Assembly (NCBI GenBank): GCA_963826115.1
Contig: CAWGVS010000005.1
Coordinates: forward strand, 864,001 to 928,000
DNA: 64,000 nucleotides
Reading direction: 5' to 3'
Source: an uncultured Candidatus Rokubacteria bacterium
Lineage (GTDB): Bacteria; Methylomirabilota; Methylomirabilia; Rokubacteriales; DASRDR01
In this document: piece after piece, positions 1 through 64,000 of the stretch
Layout: the number at the start of each line of letters is the position of its first letter
Position numbering within the stretch: position 1 is the first letter of the stretch
Position numbers and translations under genes: made by a program
Notes under the pieces: generated by a model
What the model was told of the DNA's origin: nothing
Seen by the model: the letters and a program-made list of their open reading frames with translations, nothing else
Database searches by the model: none

Positions 1-898
1 GCTCGATGTCGGCGGCGTTGAGCCACACGCCGTGGCCGAGCGTGAGGCGCGGGCCGAGAAGGCCGAGGCGGTCGAGGTGCGCGAGCGCCGTCCCGCCCGT
101 CCGTCGGCGGGCGTACTCGCGCTGGTAGGCCGTCTCGACGAGATGCATGTGCATCCCGACGCCGTGCCGCGCCGAGGCCGCTTCGAGCGCGGCGAGCGCG
201 TCGTCGGAGCACCAGTGGAGGTTCGCCGGCGCGAGCTGGATCCGCGTCCGGCCGGCGTGGTTTTGGCCGTGGGCGTTCCAGAGACCGCGAAACAGGTCGA
301 GCTGGTCGGCGACGGGGATGGCGTGGCCGGTCAGGAACGCGTCGACGTCCGGGGCGAGGTCGGGCGGCAGCCGCTTCACGAAGGCCGAGTCCGCCTCGTA
401 GGCGAGGCGGTTCTGGTCGCGCAGCATGTAGGAGTAGGACACGCGCATGCCCACGTCCCGGTAGGCTTGCAGGATCCGGTCGGCGACCTGCCGGACGCGT
501 GAGGCGGGCGCGCCGCGCCAGCCGTGGATGTGCTGCACCGTGGTGATCCCCGACTCGAGCATCTCGAAGGCCGAGTAGAGCGTGTCGAGGTACGGGTCGA
601 CCGCCCGCGCGCCGAGCCGGCTCGCGAACCAGAGCTCGAGCGGGTAGTCGGGCGACCCGAGCTGGAAGGGCGTCACCCCCACGTGGTGGTGGGCGTTCAC
701 GAAGCCCGGCAGCACGACGTGGTCGGGCGAGCCCAGGACCTCGTCGGCCGGGTGCCGCCGCCGAAGCGCCTCCCAGGGGCCGATGTCTCGGATGACGCCG
801 TCCTGCTGGAAGACCGCGGCGTCCTCCAGCACCTCCGCATGCTCGCGGTCCACGGCGCGGGCGACGACGTAGCGCCCGCGGACGAGGGACGAGGCCAC
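1..898 (-). CDS. Amidohydrolase family metal-dependent deaminase (3' end runs off the window)
   Basis: Manual translation from GTG 898 gives VASSLVRGRYVV...VVLPGFVNAHHHVG (HxH metal motif)...EMLESGITTVQHIH. Open to the window edge, so absent from the ORF track. Confidence 0.85.
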   Translation of the reverse strand, partial: MASSLVRGRYVVARAVDREHAEVLEDAAVFQQDGVIRDIGPWEALRRRHPADEVLGSPDHVVLPGFVNAHHHVGVTPFQLGSPDYPLELWFASRLGARAVDPYLDTLYSAFEMLESGITTVQHIHGWRGAPASRVRQVADRILQAYRDVGMRVSYSYMLRDQNRLAYEADSAFVKRLPPDLAPDVDAFLTGHAIPVADQLDLFRGLWNAHGQNHAGRTRIQLAPANLHWCSDDALAALEAASARHGVGMHMHLVETAYQREYARRRTGGTALAHLDRLGLLGPRLTLGHGVWLNAADIE

Positions 899-905
899 CG
901 GCGGG

Positions 906-1664
906 CTACCGCGCCGTCACGCCGCCGTCGGCGACGACGATCGAGCCGGTCATGAACGAGGCCTCGTCGGAGACGAGGAAGTGGATCAGGTTGGCGATCT
1001 CCTCGGGCCGGCCGAGCCGCCCCAGGAGGGTCGAGCTCACCTCGGCGCGGAGCTTCGCGTCGGGGTCGGCCGCGCGCGCGACCGACCCGCGGAGGAGCGG
1101 CGTGTCGACCGGCCCCGGGCAGACGCAGTTCACCCGGATGCCGTGCGCGGCGTGGTCGACGGCGAGCGCGCGGGTGAGCTGGATCACCGCGCCCTTGGTG
1201 GCGCCGTACATGGCGTTCCGCGGCGCGCCTACTAGGCCGAGCTCCGACGCGATGTTGACGATGGTGCCCCTGCCCGCGCGGCGCATGGCCGGGATCACCG
1301 CCCGGCAGCAGAGGAACGTGCCGGTCAGGTTGGCTCCGCAGAGGGCGTTCCACTCGTCCATGGTGGCCTCGTCGATCGTGACCGGGCGCGGGGAGCCGAT
1401 GCCCGCCGCGTTCACGAGCACGTCGACGCGCCCCGCGCGCGACAGGACGCCGTCGAGCATCGCCCCCACCTGCCCCTCGTCGGCCACGTCCGTGCGGACT
1501 CCCCACGCGTCGCCGCCCGCGGCGGCGATGGCCCGGGCGGCCGGGTCGGGATCGGCCCGGTCGACCACGGCCACGCACCAGCCCTCGCGCGCGAGCCGCT
1601 GGGCGGTCGCGAGCCCGATGCCCGACGCTCCGCCGGTGACGATGGCTACGTCGCCCCGCTTCAT
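906..1664 (-). CDS. SDR family NAD(P)-dependent oxidoreductase
   Basis: TGGASGIG, NAAG, YGATKG (YxxxK), IRVNCVCPG motifs. Confidence 0.95.
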   Translation of the reverse strand: MKRGDVAIVTGGASGIGLATAQRLAREGWCVAVVDRADPDPAARAIAAAGGDAWGVRTDVADEGQVGAMLDGVLSRAGRVDVLVNAAGIGSPRPVTIDEATMDEWNALCGANLTGTFLCCRAVIPAMRRAGRGTIVNIASELGLVGAPRNAMYGATKGAVIQLTRALAVDHAAHGIRVNCVCPGPVDTPLLRGSVARAADPDAKLRAEVSSTLLGRLGRPEEIANLIHFLVSDEASFMTGSIVVADGGVTAR

Positions 1665-1738
1665 CCTGGAGCCTCCCGTTCGAGGGGTTTCCCGCCGCCC
1701 CTATCAGCGGGCAGGCGGGGCCGGCGCGTCAAGGCCGG

Positions 1739-2377
1739 TCAGCGAGACGCCCACACGGGCTCCTCCAGATGGCGAACGCGCGTGGCGCGGCCGTGGAGGA
1801 CCACCTCGCGCAGCTGGTAGAGGATGGCCGCCGTGGGCGCGTGGATCAACGTGCCGAGGAGCGGCAGCTGGATGATCGGGCGCTCCCGCTCCGGCACGGT
1901 CACGTAGCGCGGTACGCCGGGCGCGTCGAGGTCGCGGAGCGGGACCCGGTGGATCGACGCCACCTCCGCGGGATTGGCGTGGAGCTCGGCGACCGGCCCC
2001 GCCCACACGACCACCGGCGTGACGACGAAGCCCGAGCGCGTGGCGTAGTCGTCGAGGCAGCCCAGCACCGCGTCGTCGCCGAGCGTGAGGCCGACCTCCT
2101 CGAAGAGCTCGCGGAGGGCGGCGCCCGGGGCGCTCTCGCCGTGGTCGATCCGGCCGCCCGGCAGGGCCCACTGCCCCGCGTGCGCGCGGAGGCTGGGCGC
2201 GCGGCGCGTGAGGAGGAAGGCCGCGTCGCCCCGGTCGTCCGGGAGCAGGACCGCGGCGACCGCCGCGTGCCGGCGATCGCCCGGCGGGATCGCCTCGCGC
2301 GGGAACGCGGCGAGCCGCGTGTGGGCCTCCCGCCGGAGCGCCTCCCCGTAGCGACGCTCCGCGGGCTCGATGCTCAC
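1739..2377 (-). CDS. Nudix hydrolase, CoA pyrophosphatase-like
   Basis: LLTRRAPSLRAHAGQWALPGG..ALRELFEEVGL Nudix box; GTG start overlaps upstream stop. Confidence 0.9.
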   Translation of the reverse strand: MSIEPAERRYGEALRREAHTRLAAFPREAIPPGDRRHAAVAAVLLPDDRGDAAFLLTRRAPSLRAHAGQWALPGGRIDHGESAPGAALRELFEEVGLTLGDDAVLGCLDDYATRSGFVVTPVVVWAGPVAELHANPAEVASIHRVPLRDLDAPGVPRYVTVPERERPIIQLPLLGTLIHAPTAAILYQLREVVLHGRATRVRHLEEPVWASR

Positions 2378-3279
2378 GGGATCCCGGCCAGGAACTCGGT
2401 GATCGCGGCGGCGACGACGAGGGGCCGCTCGCGGTGGGCGAAGTGCCCCGCGCCGGCGATCACCCGGCGGGCACAGCCGCGGGGGAACCGATGCTCCTCG
2501 CTGGCCGACGTGTGGACCGGATCGACCGTGTCGTCCTCCCCGTGGAGGACGAGGGTCGGGACCTCGATGCGGGGCTGCGCGGCCAGGCGCGCCTCGTCGG
2601 CGTCCAGCCGGGGCTCGCCCGGCGCGTTGCCGTGCCGGTGGCGGTACGAGTGGATCACGACGTCGACGAAGTCGGGGTTGTCGAAGGACGCCGCCGTGCG
2701 CTCGAAGGTGGCGTCGTCGAAGGCCCACCCCGGCGACCACGTGCGCCAGAGATGGCGGCACAGCGCCCGCCGGTTCGTCGCCATCCCGGTCCGGCCCCGC
2801 TCGGTGTTGAAGTACCACTGGTACCAGAGCCGCGCTTCGTTGGCCGCATCGCCGGGCCGGGCCGCGCCCGCGATGTCCTGGATCTGGTAGCCCGCGAAGG
2901 TGACCAGGGCCCGCACACGCGCCGGATGGAGCGCCGCCGCGATGCAGGCCGCCCGCGCGCCCCAGTCCTGGCCGATGAGGACCGCCCGGTCGAGCGCGAG
3001 CGCATCCATGAGGTCGACGACGTCCCGTCCGATCGCGGCTTGCTGCGCCATGCGTGGCGCCGCCGGGTCGAGGAACCGCGTCGGTCCGAAGCCTCGGAGA
3101 TATGGCACGACGGTGCGATAGCCGCCGCCGACCAACGACGGGACCACGCCGTCCCACGCCCGCGCGTCGTCGGGGAAGCCGTGGAGCAGGATCGCCACCG
3201 GCCGCTCGGTCGGGCCGTGGAGCTCGTAGCCGATGTCCAGGAGATCCGTCCGCGCGCGGCACACCGCAGGATGCTCCAC
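2374..3279 (-). CDS. Alpha/beta fold hydrolase (epoxide hydrolase-like)
   Basis: LLHGFPD, GQDWGA nucleophile, GAGHF; GGGAGG RBS before GTG 3279. Confidence 0.92.
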   Translation of the reverse strand: MEHPAVCRARTDLLDIGYELHGPTERPVAILLHGFPDDARAWDGVVPSLVGGGYRTVVPYLRGFGPTRFLDPAAPRMAQQAAIGRDVVDLMDALALDRAVLIGQDWGARAACIAAALHPARVRALVTFAGYQIQDIAGAARPGDAANEARLWYQWYFNTERGRTGMATNRRALCRHLWRTWSPGWAFDDATFERTAASFDNPDFVDVVIHSYRHRHGNAPGEPRLDADEARLAAQPRIEVPTLVLHGEDDTVDPVHTSASEEHRFPRGCARRVIAGAGHFAHRERPLVVAAAITEFLAGIP

Positions 3280-3308
3280 CCGGCCTCCCGTCGATCCGTC
3301 GGCCGGGC

Positions 3309-4076
3309 TCACGGACGATCCGCGAGGACCGCCCACGCCGTCGCGATCCCGCGGAGACCCGGGACGTGGGACGCCGCCGCGTCGAGCCGGTGGTAGAGCG
3401 CTCCGGTCCAGGGCGCGAGGGGCACCCGGCCGGAGAGCCGGCCCCAGACGTTCCGGGGCAGCACGTGGAAGGCCCGGCAGCTCGCGACGCGGAAACCCGC
3501 ATCCTCGAAGAGGCGCGTCGCCTCGCGGCGGGTGTACGTCCGCTCGTGGTGGAACCGGCCGAGCGTGCGGCCGAGCCACTCCGTGTACGCGTGGCGATTC
3601 GGAAGGTGGTACGTGAAGAGTCGGCCGCCGGGCCGGAGGACCCGCGCGAGCTCGTCGAGCGCGCCACGCTCGTCGTCCACGTGCTCCAGAACGCCGCAGT
3701 TGAGGACCGCGTCGAAGGATCGGTCGGCGAACGGGAGCCCCGGACCGGCCGTCACGACGTAGGGCACCTCGGCCTTCCGGAGCAGGCCCGCCGCCGCGCC
3801 CTTGTCCTCCACGTCGTAGGCCACGACCCGCGCACCGTGGGCACGGAGGAGCAGGCTCGTCTGCCCCCACCCCGCGCCCCAGTCGAGGACGCGCCCCCCC
3901 CCGACCCACGCCGCGATCTCGGCGGCGATCGCGAGGTACTGGGCGACCCCGATCGGGCTCGCGATGTTCGAGCACTCGGGGCGCGTGGAAAGTCCTCGCT
4001 GTCCGAAGTCGAGGATCCGCGCCGCGGCGGCGTCGACCGCCCGAGGCCCCCGCGTCGCGTCGCGCGCCGGGCTCAT
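3309..4076 (-). CDS. Class I SAM-dependent methyltransferase
   Basis: VLDWGAGWG, LPFADRSFDAV, VLEHV, RVLRPGG. Confidence 0.9.
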   Translation of the reverse strand: MSPARDATRGPRAVDAAAARILDFGQRGLSTRPECSNIASPIGVAQYLAIAAEIAAWVGGGRVLDWGAGWGQTSLLLRAHGARVVAYDVEDKGAAAGLLRKAEVPYVVTAGPGLPFADRSFDAVLNCGVLEHVDDERGALDELARVLRPGGRLFTYHLPNRHAYTEWLGRTLGRFHHERTYTRREATRLFEDAGFRVASCRAFHVLPRNVWGRLSGRVPLAPWTGALYHRLDAAASHVPGLRGIATAWAVLADRP

Positions 4077-4954
4077 TGCGAGGCGCGCGCCCGCCGCCGG
4101 AGCGACCGGAGGACCGCGAGGTTCCGGGCGTCCCCGTCGTCGCGCTTCGGGGTCTCCAGGATCATGGGCCGGGCGCCGAGGCGCGGGTGGTTCAGGAGGT
4201 ACCGGAACGCCGCGAGGCCGATCTGTCCCGCCCCGATGTTCTCGTGACGGTCGAGCCCCGATGCGAGCCCCGCCCGGCAGTCGTTCAGGTGGAACCCCAC
4301 GATCCGCTCGAGTCCCACCGAGCGATCGAGCTCGTCGAGCACGGCGCCGAAGCGTCGGGGCGTCCGGATGTCGTAGCCGGCCGCGAAGAGGTGGCATGTG
4401 TCGAGACACACCGCCAGACGCTCGGGTCGGCGGACTCGGCCCAGGATCTCGCCGAGTTCTTCCGCGCGGGCCCCCAGCGTGTGACCCGCCCCCGCGGTGT
4501 TCTCGATTGCCACGCGCACCGCCCAGCCGTCGGTGCGCCGGGCGATCTCGTCGAGCGCGCCGACGAGGCGCGCGACCCCCACGGCGGCGCCCGCCCCCCG
4601 GTGGGAGCCCGGATGGAGGACGACGAACGGGAGCCCGAGCCGTTCGGCGCGCTCGAGGTCGTCGAGGAGCCCCGCCACCGCGCGCGCTCGCTCATCCGGG
4701 CCCGGCGCCGCGAGGTTGATCAGGTAGTTCGCGTGCGCGCATGCGAAGCGGAGCCCGGACGCGGCGAATTCGCGCCGGAACTCGCGGACCTGGTCCTCCT
4801 CGAGCCGGGGGCCGGTCCACCGGAGCTGGTTCTTGACGAAGACCTGCACGACGCCGCAGCCGGCCGCCACGCCGCGCCGGACGGCGTTCGCGAGCCCGCC
4901 GGCCACCGACATGTGCGCGCCGAGGTTGTCGGGCGCGGCGCCGCCCGGCCTCAG
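4073..4954 (-). CDS. nfo: Endonuclease IV (AP endonuclease)
   Basis: LGAHMSVAGG, HANYLINLA, VLHPGS, ENTAG, CLDTCHLFAAGYD, HLND, DRHENIG, ILETP. Start uncertain (CTG 4954 overlapping the upstream stop). Confidence 0.93.
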   Translation of the reverse strand: MRPGGAAPDNLGAHMSVAGGLANAVRRGVAAGCGVVQVFVKNQLRWTGPRLEEDQVREFRREFAASGLRFACAHANYLINLAAPGPDERARAVAGLLDDLERAERLGLPFVVLHPGSHRGAGAAVGVARLVGALDEIARRTDGWAVRVAIENTAGAGHTLGARAEELGEILGRVRRPERLAVCLDTCHLFAAGYDIRTPRRFGAVLDELDRSVGLERIVGFHLNDCRAGLASGLDRHENIGAGQIGLAAFRYLLNHPRLGARPMILETPKRDDGDARNLAVLRSLRRRARASQ

Positions 4955-5412
4955 CCGAGCTGCTTCACCTCCGCGAGGATCTTGGCCGGGTCGGGCAGGA
5001 CCCCGCGAGCGTAGCGCTCCGCGAAGCGGATGACGCCCTGCCCGTCGATCACGAACGTCGCGCGGTAGCACGCGTTCAGCTCCGGCCAGTGGATCCCGTA
5101 GCGCTTGACCACGTCGCGCTGGATGTCGGCCAAGAGCGGGTACGAGATCCCGCCGAGCGACTTGGCCCACGCCTCGTGGCTGTACATGGAGTCACAGGAG
5201 ATGCCCACGACCTGGGCATTGGCGGCCTCGAAGTCCCGGATCCGGGCCTCGAAGGCCGGCATCTCCTTCGTTCAGCCCGGAGTCCAGTCAAGAACGTAGA
5301 AGAGCAGGACGACCGATTTCCCTCGCTGCTCGGCGAGGCTCCACTCCCTGCCCCCGATACCCTGGAGCCGGATGTCCGGCGCCATCTCGCCCACTTTCGG
5401 CATCTCCGACAT
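4951..5412 (-). CDS. Peroxiredoxin (AhpC/BCP-like), probable selenoprotein; in-frame TGA 5272-5274 = Sec47
   Basis: AAGGAGG RBS then ATG 5412. Reads MSEMPKVGEMAPDIRL...VVLLFYVLDWTPG-TGA-TKEMPAFE...GISCDS..YPLLAD..RATFVID; the TGA sits at the peroxidatic Cys of the TxxC motif. Confidence 0.88.
5242..5259 (-). promoter_or_regulatory. Candidate bacterial SECIS hairpin of the peroxiredoxin
   Basis: CCGGCCT-TCG-AGGCC(C)GG stem-loop starting 12 nt after the in-frame TGA. Confidence 0.5.
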
Positions 5413-5445
5413 GGCGTCCTCCTTCTCCTCGCGGCCCCGGCGGGC

Positions 5446-6321
5446 TCACGGGCCTCCGGTGGCCTCGCGTGCGTCGGTCCGTCCCTGGCGGCGCCGGGCC
5501 CAGAGCGCGGCCCGCCTGGCCTCGAGGCACTCGTTGAGCCGGCCGATGTACTCGGCGGCCGTGACCACGCGACCGGTGGCGAACGCGGCGGCGAGGCGGT
5601 CACGGAATCGAGGCTCGCGGACGGCGTGGTGATCCACGATGACCTGGCAGCCCGTCTCGCCGACCAGGCGCAGCAGGTTGTCGATGCCCCGCTGGACGAC
5701 CTCCGGGCCCACCTGTCCCTGGAGGTACGTGGGGGGGCCCGAGAGGTAGACGAGGTCCGGGCGCTGCCTGAGAAGGTACGCCGTCGCCACCGGCGAGGCG
5801 GGGCCCTGGAGGTCGGACGCGTGGACGAACCGCATGCCGTCGTCTACGGTCACCGCGACGACGTGCCCGAACTCGGAGCCGTCCTGCCCATGCGGCAGGG
5901 GCGGCGAGAAGCGCACGGTGACCCCATCGAGCTCGACGGTCTGGCCCTCGGCGGTCGCGAGCCGGCAGTGTGGGCTGACCGCCCGCCAGAACTCGCGACC
6001 CTGCGCGGCCTGGTGCCGGTCCGTGGACCGCCGCGGGTCCTTGGCCCAGACCTGCCGCCCCGCGTAGATCATCGAGTCCATCCGGAAGTGATCGGCGTGG
6101 AAGTGGCTCACCGCCACGTGCGTGGCGCGCACCGCGTAGGCCTCGATCCGGAGGCGCGCGCGGGCCAGCGCCTCCTCCTCCTCGGGCGCCGGGGCCAGGC
6201 CGTAGCGGCGCGGCGCCACGGTGGCGCCGGGATCGATCAGGAGGCGGAGCGCGCCGGCTTCGACGTAGGTCGCCATCGACCGCACGCCCAGCGAGTCGGC
6301 CGCGAGCGGCATCACGCGCAT
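5446..6321 (-). CDS. MBL-fold metallo-hydrolase, UPF0282-like
   Basis: PLAADSLGVRSMAT, LIDPG, SHFHADH, HASDLQGP, GPPTYL, IVDHH. Confidence 0.85.
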   Translation of the reverse strand: MRVMPLAADSLGVRSMATYVEAGALRLLIDPGATVAPRRYGLAPAPEEEEALARARLRIEAYAVRATHVAVSHFHADHFRMDSMIYAGRQVWAKDPRRSTDRHQAAQGREFWRAVSPHCRLATAEGQTVELDGVTVRFSPPLPHGQDGSEFGHVVAVTVDDGMRFVHASDLQGPASPVATAYLLRQRPDLVYLSGPPTYLQGQVGPEVVQRGIDNLLRLVGETGCQVIVDHHAVREPRFRDRLAAAFATGRVVTAAEYIGRLNECLEARRAALWARRRQGRTDAREATGGP

Positions 6322-6352
6322 GGCGGCGCTCCGACCGGGACGTCGCGCGGCG

Positions 6353-6841
6353 TCACGCGCGGGCCCCGTCCGCCTGGCGCTTGAGGTCGGCCACCGCGCC
6401 GCCGGTCACCCGGCAGAGCTCGGCCGGCGTGATCGGGAACACCGCGTGGGGGGTCCCCGCGGCCGCGATCACGCGCTCGTACCCGAGGAGGTCGCGGTCG
6501 ATGAACACCCGCAGTGGCCGCGGGTGGCCCACCGGCGGGACGCCGCCGATCGCGTAACCGGTGGCGCCGCGCACGAGGTCGGCGTCGGCCCGGCGGACGG
6601 GCTGCCCGCTGAGCGCCGCCAGGCGATGCTCGTCCGCCTGGTTCGCGCCCGACACGAGCACGAGGATGGGTTCCTCCCCTGCCACGAACACGAGCGACTT
6701 GACGATCTGGCCCACCCCGACGCCGCAGGCCGCCGCGGCCTGGGCGGCTGTCCGCGCGCTCTCCGCCAGGACGATCACCTCGGCCTCGACGCCGAGGGCC
6801 TCGAGCGCGGCGTGGACCCGAGCGGCCGCGGGCGGCATCAT
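6353..6841 (-). CDS. YbaK/EbsC family aminoacyl-tRNA deacylase
   Basis: QIVKSLVF, TGYAIGGVPPVGH, AAAGTPHAVF. Confidence 0.92.
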   Translation of the reverse strand: MMPPAAARVHAALEALGVEAEVIVLAESARTAAQAAAACGVGVGQIVKSLVFVAGEEPILVLVSGANQADEHRLAALSGQPVRRADADLVRGATGYAIGGVPPVGHPRPLRVFIDRDLLGYERVIAAAGTPHAVFPITPAELCRVTGGAVADLKRQADGARA

Positions 6842-7200
6842 CCGAGGAGCTCCGGCCGGAACCGGCGGACCGGGGTCGACCTCGACTTGGACGACGCCCG
6901 GGACCGCCAGCCGTAGCGTCCGAGGTCGATCCGCCCGCGGACGAAGCGCACGCCCTCGCCCTGGAGGAGGAGGCGCTGGCTCAAGGCGCCGCTGCCGTCA
7001 CCGCGCCGGCTGATCGTCCCCTGCCCGTTGACGACGCGGTGCCACGGCACGCCCGCGGGGCAGACGCGCATCGCGTGCCCCACGGCGCGCGCGGCGCGGG
7101 GCGATCCGAGGAGCGCCGCGACCTGGCCGTAGGTCACGACGCGCCCGCGCGGCACGCGGCGGACGAGCGCGTGGGCCCGCTTCTGGAGGTCACCACTCAT
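6838..7200 (-). CDS. MGMT family alkyltransferase-like protein (Atl/YbaZ)
   Basis: VPRGRVVTYGQVA, ARAVG, PWHRVVN (Trp in place of the acceptor Cys). Confidence 0.9.
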   Translation of the reverse strand: MSGDLQKRAHALVRRVPRGRVVTYGQVAALLGSPRAARAVGHAMRVCPAGVPWHRVVNGQGTISRRGDGSGALSQRLLLQGEGVRFVRGRIDLGRYGWRSRASSKSRSTPVRRFRPELLG

Positions 7201-9059
7201 GCCCGGGTGGCATCGGCGGCCGCGGCCGCGCCGAACTGGAGCTCCCACAGCGTGCGGTAGAGACCGTCCCGCCGGATCAGCTCGGCGTGCGGGCCCTGGT
7301 CGACGAGCTGGCCGTGCTGGAGAACCACGACACGGTCCGCCCGCTGGATGGTCGAGAAACGATGCGCGATCACCACGCTGGTCCGTTCCGCGAGGAGCTG
7401 GTTGACGGCGTCCTGCAGCGAGTGCTCGGTTTCAGGGTCGACGCTCGACGTCGCCTCGTCGAGCACCAGAACGGGGGGATTATACAGGAGCGCCCGGGCG
7501 ACCGAAAGGAGCTGACGCTGTCCGTGCGAGAGGTTCGCTCCGCGCTCGAGGAGCGGCGCGTCGTAGCCACCGGCGAGCGAGCGCACGAAGCGGTCCGCGT
7601 GGACGCGGCGCCCGGCCTCCTCGACCGCTTCGCGCGGGACGCGCGCTCCGAGAGTGAGGTTCTCTGCCACGGTGCCCGCGAAGAGCACGACGTCCTGGAG
7701 GACCAGGCCGACGTGGCGCCGGAGCGCGGTCAGGTCCCACTCGCGGACGTCGATTCCCTCCACCAGCACGGCGCCGCGCTGCACGTCGTACGTCCGCGTG
7801 AGGAGGCGCGCGAGCGTCGTCTTCCCGGCGCCGGTGCCGCCCACGACCGCGACCCCCTCGCCCCGCTCGATCCGGAGCGACACGCCGCGGAGCGCCCAGG
7901 CCGGCGGGGTGGCGCCACTCGCGTCCCCCCGCTGGGGCGCCTCGCCGGCGCCGGGATAGGCGAACCAGACGTCGCGCAGCTCGATCGCGGGCGGCGCTCC
8001 GCGGCCCGACGACGTCCGCCCGGCGGGCGTGGCCGTGCCCCCGGTCTCCGTCGGCGTGTCGAGGAGCGCGAAGACCCGCTCGGCCGCCACGGTGGCGGCC
8101 TGCATCACCGAGAACTTCGCCGAGGCGTCGCGGATGGGGAGATAGAACCGCTGCGTGTACTGCATGAAGGCCACCAGAACGCCGAACGTCAGAGTGCCGT
8201 CGAGGATCTCGACGCCGCCCCACCAGAGGAGGGCGGCAACGCCGATGGACCCGACCGCCTCGGCGACGGCGTACAGCGTCGAGTCGAGCCCCATGCGCCG
8301 GAACTGCGCTTGCCGGTAGCGGTCGTTCAGGTCGCCGAGCTCGCGGGCGCGCGCGGCCTCGCGCCCGAAGAGCTGGAGCACGGCCATGCCCGCGAGGGTC
8401 TCCTGGAGTTCGGCGTTCAGGTGGGCGAGCCGCGCCCGGACGTCCCGGTACGCCCGGCGCACCGGGACGCTCAGGACGAGCGCGACCGCGATCAGGAGCG
8501 GCAGTACGGCGAACGTGATCAGCGTGAGCCGGAGGTGGAGGAGCAGCATGACCGCGATCACGCCGGCGAGCGTGACGACGTCGCCCACGATGGCGACGAC
8601 GCCCGACGTGAAGACCTCGCCGATCGCCTCCACGTCGCCCAGGATCCGCGTCATCACGCGCCCGACCGGGTTGCGGTCGAAGAACGCCGCCGGCAGGCGC
8701 TGCGCGTGGGCGAAGAGGGCCGCCCGGATGTCGTGGACCACCCGCTGCCCGGTCCAGGTCGCCAGATAGATCTGGCCGTAGCGGAGGCCGTACTGGACGG
8801 CGAGCGTCAGGAAGAACAGGGCCACGACCCGGGAGAGCCCCGGCCAGTCGCCCTTGAGGATGTGCTCGTCGATGGCCACCTTCACGAGATACGGCTGGAC
8901 GAGGTCCACCGCGGCCAGGAGCGGGAACAGGGCCGCCGACAGGGCGACCGCGCCCCGGTACGGCCGCGTGTAGCCCCAGACCCGCCGCGCGAGCCGCGCG
9001 TCGTAGACGCGACCGACGGTGTCGTCGTCCTCCCCTGCCCCGCCCGCCCGCCGGCTCAT
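7197..9059 (-). CDS. ABC exporter, fused permease/ATP-binding subunit
   Basis: Transmembrane domain plus GGTGAGKTT, LSHGQRQ, VLDEATS. Confidence 0.95.
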   Translation of the reverse strand: MSRRAGGAGEDDDTVGRVYDARLARRVWGYTRPYRGAVALSAALFPLLAAVDLVQPYLVKVAIDEHILKGDWPGLSRVVALFFLTLAVQYGLRYGQIYLATWTGQRVVHDIRAALFAHAQRLPAAFFDRNPVGRVMTRILGDVEAIGEVFTSGVVAIVGDVVTLAGVIAVMLLLHLRLTLITFAVLPLLIAVALVLSVPVRRAYRDVRARLAHLNAELQETLAGMAVLQLFGREAARARELGDLNDRYRQAQFRRMGLDSTLYAVAEAVGSIGVAALLWWGGVEILDGTLTFGVLVAFMQYTQRFYLPIRDASAKFSVMQAATVAAERVFALLDTPTETGGTATPAGRTSSGRGAPPAIELRDVWFAYPGAGEAPQRGDASGATPPAWALRGVSLRIERGEGVAVVGGTGAGKTTLARLLTRTYDVQRGAVLVEGIDVREWDLTALRRHVGLVLQDVVLFAGTVAENLTLGARVPREAVEEAGRRVHADRFVRSLAGGYDAPLLERGANLSHGQRQLLSVARALLYNPPVLVLDEATSSVDPETEHSLQDAVNQLLAERTSVVIAHRFSTIQRADRVVVLQHGQLVDQGPHAELIRRDGLYRTLWELQFGAAAAADATRA

Positions 9060-10837
9060 CCGGCCGCCTCGCGGGCGTCGTCCGACGCCCGGCCGGCCTC
9101 CTCGAGGGTCGACTCGAGCTGCTGCCGCCGCCACAGGCGCGCGTAGAGCCCGTTCCGGGCGAGAAGCTCGGCGTGGGACCCCTCCTCGACGAGCTCTCCC
9201 TCGTCGAGCACCACGATGCGGTCGAGCATCGACGCGACCCGGAGCCGGTGGGTGATCACCAGCGTGGTGCGGCCGCGGATCCGATCGAGGAGGCGCTCGA
9301 GGATGGTCGCCTCGGTCTCCGCGTCCACCGCCGCGAACGCGTCATCGAGGACGAGGATGCACGGGTCGCGGAGAAGGGCCCGCGCGAGGGTCGCCCGCTG
9401 GCGCTGCCCGCCGGACAGTGTGAGCCCGCGCTCGCCGACCAGCGTCTCCCAGCCGCGGGGGAACCGGTCCACGTCGGGGGCGAGGCCCGCGACGTCGGCG
9501 GCCTCGGCCACGCCGGCTTCGGCCGCGCCGAACGCGACGTTCTCCCGGAGGGACCGGGAGAAGAGGAACGCGTCCTGCGGGACGACGCCGATCGCGGCCC
9601 GGAGGTCCCGGAGCGGGATCGCGTGGATCTCGGTGCCGTCGATGAAGACCGTGCCGGGCGGCGGATCCCACAGCCGCGGCAGCATGGCGGCGAGCGTCGT
9701 CTTCCCGGCGCCCGTGGGTCCCACGATCGCCACGGAGCGGCCCGCCGGGATCCGGAGGCTCAGGTCCCGGAGCGCGGGCGGCCGGTCCGGCGCGTAGCGG
9801 AAGGTGAGCCGGCGGATCTCGACGTCGCCTCGCACGGGTCCGCGGAGCGCGGCCGCCTCGGGGCCGTCGACGATGCCAGGCGGGGTGTGGAGGATCTCGG
9901 TCACGCGGTCGAACGCCGCGAGCCCTCGCCTGACGACGGCCAGCACCCAGCCGAGCGCCATCGTCGGCCACGCGAGGTACGCGACGTAGCCGGAGAACGC
10001 CACCAGCACGCCGAGCGAGAGGCGCCCCTCCAGGACCGCCCGGCCGCCGATCCAGAGGACGGCCAGCGCGCCGATGCCGGTCATGATCGCGAGGAGCGGG
10101 GAGAAGAGCCCGTGGGTCCGCGTCTGGCGGAGCACCCGGGCCAGGTGCTCGTCGTTGAGCCGGCCGAAGGCCTCGATCTCGCGGGGCGCGAGCGTGTACG
10201 CGCGCACGACCGCCATCCCGCTCAGGTTCTCCTGGGCCTTGTCGGCGAGGCGCCCGAGCTGCTCCTGGACGAGAACCGCATCGGCGTGGGCGCGCGTGTT
10301 GTAGCGGCGGGCCACGGCGAGGAGGACGGGATACGGCGCGAGAGCGGCCACGGTCAGCCAGGGGTCGATGCGGAGCATGGCGACGAGCGCTCCCGCGTAG
10401 ACGATCGCCGTGTTGGCGAGCGACAGGAGGCCGAACCCGACCAGCATGGCGACGCTCTGGAGGTCGTTCGTGGCGCGCGACATGAGGTCGCCGGTCCGGC
10501 GGGTCTGGTAGAAGCCGGTCTCGAGCCGGAGGAATGCGGCGAAGAGGTCGGCCCGGATCTCGGACTCGACCCGCTGCCCCGCGCCCAGGAGGACGAGGCG
10601 CGAGAACGTCCGGGTGAGCGCCTGGACGATCGCGAGCAGGACGACGAGGAGGGCGCCCATCGTGACCGTGTCCCGCGTCGCGACGACGCGGCCCGCGCCG
10701 CCCAGCGCGTCCACCACGTCCTTCGTCACCCAGGGGATCAGGAGAGCGCAGGCGTTGGTCGCGAGCAGGAGGAGGACGCCCACCGCGTACCGCGCCCCGT
10801 GCCGGGCGAGATACCGGCCGAGGATGGAGACAGGCAT
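9056..10837 (-). CDS. ABC exporter, fused permease/ATP-binding subunit (heterodimer partner)
   Basis: Transmembrane domain plus GPTGAGKTT, LSGGQRQR, degenerate Walker B VLDDAF. Confidence 0.95.
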   Translation of the reverse strand: MPVSILGRYLARHGARYAVGVLLLLATNACALLIPWVTKDVVDALGGAGRVVATRDTVTMGALLVVLLAIVQALTRTFSRLVLLGAGQRVESEIRADLFAAFLRLETGFYQTRRTGDLMSRATNDLQSVAMLVGFGLLSLANTAIVYAGALVAMLRIDPWLTVAALAPYPVLLAVARRYNTRAHADAVLVQEQLGRLADKAQENLSGMAVVRAYTLAPREIEAFGRLNDEHLARVLRQTRTHGLFSPLLAIMTGIGALAVLWIGGRAVLEGRLSLGVLVAFSGYVAYLAWPTMALGWVLAVVRRGLAAFDRVTEILHTPPGIVDGPEAAALRGPVRGDVEIRRLTFRYAPDRPPALRDLSLRIPAGRSVAIVGPTGAGKTTLAAMLPRLWDPPPGTVFIDGTEIHAIPLRDLRAAIGVVPQDAFLFSRSLRENVAFGAAEAGVAEAADVAGLAPDVDRFPRGWETLVGERGLTLSGGQRQRATLARALLRDPCILVLDDAFAAVDAETEATILERLLDRIRGRTTLVITHRLRVASMLDRIVVLDEGELVEEGSHAELLARNGLYARLWRRQQLESTLEEAGRASDDAREAAG

Positions 10838-10907
10838 CGTCGCGAGTATACCGGCCGCTCCGAGGTCGGGCAAACGCGACGAACGTGCGTATGGTACGCT
10901 CCGCTGC

Positions 10908-11702
10908 GTGAGCGCGAGCCCATTCCTCACGGTCGCGGTGGACGCCGCGCGTGGCGCCGGCCGATTGCTCCGCGAGGAGCTCGGCGGCGTGCGCCGGATC
11001 CAGCACAAGCGCTCGGTCATCGACCTCGTCACGGAGATGGACCAGCGCGCGGAGGCGTTCATCGTCGAGCGGCTGCTCGGCGCCTTCCCGGACCACGCGA
11101 TCCTTGCCGAGGAGAGCGGGGCCACGGACGGGCGTTCCGAATACCGGTGGCTCATCGACCCCCTGGACGGCACCACGAACTACGCGCACGGAGTGCCGAT
11201 CTTCGCGGTGTCGATCGCGCTGGAGCGGGCGGGCACGGTCGTGCTCGGCGTGGCGTACGACCCGAGCCGCGACGAGTGCTTCGTCGCCGAGCACGGGCGC
11301 GGCGCGACGGTCAACGGCGAGGCGATCCGGGTGTCCTCCGTCGACACGCTCGACCGGGCCCTCCTGGTGACCGGCTTCCCCTACGACATCCGGACCACGT
11401 CCGAGACCAACCTGCCGGAGTACGCCGCGCTGTCCAAGCGCGCGCAGGCGGTCCGGCGCCTCGGCTCGGCGGTCCTGGACCTCTCGTGGGTCGCCTGCGG
11501 CCGCTTGGAGGGCTTCTGGGAGTTCTCCCTCGGACCCTGGGACATGGCGGCGGGGGGTCTCATCGTGAGCGAGGCGGGCGGCCGCGTCACCAGCGTGCGC
11601 GGCGGACCATGGCGGCTCGAGGGTCCGGGCATCCTGGCGACGAACGGCCTGGTCCACGAGACGATCCTCGCGGAGCTCGCCGCCGTCCAGTTGGCCCGCT
11701 GA
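10908..11702 (+). CDS. suhB: Inositol monophosphatase family protein
   Basis: DLVTEMD, AEES, WLIDPLDGTTNYAHG, PWDMAAG. Confidence 0.93.
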   Translation: MSASPFLTVAVDAARGAGRLLREELGGVRRIQHKRSVIDLVTEMDQRAEAFIVERLLGAFPDHAILAEESGATDGRSEYRWLIDPLDGTTNYAHGVPIFAVSIALERAGTVVLGVAYDPSRDECFVAEHGRGATVNGEAIRVSSVDTLDRALLVTGFPYDIRTTSETNLPEYAALSKRAQAVRRLGSAVLDLSWVACGRLEGFWEFSLGPWDMAAGGLIVSEAGGRVTSVRGGPWRLEGPGILATNGLVHETILAELAAVQLAR

Positions 11703-12292
11703 TGACGGCCGGCGGGCGCGCGGTCGATCGCCAGAAGGCCGCGCCGGCGCCCCATCCCCTGCCCGTCCACGTCCGCACGATCAGGATGGAGGCGGAGGCG
11801 GCCACGATCGGCGACGACGCCCGGCCCGCCCTTCGGGTCCGTGGCACCCTCGAGGACCAGCGCCCGCAGGGCGTGCCCGACTGGATCCAGCACGACGGGG
11901 ACGTCATCCACCACATGGAGGTCACGCTCACCGTGACCTGGCCCGACCTCCTGGTGGCGGCGATCGAGAGCACGATGCGGACGTTTCCGCACGCCGGCGT
12001 GTGCCCGGACGCGCTGCCGCCGCTCCAGTCCCTGGTCGGGATCGCGATCGGGCGCGGCTTCACGCGGGCGGTCAACGAGCGGATCGGGCGTGAGCGCGGC
12101 TGCACGCACGTTGCGGCGCTGATCCTGGCCATGGGCCCGGTCGTCCGCCAGGGCGCTGGCGCGGCGTTCGGCTTCGCGACGCCCGGCGACCCGCGCGGGA
12201 CGCCGTGGTTCGTGAACTCCTGCCAGGCCTGGCGCGAGGATGGTCCGCTCCACCGGGCGTGGCTCGCGGGAGAGATCCTCAAGCGGGACTGA
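11702..12292 (+). CDS. DUF2889 family protein
   Basis: VHVRTI, IHHMEVTL, FPHAGVCP, GCTHV, FVNSCQAW pattern; ATG overlaps the suhB stop. Confidence 0.75.
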   Translation: MTAGGRAVDRQKAAPAPHPLPVHVRTIRMEAEAATIGDDARPALRVRGTLEDQRPQGVPDWIQHDGDVIHHMEVTLTVTWPDLLVAAIESTMRTFPHAGVCPDALPPLQSLVGIAIGRGFTRAVNERIGRERGCTHVAALILAMGPVVRQGAGAAFGFATPGDPRGTPWFVNSCQAWREDGPLHRAWLAGEILKRD

Positions 12293-12452
12293 CCCGCGGC
12301 GCGGCATCTGCCGCGCCGGCGTCGCGTCCGGCGATCGATCCGCCCGGGCGCCGCCCCTTGTTCCCCCCGGAGCCCGGCGGGATAATCCGATCGAGGGCCG
12401 TTGTGGCCCCGGTGCTTCGAGCCGGTCGGCGCAGGACGAGGGAGGATTCACG

Positions 12453-13871
12453 ATGCGCATGTATGTGGCGGGCGAATGGGTGTCCAAGCCGCAGTCGATC
12501 CCGGTCGAGAACCCCTTCGACCGATCGGTCGTCGACACCGTGCCGCGCGCGGATCGCGGCGACGTCGAGCGGGCCCTCCAGAGCGCCGTCCGGGGCGCGC
12601 GGGCGATGGCGAAGCTGTCCGGCTACGACCGCTTCCGGATCCTGCGGAAGGCGGCGGAGCTGATGGTCGAGCGCCAGGAGGACCTGGGCCGCACGATCAG
12701 CCTCGAGGAGGGCAAGGCCATCGCCGAGGGCCGGCTCGAGGCGAACCGGGCCGTGGAGACCATCCTGGGCTCCGCCGAGGAGGCGAAGCGGATCCACGGC
12801 GAGACGATCCCGGTCGACGGCGCGCCGGGCGGCGCGGGGAAGATCGCCTTCACGATGCGGGTGCCGTGCGGCGTGGTACTGGCGATCACCCCCTTCAACT
12901 TCCCGCTGAACCTCGTGTGCCACAAGGTCGGCCCCGCGCTCGCGGGCGGGAATGCCGTCATCGTGAAGCCGGCGACCGACACGCCCCTGTCCGCGCTCAA
13001 GCTCACGGAGATCCTGCTCGAGGCGGGGCTCCCCGCCGAGGGCATCCAGTGCCTCACGGGGCCGGGCGGCGAGCTCGGCGACCTTCTCGCCGCGGATCCC
13101 CGGGTCCGGAAGATCACGTTCACGGGGAGCCGCGACGTGGGCGAGCGCATCTGCCGGACGGCCGGGATCAAGCGGGTCACGATGGAGCTCGGCTCGAACG
13201 CCCCGGTCATCGTCATGCCGGACGCGGACATGGATCGCGTCGCGGAGGCCGTGGCGCTGACCGGGTACGCGAACGCCGGCCAGGTCTGCATCTCGGCCCA
13301 GCGGGTCCTCGCCGCCGGGCGGATCTACAGCGACTTCCTGGACGCGCTCAAGCCTCGCGTGGAGGCCATCACCACCGGCAGCCAGCTCGAGGAGAAGGTC
13401 AAGATGGGGCCGATGGTGCGCGAGAAGGAAGCGGTCCGTGTCGACGAGTGGGTGCGGGAGGCGGTGGGCGCGGGCGCGCGGCTGGTCACGGGCGGCGAGC
13501 GGCGCGGAGCGGTCTACGCGCCCACGATCGTGGCCGACGTCAAGCCGAACATGCGCATCTCCGCGGAGGAGCTGTTCGGCCCCGCGGTGGCCGTCACGCC
13601 GTTCGACGACATTGACGAGGCCATCGCGCTGGCCAACGACTCGCCGTATGGCCTGTCGGCGGCGATTTTCACCGAGAGTCTGGAGACCGCCATGAAGTTC
13701 GCGCGCGAGGTTCAGTCCGGGAATCTCCACGTCAACTGGGGCCCCCAGTGGCGCGCGGACCTCATGCCGTACGGCGGCCTGAAGGAGTCGGGCTTCGGGA
13801 AGGAAGGACCGCGCTACGCCGTCGAAGAGATGACCGAGCTGAAGGCGGTGGTGCTCCACCTTCGCGGGTAG
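12453..13871 (+). CDS. Aldehyde dehydrogenase family protein
   Basis: ITPFNFP, FTGS, MELGSN, GQVCIS, EELFGP, PYGGLKESG; GGAGG RBS. Confidence 0.96.
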   Translation: MRMYVAGEWVSKPQSIPVENPFDRSVVDTVPRADRGDVERALQSAVRGARAMAKLSGYDRFRILRKAAELMVERQEDLGRTISLEEGKAIAEGRLEANRAVETILGSAEEAKRIHGETIPVDGAPGGAGKIAFTMRVPCGVVLAITPFNFPLNLVCHKVGPALAGGNAVIVKPATDTPLSALKLTEILLEAGLPAEGIQCLTGPGGELGDLLAADPRVRKITFTGSRDVGERICRTAGIKRVTMELGSNAPVIVMPDADMDRVAEAVALTGYANAGQVCISAQRVLAAGRIYSDFLDALKPRVEAITTGSQLEEKVKMGPMVREKEAVRVDEWVREAVGAGARLVTGGERRGAVYAPTIVADVKPNMRISAEELFGPAVAVTPFDDIDEAIALANDSPYGLSAAIFTESLETAMKFAREVQSGNLHVNWGPQWRADLMPYGGLKESGFGKEGPRYAVEEMTELKAVVLHLRG

Positions 13872-13937
13872 GCGTCGGCCCCCGCAGCGGGACGTCCGAG
13901 GGCCGGGCCGGAGAGGCCCGGCCCTCGCCGCGTCCGC

Positions 13938-14423
13938 TCACTCGCCCTGGCGCAGCGGACTCCGGCGCGTGCCCAGCACCAGCATCGGTGGCCCGCCCGC
14001 GGGGTCGGCCTCGATCCGGCCGGCCAGCTGGAGCCACGCGGCGACCGACAGCCGCGCCCGGAACTGCCCGCCCTTGACCCGGCAGTGCGGCACACCCCGT
14101 GGGTCGACGGAGAGCGTGCCCTCGTCGAGGCGCTCCCGTGTGCCGTCGCTCAGGTGGAGCAGGATCGCGTCCGGCTCGACCCCGGAGCCCGCCCGCAGGA
14201 CGACGAAGGGCGCGTCGTCGACCTGGACCGGGATCCGGAACGGCCCCACCTGCAGGTGGTGGCGGTCACCCTCGGCCCGGAGGTTCGCGTAGAGGTTCCG
14301 CAGCACGCCGGGGTGCGTGACCTCGACGCCGTCGTGGCACCACACGCCATCGCGGTCGATCCGGAAGGCGCCGGCCAGCGCGGGATCCAGCGGCGCGCCC
14401 GGTGCGGGCCCGGCCGTGGTCAC
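13938..14423 (-). CDS. DUF1285-like protein
   Basis: FRIDRDGVWCHDG, PVQVDDAPFVV, HCRVKGG..ARLS. Confidence 0.75.
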   Translation of the reverse strand: MTTAGPAPGAPLDPALAGAFRIDRDGVWCHDGVEVTHPGVLRNLYANLRAEGDRHHLQVGPFRIPVQVDDAPFVVLRAGSGVEPDAILLHLSDGTRERLDEGTLSVDPRGVPHCRVKGGQFRARLSVAAWLQLAGRIEADPAGGPPMLVLGTRRSPLRQGE

Positions 14424-15676
14424 GCCGGTGGCGCCTCGTCCTCGAAGGCCACGCTCGCGAACGTCACCGTCCCCTCCGGGTCCGGCCACTGCCCGTAGTG
14501 AAGGAGCCGCCCGGGGCTTCCGGGGAGGAGCCGGAGGAGCGAGTAGATCGGCGAGAGACCGCAGATCCGGTTGCGGTCCCCTTGCCGCGCGGCCTCCGCG
14601 AAGAATGCGTCGGCGTCGGCCGCCGCGACCGGCGCGAGGAGGGCGGAGTCCTCGCGCCGGACGCGGTCGAGCTGCGGCGTCGCCACGCGCCACCGGTCGC
14701 CGAATCGCGGCCCGACGTGGGCGAGGTCGGCCCCGGCCACGACGCAGTAGCGGCGCGGGACGGTCGCCATGGCGCTCCGAAGCGCGTCCAGCACCGCCTC
14801 GACCTCGGGCCGGTCCGAGGGGCGCTGTCCGGTTCCGAGGCACTCGTGCGCGAAGCTCGCGAGGAGCGGCACGATGCGCCGCGTTCCCGCGCCCGCGCGC
14901 CGCCCGAGGTACTGGAGCCACACCGCCTGGAACTCGACCGAGTGCTCGCCCCGGTGCGCCAGCTCGGCGGCGAAGAGATCGGGCGGCGCGCGTCGTACGA
15001 CCGCGTCGAGGACCTCGTGGTCGACCTCGAGCGGGCCGAATGGGGTCTCGAACGCTTTGGCCGTCGCCGCGAACGCGTGGCCGTCGAGCCCGCCGTGCGC
15101 CGTGCCCAGCACGATGAAGCAGTCGGCCTCCCGCGTCTCCGCCAGGGCCCGATAGGCCCACGCGTAACCGGGACCGCCCCGATTGAAGTCGATGTGGGGC
15201 GCGACGAGGCCGCGCAGGACGGCGCCCCGCGGCGGGCCGATGGGCCCCGGGGCGCCCGGCGCCTCGAAGTAGCCGGCCATGGCCGCCGCGAGGGCCTCGG
15301 GCTCGGCCGCGTAGGACCGCGCGGCGAGGAAGGCCGGTCGGGTCGGCCCGTCCAGGAAGGCGCGGAGCTGACGGGCGCGCTCGGCCTCGAGGCGCGGCCC
15401 TTCCAGGAAGAAGTGCTGGTCGAGGACCTCGACCATCGACTCGAGCTGGCTCCGCAGCACGAGCTCGCCGGTCTGGCGCATGATCTCCGCCTGGACGTCG
15501 ACGAGGGACCGCAGGCCGTCGAAGAGCGCCAGGATGGGCGCCAGGCTCCGCGGCACGGTCAGGACGGCCTCGGTGACCCCCGACGGGTCGCGGAGGCACA
15601 CGACCTCGCGGTCGTCGACCTGCGCGGGAAACGCCTCGACGGGCCGGAGCTGCGGATTGTCGCCCGGGTCAGCCAC
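14420..15676 (-). CDS. AmmeMemoRadiSam system protein B (MEMO1 family) with N-terminal extension
   Basis: VAPHIDF, LGTAH, HRGEHSVEFQ, GADLAHVG, ICGLSP. Confidence 0.9.
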   Translation of the reverse strand: MADPGDNPQLRPVEAFPAQVDDREVVCLRDPSGVTEAVLTVPRSLAPILALFDGLRSLVDVQAEIMRQTGELVLRSQLESMVEVLDQHFFLEGPRLEAERARQLRAFLDGPTRPAFLAARSYAAEPEALAAAMAGYFEAPGAPGPIGPPRGAVLRGLVAPHIDFNRGGPGYAWAYRALAETREADCFIVLGTAHGGLDGHAFAATAKAFETPFGPLEVDHEVLDAVVRRAPPDLFAAELAHRGEHSVEFQAVWLQYLGRRAGAGTRRIVPLLASFAHECLGTGQRPSDRPEVEAVLDALRSAMATVPRRYCVVAGADLAHVGPRFGDRWRVATPQLDRVRREDSALLAPVAAADADAFFAEAARQGDRNRICGLSPIYSLLRLLPGSPGRLLHYGQWPDPEGTVTFASVAFEDEAPPA

Positions 15677-16901
15677 GGGCCGCCAGGAACCGCAGCGCGG
15701 CCGCGGCGTAGCAGCGCGCGGCCTCCACGAGCTCGGCGATCGGCACGCGCTCGTCCACCTGGTGCGGGATGAGCCGGTTGCCGGGCCCGAACGTGACGAT
15801 GGGGATGCCGAGGGTCGTGCGAAGGATCGTGCCATCCGTCGAGCCGGGCACGCCGCCGAAGACGGGCCGCCGTCCGCTCACGCGTCGCACCGCCCACTCG
15901 AGCGCCCCGACCACGGGCTCCCCGCGCTCCACTCGGGTCGCGGGACGCGGCGGTTCGACGGGCTCGACCGTGATCCGCGTTCCCGCGCACCGCCGCTCCG
16001 TGTCGCGCGCGAGCGCCTCGATCGCGGCGAGCACCGGGGCGGGCTCGAGCCCCGGTGTCAGGCGCACGTCCAGCCGGATCTCGGCCGTGGCCGGGATGAC
16101 GTTGTTCTGCGCGACGTGGCCGACCGGCGCCATCGCGACCGTGGGCGTCACGTGAGGCACCCCGAGGAATCGGCTTCGCCGGACACCGCGGCGGACCCGG
16201 CGCTCGAGCTCGGGCACCCGGGCCAGGAACTGTCCCGCCGCCGTGATGGGGTTCACCCCGGCGTACGGCATCGCCCCGTGAGCCATGCGCCCGTGCACGA
16301 CGACCCGCGCCCAGAGGACGCCCTTCTGCTCGAGGCAGAGCTCGTTCTGCTCGGGCTCGCAGATGACGGCGGCGGAAACGGACCGCCCGAGGGCCGTGCC
16401 GGCGAAGTGCTTCGCGCCGGACATCGCGTCCTCCTCGTCCACGAGGGCCGCGATCAGGAGCCGCCCGGCGAACGGCGCGCGCGCCCGGCGGATCGCGGCG
16501 GCGGCCACCATGGCGGCGGCCAGGCCGCCCTTCATGTCGGCGCTGCCGCGCCCGTAGAGGTGCCCGTCCTCCACGATCCCGCTCCACGGCGAATGACGCC
16601 ATGCCGCGGGATCGCCCTCGGTCACGACGTCGGTGTGCCCCTCGAGGCAGAGCGTCGGGCCGTTCCCGCCGCCGTCGAGCCACGCGATGACGTTCGGGCG
16701 GCCCGGGGCGACCTCCTGGATCTCGACGGCACAGCCTTCCCGGCGGAGCCAGGCCTCCACGTAGGCAGCCACGGCGCGCTCGTTGGCGTCCGGCTCGCCC
16801 GGCCGGAAGACGCTCGGGATCCGGACGAGCGAAGCGGTGAGGTCGACGACCTCTTGCTCGGTGATCTCGGCCAGGACGCGATCGACGGGGAGGCGGGGCA
16901 T
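15669..16901 (-). CDS. M20 family metallopeptidase (ArgE/DapE-like)
   Basis: EGHTDVV, YGRGSADMKGG, VDEE, CEP, PHQVDE. Confidence 0.93.
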   Translation of the reverse strand: MPRLPVDRVLAEITEQEVVDLTASLVRIPSVFRPGEPDANERAVAAYVEAWLRREGCAVEIQEVAPGRPNVIAWLDGGGNGPTLCLEGHTDVVTEGDPAAWRHSPWSGIVEDGHLYGRGSADMKGGLAAAMVAAAAIRRARAPFAGRLLIAALVDEEDAMSGAKHFAGTALGRSVSAAVICEPEQNELCLEQKGVLWARVVVHGRMAHGAMPYAGVNPITAAGQFLARVPELERRVRRGVRRSRFLGVPHVTPTVAMAPVGHVAQNNVIPATAEIRLDVRLTPGLEPAPVLAAIEALARDTERRCAGTRITVEPVEPPRPATRVERGEPVVGALEWAVRRVSGRRPVFGGVPGSTDGTILRTTLGIPIVTFGPGNRLIPHQVDERVPIAELVEAARCYAAAALRFLAARG

Positions 16902-16942
16902 CTCGACGGGCCCGCGGACGCGACCGGATCGGGTGGGCGGGG

Positions 16943-17248
16943 CTACTCTCGCGGGAAGGCCAGGATGACGGAGTCGAGCCTGAGGACCCGGAACTCCTCG
17001 CCGTTGACGTAGAAGTAGTGCCCTTCCACCTCTTCGGCCGGCTCCTCGAAGGCGACGACCGCCTCGACGGGCGGCATCTCGCGGAACGCGTTCGCACCCT
17101 CGTCGAAGCCGTCGCCGCGGCCCGCCACGACGCCGTAGCGGATCGGCGAGCCCTTCGGGCAGTAGATGCGGACGCCGGCCGGCGCTTCCTCGAGCAGCTT
17201 CACGAGGATGTTGATGCCGTAGACCTGGCAGGGCGGCGACGAAGCCAT
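16943..17248 (-). CDS. Small protein, divergent GroES/Cpn10-like
   Basis: ILVKLLEE...GVVAGRGDG...VNGEEFRVLRLDSVILAF parallels the GroES pattern; GC3-rich codons. Confidence 0.6.
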   Translation of the reverse strand: MASSPPCQVYGINILVKLLEEAPAGVRIYCPKGSPIRYGVVAGRGDGFDEGANAFREMPPVEAVVAFEEPAEEVEGHYFYVNGEEFRVLRLDSVILAFPRE

Positions 17249-17289
17249 CTGGGTCGGATGATACCACAGGGCCCAAGAGGCCGACCGCG

Positions 17290-18456
17290 TCAGACCCCCG
17301 GCAGCGACGCCTGTCCCCCGCGTCCCGCGACGTCCTCGATCTTCCCCTCGAGCCGCGCGAGCGAGGTCGTCGCCTCGTCGTACTTGTTCTTCGCGTTGGT
17401 GATGTGGCGGCCGAGCGTGTCGAAGTTCTCGCGCACGCGCGCGGCGTCGCCCTGGAGCCGTCCGAGCATCCCGAGGATCTCGTGGGCATTCTGCTCGATG
17501 CGGAGGCCGCGAAGGCCCAGCAGAATCACCTGGAGGTACGCGTAGAACGAGTTGGGCGAGACGGGCACCACGCGGCGGGACAGGGAGTATCCGAGGAGCG
17601 AGTCCTCGCTCGCGTCGTCCCGGAGGATGACCTCGTAGTAGACGTTCTCGGCGGGGATGTACATGAGGGCGAAGTCGAACGTGTCCTCGTCGGGGAGGAT
17701 GTATTTCTTCGCGATCTCGTCCACCCGGCCCCGGACGTCGCGGAGGAAGGCGCGCCGGGACTGGCGCCGGCGGTCCTCGTCGGGCTCCTCGACCATGCGG
17801 CGGAAGTTCTCCAGCGGGAACTTCGAGTCCACCGGGACCAGCCGGTTGCCGACGACCACCGCCGCGTCCACCTTGTCGCCGCTCCGGAAGCCGTGCTGGA
17901 GGCGGTAGTGCTCGACCGGCAGGATCTCCGCGAGGAGCCGCTCGAGGAGCGTCTCGCCGAACCCGCCCCGCATCTTCGGGGCCCGCAGGATCTGCTCGAG
18001 GCCGGCGATGTCCCGGCCCACCTGCTCCATGCGGCGGGTGGACTCGCCGAGGGCGCCCAGCTGGCCGTGGACCTCGGTCACCGCGCGCTTGGCGTCATCG
18101 AGGCGCTGTCCCATGGACGTCTGCGCCTGCTGCATGAGGGTCATGCCCTCCTGGAGCCGCAGGTTCACCTCGGCGGTGACCTCACGGAGCGCCCGCGCCA
18201 CGTCGGTCTGGATCCCGGTCACGTGCTGGCCGATCTGTCCGCTGAACTGGGTGATCTGGCTGTTCACGGCGTTGCGGGTGGCGTCCTGCCGCTCCTGAGT
18301 GTCGCGGCGCAGGCTCTCGATCTGGCTCCGCAGGAGCTCCATTCCCGGATCGGGTCCGGGCGACTGCCGGAGCCGCCCGGCCAGCACGACGAGGCCCCAG
18401 ACGGTCGCGCCGAGCGTCGCGAGCACCGCCAGCACGAGGACGAGGGGCGCGTCCAC
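17290..18456 (-). CDS. rmuC: DNA recombination protein RmuC
   Basis: N-terminal TM, coiled coil, KMRGGFGE, VDSKFP, FALMYIPAE, PVSPNS. Confidence 0.92.
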   Translation of the reverse strand: MDAPLVLVLAVLATLGATVWGLVVLAGRLRQSPGPDPGMELLRSQIESLRRDTQERQDATRNAVNSQITQFSGQIGQHVTGIQTDVARALREVTAEVNLRLQEGMTLMQQAQTSMGQRLDDAKRAVTEVHGQLGALGESTRRMEQVGRDIAGLEQILRAPKMRGGFGETLLERLLAEILPVEHYRLQHGFRSGDKVDAAVVVGNRLVPVDSKFPLENFRRMVEEPDEDRRRQSRRAFLRDVRGRVDEIAKKYILPDEDTFDFALMYIPAENVYYEVILRDDASEDSLLGYSLSRRVVPVSPNSFYAYLQVILLGLRGLRIEQNAHEILGMLGRLQGDAARVRENFDTLGRHITNAKNKYDEATTSLARLEGKIEDVAGRGGQASLPGV

Positions 18457-19340
18457 TACCGCGAGCCCCAGTGGCGGCAGACCGACCGGAGCTGGCAAGC
18501 CGGGCACACGCGGGCGTCTCGGCGGTCGAGGCAGTCCCCGCGCATCCGCGTGTGGCAGAGCGCGAAGTCGTACTTGACCGGGTCAGTCGGGTCGAGCCGC
18601 CGGAGGGTGGCCGTGATGTCGGCCGCCATCCGGCCGGTGCGCGAACGGAGGCGCGTCAGGCGGATCGCATGCGCCATGTTCGCGATGTGGGTGTCGAGCG
18701 GGATCAGGAGCTTCGACGGGGAGAGCTCCCGCCAGTCCCCGAAGTCTGGCGGATCCCGCCGGATCATCCACCGGAGAAAGAGGTGCCAGCGCTTGCACGC
18801 GCCCCCCGTGGCGGGATCGGGGAACAGGTGCCGGAACCCTCGCGTGAGGCGCGGCATCCCGACGGGACGGAAGTCCTGCTCGAGGATCGACGTCGCGAAT
18901 CGCTGGAGCGCGGGCCGGATGTCCGGGTCGTCCGGCGAGTAGCCGGCGACGAAGGCCGCCCGGAGGGAGCCGTGGCGCGCGATCAGCCGGTGGATCGCCA
19001 GGACCGCGGCCGCGACGTCGCGCCCCCGCGTGAACCGGTAGTGGAACGGCGCGAACCGCGCGGCATCCCGGGCGGCGTCGAATCGCTCGACGAAGTCGCG
19101 CGGGGACGGGCCGAGCCAGTCGAGGAGCCGCACCAGCCAGGCGCCGAAGAGGGACACGCGGCCGTAGGCGAGGCAGGCGGTGAGGAGGGCGACCACCTCG
19201 CGATCCCGCGGGTCGGCGAAGCGCGCCGGGTACTGGATGGCGTCGCTCGCCACGCGGGCGTCGTAATCGTAGCGGTGGTAGAGGCGCTCGAGCGGCTCAC
19301 GGAGTCGCGTCACGCGCGCCGCGCTGATTCCCCGCGTCAT
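18456..19340 (-). CDS. TIGR02757 family protein (DUF2400)
   Basis: LAYGRV, ACKRWHLFLRWMIR, IPLDTH, DPVKYDFAL; C-terminal Cys cluster. Confidence 0.9.
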   Translation of the reverse strand: MTRGISAARVTRLREPLERLYHRYDYDARVASDAIQYPARFADPRDREVVALLTACLAYGRVSLFGAWLVRLLDWLGPSPRDFVERFDAARDAARFAPFHYRFTRGRDVAAAVLAIHRLIARHGSLRAAFVAGYSPDDPDIRPALQRFATSILEQDFRPVGMPRLTRGFRHLFPDPATGGACKRWHLFLRWMIRRDPPDFGDWRELSPSKLLIPLDTHIANMAHAIRLTRLRSRTGRMAADITATLRRLDPTDPVKYDFALCHTRMRGDCLDRRDARVCPACQLRSVCRHWGSR

Positions 19341-19366
19341 CGCGCGCAGGATAGCATGCCGCTCGC

Positions 19367-19395
19367 TTGATTTCGTGCGGCACGGTTGCTACGGT
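19367..19395 (+). promoter_or_regulatory. Sigma70-type promoter of nadX (probably leaderless)
   Basis: TTGATT-N17-TACGGT with TG extended -10, 7 nt before ATG 19403. Confidence 0.55.
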
Positions 19396-19402
19396 GGCCC
19401 GC

Positions 19403-20212
19403 ATGACACGCGACGTGCGCCGCATCGGTCTCTTCGGGCTCGGCACCATCGGCCGGGCGGTCGCCGGCGCGGTCGCGGCGGGCATGCCGGGCCTGTGCCT
19501 CGCCGGCGCGACGAGCCGCGACGCCGGCCGCGCGCGGGAGTTCCTGGCCGGCCTTCCTGGGCTCCCTCCCCTCCTCGGACTCGACGAGCTGCTCGAGCGC
19601 TCCGACGTCATCGTCGAGGCGGCCACCCAGGCCGCGCTGGTCGCCCACGCGCCGGCGATCCTGGACGCCGGGCGCGACCTGGTGGTTCTCTCGGTGGGCG
19701 CACTTCTCGATCACCCCGAGTGGATCGAGCGGGCCCGGGACCGTGGCGCGCGGATCCACGCGGTCTCCGGGGCGATCGCGGGCCTCGATGGCCTGAAGGG
19801 CGCGGCGATCGACGGCCACCTCGCCTCCGTCGTGATGGAGACGCGGAAGCCGCCGAGGGGGCTCGCCGGGGCACCGGGCGTCGCCGGGATCGACCTGGAC
19901 CGGATCGCCACCCCGACCGTGGTCTTCGAGGGCACCGCCCGTGAGGCGTGCCGCGCCTTCCCCGCGAACGTGAACGTCGTCGCCGCGGTCTCGCTGGCGG
20001 GGCTCGGCCCCGACCGGACGCGGATCCGGATCTACGCGGATCCGTCGGTCGACCGGAACCGGCACACGGTGACGGCGGAGGGCGGGTTCGGGCGACTCAG
20101 GATCGAGATCGAGAACGTCCCGTCTGAGAATCCCCGGACCGGAAAGCTCTCCTACCTGTCCACGATCGCTCATCTCCGCGACCTTGGCGCGTCCCTGCGG
20201 ATCGGGACGTGA
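19403..20212 (+). CDS. nadX: L-aspartate dehydrogenase
   Basis: GLGTIG, VEAA, SVGAL, SGAIAGLD, TRKPP, FPANVNV, PSENPRTG. Confidence 0.92.
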   Translation: MTRDVRRIGLFGLGTIGRAVAGAVAAGMPGLCLAGATSRDAGRAREFLAGLPGLPPLLGLDELLERSDVIVEAATQAALVAHAPAILDAGRDLVVLSVGALLDHPEWIERARDRGARIHAVSGAIAGLDGLKGAAIDGHLASVVMETRKPPRGLAGAPGVAGIDLDRIATPTVVFEGTAREACRAFPANVNVVAAVSLAGLGPDRTRIRIYADPSVDRNRHTVTAEGGFGRLRIEIENVPSENPRTGKLSYLSTIAHLRDLGASLRIGT

Positions 20213-20440
20213 CGCCGACGAGCCGGCGGCGCGCTGGGGAGAGGCTTCAGGCGACGGCTCGGGTTGGCGAGCGCGCAGCGTCCACGGGGCGTAACAAGCC
20301 TGCTCATCCTCAGGACACGTCCGGCGGACGGTGAGCCGATCGGGCTCGGACATGCGGGCGTGCGTCCCGCGCCCGGCGTCCTGGGTCGTGAAGCCGATCG
20401 CCGCGGTGATGGAGGGTTGCCGGACCGCCGCGCCGAGGCG

Positions 20441-20474
20441 CCGCAAGCCCGCGCCACGGGGCGCGGGCTCGCGG
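20441..20474. terminator. GC-rich hairpin between convergent genes
   Basis: CCGCAAGCCCGCGCC-ACGG-GGCGCGGGCTCGCGG inverted repeat just past the lipoprotein stop; no clear U-tract. Confidence 0.4.
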
Positions 20475-20498
20475 GTTACTCCAGGGTGTCGCGGAGCC

Positions 20499-20915
20499 TC
20501 ACTTCGATTTCGTGAGCTGATTCGACACTCGGCGGCCGCCGTCCTTCGTCACGCCCTGCCAGTTCCACGTCCACGAGGTCGAGCCCTCGTGGAACGTCAT
20601 CTTGCCTTGCGACCTGGCCGAATCGTACTGGACGCCACCGTCGACGATCTTCATCGTGCCCGGGAGCTGAGTCGCGTTCGGCCGCCGGTCCGCGATCCAG
20701 AACGCGCCATTTTCTTGGATGATTCCCTCGATCTCCGTCGAGAGCTCGCCCTGGACGTCGGTCTTCCCCGTCCAGTGGCCGGCCAGCATCTTGAAGTCGC
20801 CCTCCTTCATGGCCCGGGCCGGCTCGCTCGTCGGGGCCGCAGCGCAGCCCGCGATCACGGCGGCTAGGACCAGCACTCCAACCCCTCGACCGGAAAACCA
20901 GCGAGTACGCGTCAT
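20499..20915 (-). CDS. Hypothetical lipoprotein
   Basis: AAGGAG RBS, ATG 20915, signal peptide with lipobox IAGC, beta-rich mature part. Confidence 0.75.
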   Translation of the reverse strand: MTRTRWFSGRGVGVLVLAAVIAGCAAAPTSEPARAMKEGDFKMLAGHWTGKTDVQGELSTEIEGIIQENGAFWIADRRPNATQLPGTMKIVDGGVQYDSARSQGKMTFHEGSTSWTWNWQGVTKDGGRRVSNQLTKSK

Positions 20916-21115
20916 CGATGCGCTCCTTGTCCCACCCCTCCGATACGGCCCCTGACGGGCGAGCTCGCTCGCGGGTGAGATTGGGCCAGAACAGTTGAGA
21001 GCCGGGGTCCCGGCATGACCGATCGACCGACCGCCCCGTCGGTTCGCTGCTTCACCCTCCTGGCGGAGTCGCCCCCGCGCGATCGCTCCGGTCCAGCTCC
21101 GGCGCGTCCTCTGGT

Positions 21116-22045
21116 CTAGTGCGCGTGGGCCTCCAGGAAGCGCTCGGCGTCGATGGCGGCCATGCAGCCGGTCCCCGCGGCCGTGACCGCCTGGCGGTAC
21201 ACGTGGTCCGCGACGTCGCCGGCCGCGAACACGCCGGGGACGTTCGTCCGCGTCGACCCGGACTCGGTCACGAGGTAGCCGGCGGGGTCCATCTCGAGCT
21301 GTCCCGAGAAGAGCTGCGTGTTGGGCGTGTGGCCGATCGCCACGAACACGCCGCCCGCGGGCAGGTCCTCCGCGGCGCCGCTGTCGGGATCGCGGAGGCG
21401 GATGCCCGTGACGCGGTCGGTGCCGAGGATCTCGTCGACGACGCGGTTCAAGGCCCAGGCGACCTTCGGGTTCCGGTGGGCGCGGTCCTGCATGATCTTG
21501 GACGCCCGCAGGGTGTCCCGCCGGTGCACGATGGTCACCTTGCTGGCGAACTTCGTGAGGAACGTGGCTTCCTCCATCGCGGAGTCGCCGCCGCCCACGA
21601 CGACCAGCTCCTGGCCCTTGAAGAAGAAGCCGTCGCAGGTCGCGCAGGTCGACAGGCCGCGTCCCAGGAGCCGCCGCTCCGACTCGAGGCCGAGCAGCCG
21701 CGCCGACGCGCCGGTGGCCACGATGATCGCCCGCGCCCGCCACGTCCGCTCGGCGGTCTTGACCGTGAACGGCCGGCTGGAGAGGTCCACCCCGACCACG
21801 TCGTCATCGACGAAGTCCGTGCCGAAGCGCTCCGCCTGCTTGCGCATGACGTCCATCAGCTCCGGCCCGAGGATCGCCTCGGCGAATCCCGGGTAGTTCT
21901 CGACCTCGGAGGTCAACGTCAGCTGGCCTCCGGGCTGGCTCCCCGCCACGATGAGGGGCATCAGGTTCGCCCGCCCCGCGTAGATCGCGGCGGTCAGCCC
22001 GGCCGGGCCGGACCCGACGATGATCACGTTCCGCTCGTCGCTCAC
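21116..22045 (-). CDS. trxB: Thioredoxin-disulfide reductase
   Basis: GSGPAG, GGQL, CATC redox motif, [16 protein letters not shown]. Confidence 0.97.
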
Positions 22046-22163
22046 GATCTATCCTCGCTCCCCGTTGGATGGGATCGGCCGCTCGGCGGCCGCCCGGCCC
22101 GCTGCCGGGCCTCCGTACATGAGACGGTCACGCCCCTACCCAGGATGCGCCCGAATCTCCCCG

Positions 22164-22201
22164 AAAGAAAACGGCCCCGGGGGGACGAGTCCCCGGGGCC
22201 G
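22164..22201 (-). terminator. Rho-independent terminator of the cold-shock gene
   Basis: CGGCCCCGGGG-loop-CCCCGGGGCCG followed by TTTTCTTT on the minus strand. Confidence 0.85.
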
Positions 22202-22221
22202 GCGCGAAGCCTCGGCGAGAG

Positions 22222-22425
22222 CTACTTCTTGACGACGTTGGCCGCCTGCTTGCCCTTGGGGCCGTCGACGACGTCGAACTCGACCGACTGGCCCTCGGCG
22301 AGGGTTCGGAACCCAGAGCCCTCGACCGCCGTGTAGTGGACGAAGACGTCCTCCTTGTCTGGGCGCTCGATGAAGCCGTACCCCTTGGCATCGTTGAACC
22401 ACTTCACCACCCCGGTCTCACGCAT
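22222..22425 (-). CDS. Cold-shock protein (CspA family)
   Basis: [29 protein letters not shown]; AAGGAG RBS. Confidence 0.97.
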
Positions 22426-22571
22426 GCCTCGCTCCTTCTGTGGGGATGAGGACGACGGCCAACCAGCAGGCTCCGCGGGGGGCCGGGGCGCCCCTGCGCC
22501 GAAACACCGTGCGCCGCGCGCGATGTCCCCGGCAATCGCGGCAGAACACTAGCGAAACGCCGCTGGCGGCG

Positions 22572-23336
22572 TCAAGAACCTTTTGGACCGGGTTCCAGCG
22601 CCTCCCGGAGGTCGGCGAGACCGGGGAGGTCGAGGTCGGGCGCCGGGATGCCTGGGGGGAGGGCCGCCCGGTCCGGATTCAACCAGGCTGCCGCCATCCC
22701 GATCCCCTTCGCCCCGGCCACGTCGATGTCCGGGCGGTCGCCGACGAAGAGGCAGGCCCGGCGGTCGATGCCCATCTCGTCGAGGGCGCGCTGGAAGATG
22801 TCGGGCCGGGGCTTCCGCCAGCCCACCGTGTCCGAGACCACCACCGTCTCGAACCGGCCGAGGATCCCCCCCTCCGTCAGGATGCGGAGGACGGTTGGCG
22901 TGTAGTCGAAGTTCGAGACGACGGCCAGGCGGTACCGCCCCTGGAGCCAGTCGAGCAGCGCTCCCTGCCCCGGCATGGGCTCGGCGGCGCTGGCGAGACA
23001 GGCCATGTGGGTGGCCAGGAGGGCGTCGGTCACGCTGGCGGGAACGTCCGCGGGGTCGACGCCGACCCGCCGGTAGAAGAGCTCGAAGCGCTGCTGCGCC
23101 GGCACCTCCTCGTGGTTCACCGCGCGGAGGCGGTCGGCCTCCTTGTACGCCCAGAGGAAGGCGTCGTAGAAGGCCTCGAGCCCGAGCCCCGGGAGGACGT
23201 CGGCCGCGATCCCGTGGAGCTTCGGCACGGAGGACCGGACCTCGCGCCCGCCGATCCGGGCCGCGGGCAGCCGCCCGCGGTCCAGGCGGACGAGCGTGTC
23301 GAACATGTCGAAGAGGACCGCGGCGTACCGCGCCAT
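22572..23336 (-). CDS. HAD family hydrolase
   Basis: FDMFDTL, VVSN, RKP, FVGDRPDIDVAGA. Confidence 0.92.
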   Translation of the reverse strand: MARYAAVLFDMFDTLVRLDRGRLPAARIGGREVRSSVPKLHGIAADVLPGLGLEAFYDAFLWAYKEADRLRAVNHEEVPAQQRFELFYRRVGVDPADVPASVTDALLATHMACLASAAEPMPGQGALLDWLQGRYRLAVVSNFDYTPTVLRILTEGGILGRFETVVVSDTVGWRKPRPDIFQRALDEMGIDRRACLFVGDRPDIDVAGAKGIGMAAAWLNPDRAALPPGIPAPDLDLPGLADLREALEPGPKGS

Positions 23337-23355
23337 CGCGGGGGCGGACGGCCCT

Positions 23356-24357
23356 TCAGCCGAGCTCGGCGCGCGCCGCCCGGACCGCGGACATCATGAC
23401 GGCGAGCTTGGCCCGGCTCTCCTCCACCGTGCGGGTCTTGAGCCCGCAGTCGGGGTCCACCCAGATCCGGTCGGCGGGCAGCACGGCGGTGCCGCGCCGG
23501 ATGCGGGCGTGGACGTCGTCGAGCGCCTCGGTGGCGTGCGAGTGGACGTCGAGCACGCCGAGCGACAGGTCCTTGGTGAACGGGTCCTTCTCGAACATCG
23601 CCAGGAGGTCGAGCGCGCTGTGCGAGATCGCGAGGTCGAGATTGTCGACCGGCAGGTCGAGGAGACCCGGGTAGATCGTCTCGAAGGCGCCGAAGCACGC
23701 GTGGACGACGTAGTACGCGGCGAGCCCGTCCACCACCGTGTGCATCGCCTCGACCGCGAAGCCCAGCTCGTCCGGCCGCACCGAGAGCGCGGGCTCGTCG
23801 ATCTGGATGATGCGTACGCCGGCCTCGAGCAGGGCCTCGACCTCCTTGCGGACCTCCCGGGCGAGCGCGAGACACGCCGTCTTGCGGTCCGCGTAGTGGT
23901 CGTCGAAGGACCAGTCCATGAGGGTGTACGGGCCGGTGAGCATGCCCTTGACCGGACGCGTGGTCAGGGACTGCGTCCACCGCCACCAGTCGACGGTCAT
24001 GGGTCCCGGCCAGCGCACCGGACCCACCATCACCGGCTTGTGGTAGTAGCGGTTGCCGTAGGAGCGCACGAGGCCCCCCTGGGCGAAGCCGGGCATCGTC
24101 TCCGCGAAGTAGGCCACCATGTCGCCCCGGTACTGCTCGCCGTCCACGAGGACGTCGAGGCCGAGCTCCTCCTGGGTGCGCACCCAGAACTCGGTCGCCT
24201 GCCGCTCGAGGCGGTCCAACTCGCTCCGCGTGATGGCATTGCGCGTGGCCTTCGCCCGGGCCTCGATGAGGTAGTCCGGCTTCGGGAAGCTGCCAACCGT
24301 GGACGTCGGCAGCTTCGGCAGATCCAGGCCGAGACGGCGGAGCTTCTCGCGGCTCAT
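23356..24357 (-). CDS. Cobalamin-independent methionine synthase, catalytic half (split MetE)
   Basis: TSTVGSFPKP, VDGEQYRGDMV, KGMLTGPYT, IQIDEPA, HAC and PDCGLKT zinc motifs. Confidence 0.88.
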   Translation of the reverse strand: MSREKLRRLGLDLPKLPTSTVGSFPKPDYLIEARAKATRNAITRSELDRLERQATEFWVRTQEELGLDVLVDGEQYRGDMVAYFAETMPGFAQGGLVRSYGNRYYHKPVMVGPVRWPGPMTVDWWRWTQSLTTRPVKGMLTGPYTLMDWSFDDHYADRKTACLALAREVRKEVEALLEAGVRIIQIDEPALSVRPDELGFAVEAMHTVVDGLAAYYVVHACFGAFETIYPGLLDLPVDNLDLAISHSALDLLAMFEKDPFTKDLSLGVLDVHSHATEALDDVHARIRRGTAVLPADRIWVDPDCGLKTRTVEESRAKLAVMMSAVRAARAELG

Positions 24358-25346
24358 CGGGACCTCCCGTCGCGGCCCGCGTGCTCGCGGGCGATCGCGA
24401 CCATGTTCTCGAGCTTGGCCCGGGCTCGTGCTCTGGGGAGGAGCTCGAGCCCGCAGGACGGGCCGAGGCCGACGGGCGCCCGGAGGCTCGGCAGCACGCG
24501 GTCGAGGAGCCGGAGGATCGGGTCCCGCGCCTCGAGCTTGGTGTTCCGGCCGTCCACCACCCCGAGGACCAGCGCGCGCGGCGCACCCGCCTCCCGGATC
24601 CGATCCGCCAGCTTCGGACCGTACGTGAGGTCGAGTCCCACCAGGTCGACCGGCATCGCCATCAGATCGTCCCACACCGGCAGCGCGTCGCCGAAGTAGG
24701 TGTAGAGCGCCAGGTGCGCGTGCCCGCGCGCCGCGGCCAGGGTCTCGAGCCCCTCGCGGACCACGTCGGCGTGCTCCGGGTGCTGCAGGAGATACGGCTC
24801 GTCCACCTGGATGACGGCGGCGCCCGCGTGGACCAGATCGGCGACCTCGTGGGCCAGCACCTCCGCATAGGCGCGGGCGAGCTCTCGGCGGTTCCGGTAG
24901 CCGCCCTCCAGGATGGACCCGCAGGCGAGGCTATAGGGCCCGGTCAGGACGGGCTTCACCACGCGGTCCGTGGCCTCGCGGGCGATCTCGAACTCGCGCC
25001 GCAGGACCGGCTCCCGGCGCCGTATCGTTCCGGTGACCACCGGCTGGCGGAAGTAGAAGTTCGTGTCGAAGTACCGCAGGAGGCCGTTGATCTGGATCCC
25101 GTCGCAGTGCCGGGCCACGTGCGAGATCGGGTCGTACCAGCGCACCTGGCCGTCGGTCACGACGTCGAGCCCGGCCGCCGCCTGCTCCTGCACCACCTGC
25201 CGCGCCACCTCGTCCTCGACTCCGCGCCACTCGGTCTCGGAGATCTCGCCGCGCTCGCGCTGGGCGTACGCGCGCCGGTGCCGCTGGGTTTCTGGGGACT
25301 CGCCGATACGCGGATAGGAGCCCGCGCTCGTCAGGATCAGATCCAT
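24354..25346 (-). CDS. Split MetE N-terminal (folate-binding) half
   Basis: GSYPRIG, VTDGQVRWYD, RYFDTNFYFRQP, KPVLTGPYS, QVDEP, YTYFG, GVVDGRN. Confidence 0.85.
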   Translation of the reverse strand: MDLILTSAGSYPRIGESPETQRHRRAYAQRERGEISETEWRGVEDEVARQVVQEQAAAGLDVVTDGQVRWYDPISHVARHCDGIQINGLLRYFDTNFYFRQPVVTGTIRRREPVLRREFEIAREATDRVVKPVLTGPYSLACGSILEGGYRNRRELARAYAEVLAHEVADLVHAGAAVIQVDEPYLLQHPEHADVVREGLETLAAARGHAHLALYTYFGDALPVWDDLMAMPVDLVGLDLTYGPKLADRIREAGAPRALVLGVVDGRNTKLEARDPILRLLDRVLPSLRAPVGLGPSCGLELLPRARARAKLENMVAIAREHAGRDGRSR

Positions 25347-25777
25347 CACGCCTCCGTCTCGCTCTCGGGGATGGCCTTCCGGCCGCCGAAGCCCTCGTCG
25401 AGCCCGTGCCAGAACCGGACTCGCTTCTCACCGTACCGCCAGCACAGGTTCACCTCGCGCCCGTCCACGAGGCCCAGGAAGTCCACCAGCCCGAGCTCGA
25501 GGTCCTTTGGGACCCCGCCCGTGGCGAGGAGCCCGCCGAGCCCCGCGCGCACCTCACGGTTCGCCTTCTCGATCCCGGAGCGGCGGGCCCGCCACCACTC
25601 CGGCCGGAGCCGCATGCCGCCGGCCAGCACCACCTCGCGCTGGGCGGTCTCGAGCGCGGTGCGGAGCCGCGCCGCCTCCGCATGCGCTCCTATCACGCGG
25701 CCCATGTGCGTCTCCAGCTTCGGGATCAGGGCCTCGACCGCCCGCACCGTGAAGTAGCGCTTCGCCTCGTCCGTCAC
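25346..25777 (-). CDS. DUF2203 family protein
   Basis: RYFTV, KDLELGLVDF, LCWRYGE, FWHGLDEGFGGRK. Confidence 0.88.
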   Translation of the reverse strand: MTDEAKRYFTVRAVEALIPKLETHMGRVIGAHAEAARLRTALETAQREVVLAGGMRLRPEWWRARRSGIEKANREVRAGLGGLLATGGVPKDLELGLVDFLGLVDGREVNLCWRYGEKRVRFWHGLDEGFGGRKAIPESETEA

Positions 25778-25786
25778 GGCCGCGCC

Positions 25787-27130
25787 TCAGGGTCCGTCCC
25801 GCGGAACCATGCCCTCGACCGACCAGGCCAGGAGCTCGACGGGATGGTACGCGCGCACCTCGAGACCCCGGTCGGCAAGGCCGCGGCGGAGCTGCAGGAG
25901 GCACCCGGGATTGCCGGTCGCCACCACGCCGGCCTTCGTTCCGGCGACCCGGTCGAGCTTCCGCGCCAGGAGCTGGCCGGAGATCTCCGGCTCCATGAGG
26001 TTGTAGACCCCGGCGGAGCCGCAGCAGAGGTCGGACTCCGGGAGCTCGACCAGCGTGAGCCCCGGGATCGCGCGGAGGATGGCGCGCGGCGCCTCCCGGA
26101 CGCGCTGGCCGTGCGCCAGATGACACGGCTCGTGGTAGGTCACCGTGAGGTCGAGCGGCTGCCGTGGCCCGGGCAGGTTCTCGGCGAGGAGCTCGGTCAC
26201 GTCCCGCACGCGCGCGGCGATCCGGGTCGCCCGCGGATCGTCCGCGAGGAGATGGCCGTAGTCGCGGAGCGCCGCGCCGCATCCGGCCGCGTTCGTGACG
26301 ATCCAGTCCGCGCCCGCGAAGGCCGCGAGATTCCGCCGGGCCTGCTCGCGCCCGCCCGCCCGATCCCCCCAGTGGAGGTGGAGGGCCCCGCAGCACCCCT
26401 GCCCCTCCGGCACGACCACCCGGTAGCCGGCGCGGGCGAGGAGGCTCACGGTCGCGCGGTTCACGCCCGGGAACAGGAGCGACTGGACGCATCCCTCGAG
26501 GAGCGCGACCGTGCCGCGCGAGGCGCCCGCCGCCGGCGGGGTTTCACGCGGCAGCGCGGCGCCGGCGCCGCCCGGGAGGGCCGGCAGGAGCCGCTCCATC
26601 GCGCCGAGGCGCGGGAAGCGCCCGAGGACCCCGGACCCGCGGACCAGACGCTGGAGGCCGGAGCGCTGGTAGAGACGGGTCAGGGCCAGGATCCGCGCGA
26701 GCCGTCGCCGGTCGGGGAACACGCCAAGGATGAAGCGTCCGAGGAGCCGTCGCCCGAGAGGCCGCGGCACCCGCCGCTCGATCTGTCCGCGCGTCTCCTC
26801 GATCAGGCGGCCGAACGGCACCCCGGCCGGGCACGCGGTCTCGCACGCGCGGCAGCCGAGGCAGCGGTCCATGTGGAGGAGGAAGTTCTCGGTGAGGCCG
26901 ATGCGTCCCTCGGACGCGGCGCGCATGAGGTAGACGCGGCCGCGCGGCGAGTCCATCTCCTGGCCGAGCACCTGGTACGTCGGGCACTGCGGCAGACAGA
27001 TCCCGCAGTGCATGCAGTCGAGGATGCCCTCCCAGTCCGGCGGTTCCAGGCCGTCGAACGCGCCCAGGGGGCGCGGGACGGCGTGCCCGGTCTCGGCGGC
27101 GCTGAGTGACGTCGCGTGCTCGGTTGCCAT
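25787..27130 (-). CDS. glcF: Glycolate oxidase Fe-S subunit
   Basis: Two CxxCxxCxxxCP ferredoxin motifs, CCG domains, YHEPCHL. Confidence 0.9.
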   Translation of the reverse strand: MATEHATSLSAAETGHAVPRPLGAFDGLEPPDWEGILDCMHCGICLPQCPTYQVLGQEMDSPRGRVYLMRAASEGRIGLTENFLLHMDRCLGCRACETACPAGVPFGRLIEETRGQIERRVPRPLGRRLLGRFILGVFPDRRRLARILALTRLYQRSGLQRLVRGSGVLGRFPRLGAMERLLPALPGGAGAALPRETPPAAGASRGTVALLEGCVQSLLFPGVNRATVSLLARAGYRVVVPEGQGCCGALHLHWGDRAGGREQARRNLAAFAGADWIVTNAAGCGAALRDYGHLLADDPRATRIAARVRDVTELLAENLPGPRQPLDLTVTYHEPCHLAHGQRVREAPRAILRAIPGLTLVELPESDLCCGSAGVYNLMEPEISGQLLARKLDRVAGTKAGVVATGNPGCLLQLRRGLADRGLEVRAYHPVELLAWSVEGMVPRDGP

Positions 27131-28450
27131 TCAGATCCCGCCCACGTACCGGCCGGGATTGAGGACGCCGCCCGGATCGAGCTCGCGCTTCAGGCGGCGC
27201 ATGGACTCGAGCGCGGCGCCCACGCTCCCCCAGATGTCGAGGCCCGGCAGGGCGTCCGGCGGGGCGTGCTCGACGACACAGCTCCCCCCGAGGGTGCCGA
27301 CCGCGTCGCGGACGTGCGCGACGGCGTCCCGGACCCGGCCGCTCTGGATGGGCGTGGCCGCGGCGTGGAGCACGCCGGTGGCGAGGTCGGCGGTGGCGAC
27401 GATCTCGCGCGTGCCGAGCCCGGCCGCCTCGATCGCGCGGAGCGCCTTCGCGACGTCCGTTGGCCGGGCGCCGATGCGGAGCGACAGATGCGTCGCCGGG
27501 TCGCGCGGCCAGCCCACGTCGGCGACGGTTCGCCACCAGGCGTCGGCGTCCGGCACCTCGATCGGCGCGCCGCCCGCCCGGCCACAGACCTCGGCGACCC
27601 GCGCGCCCTGCGCGCGGACGGCGTCGGGCACGCTGGCGATGGTCACGGCAAGGGCCGCGCCGGGCGGCGAGGCCTCACCCAGGGCGCGCAGCGCGCCGGC
27701 GTCGAGGAGCTGGCAGCGGCTCAGGACGACGGGGGTGTCGCGAACGTCGAGCGCGGCCTCGAGGGCCGCCTCCGCGCTGCCGAAGCCGAACACCCAGCTC
27801 CGCTCCTCCGCGGGGCGCGGGTGGAGCCGGAGGTGCGCCTCGACGACCACGCCCAGCGTGCCGAGGGCGCCCACGTGGAGCTTCGGGATGTCATAGCCCG
27901 TGACGTTCTTGACCACGCGCCCGCCGCCCTTGACGACCGTGCCGTCCGCGCGGACGACGGTGAGACCGACGAGGAGGTCGCGCATCGTCCCGTACCGCGC
28001 CCGGTAAGGCCCCGCCGCGCCGGTCGCGATCAGCCCACCGACCGTCGAGGCCTCCGGCCGCGCGGGATCGAGCGGGACGAACTGCCCGTGCGGCCGCAGG
28101 ATCGCGTCGAGGGCCGGGAGCGTGGCCCCGCACTCGACCGAGAGCGTGAGGTCCGCCGGCTCGTACGCCAGGACCCGATCGAGCCGCGCGAGGGAGAGGA
28201 CGATGTCGAGCCGGCTGGGCGGCGCCCCCCACGCGAGCCTTGCACCGGCCCCCGTGGGCGCCACCGCGAGGCCACGCGCGCTCGCGAGAGCCAGGACGCG
28301 GCTCACGCCGTCGACGCTCGTGGGCGCCGCGACGAAGCGAGGCCTGACGCCGGCCACGGCGTGCGCGCCCGCCAAGTCGCCGGCGAGGACCATTCCGGGG
28401 CCGGCGGCCTCCTCGAGGTCCCGCCCGAGGTCGGCCGCGGTCACACCCAC
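27131..28450 (-). CDS. glcE: Glycolate oxidase FAD-binding subunit
   Basis: YEPADLT, STVGG, GGRVVKNVTGYD, LDPGGVLNPGR. Confidence 0.88.
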   Translation of the reverse strand: MGVTAADLGRDLEEAAGPGMVLAGDLAGAHAVAGVRPRFVAAPTSVDGVSRVLALASARGLAVAPTGAGARLAWGAPPSRLDIVLSLARLDRVLAYEPADLTLSVECGATLPALDAILRPHGQFVPLDPARPEASTVGGLIATGAAGPYRARYGTMRDLLVGLTVVRADGTVVKGGGRVVKNVTGYDIPKLHVGALGTLGVVVEAHLRLHPRPAEERSWVFGFGSAEAALEAALDVRDTPVVLSRCQLLDAGALRALGEASPPGAALAVTIASVPDAVRAQGARVAEVCGRAGGAPIEVPDADAWWRTVADVGWPRDPATHLSLRIGARPTDVAKALRAIEAAGLGTREIVATADLATGVLHAAATPIQSGRVRDAVAHVRDAVGTLGGSCVVEHAPPDALPGLDIWGSVGAALESMRRLKRELDPGGVLNPGRYVGGI

Positions 28451-29883
28451 ATGCCCTCCGGGACCGGCTTCCCCGCGCCGACGGAGGCCGGCGCGCAGGC
28501 GTGCTGACCCGATGGGAAGACCTTCCGGGGATTCATGAGCCCCTGAGGGTCAAACACCCGTCGTACCGCGTGCATCACCTCGAGGTCATCGGGCGTGAAG
28601 AGGAGCGCGAGCTTCTCGGCCTTGTCGAGGCCGACCCCGTGCTCCCCGGTGACGGTCCCCCCGAGCTCGATGCAGGCGACGAGGATCTCCTCGTTCGCCT
28701 CGAGCGCCCGCTCGAACTCGCCCGGGACCCGCTCGTCGTAGCAGATCATCGGGTGGAGGTTGCCGTCGCCTGCGTGAAACACGTTGGCGACCACGAGGCC
28801 GTGGCGGGCGGCGATCGCCTGGATCTGCGCCATGATCGTCGGGAGCTTCGAGCGCGGCACGACCGCGTCCTGCAGGACGTAGTTGTGCGTGATGCGCCCC
28901 ACCGCGCCGGCGGCCTCCTTTCGCCCCTTCCAGAGGAGTGCCCGCTCGGCGTCGTCCCGGGCCACGCGCATCGTCAGGGAGCCCGTCTCGCGGCAGATCC
29001 GCGCGACGGCGTCGGCCTGAGCCTCGACCTCGGCGGCCGGCCCGTCGAGTTCGATCAGGAGGACGGCCTTGGCCTCGGTCGGGTAGCCGGCGTGCACGCC
29101 TGCCTCCACCGCCCGGATGATCGGCTCGTCCATCGCCTCGAGCGCGGCGGGCACGATGCCCTGGGCGATGATCGCCGAGACCGCGGCCGAGGCCACCTCG
29201 ATCGACTCGAAGGTCGCAACCGCCGTCCGCACCGCCTCCGCGGCCCGCGTGAGCTTGACGACGACCTTGGTCACGATGCCGAGCGTGCCCTCGGAGCCGA
29301 CCGCGACACCCGCCAGGTCGTAGCCGGGCCGCTCCGCAACGGGGCCGCCGAGGGTCAGGAGCTCCCCGGTGCCCGTCACGATCTCGAGGCCCAGCACGTG
29401 GTGGGCCACGTTCCCGTACTTGAGCGCGTGGGGGCCGCCGGCGTTGGTCGCGGCGTTCCCCCCGATCGACGAGACCATCTGGCTCGACGGGTCCGGTGCG
29501 AAGTAGTAGCCGCGATCCTGGACGGCCCGCGTGAGGGCCAGGTTGATGACCCCGGGCTCCACGACCGCGTACCGGTTCCGGAGGTCGACCTCGAGGATCC
29601 GGTTCATGCGGTTGAGCCCGATCATGACCCCGCCCTCGGGCGCGGTGGCCCCGCCGATCAGCCCGGTGCCCGAGCCGCGGGGCACGATCGGGACCCCGGC
29701 CTCGAGGCAACGCCGCATCACCGCCTGGACCTCGGCGGTCGAGCGGGGCAGCGCGACTAGGTCGGGCATGCCCTTGTAGTAGACGAGCATGTCGCACTCG
29801 TAGACCAATCGCTGGTCCGCGGCGGAGACGAGCCCGTCGCGGCCGACGATGTCGCGGAGGGCGTCTACGAAGTGGCGGTCCAT
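28441..29883 (-). CDS. glcD: Glycolate oxidase FAD-linked subunit
   Basis: PRGSGTGLIGGA, APDPSS, NAGGPH, HAGDGNLHP, GEHGVG. Confidence 0.92.
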   Translation of the reverse strand: MDRHFVDALRDIVGRDGLVSAADQRLVYECDMLVYYKGMPDLVALPRSTAEVQAVMRRCLEAGVPIVPRGSGTGLIGGATAPEGGVMIGLNRMNRILEVDLRNRYAVVEPGVINLALTRAVQDRGYYFAPDPSSQMVSSIGGNAATNAGGPHALKYGNVAHHVLGLEIVTGTGELLTLGGPVAERPGYDLAGVAVGSEGTLGIVTKVVVKLTRAAEAVRTAVATFESIEVASAAVSAIIAQGIVPAALEAMDEPIIRAVEAGVHAGYPTEAKAVLLIELDGPAAEVEAQADAVARICRETGSLTMRVARDDAERALLWKGRKEAAGAVGRITHNYVLQDAVVPRSKLPTIMAQIQAIAARHGLVVANVFHAGDGNLHPMICYDERVPGEFERALEANEEILVACIELGGTVTGEHGVGLDKAEKLALLFTPDDLEVMHAVRRVFDPQGLMNPRKVFPSGQHACAPASVGAGKPVPEGMWV

Positions 29884-29986
29884 CGGGTCTCCCGAGCGGG
29901 CATGGCCACAGCGGTCGGCATCGAGCGGCGCCGTCGCGCGGACCCCGTGCCGGGCCGGGGACCCGGCGCCGGCGGGGTCGCCGGTG

Positions 29987-31012
29987 TCAGCGGATCGTCC
30001 AGGTGTCGCCGGACGTCAGAAGCCGCGCGATGTCTCCCGGGCCGCGCTCGGACACGGCGCGCTTCTCCTGTTCGGCGATGAGGTCCTCGTAGATCGGCGC
30101 CTCGACCTTGGCCAGGACGCCGACGGGGATCGGGAAGTCCGGGCTGGTCAGGCTCGCCAGGACCAGGGCCGAGCCGACGTCGCCCTGGTCGTGTACCCAC
30201 AGGCGTTCGGGCGCCACCTCGCTCGTGGCGACGATGCGGGGTTTCACGGCGTCCAGGACCAGGCCCTTCCGCGCGTCCGCGGACCCGAAGACCAGGGGCT
30301 TCCCGTGCTCGACCCGGAGCTCGTGCTCGACCTTGGACTCTCGGTCGTAGAGGATCCCCCACGCCATGTCGTTGTAGATGTTGCAGTTCTGGAGGATCTC
30401 GACGAAGGCCGCGCCGCGGTGGGCGGCCGCGCGCTTGAGCGTCTCTTCCATGTGCGCGATGTTCCGGTCCACCGTGCGCGCGACGAACGTGGCGCCCACG
30501 CCGAGCGCGAACGCGCACGGGTTGATCGGGCGGTCGGTGGACCCCAGCGGCGTCGACTTCGTCACCTTCCCCAGCTCGCTGGTCGGCGAGTACTGCCCCT
30601 TGGTGAGCCCGTAGATCCGGTTGTTGAACAGGAGGATCGTCAGGTTCACGTTCCGCCGGAGAACGTGGAGCATGTGGTTCCCGCCGATCGACAGCCCGTC
30701 GCCGTCGCCGGTCACCACGAAGACCTTGAGGTCGGGGCGCGCGAGGCGCAGGCCCGTCGCGATCGCCGGCGCGCGGCCGTGGATCGTGTGGAACCCGTAG
30801 GTGTTCATGTAGTACGGGAACCGGCTCGAGCAGCCGATCCCCGAGATGAACACGATATCCTCCCGGGGCACGCCGAGGTCCGGCATCATCTTCTGGATCG
30901 TCGACAGGATCGCGTAGTCCCCGCAGCCGGGGCACCACCGGACGTCCTGGTCCGACTCGAAATCCTTCTTGGTGTAGCGCGGCGCCTGCGGGGCGTTCGT
31001 GGGAGTGCTCAT
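29987..31012 (-). CDS. korB: 2-oxoacid:ferredoxin oxidoreductase beta subunit
   Basis: WCPGCGD, SGIGCSS, HGRA, GDGDG..GGNH, NNRIYGLTKGQ. Confidence 0.95.
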   Translation of the reverse strand: MSTPTNAPQAPRYTKKDFESDQDVRWCPGCGDYAILSTIQKMMPDLGVPREDIVFISGIGCSSRFPYYMNTYGFHTIHGRAPAIATGLRLARPDLKVFVVTGDGDGLSIGGNHMLHVLRRNVNLTILLFNNRIYGLTKGQYSPTSELGKVTKSTPLGSTDRPINPCAFALGVGATFVARTVDRNIAHMEETLKRAAAHRGAAFVEILQNCNIYNDMAWGILYDRESKVEHELRVEHGKPLVFGSADARKGLVLDAVKPRIVATSEVAPERLWVHDQGDVGSALVLASLTSPDFPIPVGVLAKVEAPIYEDLIAEQEKRAVSERGPGDIARLLTSGDTWTIR

Positions 31013-32880
31013 CGCTTGTCCTCGACCAGCTGGCTGATGGCCCCGACGAGGTCCTGCGTGGCCAGCGGCACGCCGCGCACGCGGTTGAACCCGACCGCGT
31101 CCACCAGGTACTCCGCCCGCAGGACGCGCACGAGCTGCCCGCTGTTGATCTCCGGCACGAGCACGCGCCGGTACTGGCGAAGGATCGACCCGAGGTCGGG
31201 CGGCAACGGACTCAAGTGCCGCAGGTGGATGCTGGCCACGGAGTGGCCGGCCGCCTGTGCCTCCTCCACGGCCGCGGTGATCGTCCCGTAGGTCCCGCCC
31301 CACCCGACCACCAGGAGATCGCCCCCGGCCGGGCCCTGGATGGTCGTCGGCGGGATCTCCTGCGCGACGCGCCGGACCTTCTCCGCCCGGAGCCGCACCA
31401 TCAGGTCGTGGTTGTCGGAATCGTACGACACGTTGCCGGTGACGTCCTGCTTCTCGAGACCGCCGATCCGGTGCTCGAGCCCGGGCGTCCCCGGGCGCAC
31501 CCACGGCCGCGCGAGCGTGGCCTCCTCTCGCGCGTAGGGGTGGAAGTTCTCGGGATCGGTGCGGAAGCGCACCTCGATGTCCGGGAGGGTCTTCGGGTCC
31601 GGGATGAGCCAGGGCTCGGCGCCGTTGGCCAGGTAGCCGTCCGACAGCACGATCACCGGGACCATGTACTTGACGGCGATCCGGATCGCCTCGTAGGCGA
31701 CGAAGAAGCAGTCGCCGGGCGTCGCGGGCGCGAGCACCACGACCGGGCACTCGCTGTTCCGCCCGTACAGCGCCTGCATCAGGTCGGCCTGCTCGGTCTT
31801 CGTCGGGAGTCCGGTGGACGGGCCGCCCCGCTGGATGTCGAAGATCACGATGGGCAGCTCGGCCATGACGGCCAGCGCGATGCCCTCGGACTTGAGCGCG
31901 AGCCCGGGACCGCTGGTCGCGCAGAGGCCGATGCCGCCGCCGAAGGCCGCGCCGATGACCGCGCCCACCGCCGCGATCTCGTCCTCGGCCTGGAACGTCC
32001 GCACGTGGAAGCGCTTGTGCATCGACAGCTCGTGGAGGATGTCGCTCGCCGGCGTGATCGGGTAGGCGCCGTAGACGACGGGCAGGCCGGTCCGCTGCGC
32101 GGCGGCCAGGATCCCCCAGGACAGCGCGCGGTTCCCGGTCATGCTGCGGTAGACGCCGGGCGCCATCTCCGCGGGCTCGACGCCGTAGCACTCCGCGAAG
32201 ATCTCCGCGGTCTCGCCGAAGTGGTAGCCGGCCTTCAGCGCCCGCGTGTTCGCCTCGGCGACGTCGGCGTTCTTCGTGAAGCGCTTCTTGATCCAGTCCA
32301 GCGTCGGCTCGATGGGCCGCGTGTAGATCCACGACGTCAGCCCCAGCGCGAAGAAGTTCTTGCAGCGGTCCTTCTCCTTCGCGTTGAGCGGCAGGCCCGC
32401 CAGGGCGTCGATGGTGAGTCGCGTGATGTCGATCTTGTGGGTCCGGTATCGCTGCTCGAGAGTCGCATCCTCGAGCGGGTTGGTCGCGTATCCGGCCCGG
32501 TCGAGGTTCTTCTTCTCGAACGCGCTCGTGTTGATGATGAGGAGCCCGCCCTCCTTCAGATCCGACAGGTGGACCTTGAGGGCGGCGGGGTTCATCGCCA
32601 CGAGGCAGTCGAGGCGGTCGCCCGGCGTGTACACCCGGCGGCTGCCGAACTGGAGCTGGAAGCTGGAGACGCCGAAGAGGGTGCCGGCCGGGGCGCGGAT
32701 CTCGGCGGGGAAGTTCGGCAGCGTCGCGATGTCGTTCCCCGCCCACGCCGCCTCGGTGGTGAACTGCTCCCCGGTCAGCTGCATGCCGTCGCCCGAGTCC
32801 CCCGCGAACCGCACGACGGCGCGATCGAGGATGCGCCTCGGCTTGACAGGGGGCGGCGCGGTGGCCGTGGTCTGGCTCAT
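31009..32880 (-). CDS. korA: 2-oxoacid:ferredoxin oxidoreductase alpha subunit
   Basis: AGDSGDG, YPITPAS, QAEDEIA, TSGPG, QRGGPSTGLPT. Confidence 0.95.
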   Translation of the reverse strand: MSQTTATAPPPVKPRRILDRAVVRFAGDSGDGMQLTGEQFTTEAAWAGNDIATLPNFPAEIRAPAGTLFGVSSFQLQFGSRRVYTPGDRLDCLVAMNPAALKVHLSDLKEGGLLIINTSAFEKKNLDRAGYATNPLEDATLEQRYRTHKIDITRLTIDALAGLPLNAKEKDRCKNFFALGLTSWIYTRPIEPTLDWIKKRFTKNADVAEANTRALKAGYHFGETAEIFAECYGVEPAEMAPGVYRSMTGNRALSWGILAAAQRTGLPVVYGAYPITPASDILHELSMHKRFHVRTFQAEDEIAAVGAVIGAAFGGGIGLCATSGPGLALKSEGIALAVMAELPIVIFDIQRGGPSTGLPTKTEQADLMQALYGRNSECPVVVLAPATPGDCFFVAYEAIRIAVKYMVPVIVLSDGYLANGAEPWLIPDPKTLPDIEVRFRTDPENFHPYAREEATLARPWVRPGTPGLEHRIGGLEKQDVTGNVSYDSDNHDLMVRLRAEKVRRVAQEIPPTTIQGPAGGDLLVVGWGGTYGTITAAVEEAQAAGHSVASIHLRHLSPLPPDLGSILRQYRRVLVPEINSGQLVRVLRAEYLVDAVGFNRVRGVPLATQDLVGAISQLVEDKR

Positions 32881-33101
32881 GGAAAATCAGTCTCCTTGCG
32901 TCGGATGGAGCCCGTCAGCGGGCTGGTACGACGGTCGGCGGGGACTCGGCGACATCGCGCCACCCGCTCGCGAGCACACGCGGCACATGGTACCCAAAGG
33001 CCCGCTCCATCGCAAGGTTAAGGGACACCTGGACGGCCCTTCTGGCCGCCCGGCCAGGCGGTGCGGCGAGCGATGGCGGGCATCGCGGCCAGCGCTACCC
33101 C

Positions 33102-34037
33102 TCAGGCCCGCTCCGCCTGGGTGGACAGCCCCCGCGCGCCGGCCGTGGCGGGCTCGTCCCCCGCCTTCCGGAGGACCTCGATGAAGCGGTCCACTGCGGG
33201 CGGCAGCCGCCGGCCCTTCCGGTGGATGATCGCCACCGGCCGCACGAGCCCGCCGATGGCGAGCGGCACCGCGCCGAGCGTCCGGATGCCGACCTCCTTC
33301 GCGACGGCGGGCCGGGGCAGGATGCTCACCCCGGCGGCGATGGCGATCGCCTGCTTGATCGTCTCGATGTTGTCGAACTGCATGACCACCTCGACGCGCA
33401 CCCCAGCCTGGCGCAGGACGCGGTCGATGGCGCGCCGGATGGGCAGGTCGTGATCGAAGGCGACGAACCGCTCGCCCTGGAGATCCGAGGCCTGAGCGAG
33501 GCGGCGCCGCGCCAGCCGATGGGACGGATGGCACACCAGCACCATGGGCTCCTCGCGGAGCGGCAGGACCTCGAGGGCCCGGCTCGCGGGCGGGTACGAC
33601 AGGATGCCGAGGTCGGCCTCGTCGGCGAGGACCGCCTCGACCACCTTCTGCGGGTGGAGGCACTGGAGCAGCACGCGCGCCTGCGGATGCATCGCCATGA
33701 ACGGCTGCATGTGCCGGCTCATGTCGTGGAGGCCGACCGAGTAGATCGCCGCTACCCGGACGGTGCCCTCCACCCGATGCCCGGACGTCGCCAGGTCCCC
33801 CCGGGCGCGGTCGAAGCTCTCGAGGAGGGCGCGGCAGGCCTCGTAGAAGGCGCGCCCCTCCGGGGTGGGCTGGAGCGGGCGGCGGGAACGGTCCAGCAGC
33901 TGGGCGCCGAGCTCCGTCTCGAGCTGCTGGATCGCCTGGCTCGCGGCCGACTGGGTCACCCCGCTCTCGGCGGCGCCCCGGGAGATGCTGCGGAGCCGCA
34001 CCACGTCGCAGAGGAGCTTGAGCGTCTCGAGCTGCAC
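33102..34037 (-). CDS. LysR family transcriptional regulator (GltC-like position, divergent from gltBD)
   Basis: N-terminal HTH SISRGA..VTQSAASQAIQQLE plus substrate-binding domain. Confidence 0.93.
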   Translation of the reverse strand: MQLETLKLLCDVVRLRSISRGAAESGVTQSAASQAIQQLETELGAQLLDRSRRPLQPTPEGRAFYEACRALLESFDRARGDLATSGHRVEGTVRVAAIYSVGLHDMSRHMQPFMAMHPQARVLLQCLHPQKVVEAVLADEADLGILSYPPASRALEVLPLREEPMVLVCHPSHRLARRRLAQASDLQGERFVAFDHDLPIRRAIDRVLRQAGVRVEVVMQFDNIETIKQAIAIAAGVSILPRPAVAKEVGIRTLGAVPLAIGGLVRPVAIIHRKGRRLPPAVDRFIEVLRKAGDEPATAGARGLSTQAERA

Positions 34038-34053
34038 GGCGCGAGCGTACACC

Positions 34054-34068
34054 ATTAACGAATCTAAT
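34054..34068. promoter_or_regulatory. LysR-type T-N11-A box
   Basis: ATTA-ACGAATC-TAAT dyad in the AT-rich gap between the LysR gene and gltB. Confidence 0.6.
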
Positions 34069-34186
34069 GCAGCGATTTTCGACATTTGGGCTTGGCTAAT
34101 GCTTCGCGCTACGATAGTCTCCAGCCACCGGCGTTCCGCGGCGCCGGCGAGGGCGGCCCGTGCGGTCGCCCCGGGAGAGTGAGCCG

Positions 34187-38749
<4,563 letters not shown>

Positions 38750-38753
38750 CCGG

Positions 38754-40202
38754 ATGGGCAAGGTCACCGGCTTCCTCGAGTTCGCGCGCGACAAGCAGCC
38801 CTACCGGCCGGTCGCGGAGCGCCTCGCCGACTGGCGGCAGGTCATGCTGCCGTGGCCCGTGGCGAAGCTCCAGACCCAGGCCGCCCGGTGCATGGACTGC
38901 GGCATCCCCTTCTGCCACCAGGGGTGCCCGCTCGGGAACCTGATCCCCGACTGGAACGACCTCGTCTACCGGAACGACTGGCGGGAGGCCATCGACCGTC
39001 TCCACGCCACGAACAACTTCCCGGAGTTCACCGGGACCCTCTGCCCCGCCCCGTGCGAGGGCTCCTGCGTGCTGGGCATCAACGACGACCCGGTGACGAT
39101 CAAGCCCATCGAGCTCACGATCGTCGACCGGGCGTTCGCCGAGGGCTGGATCGTGCCCGAGCCCGCGGCCGTCCGGACCGGGAAGCGCGTCGCGGTCGTC
39201 GGCTCCGGGCCCGCCGGGCTCGCCGCGGCGCAGCAGCTCTGCCGGGCGGGCCATGGCGTCACGGTCTTCGAGCGGGCCGACCGGATCGGCGGCCTCCTCC
39301 GCTACGGGATTCCCGAGTTCAAGATGGAGAAGCGCGCCCTCGACCGCCGCCTCGACCAGATGCGGGCCGAGGGCGTCGAGTTCGTGACCCGCGCCCACGT
39401 GGGCGTCGACGTCGACCCCGAGCGCCTCCGCCAGGACCACGACGCGGTGCTCCTCGCGGGCGGCGCCTGCCACGCGCGCGACCTGCCCATCCCGGGCCGC
39501 GAGCTCGAGGGGATCCACTTCGCGATGGAGTACCTCCCGCTCCAGAACCGTTGCTGCGAGGGCGACGCCGTCGCGGACGAGGACTTCATCACGGCTCGCG
39601 ACAAGCACGTGGTGATCCTGGGCGGGGGCGACACCGGCGCCGACTGCCTCGGCACGGTGCACCGGCAGGGCGCGCGGTCGGTCCACCAGATGGAGATCCT
39701 GCCCCGGCCCCCGGATCGGCGCGCGACGGACAACCCCTGGCCCCAGTACCCGAACGTCTACCGGGTCTCGTCGGCCCACGAGGAAGGCGGGGAGCGCGTC
39801 TACGCGGTCTCGACGAAGCGCTTCCTGGGCGACGCGCGCGGGCGCGTCACCGGCCTCGAGGCGATCCGCGTCGAGGTGGCCCGGGAGAATGGCCGGCCGG
39901 TCTTTCGCGACGTGCCCGGATCCGAGCACACGCTGCCGTGCGACCTGGTGCTCCTGGCCATGGGATTCCTCGGCCCGGAGCGCCACGGCATGCTCGAGAA
40001 GCTCGGCGTCCGCCTGACCGAGCGCGGCAACGTCTGGCGCGACGCGAGCTGGATGACGAGCGTCCCCGGCGTCTTCACCGCGGGCGACATGCAGCGCGGA
40101 CAGTCGCTGATCGTCTGGGCGATCGCCGAGGGCCGGAGCGCGGCCCGGGGCGTCGACCAGTACCTGATGGGCCGCTCCGATCTTCCCGCCCCCCTCGTCT
40201 AG
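38754..40202 (+). CDS. gltD: Glutamate synthase small subunit
   Basis: [45 protein letters not shown]. Confidence 0.97.
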
Positions 40203-40384
40203 CGTTTCCTCGTCGCCGGCCCGGCCAGGCCACTCGCTGCCGGGAACAGCTCGACCGGAGGCCTTCGGCGCGTTCGCAGGATCTCAGGGGGCCCGATGGG
40301 CTAGAATTGGACCGCCCGGAGGTCGCGTCCCGACCGTCACGGTCTGGCCGTTCCAGTGCTGTTTGCCAGGCGAGGAGTGCCGGG

Positions 40385-40957
40385 ATGTTCACGTGGCCGC
40401 GTGCTAGGCGACTCGGTATGGCTGCTGGCGTGATTCTGTGCCTGGCGACCGGTGTCGCTGATGGTCAGATCAGCAAGCCGCCGCCGGGATCTCAGCAGGG
40501 TACCCCCGGTGGCGTCCTGACGGTGTCCTTGCCGGATCTGGTCATCCTGAAGTTCCACTTCGCCAAGGTCGAGTGCAAGCTTCCGGGCGACGGCAAGCCC
40601 GGGTACCGCGGCTGGTTCGAGCTCAAGAATCAGGGGCTCGGGGCGGCGGTACCGCCGAAGGACACCGACCGGATGCTGAACGTGTACTTCGGGGGGAAGG
40701 TGATCTCCTGGGATCCGTTCCACAACACCGTCCCGATCGCCTCTGGCCACGTGTGGGGCTCGGATCACTACATCCCGCAACCGGCCGGCGCTCCGCCCTA
40801 CACGATGGTCGCGCGCGTGGATCCCGACCAGGTCATTCTGGAAATGCAGGAGAGCAACAACGACTTTCCGTTTCAGATCACGCAGGACGCCCGACACAAC
40901 TGCCGGGCACAACAGCAGGTGCCGGGCGGCCCGAAAGTCCCTGCCCCGAAGCCCTGA
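40385..40957 (+). CDS. Exported CARDB/Ig-like domain protein
   Basis: Signal peptide, LPDLVI...KNQG...ARVDPDQVILEMQESNN CARDB-like motif. Confidence 0.7.
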   Translation: MFTWPRARRLGMAAGVILCLATGVADGQISKPPPGSQQGTPGGVLTVSLPDLVILKFHFAKVECKLPGDGKPGYRGWFELKNQGLGAAVPPKDTDRMLNVYFGGKVISWDPFHNTVPIASGHVWGSDHYIPQPAGAPPYTMVARVDPDQVILEMQESNNDFPFQITQDARHNCRAQQQVPGGPKVPAPKP

Positions 40958-40972
40958 CGGAGGCTCGGCCTC

Positions 40973-41683
40973 CTAGCCTCCGGCGCCGCGCCAGACGGCG
41001 TAGCCCACGAAGAACGGGCCGAGCGTCTGGATGAACTCGGCGGTCTGGGCCGTCCGGCGCATGGTCTGCACGAGGTGCGAGAGCGGGTGGAGCTCCCGGC
41101 CCACCAGGCCGATCACGAAGTCGTTGTCGTGGGTGTCGAGCCCATGGCAGGCCAGGCGGACATCGTGGGCCAGGTCCGCCTCGCCGTACGTGCGGCCCAG
41201 CACGGCGTGCTCCTTCAGGATCGCTCCCTGCTCCTGGGGCGTGAGCCGCGCGAAGGTGCCGGTCCGGCGAAGGGGATACCAGATCGCCCAGGGCCATTCG
41301 GGGCTGAGAGCCGTCCGGCGCGGGCGGCCGAGCAGCCAATCCTCGAGATCGGCCTCGAAGCCGCTCGAGTACGTGCGTCCGAACATGGCCAGCTCGGGCT
41401 TCCGCCGGAGGCCCGCGAATGGCTCGCTCCCGAGGAGCTCGCGCCACCGACCCACGAAGAAGGCCGGATCCTCCGCGATGCCCAGGACGCCGACCCCGAG
41501 GGGATCGGCCGCGTCCGCGTAGAGGACGCCCTCGAGCCGCGCGCGCTCGAGCGCCTGGACGAGGCGCTTCGGGTCGTCGCACTCGCCGAAGGCCTGGAGC
41601 TGCATGTAGAGCCGGCGGGTCGACGTCTGCTGGTTTGCGCCGTGCTCCCGGACGTCCACGCGGCCGCCCTCGGGTTGGGCCAT
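40973..41683 (-). CDS. Chlorite dismutase/HemQ family heme-binding protein
   Basis: WYPLRR, ILKEH (proximal His), GLD..DNDFVIG, GPFFVG. Confidence 0.85.
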   Translation of the reverse strand: MAQPEGGRVDVREHGANQQTSTRRLYMQLQAFGECDDPKRLVQALERARLEGVLYADAADPLGVGVLGIAEDPAFFVGRWRELLGSEPFAGLRRKPELAMFGRTYSSGFEADLEDWLLGRPRRTALSPEWPWAIWYPLRRTGTFARLTPQEQGAILKEHAVLGRTYGEADLAHDVRLACHGLDTHDNDFVIGLVGRELHPLSHLVQTMRRTAQTAEFIQTLGPFFVGYAVWRGAGG

Positions 41684-41700
41684 GGCTGGTCCTCCGAGCG

Positions 41701-43419
41701 TCAGCCGGCCGGGGCCGGCTCCGGCGACAGCCCCGCGCGCTGATGCTCGCGGACCAGGCCGGCCTTGCGCACGCCGACGTCGAGGTGATCCCAGGGCATG
41801 GTCTCGTCGAGCCCGCGCTCGCGGTGCGTGTAGAAGTCCGGATCGCCCGTCCACTCGCGGAGCGCCGTCCGCCAGTCGCCCTCGAGCCGCGCGGCCTCCT
41901 CCAGGAAGTCCCCCACCCGCCGGTCGCCGCGCGCCAGGAGCGCCTGGAGGAACGCCTCGCGCGGGTTCTCGTGGAGGACCCGAACGTTGTAGAGGCGGCG
42001 GACGCCGGCCTTGATCGTGCGCAGCTTCGCGTCCAGCCGGTTGACCTGGTCGAACGCGGCCCACTGGAACGGCGTCCACGGCTTCGGCACGAACGAGCTG
42101 ATCGAGAGGGTCAGCCGCCCGAACGGCTCGCCCTGGGGCGACGGCCGCCTGAGCCGCTCGAGGAGCCGGGCGGCGAGGGCTGGAATCGCCTCGATGTCCT
42201 CGTCCGTCTCGGTCGGGAGCCCGATCATGAAGTACGTCTTGAGGTTCGGGATGCCGTGGGCGCGGACGAGGTCGCAGGCCTCGTAGATCTGGGCGTCGGA
42301 GATGTCCTTCCGAATGACGTGCCGGAGTCGCTCCGTGCCTGCCTCCGGCGCCACGGTCAGCGTGCGGTGCCCGCCCTTCTTGAGCGAGGAGACCAGCTCC
42401 TCGGTCAGGCTGTCCGCCCGGATCGACGAGATGGAGACCTCGAGCCCCTCCTCCGCGAGGACGCTCATCAGGCCGCCGATCCACGGGTAGTCGGAGACGC
42501 ACGCGCCGACGAGCCCGACGCGGGTCGACTCCTTCTTGATCTCGCGGATGGTCTCCCGGAGCGTCTCGAGGCTCCGGTGGCGGACCGGCCGGTAGATCTG
42601 GCCCTCGAGGCAGAACCGGCAGCCGCGCCCGCACCCCTTCCCCACCTCGAGGAGGGCGAGGTGGCCGTACTCCGCGTTCGGCGTCCGGAGGAGCGAGATC
42701 GTCCGGAAGTCGTCGACCTTCTTGAGGCGTCGCTTCGTCACCACCGCCGGCACCCCGGCGTCGGGGCGCACGGCGTCGATCGTGCCGTCGTCCCGGTACG
42801 CCACCTGGTAGCGCTGCGGCACGTAGATTCCGGGGACCGGCGCCAGGCGGTCCAGGAGGTCCTCGCGCCGCCGGGCGGCAAGCGACACCTGGCCGAAGGC
42901 GTCCCGGTAGGCGGCCACGATCTCCCCGACGATCTCCTCACCCTCGCCGACGACCACGAAGTCCATGAACGGGGCGACGGGCTCGGGGTTCGCGAAGGCG
43001 CAGACGCCGCCCATCAGGACGAAGGGGTCCTCGGGGCTGCGGTTCTCCGGGCGGCTGGGGATCCCCGCCATCCGCATGAGCCGGAGGGTGTTGATGTAGT
43101 CCCCCTCGTAGGTGATCGAGAAGCCGACCAGGTCGAACTCCCGGAGGTGGCGCTTGGATTCGAGAGAGAACGGCGCCGTACCCGTCCGCTGGTACTCCGG
43201 GAGGTCCTCCGGGTCCGGCAGGAACACCCGCTCGCAGACCACGTCGGGGAGGGCGTTCAGGTGGCGGTAGATCGTCTGGAAGCCGAGGTTCGACATCCCG
43301 ACCGCGTAGGTGTTCGGGTAGACCAGCGCGAACGAGACGCGGCCCCCCCAGTCCTTCCGGATGGTGCCGCTTTCCTGCGAGAGCAGGCGGTCAGCTTTTT
43401 CCTTGAGATTCCACGACAT
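41701..43419 (-). CDS. Radical SAM protein (TIGR03960-like)
   Basis: YPNTYAVGMSNLG, GCGRGCRFC (CxxxCxxC), APEAGTERLR, YFMIGLP, FVPKPWTPFQW. Confidence 0.9.
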   Translation of the reverse strand: MSWNLKEKADRLLSQESGTIRKDWGGRVSFALVYPNTYAVGMSNLGFQTIYRHLNALPDVVCERVFLPDPEDLPEYQRTGTAPFSLESKRHLREFDLVGFSITYEGDYINTLRLMRMAGIPSRPENRSPEDPFVLMGGVCAFANPEPVAPFMDFVVVGEGEEIVGEIVAAYRDAFGQVSLAARRREDLLDRLAPVPGIYVPQRYQVAYRDDGTIDAVRPDAGVPAVVTKRRLKKVDDFRTISLLRTPNAEYGHLALLEVGKGCGRGCRFCLEGQIYRPVRHRSLETLRETIREIKKESTRVGLVGACVSDYPWIGGLMSVLAEEGLEVSISSIRADSLTEELVSSLKKGGHRTLTVAPEAGTERLRHVIRKDISDAQIYEACDLVRAHGIPNLKTYFMIGLPTETDEDIEAIPALAARLLERLRRPSPQGEPFGRLTLSISSFVPKPWTPFQWAAFDQVNRLDAKLRTIKAGVRRLYNVRVLHENPREAFLQALLARGDRRVGDFLEEAARLEGDWRTALREWTGDPDFYTHRERGLDETMPWDHLDVGVRKAGLVREHQRAGLSPEPAPAG

Positions 43420-43537
43420 GCAGGACTCAGCCTAACAGACGGCCGGAACGAGGGCAAGGAAGGCCCAGGCCGGCGGTGCGAGCTCGTCGGCCATGGATCG
43501 GCCCGGTCGCGAAGCGGGAGAACGCAGAGCTGGCCGC

Positions 43538-44662
43538 CTAGCGGCGGCCGGGGACCGGTGGCGCGGCCTTGCGCGTGGCGACGTCCTGGGCCATCGAGAG
43601 GCGCTCGACCTCCACCTCGAAGTCGGTCTGCGAGGTCGCGGTGCGCCGGGCCTCCTCGTAGGAGACCATGCCCTTCAGGTGCCACTCGATCGCGCTCTGG
43701 TTGAACGACTGCATCCCGTAGGTATCCCGGCCCTCGGCGATCACCTGCGACAGCTGCATGGTCCGGGTGGGCTCCTCGATGCAGCGCTGGACGGTCAGCG
43801 TCCCGACGAGCACCTCCACCGCCGGGATCAGGCCGGGCTCGTCCGACCGCTCCATGAGCCGCTGCGAGACGACGCCCCGCAGGACCTGGCCGAGCTGCTG
43901 GCGGATCTGCCGCTCGTAGTCCGGCGGGAACTGGGAGATGATCCGGTTCACCGTCTCGGCCGCCGTGATCGTGTGGAGCGTCGAGAGGACCAGGTGGCCC
44001 GTCTCCGCCAGCGTGAGCACGGTCTGCATCGTCTCCACGTCCCGCATCTCGCCGACCATGACGACGTTCGGGTCCTGCCGGAGGCAGATGCGGAGCGCCT
44101 CGGCGAACCCCGGGGCGTCCATCCCGACCTCGCGCTGCGTGATGATGCTGGCGCCGTCCTCGAACAGGTACTCGATCGGGTCCTCGATCGTGACGATATG
44201 ATCGGCGCGATGGTGGTTCATGTGGTTGACCATCGACGCCAGCGTCGTCGTCTTGCCGGAGCCCGCGGGCCCCGTCACCAGGACCAGCCCACGGGGCTCC
44301 ATGGCCAGCTTCGCCACGACCGGGGGGAGGTGGAGCTCCTCGAACGTCGGGGGCTCGTAGGGGACGACGCGGAGCGCGATGCCGATGTTCGCGCGCGCCC
44401 GGAAGATGCTGGCGCGGAACCGCCCGATGCCGGCCACCGTGTACTGGACGTCGACGCCGCCATCCCGGTCGAACCGCTGGCGCTGGAGGTGGTTGAGCAT
44501 CGCCCCGGCCATCTGCTCGAGGTCCTTCCCGTCGAGCAAGGGCCAGTTCTCGAGCCGCTTCAGGTGGCCGCGCACCCGGAGGATGGGGTGCTGCCGCGCC
44601 TTGAGATGGACGTCGGACGCGCCCAGGCTCATGGCCTCCCGCAGGACGCCGGCCAGCTCCAT
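43538..44662 (-). CDS. PilT/PilU family type IV pilus ATPase
   Basis: ASDVHL, TGPAGSGKTTTL, TIEDPIEY, LRQDPNVVMVGEMRD, TGHLVLSTLHT. Confidence 0.93.
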   Translation of the reverse strand: MELAGVLREAMSLGASDVHLKARQHPILRVRGHLKRLENWPLLDGKDLEQMAGAMLNHLQRQRFDRDGGVDVQYTVAGIGRFRASIFRARANIGIALRVVPYEPPTFEELHLPPVVAKLAMEPRGLVLVTGPAGSGKTTTLASMVNHMNHHRADHIVTIEDPIEYLFEDGASIITQREVGMDAPGFAEALRICLRQDPNVVMVGEMRDVETMQTVLTLAETGHLVLSTLHTITAAETVNRIISQFPPDYERQIRQQLGQVLRGVVSQRLMERSDEPGLIPAVEVLVGTLTVQRCIEEPTRTMQLSQVIAEGRDTYGMQSFNQSAIEWHLKGMVSYEEARRTATSQTDFEVEVERLSMAQDVATRKAAPPVPGRR

Positions 44663-44859
44663 CGCCCCCCCTGACTCCGACCCGACGAGACTGGAATCCC
44701 GGCCGCGCGACGCGCGAGGCGGGTGAGTGCCGAGTTCATTCTGTTCGTCGGGCCCTGCAGAAGTCAAGGTTTGCGGGGGTCCCCGCGACCCGTGCGAAAA
44801 TGACCCGCGGAGACGCGCGGTGCCGGACCCGGATCCGGCGTCCCCCGCCCCCAGATGAG

Positions 44860-45126
44860 ATGCCGCACCCGAGGATGCTCGCCCGCGTCGTCGCTCGGTG
44901 GCTCGCGCCGACCGCGCTCGGACTCGTCGCGCGCGCCGCCCTGGCGGACCACTTCGCCCCCGTCTCGCCAAAGCGCGGGTTCGACTGGATGACCTGGCTC
45001 CTCGTGGCCGGCGCGGTCGCGGCCGTCGGCCTGGCGGCCTGGGCCTTCTTCGCGCCGGAGCGCCCCGACTCGGGCCCGGAGCGACGAGGGCCCGAGCCGG
45101 CGGAGCCGGAGTCGACGCGACGATGA
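44860..45126 (+). CDS. Small membrane protein (signal peptide plus one TM helix)
   Basis: ALA-DH signal cleavage site and hydrophobic WMTWLLVAGAVAAVGLAAWAFF; heads the CopD operon; start uncertain. Confidence 0.55.
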   Translation: MPHPRMLARVVARWLAPTALGLVARAALADHFAPVSPKRGFDWMTWLLVAGAVAAVGLAAWAFFAPERPDSGPERRGPEPAEPESTRR

Positions 45127-45184
45127 TCCGGCGGTCCGGGCTCCCTCGGCCGGTCTCCCGCACCCTCTCCGCCTGAGCGGGTTC

Positions 45185-47224
45185 GTGGAGACGTACGGCG
45201 TCGTCGTCCGGTGGTTGCACGCGGCCGGCGCGGTCACGCTGGTCGGCGCGTTCACGTCCTTCCTGCTGGTCGCGCGGCCGGCCGCGCGCGCCGCCGGCGA
45301 CGCGGGGCACGAGCGCCTGCCGGAGCTCGACCGGCGCATCATGACGCTCGCCCGGATCGCGCTCGCGGTCACGCTGGTCGCCGCCGGGTTGGACCTCTGG
45401 CGCCAGGTGGGCGTGGCCACGGGCGCGGGCCTCCTCGAGAGCCTGGATCCCGGGCGGATCGTGTCCGTCCTCGCCGACACCCGCTACGGGATCGTGTGGC
45501 TCGCGCGGACCGGGCTCCTGCTCCTCCTGGCGGCCTTCCTCCTCCTGGCCGACGAGCGCGGCGAGAGCGACTGGCTCGCGCTCCGCGTCGAGGCTCTCGG
45601 TCTGTCGGCCGCGGCCCTCCTCCTGGGCGCCCTGGCCGGCCATGCCGCCGCGGCCGAGGTGAGCGCGCTCGCCGTGTCGTTCGACGCGCTGCACCTTCTG
45701 GCCACGGGCGTGTGGGCCGGAGGCCTCCTGCCGCTGGCGCTCTGTCTTGCGTGGGCGCGCGGGTTGCCGAGCTCGGCCGCGGCCGCGCGGGCCGCCGAGC
45801 GCTTCTCGAGGCTCGGTCTCGGCGCCGTCTCCGTGCTCGTCGTGACCGGCGGGTTCGCCGTGTGGCAGCAGGTGGGCGGCGTGCCCGCCGCCATCGGTAC
45901 CGTGTACGGGCGCTGGCTTCTGGTGAAGCTCGTCCTCGTGGCGGCCTTGATCCCCATCGCGGCGCGGAATCTCCTCGTCTGGCGGCGTCGCCTCGCCGCA
46001 CCGGGCCCGGAGAGCGCTGCCGCGGCGACCGCGCTCCTCAGGAACGTGTGGCGTGAGGCGGTTCTGGTGGCGGCGATCCTCGGTGTCGTCGCCGTGATGG
46101 GGCTGACGACGCCCGCGCTCCACGACGACGTCGTGTGGCCCCTCTCGTTCCGGTTCGACTGGGCCGCGACGAAGGCTCTCCCCGGCGTCCAGCCGCGCGT
46201 CGCGATCGGCAGCCAGGTCGCGACGCTCGGGCTCGTCGCCCTCCTCCTGGCCCTCCTGATCCGGCCGCGACGGTGGCGTGTCGCCGCGCTCGCGGGCGGG
46301 ATCGCGCTCGCGCTCGGCGCGACGGTCGCGCTCCACCCGCTGGCCGTCGACGCGAACCCCTCGACGTACGTGCGGCCGACGGTGCCGTACGCGGCCGCGT
46401 CGATCGTCCAGGGCCGGGCGATCTACCGGGCGAACTGCGAGGCGTGCCACGGCGTCGCCGGGTTCGGCGACGGCCCGGCGGGGAAGGGCCTGCCGCGCCC
46501 CCCGGCGGACCTCACCGCGCAGCACGCGGCGGACCACACGGCCGGCGATCTCTTCTGGTGGCTGTCCCACGGCATTCCCGGAAGCGGGATGCCCGGGTTC
46601 GCCGACCGGCTGAGCCCCGAGGAACGCTGGGACGCGATCAACTTTGTCCGCGCGCTGGGCGGGGCCGAGCGGTCGCGGGACCTCGGGCCGGTGGCCACCG
46701 CGCGTCCGGCGGTCGTCGCGCCCGACTTCACGTTCACGACCGGGGTCGGCGAGGGGCGGTCGCTTCGAGACTGGCGGGGCAGCGGGGTGGTGCTCCTGGT
46801 CTTCTTCACGCTCCCCGGCTCCGCGGACCGGCTCGCGGAGCTGAACCGGTTGCCGATGACCTTCAAGCTCCGGGGCGGCGAGATCGTGGGCGTCCCGCTC
46901 GGCGACGCGAGCGCAGTGTACCGGGAGCTGGCCGGCCGTTCGGTCTTTTTCCCGCTGGCGGTGGAGGGCGCGGCGGAGGCGGGCGAGACGTACATGCTGT
47001 TCCGGCGGGACCTGACGCCGGACGGTCTCAAGCCCGAGCCGCCGCCGGCGCGCCACATGGAGCTCCTGGTGGACCGGCAGGGCTACCTCCGGGCCCGCTG
47101 GATCCCGCGCGACCTCGGGCGCGAACGGGAGGGATGGGCCGACCTGAACCGTCTCCTCGAGGAAGTGGACCGGCTGTCTCGTGAGGTCCCGGTCGCGCCC
47201 ATCGCGGCCGAGCACGTGCACTGA
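45185..47224 (+). CDS. CopD family copper protein fused to cytochrome c and a thioredoxin-like domain
   Basis: RWLH, LAGHA, LHLLATGVWAGG, RFS, YGRWLLVK (CopD); CEACHG heme motif and GMPGF; APDF..VLLVFF..LVDRQGYLRARW. Confidence 0.88.
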   Translation: METYGVVVRWLHAAGAVTLVGAFTSFLLVARPAARAAGDAGHERLPELDRRIMTLARIALAVTLVAAGLDLWRQVGVATGAGLLESLDPGRIVSVLADTRYGIVWLARTGLLLLLAAFLLLADERGESDWLALRVEALGLSAAALLLGALAGHAAAAEVSALAVSFDALHLLATGVWAGGLLPLALCLAWARGLPSSAAAARAAERFSRLGLGAVSVLVVTGGFAVWQQVGGVPAAIGTVYGRWLLVKLVLVAALIPIAARNLLVWRRRLAAPGPESAAAATALLRNVWREAVLVAAILGVVAVMGLTTPALHDDVVWPLSFRFDWAATKALPGVQPRVAIGSQVATLGLVALLLALLIRPRRWRVAALAGGIALALGATVALHPLAVDANPSTYVRPTVPYAAASIVQGRAIYRANCEACHGVAGFGDGPAGKGLPRPPADLTAQHAADHTAGDLFWWLSHGIPGSGMPGFADRLSPEERWDAINFVRALGGAERSRDLGPVATARPAVVAPDFTFTTGVGEGRSLRDWRGSGVVLLVFFTLPGSADRLAELNRLPMTFKLRGGEIVGVPLGDASAVYRELAGRSVFFPLAVEGAAEAGETYMLFRRDLTPDGLKPEPPPARHMELLVDRQGYLRARWIPRDLGREREGWADLNRLLEEVDRLSREVPVAPIAAEHVH

Positions 47225-47264
47225 TCGACATGCGCCGGTCGATCGGGCATGCTCCCCTCGGACC

Positions 47265-47642
47265 ATGATGCGGCTCTGGAAGGTCGTCGTCCTCGTGAAC
47301 CTGGCGCTGGCCCTGGGGATCGGTCTCGGCTACCTCCGGTGGACGCGCGAGGTGCGCGGCCTTCGCGACGAGATCGAACGGCTCCGCGCCGAGGCGGCCC
47401 GCCCGGGCCCGCAGTCGTGGACGGTCCGGGGCATCGTGCGGTCCGTCATCCCGAAGCTGGGCGCGATCTTCCTCACCCACGAGGCCCTACCCGGTCTCAT
47501 GGACGCGATGACGATGGGTTTCGAGGCCGAGGATCCCAAGCTGCTCGACGGTCTCGCGCCCGGCGACTTCGTGCGCTTCACCGTGCGCCGGGACGGAGAG
47601 AAGCTGGTCCTGGTCATGATCGAGAAGGCGCGGACGCCGTGA
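47265..47642 (+). CDS. CusF-like copper-binding protein
   Basis: N-terminal TM; LTHEALPGLMDAMTMGF and LAPGDFVRFT. Confidence 0.85.
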   Translation: MMRLWKVVVLVNLALALGIGLGYLRWTREVRGLRDEIERLRAEAARPGPQSWTVRGIVRSVIPKLGAIFLTHEALPGLMDAMTMGFEAEDPKLLDGLAPGDFVRFTVRRDGEKLVLVMIEKARTP

Positions 47643-48052
47643 CGGCCCGCTTCTGGGCGGCCGGGCTCGCGCTCGCCGGGGTGGCCGCGGCGGGGGGCGC
47701 GCCGGCCTGGGCGATCCACACCTCGACGGACACGCCGCTCGCGATCGCCCCCGAGGACGTCCAGCGCTACCGGGAGGGGGGCGAGGAGGTCGTCGTGTTC
47801 GACCTGCGCCCGGCGGCCGCGTTCCTGAAGGGTCACCTGCCCCGGGCGCGGTCCTTGCCCCTGGGCGAGATGAAGCGTCGCGAGGCGGAGGTCCCGAGGA
47901 GCGGCCGCGTGGTGCTCTACGCGGGGACGCCCGAGGAGGCCGCGGCGGCCTACCAGCTCCTGCGCGAGGCGGGGCACCGGAACGTCATGGTGCTGGCGGG
48001 CGGGCTGCCGGCCTGGGTGCGGCTCGGCTACCCGATGGAGACCGGGCCGTGA
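47639..48052 (+). CDS. Exported rhodanese-like domain protein lacking the catalytic Cys
   Basis: FDLRP, GHLPRA, VVLYAG, LAGGLPAW; GTG overlaps upstream TGA. Confidence 0.85.
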   Translation: MTARFWAAGLALAGVAAAGGAPAWAIHTSTDTPLAIAPEDVQRYREGGEEVVVFDLRPAAAFLKGHLPRARSLPLGEMKRREAEVPRSGRVVLYAGTPEEAAAAYQLLREAGHRNVMVLAGGLPAWVRLGYPMETGP

Positions 48053-48411
48053 GCGGCGCGCGCGTCCGGCGCTGGACCGCGAGCGTCGCGGCGGCGGCGA
48101 CGCTTGGCCTCGCGGCGGGGGCGGCCGGCCAGGCGCCGGCGGGCGCCGTTCAGGAGCAGCTGCTCCTCGACAACGACACGGTGCGCGTGGCGTTCCTCGT
48201 ATTCCCTCCCGGCGCGGCGTCGGGCGAGCACGTCGGCCTCGACCCGGAGCTCGGCATCGTGCTCGAGGGCGAGCTGACGCTGATCACGGCCGCCGGTCGC
48301 GAGGTGCTGGGCCCGGGCGCGGTGCGGTGGCTGCCGGCGCTCGAGCCGCACGACGCGCGGAACGAAGGGACCGTGCCGCTCAAGCTCTGGGTCGTCCTGG
48401 TCAGGAAGTAG
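48049..48411 (+). CDS. Exported cupin domain protein
   Basis: Signal peptide; PPGAASGEH, IVLEGEL, PHDARNEG. Confidence 0.85.
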   Translation: MSGARVRRWTASVAAAATLGLAAGAAGQAPAGAVQEQLLLDNDTVRVAFLVFPPGAASGEHVGLDPELGIVLEGELTLITAAGREVLGPGAVRWLPALEPHDARNEGTVPLKLWVVLVRK

Positions 48412-48425
48412 CACGGGCCCGTCCG

Positions 48426-48896
48426 TCAGCGCCCGCGGGTGTTCCAGGCCCGCGTGATCAAGTGGTCGACCGAGATGGCGCCGGGCCCCCGCGTCAGCAG
48501 GAACAGGAGGATCGACCCCCAGACCAGGTGCTCGGACCACGCGCTCGGGTACACGAAGAGCTGGATCGTCGCGATCATCCCGAGGAGCGGCAAGGTCGCC
48601 AGGCGCGTCGCCAGCCCGAGGATCAGGAGGGTCGAGCAGGTCAGCTCGAAGCTCGTGGCCATCAGGGCCGCGATCTCCGGCGGGAACCCCGGCAGGCGGT
48701 ACTCGTCCCGGAAGAGGCCGAGCGTCGACTCCCAGCTGGACGCCTTGAGGAGCCCGGCCTTGAGGAACACGCTGGCGACGCCCAGCCGGAACAGGAGCTG
48801 GTGGAGCGAGAGCGGCACGCGGGCCAGTCGATCGAGCCAGCCCGCCACCCCGGGTCGGTGGTCGGTCACGGCGGCCTCGTACGTGGCAGTCATCAT
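48426..48896 (-). CDS. DoxX family membrane protein (BufD-like)
   Basis: LFRLGVASVFLKAG, LFRDEY, ELTCSTLLILGLATR, IQLFVYP..WSEH, GPGAISVD. Confidence 0.9.
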   Translation of the reverse strand: MMTATYEAAVTDHRPGVAGWLDRLARVPLSLHQLLFRLGVASVFLKAGLLKASSWESTLGLFRDEYRLPGFPPEIAALMATSFELTCSTLLILGLATRLATLPLLGMIATIQLFVYPSAWSEHLVWGSILLFLLTRGPGAISVDHLITRAWNTRGR

Positions 48897-49708
48897 CGGG
48901 AGCCTCCTTCCTCCATGGCCTCGGCGGCCCGAGCGGGATGCGGTGCGACGGTGAATCCCGTGATCAGCGCCTCGTCGAGCAGGGCCCGGAGCGCCGCCGG
49001 GAGGTCGAACACGGGGTTCTGGGCCATCGCGCGGGCGGCGACCGCCTCCAGCGTCTCGCCGCCGCCCAGCCCGGACCGGAACGCGTGCTCGGCCGGCTCG
49101 AGGCGGCGCATCGTCGCGACGTCGTCCTGACGGCGAATCTCGAGCCGCGTCGCTCCGGCGGCGACATCGACCACGCCGTCGGCGTCCGGCTGGTTCGCGT
49201 GCCAGATGCGGTCCACCGGCCAGGGCGAGGCAAGCCACGCGGCCGCGGGATCCAGCCGGAAGACCAGGCGATCCACGTCGTCCGCGGCCACGACGCCGAG
49301 GGCCGCCGGCGAGATCGGGACGGCCTCGTCCGCGTGGAGCGCGACGTTCATCGCCCATTCGAGCCGCGCGACGTCGGCGAGGTACGGGTCGTCTGCGCAC
49401 GGCGGGAAGCTCGCGAGGAAGTCCGGGAACGTGGCGCCGTACTCGAAGAGGCACGGCCCCGCTGGCGGGTGGCTCCGGATGAACCGGTCCGCGGCGAAGC
49501 CGAAAAAGCGGCGGTCCACGAGCCGGCAGACCACCGGGAACGTCGCCTCGAGCGCCTCCGTCAGGCTCGAGAACACGTGGTTCCAGTAGATCTGCACGCG
49601 GGCGGCCGGCGCGAGCCCGTCGCCGACGACGGCGCTCGCCACCTCGCGGGCGTCCTCCCGCCAGATCGACCGCGCGAAGCCCGCCTGGAGCTCAGGCAGC
49701 GTGGGCAT
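48893..49708 (-). CDS. DUF2063 family MNIO partner protein (BufC-like)
   Basis: LQAGFA, VQIYWN, FPVVCRLV, YGATFPDF, YLADVARLEWA. Confidence 0.88.
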   Translation of the reverse strand: MPTLPELQAGFARSIWREDAREVASAVVGDGLAPAARVQIYWNHVFSSLTEALEATFPVVCRLVDRRFFGFAADRFIRSHPPAGPCLFEYGATFPDFLASFPPCADDPYLADVARLEWAMNVALHADEAVPISPAALGVVAADDVDRLVFRLDPAAAWLASPWPVDRIWHANQPDADGVVDVAAGATRLEIRRQDDVATMRRLEPAEHAFRSGLGGGETLEAVAARAMAQNPVFDLPAALRALLDEALITGFTVAPHPARAAEAMEEGGSR

Positions 49709-50552
49709 CGCGCGTCGCGTGGAGGAGCCGGGCGTCGGCTTGCCGGGCCTCTCCCATCAGGGTGTCGAGCGGCGGAATGGCGGTGTCCCACTCGACGAGG
49801 GTCGGGCGCGGGCCGAAGCGGCGGAGCGCCTCCTCGTAGAGTGCCCACACCGCCGGGCTGACCGGCGAGCCGTGGTCGTCGATCAGGATCGGCCGGCCGT
49901 CCGTCTCGTTCACGGAGTGGCCGGCGACGTGGATCTCCCCCACCGCGCCGGCGGGGAGCGCGGCCAGGTACGCGCGGGCGTCGAGGCCGAGGTTCTCCGC
50001 CGTGACGTGGATGTTGTTCACGTCGCAGAGGAGGCCGCAGCCCGTCCGGCCGGCGAGGGCCGCCAGGAACTCGGGCTCCGGGATCGTCGAGCCGGCGAAC
50101 CGGAGGTAGCCGGATGGATTCTCGACGAGGATCCGGCGGCCGAGGGCCGTCTGGATCTCGTCCACGTTCCGGCATACCGCGTCGAGCGACTCCTCTGTGT
50201 ACGGCAGCGGGAGGAGATGGTTCAGGTAGGCGCCGCCCGCCTGGCTCCACGCCAGGTGCTCCGACACCATGGCCGGCTCGAAGCGGTCCACGAGACCCTT
50301 CAGCCGGCCGAGGTGGCGGCGGTCCACTCCGGCGGCGCTCCCGACCGACAGACCGACCGCGTGGAACGACAGCGGGTACTCGCCGCGGATCGCCTCGAGC
50401 GACCGGACCGCGGGGCCGCCGCCGAGGTAGTTCTCCGGATGGACCTCGACCCAGGACAGCGCGGGACGGGTGGCCTGGACCTCGGCGACGTGCGGGCTCC
50501 GGAGCCCGATTCCGGCCCGCGCCGGAAGCCCCTGCCCGCCGTTCAAGGTCAC
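49692..50552 (-). CDS. DUF692 multinuclear non-heme iron oxidative enzyme (BufB-like)
   Basis: GIGLRSPH, EVHPENY, HAVGLS, SEHLAW, ENPS, CDVNN, EIHVAGH, IDDHG, LVEWD. Confidence 0.95.
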   Translation of the reverse strand: MTLNGGQGLPARAGIGLRSPHVAEVQATRPALSWVEVHPENYLGGGPAVRSLEAIRGEYPLSFHAVGLSVGSAAGVDRRHLGRLKGLVDRFEPAMVSEHLAWSQAGGAYLNHLLPLPYTEESLDAVCRNVDEIQTALGRRILVENPSGYLRFAGSTIPEPEFLAALAGRTGCGLLCDVNNIHVTAENLGLDARAYLAALPAGAVGEIHVAGHSVNETDGRPILIDDHGSPVSPAVWALYEEALRRFGPRPTLVEWDTAIPPLDTLMGEARQADARLLHATRDAHAA

Positions 50553-50862
50553 GCCACCCGTCCTCGCCGCCTGGAAGGGCTGGTTAGGCGCGGGGCTGCA
50601 TGCTGCCGTTGACGAGCCGCGCGCAGGTGCCCTTCGGGACGTACACCCAGGCGTCCTTCTGGCCGTCCCGCTTGGACGTTCCCGCGCACGAGGAGTTCGC
50701 GGTCTGGCAGTCGTTCTTGGCGGCCTTCGCGATGCCGAAGCACTTCTCGGCCTCGAACTTCGGGGCCGGGGCCGGCTGGGCGCCGGTGATGGCGGGCACC
50801 GCGATCGCGGCGGCGATGGCGGAGGCGAGGAAGAGTCGCGTGTTCATCGGGTCATCTCCTTC
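50467..50862. repeat. ~395-bp direct repeat, copy A (precursor gene plus 5' end of DUF692)
   Basis: Closely matches 53941-54336 at an offset of 3474 bp. Confidence 0.9.
50584..50847 (-). CDS. DUF2282 family bufferin-type precursor (copy 1)
   Basis: Signal peptide; [27 protein letters not shown] four-Cys pattern; AAGGAG RBS. Confidence 0.92.
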
Positions 50863-51083
50863 CGACGGCTAAGGGTTGTGTGTGCTCCGCTCCCCGGTCC
50901 GGTGGCCGCGGCGGCACGCGCCGGCTCCCCGGACTGGCGAGCCACCTTCTTTGACACGCGGACCAGCCCTCCCGGTTCGCGCCCCGGGAGAGCGTAGCGG
51001 GGTTCCGGCGGGGAGCCGGACGGGCTGGGCCGGCCGATGGCCCGACCAGGGGTCGCGCCAGGATCGTGCAAGCGTCGCGATCG

Positions 51084-51761
51084 CTACGCCGCAAACCGGT
51101 ACCCCTGACCGTGCACGGTCAGGATGTGCTCGGGCCGCTCGGGGTCGCGCTCGAACTTCTGGCGCAGCCGGAGAACGTGGGTGTCCACCGTCCGCGTCGT
51201 GGGGAAGCGCTCGTACCCCCAGACCTCGTCGAGCAGACGCTCGCGGGTGAGGATCTCCCCCGGATGCTCGACCAGATAGCGCAGCAGGTCGAACTCCTTG
51301 CGCGTGAGCCGGACCTCGCTCCCGGCGCGGAAGGCCTGGCGCGCCCGCAGGTGGACCCGGATGTCCGAGAACTGGAAGACGTCCATGCGCTGCCGCGGGC
51401 CGGGCCGCCGGAGGACCGCGCGGACTCGCGCGAGGAGCTCGCGCAGCGAGAACGGCTTCGTGATGTAGTCGTCCGCCCCCAGCTCGAGCCCCAGGACGCG
51501 GTCCGCCTCCTCCCCGCGCGCCGTGAGCATCACGACCGGGATGTCGATTCCCTTCCGGCGGAGCGCGCGGAGGACGTCCCAGCCGCTCGAGCCCGGCATG
51601 GCGACGTCGAGAAGGATGAGGTCCGGCCCCTCGCGGAACGCGAGGTCGAGGCCCTCCTGTCCGGACACCGCGGCCAGAGTCTGGTAGCCCTCGAACCGGA
51701 GGTTGTCCTCGAGCCCCCGCACCATCGCGGGCTCGTCGTCGACGATCAGGATGCGCGGCAT
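51084..51761 (-). CDS. OmpR/PhoB family response regulator
   Basis: ILIVDDE, LLDVAMP, MLTA, GADDYITKPF, LTRKEFDLL, TRTVDTHV. Confidence 0.96.
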   Translation of the reverse strand: MPRILIVDDEPAMVRGLEDNLRFEGYQTLAAVSGQEGLDLAFREGPDLILLDVAMPGSSGWDVLRALRRKGIDIPVVMLTARGEEADRVLGLELGADDYITKPFSLRELLARVRAVLRRPGPRQRMDVFQFSDIRVHLRARQAFRAGSEVRLTRKEFDLLRYLVEHPGEILTRERLLDEVWGYERFPTTRTVDTHVLRLRQKFERDPERPEHILTVHGQGYRFAA

Positions 51762-51771
51762 GAGGAGGCGT

Positions 51772-53310
51772 TCAATGCGGTCGGGCCGCCGGCGGGGGGC
51801 CGGGAAGCCAGAGCGTGAAGCGGCTCCCTCCGCCCGGCTGGCTGTCCACGCTGACCCGCCCTCCGTGCGCGTGCGCCACGTGCCGGACCAGCGCGAGCCC
51901 GACCCCGCTCCCGCGCCGGCCCTGGGTCTCGCTCCGCCCCACGCGGTAGAACTTGTCGAAGATCCGCCCATGCTCCTCCCCGGGGATGCCGATACCCTCG
52001 TCGCCCACGGTGATCGCGACGCCGCCGTCCCGCGGGGCCGCCTCCACCGTGAGGACCTTCCGCGTCGCGGAGTACTTGATCGCGTTGTCGATCAGGTTCG
52101 CGAGCGCCTGGCCGACGGCGTCGACGTCGATCGGCACCTCGGGCAGGTCGGGCTGGATCGCCACGTCCACCTTGAACCCCTGCCGGGCCAGGACGTAGGC
52201 GAAGCTCTCGACCGTGTCCCGGACGAGGGCCTCCACGCTCGCCGGCACCAGGTCGTAGGTGCGCCGGCCGCCCTCGATGCGCGAGAAGTCGAGGACGTTC
52301 TCGATGAGCCGGGACAGCCGCTCGCTCTCGCGGGTGATGACCTGGTAGTACTCGTGGCGCGTCTTCTCGTCGCTCACGCGTCCCATCTCGAGCGTCTCGC
52401 CGAATACCCGGATCAGGGCGAGCGGCGTCTTGAGGTCGTGCGAGACGTTGGCGACGAACTCGGCCTTGAGGCGCGCCGTCTCGGTCTCGCGCCGGACCAG
52501 CCGGTACGTCGCGAGCACGCCGATGGCGATCACCACCAGGAGGAGACCGAATGCGAGGCTGAAGAGCACCACCTGACGATCGATGGCCGCCTGCGGGGAG
52601 ACCCCCGCCGGCTGGTCGAGGGCGAGCCGCCACGCGGGCAGCGCCTCGCTGAGCGGCACCGCCACGACGGCCTCCGCCGGCCCGGCGCCCGCCCGCCGGA
52701 AGACCGGCTGGTCGCGATGGTCGGTGACCGTGAGGAGCGGCACCTCGGGCCCGCCCAGGGCCGGCTCGAGGACGTCCCGCCGGATGACGGTCGGGTCGAG
52801 CACCATCAGGGCGAGGAAGGCCGGGTTGCCCCCGCGGCGGACCAGGCAACCCACCACCAGGTCGTCACCGACGACCCGGTGCGCCTTGCCGCCCTCCCGC
52901 CACACGGACCGCCCGAGGTCGTCGAGCGGCCCCTCGAGGGCCAGCCCCGCCGGCGCCCCGCCGCTCGGGTAGACGGCGCGGCCGGCCCGGTCGAAGAGGG
53001 CGAGCCGGGCGATGAGTGGGGTGTCCGCCAGCAGGGCGTCCACCGCGTCGGCGGCAATGGCGCCGCTTCGCGCCGCCGCCTCGAGGCGCCCCATGACCGC
53101 GTACTCCGCGCTGCGGAGCCTCAGGTCGACCTTCTCCGCGACCATGATGGCCATGCTCCGGGACTGCTCCCGGAAGAGCTCGTCGGCGGACCGGCGCCAC
53201 TGGCGGAGCGAGTGGTAGCCGAGAACGGCCAGGACCACGGCGGGCACCCCGATGGCGACGAGCGCGAAGGCCGTGAAGCGGACCCAGGGCGAGCCGCGCC
53301 CTCCCATCAT
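51772..53310 (-). CDS. Membrane sensor histidine kinase
   Basis: Two TM segments, NVSHDLKTPL H-box, NLIDNAIKYS, DEGIGI, GSGVGL; ATG overlaps the upstream TGA. Confidence 0.95.
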   Translation of the reverse strand: MMGGRGSPWVRFTAFALVAIGVPAVVLAVLGYHSLRQWRRSADELFREQSRSMAIMVAEKVDLRLRSAEYAVMGRLEAAARSGAIAADAVDALLADTPLIARLALFDRAGRAVYPSGGAPAGLALEGPLDDLGRSVWREGGKAHRVVGDDLVVGCLVRRGGNPAFLALMVLDPTVIRRDVLEPALGGPEVPLLTVTDHRDQPVFRRAGAGPAEAVVAVPLSEALPAWRLALDQPAGVSPQAAIDRQVVLFSLAFGLLLVVIAIGVLATYRLVRRETETARLKAEFVANVSHDLKTPLALIRVFGETLEMGRVSDEKTRHEYYQVITRESERLSRLIENVLDFSRIEGGRRTYDLVPASVEALVRDTVESFAYVLARQGFKVDVAIQPDLPEVPIDVDAVGQALANLIDNAIKYSATRKVLTVEAAPRDGGVAITVGDEGIGIPGEEHGRIFDKFYRVGRSETQGRRGSGVGLALVRHVAHAHGGRVSVDSQPGGGSRFTLWLPGPPPAARPH

Positions 53311-53858
53311 CCCCGCTCGTCGAGGAGCCGGCGGATCATCGCCTCCGTCTCGGTGTAGGCCCCTTCCCCGATGTGCGTGTGGCGGATCACTCCACGGCGG
53401 TCCACGAGGACCGTGGTCGGCCACGCCCACGTCCGAAAGCGCTTCCAGATCGCGAAGTCGTTGTCCTGGACGACGGGATAGCGGATGCCGAGCTCCCGGA
53501 CGGCGCCTGCCACGCGGTCATGCGAGCGCTCCCAGAGGAACTCCGGGGAGTGGACGCCGACGATCGTGAGCCCCGACTCGCCGTACCGCTCGTGCCAGCC
53601 CCGCAACTGCGGGATCACGTTCTTGCAGTTGATTCAGCCGTAGGTCCAGAACTCGACCAGGACCACGCGCCCGCGGAGACTGCCGAGCGACAGTGGCTCG
53701 CTGTTGATCCAGGGACCGCCGGCGATCTCCGGCGCGGGCTGGCCGATCCCGGCCCCCCGCTGGCCGTCGGCGTGGGACGGCCAGAGAGCCCCCGCCGTGA
53801 TCGCCGCCACGAGCGCGACCAGCCCGATGGCCCAGCTGAGAGCCGCTCCTCGTTGCAT
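53307..53858 (-). CDS. Exported DipZ/TlpA-like thioredoxin (redoxin), probable selenoprotein with U-x-x-C; in-frame TGA 53634-53636 = Sec75
   Basis: GAGGTG RBS, ATG 53858, signal/TM. Reads WINSEPLS..LVEFWTYG-TGA-INCKNVIPQL..GVHSPEF..YPVVQDN..WPT..HIGEG; the two ORF-track fragments are in frame. Confidence 0.9.
53600..53613 (-). promoter_or_regulatory. Candidate SECIS hairpin of the thioredoxin
   Basis: CCCGC-AGTT-GCGGG starting 20 nt after the TGA. Confidence 0.5.
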
Positions 53859-53879
53859 CGTCGACACCTCTCGGATGCG

Positions 53880-53925
53880 AGTGTACCGAGGGGCCACGCC
53901 CGCGATGTCACGACGGTGTGAGATC
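53880..53925 (-). promoter_or_regulatory. Promoter/operator of the thioredoxin-kinase-regulator operon
   Basis: GATCTCACACCGTCGTGACA box then TACACT -10; box is 17/20 identical to 54408-54427. Confidence 0.6.
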
Positions 53926-53940
53926 CGCCCCGGCGCCCAA

Positions 53941-54026
53941 CGGGTGGCGCGAGCCTCGGTGACGCGCGGGCCGGGGAGCCCGATCCCGGCCCGCGCCGGA
54001 AGCCCCTGCCCGCCGTTCAAGGTCAC
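53941..54026 (-). pseudogene. Truncated 5' remnant of the DUF692 gene
   Basis: MTLNGGQGLPARAGIGL identical to the intact DUF692 start; similarity ends after ~29 codons. Confidence 0.8.
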
Positions 54027-54057
54027 GCCACCCGTCCACGCCGCCTGGACGGACCGC

Positions 54058-54321
54058 CTACGCGCGCGGCTGCATACTGCCGTTGACGATCCGGTCGCAG
54101 GTGCCCTTCGGGACGTACACCCAGGCGTCCTTCTGGCCGTCCCGCTTGGACGTCCCCGCGCACGAGGAGTTTGCGGTCTGGCAGTCGTTCTTGGCGGCCT
54201 TCGCGACGCCGTAGCACTTCTCGGCCTCGAACTTCGGGGCCGGGGCCGGCTGGGCGCCGGTGATGGCGGGGACCGCGATCGCCGCGGCGATGGCGGAGGC
54301 GAGGAAGAGTCGCGTGTTCAT
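54058..54321 (-). CDS. DUF2282 family bufferin-type precursor (copy 2)
   Basis: 83/87 aa identical to copy 1; AAGGAGG RBS. Confidence 0.92.
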
Positions 54322-54382
54322 CGGGTCATCCTCCTTCGATCTGATGAGAGGTTCTTCGAGCCGTGGAGCGCTCCACGGCCGC

Positions 54383-54427
54383 AGTATGGCGCGGGGGGAA
54401 GTGGAGGTGTCACGAGCGTGTGAAATC
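54383..54427 (-). promoter_or_regulatory. Promoter/operator of precursor copy 2
   Basis: GATTTCACACGCTCGTGACA box then CATACT -10. Confidence 0.6.
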
Positions 54428-54452
54428 TCGCGCCTCGTGCCGGGCCGCCCGG

Positions 54453-56303
54453 CTAGCCGAGCAGGGCGACGATGGCTTCCTCGTCGGCGGCCCCGAGGGC
54501 GGTCAGGCGGAGCCGCACGGCGCCGGGTCCGTCGGAGGCCATGACCTTCGCGTAGATGGCCTCCGATGTCCGGTCGAGCGGCGGGGGGTACCGGAGCTGC
54601 AGCTTGACGTTGGTCAGGGGGGCCAGCGGCTCCCCGAGGGTCGCCTCGACGTCCCGCCGGCCGAGCCGCACGACCCGTCCCGCGATCGGGTCCGGCCGCA
54701 CGACCTTGCCGTCGATGACCCAGCACACGAGCGGGAGCTCCACGGCCACGAGCCGGGCAGCCTCCTCCGGCTCGGTGGGCAGGTCGCGGGCGAACCGGCC
54801 GCCGAGACCGCGCAGCTCGTGTAGCACGAGGGGCTCGGAGAGTCCCTTGACCTCGACGGCCACCGGCGGGCCCACGCGCGCCAAATCGCCCAGCTCGGCC
54901 AGCGTCCGCGCGGTCAGCAGCACCTGGCCGCCCACGGTGGCGCTCTCGACGCGGCTCGCGATGTTGACGGCGCTGCCCACCACGGCGTACTTCGCCCGCT
55001 GCTCCGAGCCGATGTTCCCCACCACGGCCTCCCCCGTGTGAAGGCCGATGCCCATCTCGAACGCGGGCAGCCCTGCCCGGGCGTGCTCGGCGTTGACCTC
55101 GACCAGGGCGGCCTGCATCGCGAGCGCGGTGGCGGCCGCCCGCTCGGCGTGGTCCGGATGGGGTACCGGGGCCCCGTACACGGCGAAGATCGCGTCGCCG
55201 ATGAACTCGTTGATGGTGCCGCCGTGCGCGATGACGACCTCGGCCATGCGCGCCAGGTAGCCGTTCAGGATCTCCATCACTTGCTCGGGGTCGCCCTTCT
55301 CGGCGAAGCGCGTGTAGCCTCGGAGGTCGGACATCAGCACGGTGACGACCCGCTTCGTGCCACCGAAGCGGAGGCCTTCGGGCGACTCGAGGAGCGCCTG
55401 GGCAACCTCCGGCGAGACGTAGCGGCCGAACGCCGAGCGGATGAAGTCGCGCTGGCGGAGCCCGTCGAGCATGGAGTTGAAGGCTTGCATGAGGCGGCCC
55501 ATCTCGTCTCGCGACGTCACGACGAGGGGCTCGGAGAGGTCGCCGCCCGCGACGCGGGAGACTCCGCCCGTGAGGAGCGCGATGGGGCGCGTCAGCCGGC
55601 GCAGGACGAGCAAGCCGAGGACGAGCGTGGCCACGGCCCCCAAGCCGCTGGCGAACAGGAGGCTGTTCCGGAGCTCGTGCAGGCGGTCCAGGTAGATCTC
55701 GACCGGGTAGGTGACGTGGAGAAGGGCGCCGGGCCGCCCCTGGGGGTCGAGGACGGGCGCGAAGGCCGAGATCCAGAGCCGGCCCTGGTCGCGATAGACG
55801 CGCGTGTAGCGCGCCACACCGTCGCCGAGCGTCCAGCCCATCGGCTCGACCAGCTCCGGCGGGAGCGGATAGGGGTCGCCCGGCCGCCCGGAACCGCTGC
55901 TGGCGAGCACCAGGCGTGCCATCCGTGTCGCGGGCTGGAGGTCCACCAGCGTGGTGATCGGGCTCGTCAGGAGGGTCTCATCCTGGATGGCTCCGAGCGT
56001 CTGGCGGAGGCGCAGGTAGGCCGGCGAGTCGGTCGAGCGGGACGCGTCGACCTCCGCGTGGAGCCGGGGGTCGAGCTGGAGGGCCGCGACGCGCGCGATG
56101 TTGAGGAGCTGCGTCCCGACCGAGTCCTCGACCTCGCGCTGCTGACGCGTGTAGGTCAGGACGCCGACCGCCCCGACCGCCAGGAACGTGACCGCGGCGA
56201 AGAACGCGGCGAGACGGACGCTCAGCCGCTGCCACGGCCGGAGAGGGGGCGGCGCGCTAACCGGCGGTCCCGGCGTGGCCGGGCTCACCTCTGGGCTCGT
56301 CAT
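54453..56303 (-). CDS. Membrane class III adenylate/guanylate cyclase with HAMP domain
   Basis: TM-periplasmic-TM-HAMP; [36 protein letters not shown]. Confidence 0.93.
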
Positions 56304-56482
56304 CGCGCCCTAGGATGCGCCGCGGCCGGCTTACGGTCCACTGCCGGGCGGGAGGCGGGCCCGGGGCCTCGAGACCGGGCCGGCCCGGGAGTTCGGACCC
56401 CGCTCCCGCGATGCGGTATCCTTGGCCCTGTGGGCCTTCGAGGCCCGGACGTAGGAGCAATCGTCACCGCGGGAGGACATGC

Positions 56483-56983
56483 ATGAGGGTCACGCTCCGA
56501 TGTGGGCCGGCGCTCCTGGCGCTGCTGGCGGCCGTCGCGCTGCCGGCCGCCTCGCGCGTGGGCCACGCCCAGTCGCAGCCGCCGATCGAGCTGATCAAGG
56601 TGGATCAGCTGAACGCCATGCTGAAGAAGGGCACGCCGGCCCAGATCATCGACGTCCGGAGCCGGCAGGAGTTCCTGACGCGGCACATCAAGGGGGCCGT
56701 CTCGATCCCGCTCGACACCATCGAGCTCCGGGTCGGCGAGGTCTCCCGCCAGGGCCTGGTCGTCCTCTACTGAGCGTGCCCACACCACCTGGCCAGTTTG
56801 GCCTACGGCAAGCTCCATCAGATGGGATACCGGAACCTGAAGGTCCTGGACGAGGGCATCCCCGGCTGGGTGCAGCAAGGGCTGCCGACCGAGGGCTGGC
56901 AGTCCCGCGGCCCGTTCGTCCCGCACGGGGACGAGACCTATCGCGCCGTGGGAGTGGAGCCCCCCCCGCGGACGACCCAATGA
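56483..56983 (+). CDS. Exported rhodanese-domain protein, probable selenoprotein (Y-U-A-C-P); in-frame TGA 56771-56773 = Sec97
   Basis: GGAGG RBS and signal peptide. Reads IIDVRS..HIKGAVSIP..VVLY-TGA-ACPHHLAS..GYRNLKVLDEGIPGW; final stop overlaps the Fur-family ATG. Confidence 0.88.
56777..56810 (+). promoter_or_regulatory. Candidate SECIS hairpin of the rhodanese
   Basis: Upper stem GGCCA-GTT-TGGCC (56791-56803), lower stem TGCC/GGCA. Confidence 0.5.
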
Positions 56984-57456
56984 GCGTGGACCCGGCGGCG
57001 CGCGCGGTCCTGCCCGACGCGCGCGACGCCATCCCGCGCCTCCTGGCGCGGCGTGGCTACCGGATCACCGCGCCGCGGCGCGCCGTGCTCGACGCGTTCG
57101 TCACGAGCCATGAGCCGCGCACCGTTGCCCAGCTCCACCGGAGCCTTGGCGGGGAGCGCGTCAACCTGGTCTCGGTGTACCGGACGGTGAAGCTCCTCTG
57201 CGACGTCGGGCTGGTGCGGGCGACCGACGCCGCCCAGGGGCAGCGGCGCTACGAGCTGGCCGAGCCCTTCACCGCCCATCATCACCATCTCATCTGCCGG
57301 CGGTGCGGCCAGATCGAGGACCTCGAGGGGTGCCTGCTCGAGCCTGACGTCCTCGCGCGGCTGGGCCGACGCGTCCGACAGTCCCACCGCTTCCGCGTCA
57401 CCGACCACGAGCTGCGCTTCTTCGGGATCTGCCGCCGCTGCGACGGCGGCGCCTGA
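56980..57456 (+). CDS. Fur family transcriptional regulator (Zur/Fur-like)
   Basis: RITAPRRAVL, SVYRTV, HHHHLICRRCG, C-terminal GICRRC. Confidence 0.93.
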   Translation: MSVDPAARAVLPDARDAIPRLLARRGYRITAPRRAVLDAFVTSHEPRTVAQLHRSLGGERVNLVSVYRTVKLLCDVGLVRATDAAQGQRRYELAEPFTAHHHHLICRRCGQIEDLEGCLLEPDVLARLGRRVRQSHRFRVTDHELRFFGICRRCDGGA

Positions 57457-57469
57457 CCGCTCCGGCCCG

Positions 57470-58399
57470 TCAGGGCCCTGCCCAGGCTCCGAGCAACAGC
57501 ACCAGGCCCACGCAGGCGATCGCTCCCGCTCCGAGGACGCCGAGGACCCCCTTCACGCGGCCTCCCCTGCCGCGCGAGCTCGACGCGGCCCGGAGGGTGC
57601 CGCGCCGCGCGAGCACCGCCAGGATTCCGACCAGGGATACGGTGAGCCCCATCCCGACGGCCATCACCAGCGACGCCGCGATCCCCACCAGGAAAACCCC
57701 CTGCCCCAGCGCGAAGAGCAGGATGATGATCGCGCTCGCGCACGGCGTCAGCCCGGTCGCGAGGACCAGGCCACCCGACACCCGACCGCCGGCCGGATCG
57801 GCCGTCTCCGCCGTGTCCTCGTGCCGGTGGCTCCGGAGCTCCCGGATCGCGGCGACCAGCATCACGAGGCCGATCGTCGTGATGAGGCCGTAGGAGAGGA
57901 GCTCGATCCGCCTCGAGTCCCGGAGGACGTCGAGGCCGGCCCGTCCCAGCAGGAGCGCCGCGAGGGACACGATCGCCACCGCGGAGAGGGTCTGGAGCAG
58001 CGACACGGCGCCGGACACGGCCACCGCCGTGCCGAGCCGCGCGTCCCGGGCGAGGAAGAGCGACGAGACGACCAGCTTCCCGTGCCCGGGGCCGACCGCG
58101 TGGAGCACGCCGTACAGGAAGGCGATCCAGGCGACGGCGAGCGCGGGTTCCGCCACCTCGCCCTGGCGGAGCCGGCGGAGCTCCCGGGACAGCGCCTGGT
58201 TCAGCTGACGCTGCGCCAGGTTGACGCGGCCGAGGATCGCGCGGAGCCAGGGCGCCTGCGCTTCGGCCCCGCCGCCGACGCCGGCGGAGCCGGGGCCGAG
58301 ACCCGGATTGGGCGGCGCGATCGCGGGGCGATCGGTCTGCGCGACGGCCAGGCCGGCGCCGAGGAGGAGCACCGCCAGGGCCGCAACCGCTCGCGTCAC
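57470..58399 (-). CDS. Nickel/cobalt transporter (RcnA/NiCoT-like)
   Basis: FLYGVLHAVGPGHGK, GLTPCASA, MAVGMGLTV; multiple TM helices. Confidence 0.88.
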   Translation of the reverse strand: MTRAVAALAVLLLGAGLAVAQTDRPAIAPPNPGLGPGSAGVGGGAEAQAPWLRAILGRVNLAQRQLNQALSRELRRLRQGEVAEPALAVAWIAFLYGVLHAVGPGHGKLVVSSLFLARDARLGTAVAVSGAVSLLQTLSAVAIVSLAALLLGRAGLDVLRDSRRIELLSYGLITTIGLVMLVAAIRELRSHRHEDTAETADPAGGRVSGGLVLATGLTPCASAIIILLFALGQGVFLVGIAASLVMAVGMGLTVSLVGILAVLARRGTLRAASSSRGRGGRVKGVLGVLGAGAIACVGLVLLLGAWAGP

Positions 58400-58992
58400 C
58401 GGCGGCGCACCCCGCAGCGGACCGCGTCGGGTGTCGCGAAGGTCTTGTCCCGGACGACCCGGCACTCGACCACGAAGGCGCCGGCCGCCTGGGACTGCGG
58501 TGCCACGGCGGTCGGGTTGTACGCGATGTAGTAGACGGGGTCGTCGAGGACGACCTCGAGCGCGGTCGTCGTCGCCAGGGCCGCGCGGAGCGGCAGTACG
58601 AACTCGTACGTCACGATGCCCTTGGTAACGCTGGCCCGGAAGCTCTTGGCGGGCGTCAGGACGGCCGGCTTCCCGTTGACGTTGACCGTCGTGTAGTAGC
58701 CGGCTTTCTGGAACTCCGGGAGGTGCTTTTCCTCGATCCGCCGGACCTCCTCGGGCGAGAGCACCTGGTTCCGGTCGGCGTCGAACTCCTGGAGGATGAG
58801 ACTGCTGAAGAGGTCGTCGAAGGTCCAGGCGAGGCGGAGGCCCTCCACCCCGTCACCGGCGAGGAGCACCGTCACGGCGTAGTCGATGAAGACGTGGGGG
58901 TGCGCGGCCGCGGGAACGGGCGCCAGGAGGAGCAGCCACGCGAGCAGGCTGGCCCGCGCGCGCCGCCGCGCCGGCCGGATCGGCCGGATCAT
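58396..58992 (-). CDS. DUF1007 family periplasmic protein
   Basis: Signal peptide then HPHVFID, WTFDDLFS, DPVYY. Confidence 0.88.
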   Translation of the reverse strand: MIRPIRPARRRARASLLAWLLLLAPVPAAAHPHVFIDYAVTVLLAGDGVEGLRLAWTFDDLFSSLILQEFDADRNQVLSPEEVRRIEEKHLPEFQKAGYYTTVNVNGKPAVLTPAKSFRASVTKGIVTYEFVLPLRAALATTTALEVVLDDPVYYIAYNPTAVAPQSQAAGAFVVECRVVRDKTFATPDAVRCGVRRR

Positions 58993-59093
58993 GGCCCGAT
59001 CCTAGCGGGGCGCGCGCCCGCCGCCAAGGGAATGCGCGGCGCCCCGCTCCCTATCGGGGTATTCCCGATGAGACCGGGGCCGCCGCGCGGACC

Positions 59094-59894
59094 TCAGAAC
59101 GAGAGCGTCACGCTCGCGTAGGGACCGCTCAGGTCGACCTCCGCCTCGTCCCCGTCGTGCTCGCCCTCCGCATGGAAGTACCGGTACCCGATGCGGACCG
59201 CGAGCACGGGGATGGGCAGCCACTCGAGCCCGCCGTCGACGTCGAAGAACGTCCCCCCGTCTCCGATCGTCCCGCCCGTGAGACGGGCCGACAGCGCGAA
59301 GCTCTTGAGGATGGGGACGGGGAACGGGTGGACGATGCCCACCACCCCGAGGGCGGGCAGCGCCATCTGGAGCTCGCCCTCACCCTTCTGGCCGAGGGCC
59401 GGCGCCTCGAGGGTGGCCTTCGCCGAGACGACGCGGACGCCGAGCGTCAGCCCGAGGGCGAAGACGTCGTTGTGGACGACGTCGAAGCCGTAGTCGGCGC
59501 CGCCGAACAGGACGTCGGCCTCCGAGTCGACCCGCGTACTGACGGGGTAAACCTTCCCGTCGAACGTGAAGGTCTGGTCGATCCGCTTGCTTCCGTCCAC
59601 GCTGAAGCCGAACGCCTCGGCCCGGATCGTGTGCCGCTGGGCGAGGCGAAGCGTCGCCGACCCGACGATGACGACGTCGGGATCCTCGAGGCCGATGTCG
59701 TCGTTGCTGATGAGGTTGCCGGCGATCCCGAAGGCGGAGGATTTCGCCTTGGCGTCGAGGGTCGGGAACCAGCCCCCCGCTTCGAGATGGATCGTGGACT
59801 CGTGGAACGCCGCGGCGCCGGTCGGGCCGAGCAGGAGCAGCAGGACCATCGTCACCGACGACACAAACACAGGCGCGAGAACCTTTCGCGTCAT
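59094..59894 (-). CDS. Outer-membrane beta-barrel protein
   Basis: AGGAGG RBS, signal peptide, alternating beta strands, GYRY...GPYASVTLSF with terminal Phe. Confidence 0.8.
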   Translation of the reverse strand: MTRKVLAPVFVSSVTMVLLLLLGPTGAAAFHESTIHLEAGGWFPTLDAKAKSSAFGIAGNLISNDDIGLEDPDVVIVGSATLRLAQRHTIRAEAFGFSVDGSKRIDQTFTFDGKVYPVSTRVDSEADVLFGGADYGFDVVHNDVFALGLTLGVRVVSAKATLEAPALGQKGEGELQMALPALGVVGIVHPFPVPILKSFALSARLTGGTIGDGGTFFDVDGGLEWLPIPVLAVRIGYRYFHAEGEHDGDEAEVDLSGPYASVTLSF

Positions 59895-59993
59895 GAAGAG
59901 CCTCCTGGGAGTTGTGCTGCGGGTAGTCCCAGTCTGCCACTGGCCTGCGATGGCTCGGTACGAATACGATGAGACCGAGAGGGGAACTATTCC

Positions 59994-60992
59994 ATGCGTG
60001 CGATGGTGCTCCACCGCCAGGGACCGGTGAGCGATCGCTCGCTCGCGCGCGTCGAGCGACCGGATCCGGAGCCTGGCCCGGGCGAGGTCCGCGTGCGCGT
60101 TCGCGCCGCGGCGATCTGTCGCACCGACCTCCACGTCGTCGAGGGCGACCTCCCGTCGCCCCGGCTCCCCCTCGTCCCCGGTCACCAGACGGTCGGCGTG
60201 GTCGATCGCGTGGGCCCGGACTGTCGCCGCTTCCGGCCCGGAGACCGTGTCGGCATCGCGTGGCTCCGCTCGACGTGCGGCGCGTGCGAGTTCTGCCGGA
60301 GCGACGCGGAGAACCTCTGCGAGGCGTCGCGCTACACCGGCTATCACGAGGACGGAGGGTTCGCGGAGCTCGCCGTCGTTCCCGAGGCCTTCGCCTACGC
60401 GATCCCAGCCGCGTTCTCGGACCCGGAGGCCGCGCCGCTCCTCTGCGCGGGGATCATCGGGTACCGTGCCCTCCGGCGGACCGAGATGACCCGCGGCGGG
60501 CGGCTCGGCCTCTACGGCTTCGGGTCATCGGCTCACGTGGTGATCCAGATCGCCCGACACCGCGGGACCGAGGTGTACGTCGCCACGCGGGCGCCCGCGC
60601 ACCGGGACCTCGCGCGGCGGCTCGGCGCGGTCTGGGCCGGCGAGGTCGGAGCGCCGATGCCGGCCGCGCTCGATGCCGCGATCGTGTTCGCGCCCGCCGG
60701 CGAGGTGGTCCCTCCGGCCCTCCGCGCCATCCGGAAAGGCGGGGTCGTCGTCCTGGCCGGGATTCACATGAGCCCGATCCCGGCCATGGAGTACGGCCCC
60801 CACCTGTTCCACGAGAAGACGCTCCGGAGCGTCGAGGCGAACACCCGGCGGGACGGTGAGGACCTGCTCCGGGAGGCGGCCGAGATCCCGATCCGGCCGG
60901 AGATCGTCCCCTATCCCCTGGAGGCCGCCAACGAGGCGCTCCTCGCGCTCAAGGCGGACCGGCTCTCCGGGACCGGCGTCCTGCTCGTCTAG
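59994..60992 (+). CDS. Zinc-dependent alcohol dehydrogenase family protein
   Basis: ICRTDLH, PGHQ, CGACEFC..NLC, APLLCAG, GLYGFG. Confidence 0.94.
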   Translation: MRAMVLHRQGPVSDRSLARVERPDPEPGPGEVRVRVRAAAICRTDLHVVEGDLPSPRLPLVPGHQTVGVVDRVGPDCRRFRPGDRVGIAWLRSTCGACEFCRSDAENLCEASRYTGYHEDGGFAELAVVPEAFAYAIPAAFSDPEAAPLLCAGIIGYRALRRTEMTRGGRLGLYGFGSSAHVVIQIARHRGTEVYVATRAPAHRDLARRLGAVWAGEVGAPMPAALDAAIVFAPAGEVVPPALRAIRKGGVVVLAGIHMSPIPAMEYGPHLFHEKTLRSVEANTRRDGEDLLREAAEIPIRPEIVPYPLEAANEALLALKADRLSGTGVLLV

Positions 60993-61013
60993 AGACCGCC
61001 GAAGCCGCCGCGG

Positions 61014-61625
61014 TCAGGCGCCGGGGCCGACCACGAGCTCGAGCGCGGTGATCCGCCCTCCGTTGATGGGGCTGAGGTCCATCGGACAGGACGAGACGGC
61101 CGCGACGACGTCCACCAGACAGCGGAAGACGATCCGGTCACCCGGGCGCGACGGCGCCGGGTGGAAGTCGAACTCGCCGTCGGGCCGGGGCGGCGTCTTC
61201 ATGAAGAGGTTGACCGGATCGGGAAGAAGCCACCCCTCGCCCTGGTGGTAGGGCGCCAGGGCCTCCACGAGGTTCATGCGGCAGCTCCGGTGGTCCGTGA
61301 GGCCGAAGCGCTGGCGATAGAGCGCCGGGCTGCAGGCGCAGAAGAGGAGGTCGTGGACCCCGACGTCGTCCCGCACGATCTCGAGCACGGGCTCGCGGTC
61401 CTGGTTCACCAGGCGGTCGCCAACGCGGAGTGTCAGGCGGCGAAGCGACGAGCGCGTCTGGTGTGGAGACACGGCCTTCCTCGGGTCGTCCCGCTGGATC
61501 GCGACGAAGTCGGCGACCTGCGCGCCCTCCAGGTCCACGACGGACAGGAGCTCGCCGGCCGCGGCGGTGATGGCGCCGCCGTGGGCGGCGGGGACGACGA
61601 CGGAACGCTCTTTCGAGTGGCTCAC
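61014..61625 (-). CDS. DUF1989 urea carboxylase-associated family protein
   Basis: VDLEGAQVADF, HDLLFCACS, SCRMNL, PVNLFM, SSCP; GGAGG RBS. Confidence 0.88.
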   Translation of the reverse strand: MSHSKERSVVVPAAHGGAITAAAGELLSVVDLEGAQVADFVAIQRDDPRKAVSPHQTRSSLRRLTLRVGDRLVNQDREPVLEIVRDDVGVHDLLFCACSPALYRQRFGLTDHRSCRMNLVEALAPYHQGEGWLLPDPVNLFMKTPPRPDGEFDFHPAPSRPGDRIVFRCLVDVVAAVSSCPMDLSPINGGRITALELVVGPGA

Positions 61626-61656
61626 GCGATCCTCCGTGTCAGGGGGTGTCCCGGAC

Positions 61657-61685
61657 ACTGTAGGAAGCCGCTTGGCGCAGGTCAA
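61657..61685 (-). promoter_or_regulatory. Sigma70-type promoter of the DUF1989 gene
   Basis: TTGACC-N17-TACAGT. Confidence 0.6.
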
Positions 61686-61753
61686 GCTCGCGGCTGCCGC
61701 GGCCGGACTGCGCTAGGATCGTCGTAAGACGACCGGACCTCGGAGGTGTCGGG

Positions 61754-62287
61754 ATGACGCATACGCTCTGGGTGGCGTTCTTGACGATCGGCCTCTTCTG
61801 GATGGGCGTGCCGGGCGCGCAGGCGGCGAGCAAGTACAACGCCTGCGGCCTCCTGACTGCCGCCGAGCTGCAGGCGGCCGTGCACGCGGGCGTCGACAAG
61901 TCCGACGACAGGGACGTGATCGTGCCGGGCGGCCCGTACAAGGGCGAGACGATGTCGACCTGCACGTGGGCCATGGGCGCGAGCTACGTCAGCCTGAACG
62001 TCATCCGTGCGCCCCAGACGGCCGAGCAGAAAGCCGCGGGGCTCGCTGGTCTCCGGCGGGTCGAGGCGGGTCTGGTCCAGAAGGGGTGGACGGTCCAGCC
62101 CGGAGGCATCCCGGGCGCCGACTGCAACGCCTACAAGCCGCCCGCCGGGAGCACGGCCCGGCCCTTCACCTCGTGCATCATGCAGAGCAAGGGGCTGGCG
62201 TTCTGGATCGGCGCGGGCGGGGCGACGTCGCTGACGCCGCAGCAGGTCAAGGGTCTCGGCGACAAGATCGCCGGCCGGCTCCCCTGA
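61754..62287 (+). CDS. Exported hypothetical protein
   Basis: GGAGG RBS, signal peptide (AQA), ACGLLTAAEL motif, four Cys. Confidence 0.8.
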   Translation: MTHTLWVAFLTIGLFWMGVPGAQAASKYNACGLLTAAELQAAVHAGVDKSDDRDVIVPGGPYKGETMSTCTWAMGASYVSLNVIRAPQTAEQKAAGLAGLRRVEAGLVQKGWTVQPGGIPGADCNAYKPPAGSTARPFTSCIMQSKGLAFWIGAGGATSLTPQQVKGLGDKIAGRLP

Positions 62288-62302
62288 CCGGATCGCCGAC
62301 GT

Positions 62303-62983
62303 TCAGCGCAGGGTCCAGCGGAGCCAGGCCGTCCGGATCCGCCAGGGCCGCTCCTCGCGGCGCTTGAAGCCCGGGGCGCCCGAGTAGGCGCGTGCCGCCT
62401 CGTCGAGGGCGGCCCGTGCCCGAGCGATGTCTCCCGTGGCCTGACACGCGCGGGCGAGCTTGTACTGCCCTTCCACGCTGGACGCGCGCACCTCGGTGAA
62501 GCGCTGGAGGTGCATCAGGGCCTCGCCCGGCTGGCCGTGCTGGAGGTAGTAGTCGCCGAGCCGGAGGTGCGGCTCACCGTAGCCGAGCCGAGGATCCCGC
62601 CCGAGCGCCTCCTCGATCAGAGGACGGCCGCGAGTCTCGTCGCCCAGGCGGAGCCGCGCGACCCCGAGGTAGTACGCGGTCTCGGCGACCTCGGGCGCGC
62701 GGGCATGGGCCGCTTCGAGGTGCGGCAGCGCGCGCGAGTGGTCACCTGCCTCGACCAGGAGCCGCCCGAGGTCGGCCTGGGCGTTGGCGTCGTGGGGGTT
62801 CATCGCGACGGCCCGGCGGACCTGGCGGATCGTCAGCCAGCGGTCGATGGCGCGAGGGATCCGGAACAGCCGCGCGGTGAGGTAGCCGTAGCTGGCGGCC
62901 CAGATCACGGCGACGATCACGAGAGCGAGGACGGGATTGCCCGTCATCCAGGTGAGCACGCCGAAGAGGAAGAGGTTCCTCAC
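62303..62983 (-). CDS. Membrane-anchored tetratricopeptide repeat protein
   Basis: N-terminal TM hairpin followed by TPR-like helical repeats. Confidence 0.8.
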   Translation of the reverse strand: MRNLFLFGVLTWMTGNPVLALVIVAVIWAASYGYLTARLFRIPRAIDRWLTIRQVRRAVAMNPHDANAQADLGRLLVEAGDHSRALPHLEAAHARAPEVAETAYYLGVARLRLGDETRGRPLIEEALGRDPRLGYGEPHLRLGDYYLQHGQPGEALMHLQRFTEVRASSVEGQYKLARACQATGDIARARAALDEAARAYSGAPGFKRREERPWRIRTAWLRWTLR

Positions 62984-63051
62984 GGGCTCTCACGATAGCG
63001 GCCGGAGCCGGCGCGCGTCCAGCGCCGATCCACCGATCGCGATCAGCGGGA

Positions 63052-63141
63052 TGGTGCCGGGGGAGGGAGTCGAACCCTCACACGTCTTGCGACGTAGCGG
63101 ATTTTAAGTCCGCCGCGTATGTCCAGTTTCGCCACCCCGGC
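63052..63141 (-). tRNA. tRNA-Leu(TAA)
   Basis: GCCGGGG acceptor stem, GCGGA-CTTAAAA-TCCGC anticodon arm, long variable arm, GGTTCGACTCC, CCA end. Confidence 0.96.
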
Positions 63142-63280
63142 GCGCGGTGACGTCGCCCACCTACGATACCCGGAATCCCTGCCCGGCTAGCTGAGAAGGA
63201 AGAAGTCCGTGCTACCCTCCCGGCATGACGCGCGGATTTCGGTCAATCGCGAGGAACACGGTGTCTGCCCAGGATTGCAC

Positions 63281-63586
63281 GTGAGCCCCCCCGACGGCGC
63301 GACCTGCGTCGTGTGCAAGTCCGTGGCGGTGCCCATCAAGGGTGGCGGCGTCGTGCAGTGGGAGCGACAGGATACGCCGGAGTTCCACTACATGGCGACG
63401 CCGCCGGCGATGCGCCGGCGTCAGTGGGCCGCGGAGGAGAAGCTGGCGCCGCTCCGGGATCGCATGGATGCGATCCACCGGAAGGGCCAGGTCGCCTGGA
63501 TCGACGTGAAGGAGAACGGTGACTTCGTCTTCTACCAGGCGCCGCACGGGCAGGTGCCCGCGAACATCCCGCGGACGCCCAGGTAG
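63281..63586 (+). CDS. Hypothetical protein with CxxC motif
   Basis: GC3-rich codons from GTG 63281 (frame open from 63209); CVVC motif. Confidence 0.6.
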   Translation: MSPPDGATCVVCKSVAVPIKGGGVVQWERQDTPEFHYMATPPAMRRRQWAAEEKLAPLRDRMDAIHRKGQVAWIDVKENGDFVFYQAPHGQVPANIPRTPR

Positions 63587-63616
63587 CTGTCGGGACGACC
63601 GCCGGGTTCGATTCTC

Positions 63617-63766
63617 TTAGAGACAGTTCCGGGCGATGCGACCCGAGAACGTGTCCACGCACGCCTGCGGCGGGGCCGGACCCGCCGGCTGCCCCGACGG
63701 CGCCGTCGAGACGCCTGCGCACCCGTACATTCCCAGCACGACCAGGCTCAGCAGGATGGCCCGCAT
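63617..63766 (-). CDS. Small lipoprotein (49 aa)
   Basis: GGAG RBS, MRAILLSLVVLGMYGC lipobox, C-terminal Cys pair. Confidence 0.6.
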   Translation of the reverse strand: MRAILLSLVVLGMYGCAGVSTAPSGQPAGPAPPQACVDTFSGRIARNCL

Positions 63767-63903
63767 TCTTGTGCTCCAGTCCTCTTGTCCGGCTGCCACG
63801 ACGATCCGATGACGGCTCGTCCGCTGTCCACAGGGCTCGTCGAAATGTGAACGCGCGAAGAGAAGCCGGTGTTCCCCTCGCGCGGAGCTGGCACCAGGAG
63901 GGA

Positions 63904-63979
63904 TGGAGGCGGCGGGCGGATTCGAACCGCCGAGTAACGGTTTTGCAGACCGTCGCCTTAGCCACTTGGCTACGCCGCC
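63904..63979 (-). tRNA. tRNA-Cys(GCA)
   Basis: GGCGGCG acceptor stem, ACGGT-CTGCAAA-ACCGT anticodon arm, GGTTCGAATCC, CCA end. Confidence 0.96.
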
Positions 63980-64000
63980 GTGTCCGGACCGACGCGAGAC

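Follow-up and report, generated by a model that had tools for sequence, protein, structure and literature searches.

A selenoprotein redoxin and two-component cassette within a bufferin operon of an uncultured Rokubacteria bacterium: a putative stress-responsive regulator probably captured by its target

Why should the bufferin cluster of an uncultured soil bacterium hold a three-gene unit encoding a redoxin, a sensor histidine kinase and a response regulator? In the window, the whole 64,000-nucleotide stretch of Candidatus Rokubacteria DNA analysed here, all genes of the cluster lie on the minus strand (as do all features given below), in the order bufA1 copy 2, a bufB remnant, a redoxin with a U-x-x-C motif (U, selenocysteine), the kinase, an OmpR-type regulator, and bufA1 copy 1-bufB-bufC-bufD. 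Every gene listed in the original prediction is present, on the strand and in the sequence it gave.

Judged from profile matches, the cluster is of the Buf1 type (bufA1-bufB-bufC-bufD), and the families that had led to its designation as bufferin-type (DUF2282, BufB-type MNIO, DUF2063 and DoxX) are all matched. Bufferins of this type are characterized by thiooxazoles formed from Cys and by copper binding. The two copies of bufA1, copy 1 (50584–50847; Pfam E 4.8e-23) and copy 2 (54058–54321, 87 aa; PF10048, E 6.3e-24), are 95% identical and encode DUF2282 precursors with 4 Cys each; export-like segments are found at the N-termini of both the precursors and the redoxin. The MNIO maturase BufB (49692–50552) scores 369.3 bits with NF050167 (cut-off 310) and matches PF05114 with E 5e-100. 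Downstream of bufB, the DUF2063 partner protein BufC (48893–49708; PF09836, E 9e-22) and the DoxX protein BufD (48426–48896; PF07681, E 4e-13) exceed the Pfam cut-offs and score under those of the NCBIfam HvfC and HvfX models. The remnant (~53940–54026) is a 29-codon copy of the 5' end of bufB, has no Pfam match and continues in frame into the redoxin ORF. The surroundings are copper-related, with a CusF-like gene and a CopD fusion recognized by Pfam in the window.

One of the closest comparisons is with buf1 of Caulobacter vibrioides (bufA1-bufB1-bufC1-bufD1 with SigF/NrsF), which has the same DUF2282/MNIO BufB/DUF2063/DoxX order and, in common with the locus described here, a copper-related neighbourhood. 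Unlike Caulobacter buf1, the Rokubacteria locus carries its precursor gene in duplicate, includes genes for a seleno-redoxin and a two-component system within the operon, and has a direct-repeat box 5' of bufA1, whereas the sigma/anti-sigma pair is missing from the window. This last point had been predicted, and a Pfam search (E <= 1e-5) finds no ECF sigma, Sigma70 or NrsF family member among the cluster genes or the other 43 ORFs called in the window; such a pair, although common beside these clusters, does not define them. In their main text, the bufferin papers searched mention neither a two-component system, a thioredoxin nor a histidine kinase, save in one reference title.

The redoxin gene (53307–53858) is predicted to encode an exported, DipZ/TlpA-type thioredoxin-fold protein, matched by the Pfam families AhpC-TSA, Redoxin and Thioredoxin_8, with a basic and then hydrophobic N-terminal segment in 26/26 sequences. 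Its motif WTYG-U-INC contains an in-frame TGA (53634–53636), and the U75-x-x-C78 pair is invariant in 26 redoxin sequences. At this codon, 34 of 40 orthologues have TGA and the remaining 6 have TGC; a second survey (n = 80) gave 51 TGA, 26 Cys and 3 unread. Bacterial SECIS elements place their hairpin just 3' of the UGA, and a hairpin CCCGC-AGUU-GCGGG (53600–53613; 5-bp stem, AGUU loop) lies 21–34 nt 3' of the TGA. These 14 nt, a rare TTG Leu codon included, are unchanged in 34/34 TGA forms, whereas an exact copy occurs in 0/6 Cys forms; the corresponding counts for the second survey are 49/51 (TGA) and 1/26 (Cys). The folding energy of the hairpin region is no better than that of shuffled sequence (z 0.04). 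The decoding machinery is present over cut-offs (selB 348 bits, selA 577 bits, tRNA-Sec 76.9 bits), clustered on another contig (C8) of the same genome. The alternation of TGA and Cys codons, the TGA-restricted hairpin and this machinery bear out the original reading of a U-x-x-C selenoprotein: the in-frame TGA is beyond chance, and on these signals the redoxin is predicted to be a genuine selenoprotein.

The C-terminal thioredoxin-like domain of DipZ (2HYX) matches it with E 4e-42 and has the FW.Y.CINC motif in common; unlike DipZ, the redoxin stands alone, with its own predicted export segment and no fusion to a CcdA membrane domain, and its gene is fixed 5' of a kinase gene. The N-terminal thioredoxin domain of Neisseria PilB (MsrA/MsrB; NF010625), a periplasmic thioredoxin fold tied to methionine-sulfoxide reductases, is a weak match (E 3e-6); unlike it, the redoxin has a gene of its own, is a selenoprotein and is partnered with the molybdoenzyme MsrP. 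MsrP is not known to require a thiol donor. A review (PMC13188914) lists TlpA-like selenoproteins with UxxC as a family, along with a Methylomirabilota genome very rich in selenoproteins, and by its description the UxxC 'thiol-disulfide isomerase-like' selenoprotein family (cd02966) resembles the redoxin.

The redoxin stop codon and the kinase start codon overlap by 4 nt (ATGA), an arrangement kept in 19/26 orthologous pairs. The kinase (51772–53310) has two transmembrane segments, HisKA and HATPase_c domains, and a ~215-aa periplasmic sensor domain that matches no known family; Met56 of this domain is invariant in 28/28 kinases. The regulator (51084–51761; Pfam Response_reg and Trans_reg_C) belongs to the OmpR/PhoB family, its top NCBIfam match being PhoB (227 bits, under cut-off). 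Scores are likewise under cut-off for the heavy-metal kinase model TIGR01386 (127 bits versus 293), the heavy-metal regulator model TIGR01387 (193 versus 279) and the HprR model NF008567 (regulator, 162 versus 353).

How general is the association of these three genes with bufferin? Redoxin, kinase and regulator form an older, order-wide cassette of Rokubacteria/Methylomirabilota-type relatives that is not bufferin-specific. The kinase gene is within the fetched locus in 31/40 cases, and in all 31 it is directly 3' of the redoxin gene. Outside the genus of the window the commonest neighbour of the cassette is msrPQ: a true msrP occurs in 18/40 loci (following the regulator in 12 and the redoxin directly in 4, and preceding the redoxin in 2), none of them in that genus, and the msrPQ genes of this genome are located on contig C11 and at a distant site on C5, and have no box. 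Linkage of the cassette to bufferin genes in related genomes, whose complete absence was to count against the original prediction, does occur, though in only 3/40 loci, in two architectures. The redoxin gene shares a locus with bufferin genes in the window and in two other cases (L049 and L057), probably within one transcription unit, and a further locus (L088) has them adjacent in a different order.

This distribution bears on the proposal, made in the original prediction, that the seleno-redoxin works in bufferin biosynthesis by setting or resetting the periplasmic thiol/disulfide state of the four-Cys precursors. The co-location and the export-like segments shared by redoxin and bufferin products are what such a role would lead one to expect; however, 36/40 orthologous loci have no bufferin gene within the <=9 kb fetched per side, BufB is over cut-off in 23/61 genomes whereas the redoxin is matched in 60/61, nine genomes of the genus have a complete bufferin operon with no redoxin beside it, and the commonest redoxin partner is msrPQ. 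In addition, PMC11626156 reports that in Caulobacter BufB together with BufC is sufficient for in vitro modification. A dedicated maturation role for what is here a translocated insert is unsupported, and we regard it as very unlikely.

The fixed gene order raises a different possibility, that the redoxin is the primary sensor, with the kinase sensor domain reading its periplasmic selenol/thiol oxidation and with no role in repair. The redoxin-then-kinase order, the 4-nt coupling and a sensor domain in no named family would all fit, but msrP directly follows the redoxin without a kinase in 4/40 loci, and no Cys of the periplasmic domain is found conserved across the order, so a mixed disulfide or selenosulfide relay would be left without a fixed acceptor. 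The redox relay to the kinase suggested originally is thus unlikely in the form of a thiol relay through a conserved Cys, and we consider the primary-sensor role doubtful.

The linkage to msrPQ has a precedent in E. coli, where, according to bioRxiv 10.1101/2021.09.09.459708 and PMC9302797, msrPQ is induced by HOCl via YedVW/HprSR and by copper via CusSR, which ties copper stress to methionine-sulfoxide repair. In 18/40 relatives, similarly, a two-component system with a periplasmic sensor adjoins msrPQ, and the invariant Met56 of the sensor domain is a further point of resemblance. The differences are that the kinase and regulator described here fall under the family-model cut-offs, that the sensor domain is of no known family, that the kinase gene is coupled to one for a selenoprotein, and that in this genome the system adjoins bufferin genes, not msrPQ.

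How, then, did the cassette come to lie within the bufferin operon? Repeats of ~395 nt, consisting of the ribosome-binding site, bufA1, the spacer and the first ~87 nt of bufB, bracket it on both sides (53940–54335 and 50466–50860, ~90% identity, 3.5 kb apart). The insert (51065–53937), which comprises box T, redoxin, kinase and regulator, is 80–82% identical to the cassette of three genus relatives, where it lies between two sequence blocks; in this genome just ~0.8 kb separates the same blocks, which lie on contig C2. The 2.9-kb cassette has moved into the bufferin operon, and the ancestral site on C2 is empty. It is also found in the same bufferin locus in two other assemblies (L049; L057 with L186), each with its own sequence differences. 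An assembly artefact would find some foothold in repeats this similar and this close, which no public contig examined spans together, but it is hardly credible given that the window lies inside a 2.1-Mb contig, that these other assemblies carry the same arrangement with their own differences, and that the ancestral site is empty.

Two copies of a direct repeat, T[CG]ACA-N6-TGACA, accompany the insert. Box B (TCACA-N6-TGACA; 54408–54423) lies 86 nt 5' of bufA1 copy 2, and box T, TCACACCGTCGTGACA (53906–53921), 47 nt 5' of the redoxin start. The strict pattern, which was defined on this window and then counted elsewhere, occurs 3 times in the 6.24-Mb genome (6.4 expected), twice at this locus. 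In the genus, a box precedes bufA1 in 11/11 bufferin loci (nine of these genomes having the cassette elsewhere), with flanks GATTT...C that box B matches in all 11, and stands 54–69 nt 5' of the redoxin gene in 10/10 fetched loci with a kinase after the redoxin. Across the 40 orthologous loci, the redoxin gene is preceded by a box in 22 (strict) or 31 (relaxed), usually as the sole copy in ~18 kb. A count over 15 genus genomes gave 70 boxes versus 25 for a reversed control, 24 of the 70 at redoxin or bufA1 promoters; others in relatives lie 5' of exported msrB-msrA, of msrB, and of an operon of DUF3179 and a second Sec-redoxin. An alignment of bufA1 upstream regions indicates that the leader around the box diverges while the box itself is kept. 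In the sister family, a box precedes bufA1 in 0/10 published bufferin loci; the link between box and bufferin is therefore limited to a single genus, and the genomes within it are not independent of one another. The leader of bufA1 copy 1 (50848–51083) aligns as homologous to the ancestral bufA1 upstream region and has no box, its former position (~51041–51065) having diverged.

We infer that the box is the putative binding site of the regulator. A box common to the cassette and bufA1 suggests that the cassette controls the bufferin cluster, so the two-component control proposed originally is plausible and gains its backing from the box. Alternatively, the box may act as a promoter element or bind another, unlinked factor, and the cassette may have arrived through chance recombination at a short sequence common to both sites, with no regulatory link. 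Both junctions of the insert are within about 20 nt of a box position, as expected if the common box were the recombination point, and GTGACA, the second half-site, is similar to a -35 hexamer; a simple sigma-70 scan returns no promoter in the region. But the 11-bp direct-repeat form is typical of OmpR/PhoB regulators, the box is kept 5' of the regulator's own operon in two families and persists while the neighbouring leader diverges, and the genes behind other boxes are coherent (msrB-msrA and the second seleno-redoxin). A chance landing with no regulatory link seems to us unlikely.

In sum, the reading we favour, as probable although by no means assured, is one in which bufferin of this genus comes under a two-component system responding to oxidative/copper stress in the envelope, a system that the target operon later took in. 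The locus is a mosaic, a Buf1-type operon in a copper-handling neighbourhood joined by an acquired cassette. What the system senses is most likely damage to the envelope, oxidative and/or by copper, both this signal and the substrate of the redoxin being inferred. On binding the box, the regulator would activate the system's own genes together with those for repair enzymes and, in this genus, for the copper-chelating bufferin, the two-component system replacing the sigma/anti-sigma pair that Caulobacter uses. In this genome's lineage the regulator module moved into its probable target operon, and bufA1 with the first 87 nt of bufB was duplicated. Intact boxes now stand 5' of bufA1 copy 2 and of the redoxin gene; with the box of bufA1 copy 1 decayed, expression of bufA1-bufBCD probably depends on read-through.

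The bufferin operon spans 48426–54427 of the window (~73% G+C). Its gene order, with every gene on the minus strand, was correctly given by the original prediction, as judged from gene calls, made with a third-position G+C filter devised for this analysis, and from profile matches. In the direction of transcription, bufA1 copy 2 (54058–54321), encoding a DUF2282 precursor (E = 6e-24), is followed by a 29-codon remnant of the bufB 5′ end without a Pfam match (about 53940–54026), the gene for a putatively exported thioredoxin-fold protein, hereafter redoxin (53307–53858; AhpC-TSA, Redoxin and Thioredoxin_8 profiles), a histidine kinase gene (51772–53310), an OmpR/PhoB-type regulator gene (51084–51761), bufA1 copy 1 (50584–50847), the DUF692/MNIO maturase gene bufB (49692–50552; NF050167, 369 bits against a cut-off of 310), the DUF2063 gene bufC (48893–49708) and the DoxX gene bufD (48426–48896). 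The kinase start overlaps the redoxin stop as ATGA. No ECF sigma factor or NrsF was found among the 43 other called ORFs of the window. The bufB remnant, with its GTG at 54026, shares a reading frame with the redoxin gene (53634–54026, minus strand), such that a start at the old GTG would place ~56 extra residues before the redoxin export segment; this shared frame may be due to chance (one frame in three).

Both flanks of the cluster carry copper- or metal-related genes. Convergent to the operon (45185–48411, plus strand) are a CopD–cytochrome c–thioredoxin-like fusion of 679 residues, a CusF-like protein, a rhodanese and a cupin, a set also present in locus L049 of a relative. On the opposite flank, a HAMP adenylate cyclase precedes Fur, NicO and DUF1007. 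The cyclase gene (54453–56303, minus strand) has the same orientation as the operon, and its product has a periplasmic-looking N-terminal part; in nine of the 11 genus loci this gene is the constant neighbour upstream of the bufferin operon, and in the remaining two it occupies that place before the first bufA1 copy, with a 16-nt direct-repeat box in the gap between cyclase and operon.

The in-frame TGA of the redoxin gene (53634–53636) lies in the motif WTYG-U-INC, and comparison with relatives argues strongly that the selenocysteine is real. The genes selB and selA and a tRNA-Sec, all above their cut-offs, are clustered on contig C8 of this genome. A six-frame search of 60 relatives returned strong redoxin orthologues (E < 1e-60) in 47 genomes, and 40 of these loci were analysed with up to 9 kb on each side (of the other seven, two belong to unpublished genomes, one to a very short contig and four to further relatives). 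The active-site codon is TGA in 34 of the 40 and TGC in six. A hairpin, CCCGC-AGTT-GCGGG, located 21–34 nt 3′ of this codon, is identical in every letter in all 34 TGA genes, even at a TTG leucine codon, an uncommon choice at such G+C; the exact hairpin occurs in none of the six Cys genes, where the synonymous sites have drifted. A second survey of 80 public loci, in which those of close relatives belong to Candidatus Rokubacteria/Methylomirabilota, gave 51 genes with TGA, 49 of them carrying the exact hairpin, 26 with Cys, one of them carrying it, and three unread. Homologues about 50% identical in other phyla all have Cys, without an adjoining kinase or msrP matching our queries. The folding energy of the SECIS region (z = 0.04 versus shuffles) is uninformative at 73% GC. 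These comparisons cover ~120 loci of one phylum-level group; all of the genomes are metagenome-assembled, and relatives within one genus are not independent. A second selenoprotein candidate in the window is an AhpC/TSA peroxiredoxin (4951–5412, minus strand; TGA at 5272–5274), which reads DWTPG-U-TKE with the TGA read through; the ORF past its TGA aligns to the C-terminal part of the Pfam profile alone.

The closest solved structure to the redoxin is the thioredoxin-like domain of DipZ (2HYX, E = 4e-42), followed by SOQ1, NHLRC2, YkuV and ResA and, weakly, the N-terminal domain of the PilB MsrA/B. A UxxC TlpA-like selenoprotein family is listed in a 2026 review (PMC13188914), together with a Methylomirabilota genome that has 63 selenoprotein genes; the redoxin enzyme itself is therefore of an already-known type.

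Judging from gene neighbourhoods, redoxin, kinase and regulator form a conserved cassette rather than a bufferin accessory. The kinase gene lies directly behind the redoxin gene in 31 of the 40 loci, followed by the regulator in 28, and 19 of 26 pairs share a 4-nt overlap between the redoxin stop and the kinase start. A true msrP is present in 18/40 loci (12 after the regulator, four directly after the redoxin gene and two before it), a count that excludes alternative-frame matches of the msrP query to the regulator gene, with every msrP match in the window's genus and in L088, a locus from another family, removed, and msrQ in 15/40; none of the 18 msrP loci is from the window's genus. Bufferin genes occur near the redoxin in only three of the 40 loci: L049, with the order of the window; L057, with the same order on a contig that ends inside the regulator gene; and L088, with the order bufA-bufB-bufC-bufD, a secreted Met-rich protein and redoxin-kinase-regulator. 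The two bufferin-linked loci of the 80-locus survey are probably from two genomes already counted, and this linkage is therefore not independent. Across 61 genomes, BufB scores above cut-off in 23 and the redoxin query matches in 60.

In sister-family relatives, the interval from the box to the redoxin gene encodes a small secreted protein with Met/Lys/Asp-rich repeats. This protein has 93 residues in L088 (9498–9779, minus strand) and 91 residues, with 18% Met, upstream of the redoxin gene in L078; similar Met-rich repeats are found upstream in L061, L071, L074, L081 and L084. Such a protein could serve as an oxidant sink recycled by MsrP, or as a Cu(I) sponge. The window's genome has two paralogous loci with a CoA-transferase, msrP, two small ORFs and msrQ (G000:C11:105522–107644 and G000:C5:2033517–2035658), each preceded by a gene for a homocysteine methyltransferase–MTHFR fusion.

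The arrangement in the window is best explained, on comparison with its own genus, by movement of the cassette into the bufferin operon. In eight genus loci, the gene for a TPP enzyme is followed by redoxin, kinase and regulator, and in seven of them by a convergent solute-binding gene. Three of the eight were compared with this genome over the whole locus: their flanks match contig C2, where they lie ~0.8 kb apart, and their 2.9-kb cassette corresponds to 51065–53937 of the window at 80–82% identity. On either side of the insert lies a direct repeat of ~395 nt (50466–50860 and 53940–54335; about 90% alike), each copy comprising a ribosome-binding site, bufA1, a spacer and the first ~87 nt of bufB. 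The left junction (53937–53940) lies 16–19 nt from box T, the direct repeat before the redoxin gene, and the right junction (51065) falls at the expected place of the ancestral bufA1 box. A repeat-bracketed insert of this kind could be produced in assembly, but such an artefact is unlikely because the cassette recurs at this position in two further assemblies of the genus, where the bufB remnant is more eroded. None of the public contigs spans a cassette junction, and none of the runs among public reads contains half of the locus words (X1 and X2 gave short exact pieces at low depth); the single public RNA run gave fragments of relatives only.

The two boxes share the pattern T[CG]ACA-N6-TGACA on the minus strand: box B, TCACACGCTCGTGACA (54408–54423), lies 86 nt before bufA1 copy 2, and box T, TCACACCGTCGTGACA (53906–53921), 47 nt before the redoxin gene. 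The pattern was derived from the window and counted elsewhere afterwards. Since some variants have TGACA in both halves, the box is a direct repeat with 11-bp spacing, the form expected for OmpR/PhoB regulators. T[CG]ACA-N6-T[CG]ACA has three matches in the 6.24-Mb genome, where base composition predicts 6.4. The box is found 54–69 nt ahead of the redoxin gene in all 10 analysed genus loci with the kinase behind that gene; it also lies upstream of the redoxin gene in 12 loci of other genera (22/40 in total), and is mostly the sole copy within ~18 kb; a relaxed form (N5–6, last base A or G) is present in 31/40. Upstream of bufA1, the box with the same flanks (GATTT...C) lies at 130–230 nt in all 11 bufferin loci of the genus, within leaders that have diverged in alignment, and nine of these 11 genomes carry the cassette elsewhere. 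It precedes bufA1 in none of the 10 published bufferin loci of the sister family, a count that omits two unpublished genomes (one with, one without the box).

Across 15 genomes of the genus we counted 70 boxes, versus 25 for a reversed control, with 12 before the redoxin gene and 12 before bufA1. Six of the remaining boxes were inspected and precede msrB (two), DUF3179 with a second redoxin (two), an NDH-2-like flavoprotein (one) and a glycosyltransferase fragment on a short contig (one). The msrB (SelR) genes, from two genomes of the genus and about 80–85 nt behind the box, encode a twin-arginine-like leader and are followed in one of the two by msrA (L200:3542–4146 and 2813–3538; L201:3519–4122). 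The DUF3179 gene is split into two ORFs (L199:2052–4199, minus strand; L202:363–1811, plus strand), which may reflect a further in-frame stop; in L199, the second AhpC/TSA-type redoxin behind it is interrupted by a TGA. The third box of the window's genome, TGACAGACGTCTGACA (G000:C2:20854–20869, minus strand), lies among ORFs without a clear Pfam family, and the variant TGACAG(G/A)CC(C/T)TTGACA recurs in seven genus genomes; this may be another conserved target. In one relative, G014, the 16-mer TCACACAGGGGTGACA at five places raises the box count and looks like part of a repeated element rather than a regulatory box.

Before bufA1 copy 1 of the window the box position has diverged, and in two sister assemblies the box is lost before the first bufA1 copy and intact before the second; in these sister genomes the duplicated promoter box has decayed in opposite copies. 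Such a pattern would be consistent with three boxes in a common ancestor and reciprocal loss thereafter. A sigma-70 promoter scan of the region gave no sites, and a MerR-type reading of a long −35/−10 spacer was discarded, the spacer being neither conserved nor, by eye, dyadic. The scan for terminator-like sites found two, inside the bufB and bufC coding sequences, and none between genes, because of which bufA1 copy 2, redoxin, kinase, regulator and bufA1-bufBCD may form one transcript driven from two boxes.

On the favoured reading, kinase and regulator would constitute an envelope stress system that activates the box promoters. Its core regulon would comprise the cassette and methionine-sulfoxide repair genes: msrPQ, which outside the genus belongs to the operon, msrB-msrA, located downstream of boxes, and the secreted Met-rich protein of some relatives. 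In the window's genus it would also take in the bufferin operon. By analogy with E. coli, oxidative damage in the periplasm is the most likely signal, whether or not copper drives it. There, msrPQ responds to HOCl via YedVW/HprSR, periplasmic Met residues of the kinase being important for activity, and to copper via CusSR, with MsrP keeping CusF working (bioRxiv 10.1101/2021.09.09.459708, PMC9302797). Unlike these systems, the present kinase and regulator belong to neither the CusSR nor the HprSR family by family models. In the kinase sensor domain, Met56 is invariant (28/28) and 82% of the kinases retain Met53; the order as a whole shares no conserved Cys, and Cys155 (Cys154 in most relatives) is conserved within the genus only. 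The domain matched no known family; its nearest ESM Atlas clusters are unnamed, with weak leads (0.86–0.88) to CSS-motif, CHASE4 and dCache, and a single-sequence structure prediction of the kinase was unusable (mean pLDDT 46).

Within such a regulon, the redoxin most likely serves as a reductase or peroxidase of the periplasm, and it may act as a co-sensor. We consider it rather unlikely that the full form of this second reading holds, in which the exported U-x-x-C redoxin is the front end of the two-component sensor, reads periplasmic oxidant or copper damage and signals to the kinase, so that a sensor based on a selenol controls a small regulon for envelope repair (msrPQ, msrBA and Met-rich secreted proteins); in one genus, this sensor would have been rewired to a RiPP metallophore and then physically captured by that operon.

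Bufferins are a very large RiPP family, and to our knowledge their regulation has been described only through a sigma/anti-sigma pair. Two bufferin papers mention such pairs and tandem precursors; a term search of their main text gave no two-component system, thioredoxin or histidine kinase, except in one reference title. A limited search of open-access full text for selenocysteine with MsrP, histidine kinase or Rokubacteria found no paper on the redoxin-kinase-regulator cassette among the matches listed. From its sequence alone, the locus points to a different control logic for bufferin, with a defined 16-nt box, and it illustrates cleanly how a regulator module can relocate, in nature, into an operon that it probably controls. 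For selenoprotein research, it supplies a redoxin-kinase pair that is conserved and tightly coupled; if the redoxin does act as a co-sensor, this would be the first case of a selenoprotein sensing together with a histidine kinase, and the cluster would be the first of the bufferin type under two-component control. Three themes meet at this locus of an uncultured soil phylum, namely a peptide that chelates copper, the repair of methionine sulfoxide and a selenoenzyme of the periplasm, which fits the E. coli finding of a joint response to copper stress and to oxidation of periplasmic Met.

Follow-up and report, generated by a model that had tools for sequence, protein, structure and literature searches.

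A TGA-interrupted redoxin gene of Rokubacteria reads as a predicted DipZ-type selenoprotein within a conserved two-component operon

Does an in-frame TGA break a redoxin gene in an uncultured Candidatus Rokubacteria bacterium, or does it encode selenocysteine, and what would such a protein do? The question arises in a 64,000-nt stretch of DNA (the window), where the ORF track splits the gene into 53634-54026 and 53307-53618 and where the initial annotation had proposed a hidden, exported selenoprotein. The gene and its immediate surroundings are as follows.

53307..53858, minus strand: predicted selenoprotein gene of 183 aa, with a signal peptide at ~1-32 followed by a DipZ-like thioredoxin domain (active site U75-I-N-C78; loop W-P145); PF00578, PF08534, and PF13905 over cut-off
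53634..53636, minus strand: in-frame TGA, codon 75, read as selenocysteine; TGA shared by orthologues, Cys in homologues
53865..53872, minus strand: probable ribosome-binding site GAGAGGTG (GAGGTG), as judged from the sequence, 6 nt before the ATG at 53858
53940..54026, minus strand: 29-codon remnant of the bufB 5' end, left behind when bufA was duplicated

On the minus strand, the text TTC TGG ACC TAC GGC TGA ATC AAC TGC AAG AAC GTG ATC CCG CAG TTG CGG runs in frame across the TGA, just as the initial annotation had claimed for the two parts, and translating 53858-53307 with TGA as U gives 183 residues, with U75 in FWTYG-U-INC-KNVIPQLRGW and a terminal TGA as the stop, 109 codons past U75. 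Both halves look coding (GC3 of 0.93 before the TGA and 0.93 after), and the TGA-to-stop distance stays at 107-111 codons in all 61 TGA orthologues, in keeping with the earlier view that both are intact. The GTG at 54026 that opens the upstream ORF is not the true start, because that stretch copies the bufB 5' end. A scan for sigma-70 promoters and terminators found nothing, and among the listed contig pieces from sequencing runs (contigs only; best share 0.16), none lay across the TGA codon.

The source genome (6.24 Mb, 12 contigs, 99% complete, 5.3% contaminated) carries all four of the Sec genes for which the initial annotation had recommended a search: selA (576 bits; cut-off 268), selB (348 bits; cut-off 242), a tRNA-Sec(TCA) on the same contig, and selD (393 bits; cut-off 125), itself with one in-frame TGA. 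Counting against recoding, selA had no match in 10 of the 61 TGA-form genomes tested. Three of these 10 have selB and/or tRNA-Sec, and the other 7, assemblies of 220-460 contigs, gave no match to selA, selB, or tRNA-Sec. Those seven fragmented genomes are what a pseudogene, a sequencing error, or a reassigned stop codon has in its favor; all of them carry a TGA-bearing selD, and a selABC block left unassembled is the likely cause. The same TGA, on the other hand, occurs in more than 100 genomes with the downstream half intact, it is tracked by a codon-locked hairpin (below), and TGA normally ends the redoxin gene and its neighbours, which speaks against reassignment. We regard this reading as effectively refuted, with only a minute probability left to it.

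Comparison across the order supports recoding. The redoxin is matched at E<=1e-20 in 121 of 151 genomes of the order, and of the 113 that reach E<1e-60, 105 carry one TGA and 8 carry none. Ninety distinct loci divide into 61 with TGA at the column, 8 close and 20 distant Cys forms, and 1 that is frameshifted. Homologues thus show the Cys/TGA pairing expected of a selenoprotein, the TGA column being a conserved Cys in the Cys forms; both cysteines are kept in 66 of 66 aligned Cys proteins, and C73 is invariant. A TGA unique to this assembly with a decaying downstream half, the outcome that the initial annotation had named as damaging, is ruled out by the order-wide TGA and the intact half. The TGA motif was present in 126 of 201 genomes of the phylum (other orders and some NHL paralogues included), with 0 control matches. 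A search of the phylum to which a Binatia-labelled genome belongs gave a match in 1 of 151 genomes, an NHL-type paralogue, and the stand-alone Sec form was not found among those 151; viral contigs gave 0 matches. Annotation pipelines do mishandle the gene, as had been anticipated: besides the split seen here, 20 of the 120 protein-database matches listed are 103-aa fragments starting (V/M)(I/V/L)PQL. Reading the TGA as Sec corrects a systematic mis-annotation, in which a nearly core gene of an abundant uncultured soil order is databased as 103-aa fragments.

The putative recoding signal lies immediately downstream of the TGA.

53599..53614, minus strand: bSECIS upper stem-loop U-CCCGC-AGUU-GCGGG-G, loop G at +27 after the UGA

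The position given earlier for this hairpin (CCCGC-AGTT-GCGGG at 53613-53600, 20 nt 3' of the TGA) proved correct. A bSECIS has been described as a loop of 3-9 nt on a stem of 4-16 bp, with G at loop position 1 or 2, 16-37 nt from the UGA, and an MFE <= -7.5 kcal/mol (accessible text of PMC13188914); the redoxin hairpin falls within this description, with an AGUU loop that begins 25 nt after the UGA, a 6 bp stem, and -13.1 kcal/mol. Its folding energy gave z-scores against shuffles of -1.21 (36 nt), +0.92 (67 nt), and +0.30 (97 nt), and these were dropped as support, the hairpin being no more stable than shuffles. Its significance comes from conservation and not from folding energy. Across the 61 TGA orthologues, codon +8 is CCG in 61/61 and codon +11 is CGG in 61/61, while nearby codons for other invariant residues (Pro, Arg, Leu, Gly, and Val) vary freely in their synonymous choice. 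Codon +10 is TTG, which makes up 1.7% of Leu codons in this genome, in 60 of 60 orthologues with Leu; the one other TGA orthologue has GTG, giving the loop AGGU. All but one of the 8 close Cys orthologues have a changed 14-mer hairpin, and the same 14-mer as in the window was found in 55 of 79 usable metagenome matches (80 matches listed of >120). Distant TGA forms have compensated stems (TTCCCTG-GGT-CAGGGAA, TGCCTTG-GGT-CAAGGCA, and TTCCCTC-GGT-GAGGGAA) with a 3-nt loop and G still at +27, and in distant forms with other stems PQLR even becomes PWVR or PWVK. A test that asks for a stem of >=5 bp and a loop G at +27 followed by G/T was passed by 134 of 142 distinct TGA forms versus 2 of 32 Cys forms, and by 559 of the 113,089 TGA triplets of the genome (0.5%); the terminal TGA of the redoxin gene fails it. 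By this comparison, the hairpin is under RNA-level selection beyond protein coding that is tied to the UGA. Genome-wide selenoprotein scans gave leads only, the one by hairpin pattern being noisy and the one by codon bias missing the redoxin gene at the chosen thresholds. Together, these findings bear out the selenoprotein reading: with the Sec machinery present, TGA order-wide and paired with Cys, and the downstream half intact, we consider it virtually certain, on comparative grounds, that UGA75 is recoded as selenocysteine by SelB and tRNA-Sec via the hairpin 20 nt downstream, yielding one 183-aa protein.

In a quick tree (midpoint root, few columns, L117 and L132 left out), 61 of 61 Sec forms fell into a single branch (SH-aLRT 98), inside which the 8 close Cys forms were dispersed. 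The Sec/Cys label changes 6 times on this tree, at least 4 of the changes being forced by well-supported branches, a pattern that suggests one Sec gain followed by repeated returns to Cys. Since selA is kept in 7 of 8 Cys-form genomes, loss of the machinery is not the cause of the Sec-to-Cys change. The locus would thereby offer a natural experiment on bSECIS, in which a codon-locked hairpin decays after repeated Sec-to-Cys changes.

What kind of protein, then, is encoded? The Pfam models AhpC-TSA, Redoxin, and Thioredoxin_8 all score over cut-off, PF08534 at 38 bits (cut-off 26.6) with the UxxC motif, and 9 NCBIfam families matched (TlpA/ResA/StoA/DsbE/WAxxUGC kinds), 0 of them over the curated cut-off. 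The best solved relatives are DipZ (PDB 2hyx, E 4.5e-42), SOQ1 (7djj, 2.5e-24), and NHLRC2 (6gc1, 8.1e-23), and a naturally Cys-bearing orthologue, modelled at pLDDT 90, compares with DipZ at TM 0.78 and rmsd 1.3 A. The fold is thus supported by comparison, and the description "DipZ-like" in the initial annotation holds for the thioredoxin domain and not for the whole protein. Residues 6-25 form the sole hydrophobic stretch, which is N-terminal, and there is no lipobox or N-terminal Cys. At the signal boundary, many orthologues read TEA-Q, AGA-Q, or AHA-Q, and the window protein reads SHADG-Q. Where the protein had been called membrane-anchored or periplasmic, these orthologue N-termini make a cleaved signal peptide likelier than an anchor, and the redoxin is likely exported by it. 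By its sequence, the protein consists of one DipZ/SOQ1/NHLRC2-type thioredoxin domain that stands alone after what is probably a signal peptide.

The structural matches of the model also include ResA, and a weak ResA similarity (58.5 bits vs a cut-off of 170) points the same way, as would be expected of a reductase of the common ResA/CcmG-like kind that serves cytochrome c maturation or general disulfide housekeeping and whose neighbourhood is incidental. We consider this quite improbable: cytochrome maturation genes were not recognised among the 40 commonest neighbour clusters (only some of them annotated), the genome has several other TlpA-like paralogues, and the box and operon described below are conserved across the order.

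The initial annotation was silent on operon context. The neighbouring features are listed here.

51772..53310, minus strand: sensor histidine kinase whose start codon shares ATGA with the redoxin stop; has a periplasmic domain; no HAMP match
51084..51761, minus strand: OmpR/PhoB-family response regulator
53904..53925, minus strand: tandem-repeat box GATCTCACACCGTCGTGACATC, consensus GATTT[C/G]ACAnnnn[T/C]GTGAC, 29.4 bits
54406..54427, minus strand: second box copy, upstream of the second bufA copy, 33.0 bits, the genome's strongest site
54058..54321, minus strand: second precursor gene of bufA-like (DUF2282) type, immediately upstream of the redoxin; its DNA is 92.7% identical over 398 nt to that of the downstream copy
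48426..50847, minus strand: bufferin-type genes clustered downstream of the regulator, namely bufA, bufB (MNIO, over cut-off), a DUF2063 partner, and DoxX

Operon order was counted over 58 loci at >=58% identity, with loci that have enough DNA as denominators; the loci are kin, and the counts are not independent. The kinase lies downstream of the redoxin in 47/57 loci and the regulator in 41/52, and Cys forms keep the same operon. The stop/start overlap of redoxin and kinase is present in the window and in 8/8 loci L055-L062, while most other loci are without it. In the kinase periplasmic domain, Met56 is found in 45/45 and Met63 in 39/45 (Leu in the window kinase); Met56 is one of 12 invariant periplasmic columns and sits inside a conserved helix, so it may be structural. 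A whole-kinase fold search returned kinase cores only and did not name the sensor fold, and the strand order of the kinase model resembles a double PAS/Cache domain.

This fixed order, together with the overlap, could mean that the redoxin is an accessory sensor, setting kinase activity by contact or, via the ATGA, coupling kinase translation to UGA read-through or selenium supply. Such a role appears unlikely to us, since the kinase periplasmic domain has no conserved Cys (best column 12/45), the redoxin still stands beside msrPQ where no kinase was found (msrPQ downstream in 6/11 loci without a kinase match), and the operon is retained by Cys forms and the overlap absent from most other loci. 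A complex prediction with the natural Cys-form redoxin and the kinase periplasmic domain scored 0.24 against a mark of 0.32, with controls not folded, and speaks for neither side.

The tandem box, with 11-bp spacing, lies upstream of the redoxin in 54/69 loci and was not found in 10 further regions beyond those 69. With a matrix built without this genome, three sites reached >=15 bits in 6.2 Mb (reversed-genome maximum, 17.4), and the two strong ones both fall at the redoxin locus, one before the redoxin and one before the upstream bufA copy. Comparison among loci thus supports both the operon order and the box, and the box is probably the site of the adjacent OmpR-type regulator.

Further downstream, msrP was found in 21/47 loci and msrQ in 21/46, with MsrP and MsrQ representatives over the NCBIfam cut-off, and a smaller sulfite-oxidase-type molybdoprotein in 14/50; either molybdoenzyme occurs in 33/46. 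Three further Cys-form regions, one a duplicate, also have msrPQ. The genes stand beside the two-component genes in ~45% of relatives and not in the window; this genome has two msrP copies elsewhere, and neither has a box of >=15 bits. Of 79 rows, 8 (including one duplicate) have a Met/Lys-rich exported peptide encoded 5' of the redoxin, and at four loci such a peptide has the box upstream of it. Bufferin (copper-chelator) genes flank the redoxin operon in this genome and two genus relatives; as a general feature, the bufferin linkage was rejected, being confined to only 3 genomes of this genus.

On balance, we lean, with modest confidence, toward the redoxin being the exported cysteine-repair arm of an envelope oxidation response in which MsrPQ is the methionine arm. 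In CxxC proteins, the first residue is the nucleophile and the second Cys is resolving. We infer that the signal peptide would export the redoxin to the periplasm, where the U75 selenolate would attack disulfides or sulfenylated cysteines of envelope proteins and C78 would resolve the mixed selenyl-sulfide. A CcdA/DsbD-type membrane carrier would then re-reduce the redoxin; the genome has one CcdA-type gene, unlinked to the redoxin, and the electron donor is therefore a guess. Oxidation would be sensed by the kinase encoded on the same transcript, perhaps through Met56, and the regulator would switch the operon on from the tandem box, while the box before the bufferin precursor gene would tie the response to copper stress in this sub-lineage. 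Precedents for it are the Met-dependent HOCl sensor of E. coli, MrpX/YedY, and SOQ1, all described below. Several points count against this explanation: msrPQ is missing from the redoxin locus in this genome, with no box of >=15 bits at either msrP copy; MsrP is fed by MsrQ and needs no thioredoxin; and 13/46 loci have neither molybdoenzyme within range.

The linkage that persists, with msrPQ and Met-rich peptides and not with cytochrome c or dsb genes, could also be read as that of a selenoprotein that is itself a scavenger or reductase, its selenolate being the direct reductant of HOCl/chloramines, peroxides, or methionine sulfoxide (e.g., in a Met-rich peptide), with C78 resolving the selenenic acid. 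CcdA was not seen among the common neighbour clusters, and SOQ1 and NHLRC2 are reported, in the accessible part of bioRxiv 2024.11.01.621559, to lack classical insulin-reducing activity, both of which fit a direct reductase. The same part of that preprint, on the other hand, describes the SOQ1 Trx-like domain as a disulfide reductase feeding an Msr domain and assigns the Msr activity to that separate C-terminal domain. In addition, the fold, CxxC, and W-P loop of the redoxin match TlpA/ResA reductases, with no peroxiredoxin TxxC and no MsrA/B motif, and we hold direct reduction to be possible and a good deal less probable than cysteine repair. A wider proposal, which we put forward as speculative and rather doubtful, is an undescribed, HprSR-independent envelope-oxidation regulon of Rokubacteria. 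In it, a methionine-switch kinase and its regulator would induce, via the GATTT(C/G)ACA-N4-(T/C)GTGAC box, an exported DipZ/SOQ1/NHLRC2-type selenoenzyme that would be the very reductase of methionine sulfoxide or reactive chlorine species. Its effector modules would be interchangeable, be it MsrPQ, a sacrificial peptide rich in Met, or a copper chelator of the bufferin type. The attacking residue in the CCINC motif of NHLRC2/SOQ1 would be its second Cys, as marked by the Sec forms, Trx-NHL paralogues with C-U-I-N-C among them. For the cysteine-repair reading that we favor, as for the selenoprotein family at large, the msrPQ linkage, the Met-bearing kinase, and the defined DNA box provide a functional handle.

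UxxC redoxin selenoproteins are already catalogued, and the recoding mechanism is textbook. For a DipZ-type or msrPQ-linked selenoprotein, we found no curated model and no publication in the sources covered, and the family may already be catalogued elsewhere. Literature searches on selenoprotein with Rokubacteria, selenocysteine with DipZ, and selenoprotein with MsrP/MsrQ gave nothing relevant among the titles listed, and a search on NHL repeat with selenoprotein gave 0 occurrences of "NHL repeat" among the 15 matches listed of 30. NCBIfam includes one or more (seleno)protein models derived from groundwater, among them NF053654.

How does the locus compare with known systems? UxxC Trx-fold selenoproteins catalogued in PMC13188914 (Table 1, within its accessible text) include a "Redoxin family protein" (PF08534), a "Prx-like thiol:disulfide oxidoreductase" (PF00578), and a "Thiol-disulfide isomerase-like" entry (cd02966), which have UxxC, Trx fold, PF families, and bSECIS consensus in common with the window redoxin; the comparison with "Redoxin family protein" (representative HEU0032618.1) is by description only. 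The same text reports a Methylomirabilota MAG with 63 predicted selenoproteins, and that portion of the review makes no mention of DipZ. A search of the GOS selenoprotein supplements for the motifs UINC, FWTY, DFWT, EFWT, and GVHS/T came back empty.

DipZ (2hyx, 5cyy), SOQ1, and NHLRC2 share the FW-x-Y-x-C-I-N-C, GVH-x-PE, and W-P motifs with the window redoxin, in which Sec replaces the first Cys and which has no fused membrane, NHL, or C-terminal domain. DipZ has an N-terminal CcdA-like domain, and 2hyx shows an extra C-terminal domain; this multi-domain architecture is absent from the 183-aa redoxin, which stands alone behind its signal peptide and aligns with DipZ over residues 55-200 alone, out of 352 in that chain.

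In E. coli, a Met-dependent HOCl sensor controls msrPQ, with Met72 and Met153 in the periplasmic part of the kinase, and the accessible portion of that report mentions no redoxin at the locus (bioRxiv 2021.09.09.459708). HprSR (YedVW/HypVW)-msrPQ, as described there, resembles the present loci in having a two-component system by msrPQ and a periplasmic kinase Met, but the systems are not orthologous by curated models: the window regulator scores 162 bits versus an HprR cut-off of 353, and the window kinase, with best matches that are PnpS/PhoR-like, 127 bits versus a heavy-metal-sensor cut-off of 292. In Azospira suillum, SigF-MrpX-YedY scavenges hypochlorite, with a Met-rich periplasmic peptide next to an MsrP-type reductase (accessible text of PMC4436054). 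A Met-rich peptide comparable to MrpX occurs in a minority of redoxin loci only and is absent from the window locus, and where the Azospira system, as described there, is under ECF-sigma control, the redoxin loci have a two-component system.

The window probably holds a second selenoprotein gene, which lies on the plus strand:

56483-56980, plus strand: exported rhodanese, candidate selenoprotein, with an in-frame TGA at 56771-56773

The motif around its probable selenocysteine (U) reads VVLY-U-ACP, and the gene has a GGCCA-GUU-UGGCC hairpin. The protein matches the family rhodanese_LYCAU with a score under the cut-off and differs from it in that U sits at the first position rather than the second. 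Further candidate selenoprotein genes were found elsewhere in the same genome (G000):

C2:160669-161172, C6:536348-536833 and C5:407567: UxxC TlpA/Prx-like genes with AGUU-loop hairpins
C11:105501-107050: msrP and CxxU selenoprotein pair (L151)

Since the UxxC genes carry AGUU-loop hairpins, G000 uses this form of SECIS loop repeatedly. In L151, the CxxU selenoprotein gene immediately follows msrP; its product is YciW-related and scores over the NF053654 cut-off. ARAGORN also called a 'tRNA-Pyl(cta)' at C12:686301-686373 of G000, with both the D-arm and the anticodon stem broken, and we infer that this is probably a degenerate tRNA remnant and not a Pyl tRNA.

At L117 / L148 (genome G031), the frame is shifted by the loss of one base in the hairpin C run, which is likely an assembly error. 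In three database proteins (P0042, P0064, and P0069), the Sec column holds W or G; gene callers may have translated the TGA under codes 4 or 25. The records of L069, L080, L070, L074, L077, and L082 are titled Deferrimicrobiaceae, Dormiibacterota, Limnocylindria, Nitrosotalea or Acidoferrum. Since these loci, with a GC content of about 70%, fall within the Rokubacteria, and two of them (L069, genome G097; L080, genome G144) are identical in DNA to genomes placed in the redoxin host's order, their titles are no reliable proof of spread.

Trx-NHL proteins of about 500 aa at L135, L144, and L136 (genomes G024, G021, and G168) and at L153 are of the NHLRC2/SOQ1 type and read FWT(F/Y)C-U-INC, with Sec replacing the second Cys of CCINC. 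Two of these loci share the AGUU hairpin, and two fail the hairpin test (stem of at least 5 bp with loop G at +27 after UGA, then G/T). No Sec-bearing Trx-NHL protein of this type is present in G000.

Bufferin-type genes flank the redoxin operon in the window, with another gene set beside their cluster:

45185-48411, plus strand: CopD-cytochrome c-redoxin-like fusion, small unannotated protein, rhodanese, and cupin
48426-50847: bufferin-type cluster
53940-54321: duplicated bufA and 29-codon bufB stub, upstream of the redoxin

The first gene set adjoins the bufferin-type cluster, which suggests a copper-related neighbourhood. In the relative G043, the box, a conserved tandem-repeat element, is located ahead of the downstream bufA. 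Directly 5' of the redoxin at L064, L098, L100, L112, L097, L146, and L143 are small exported Met/Lys/Asp-rich repeat peptides, which resemble sacrificial Met-rich peptides.
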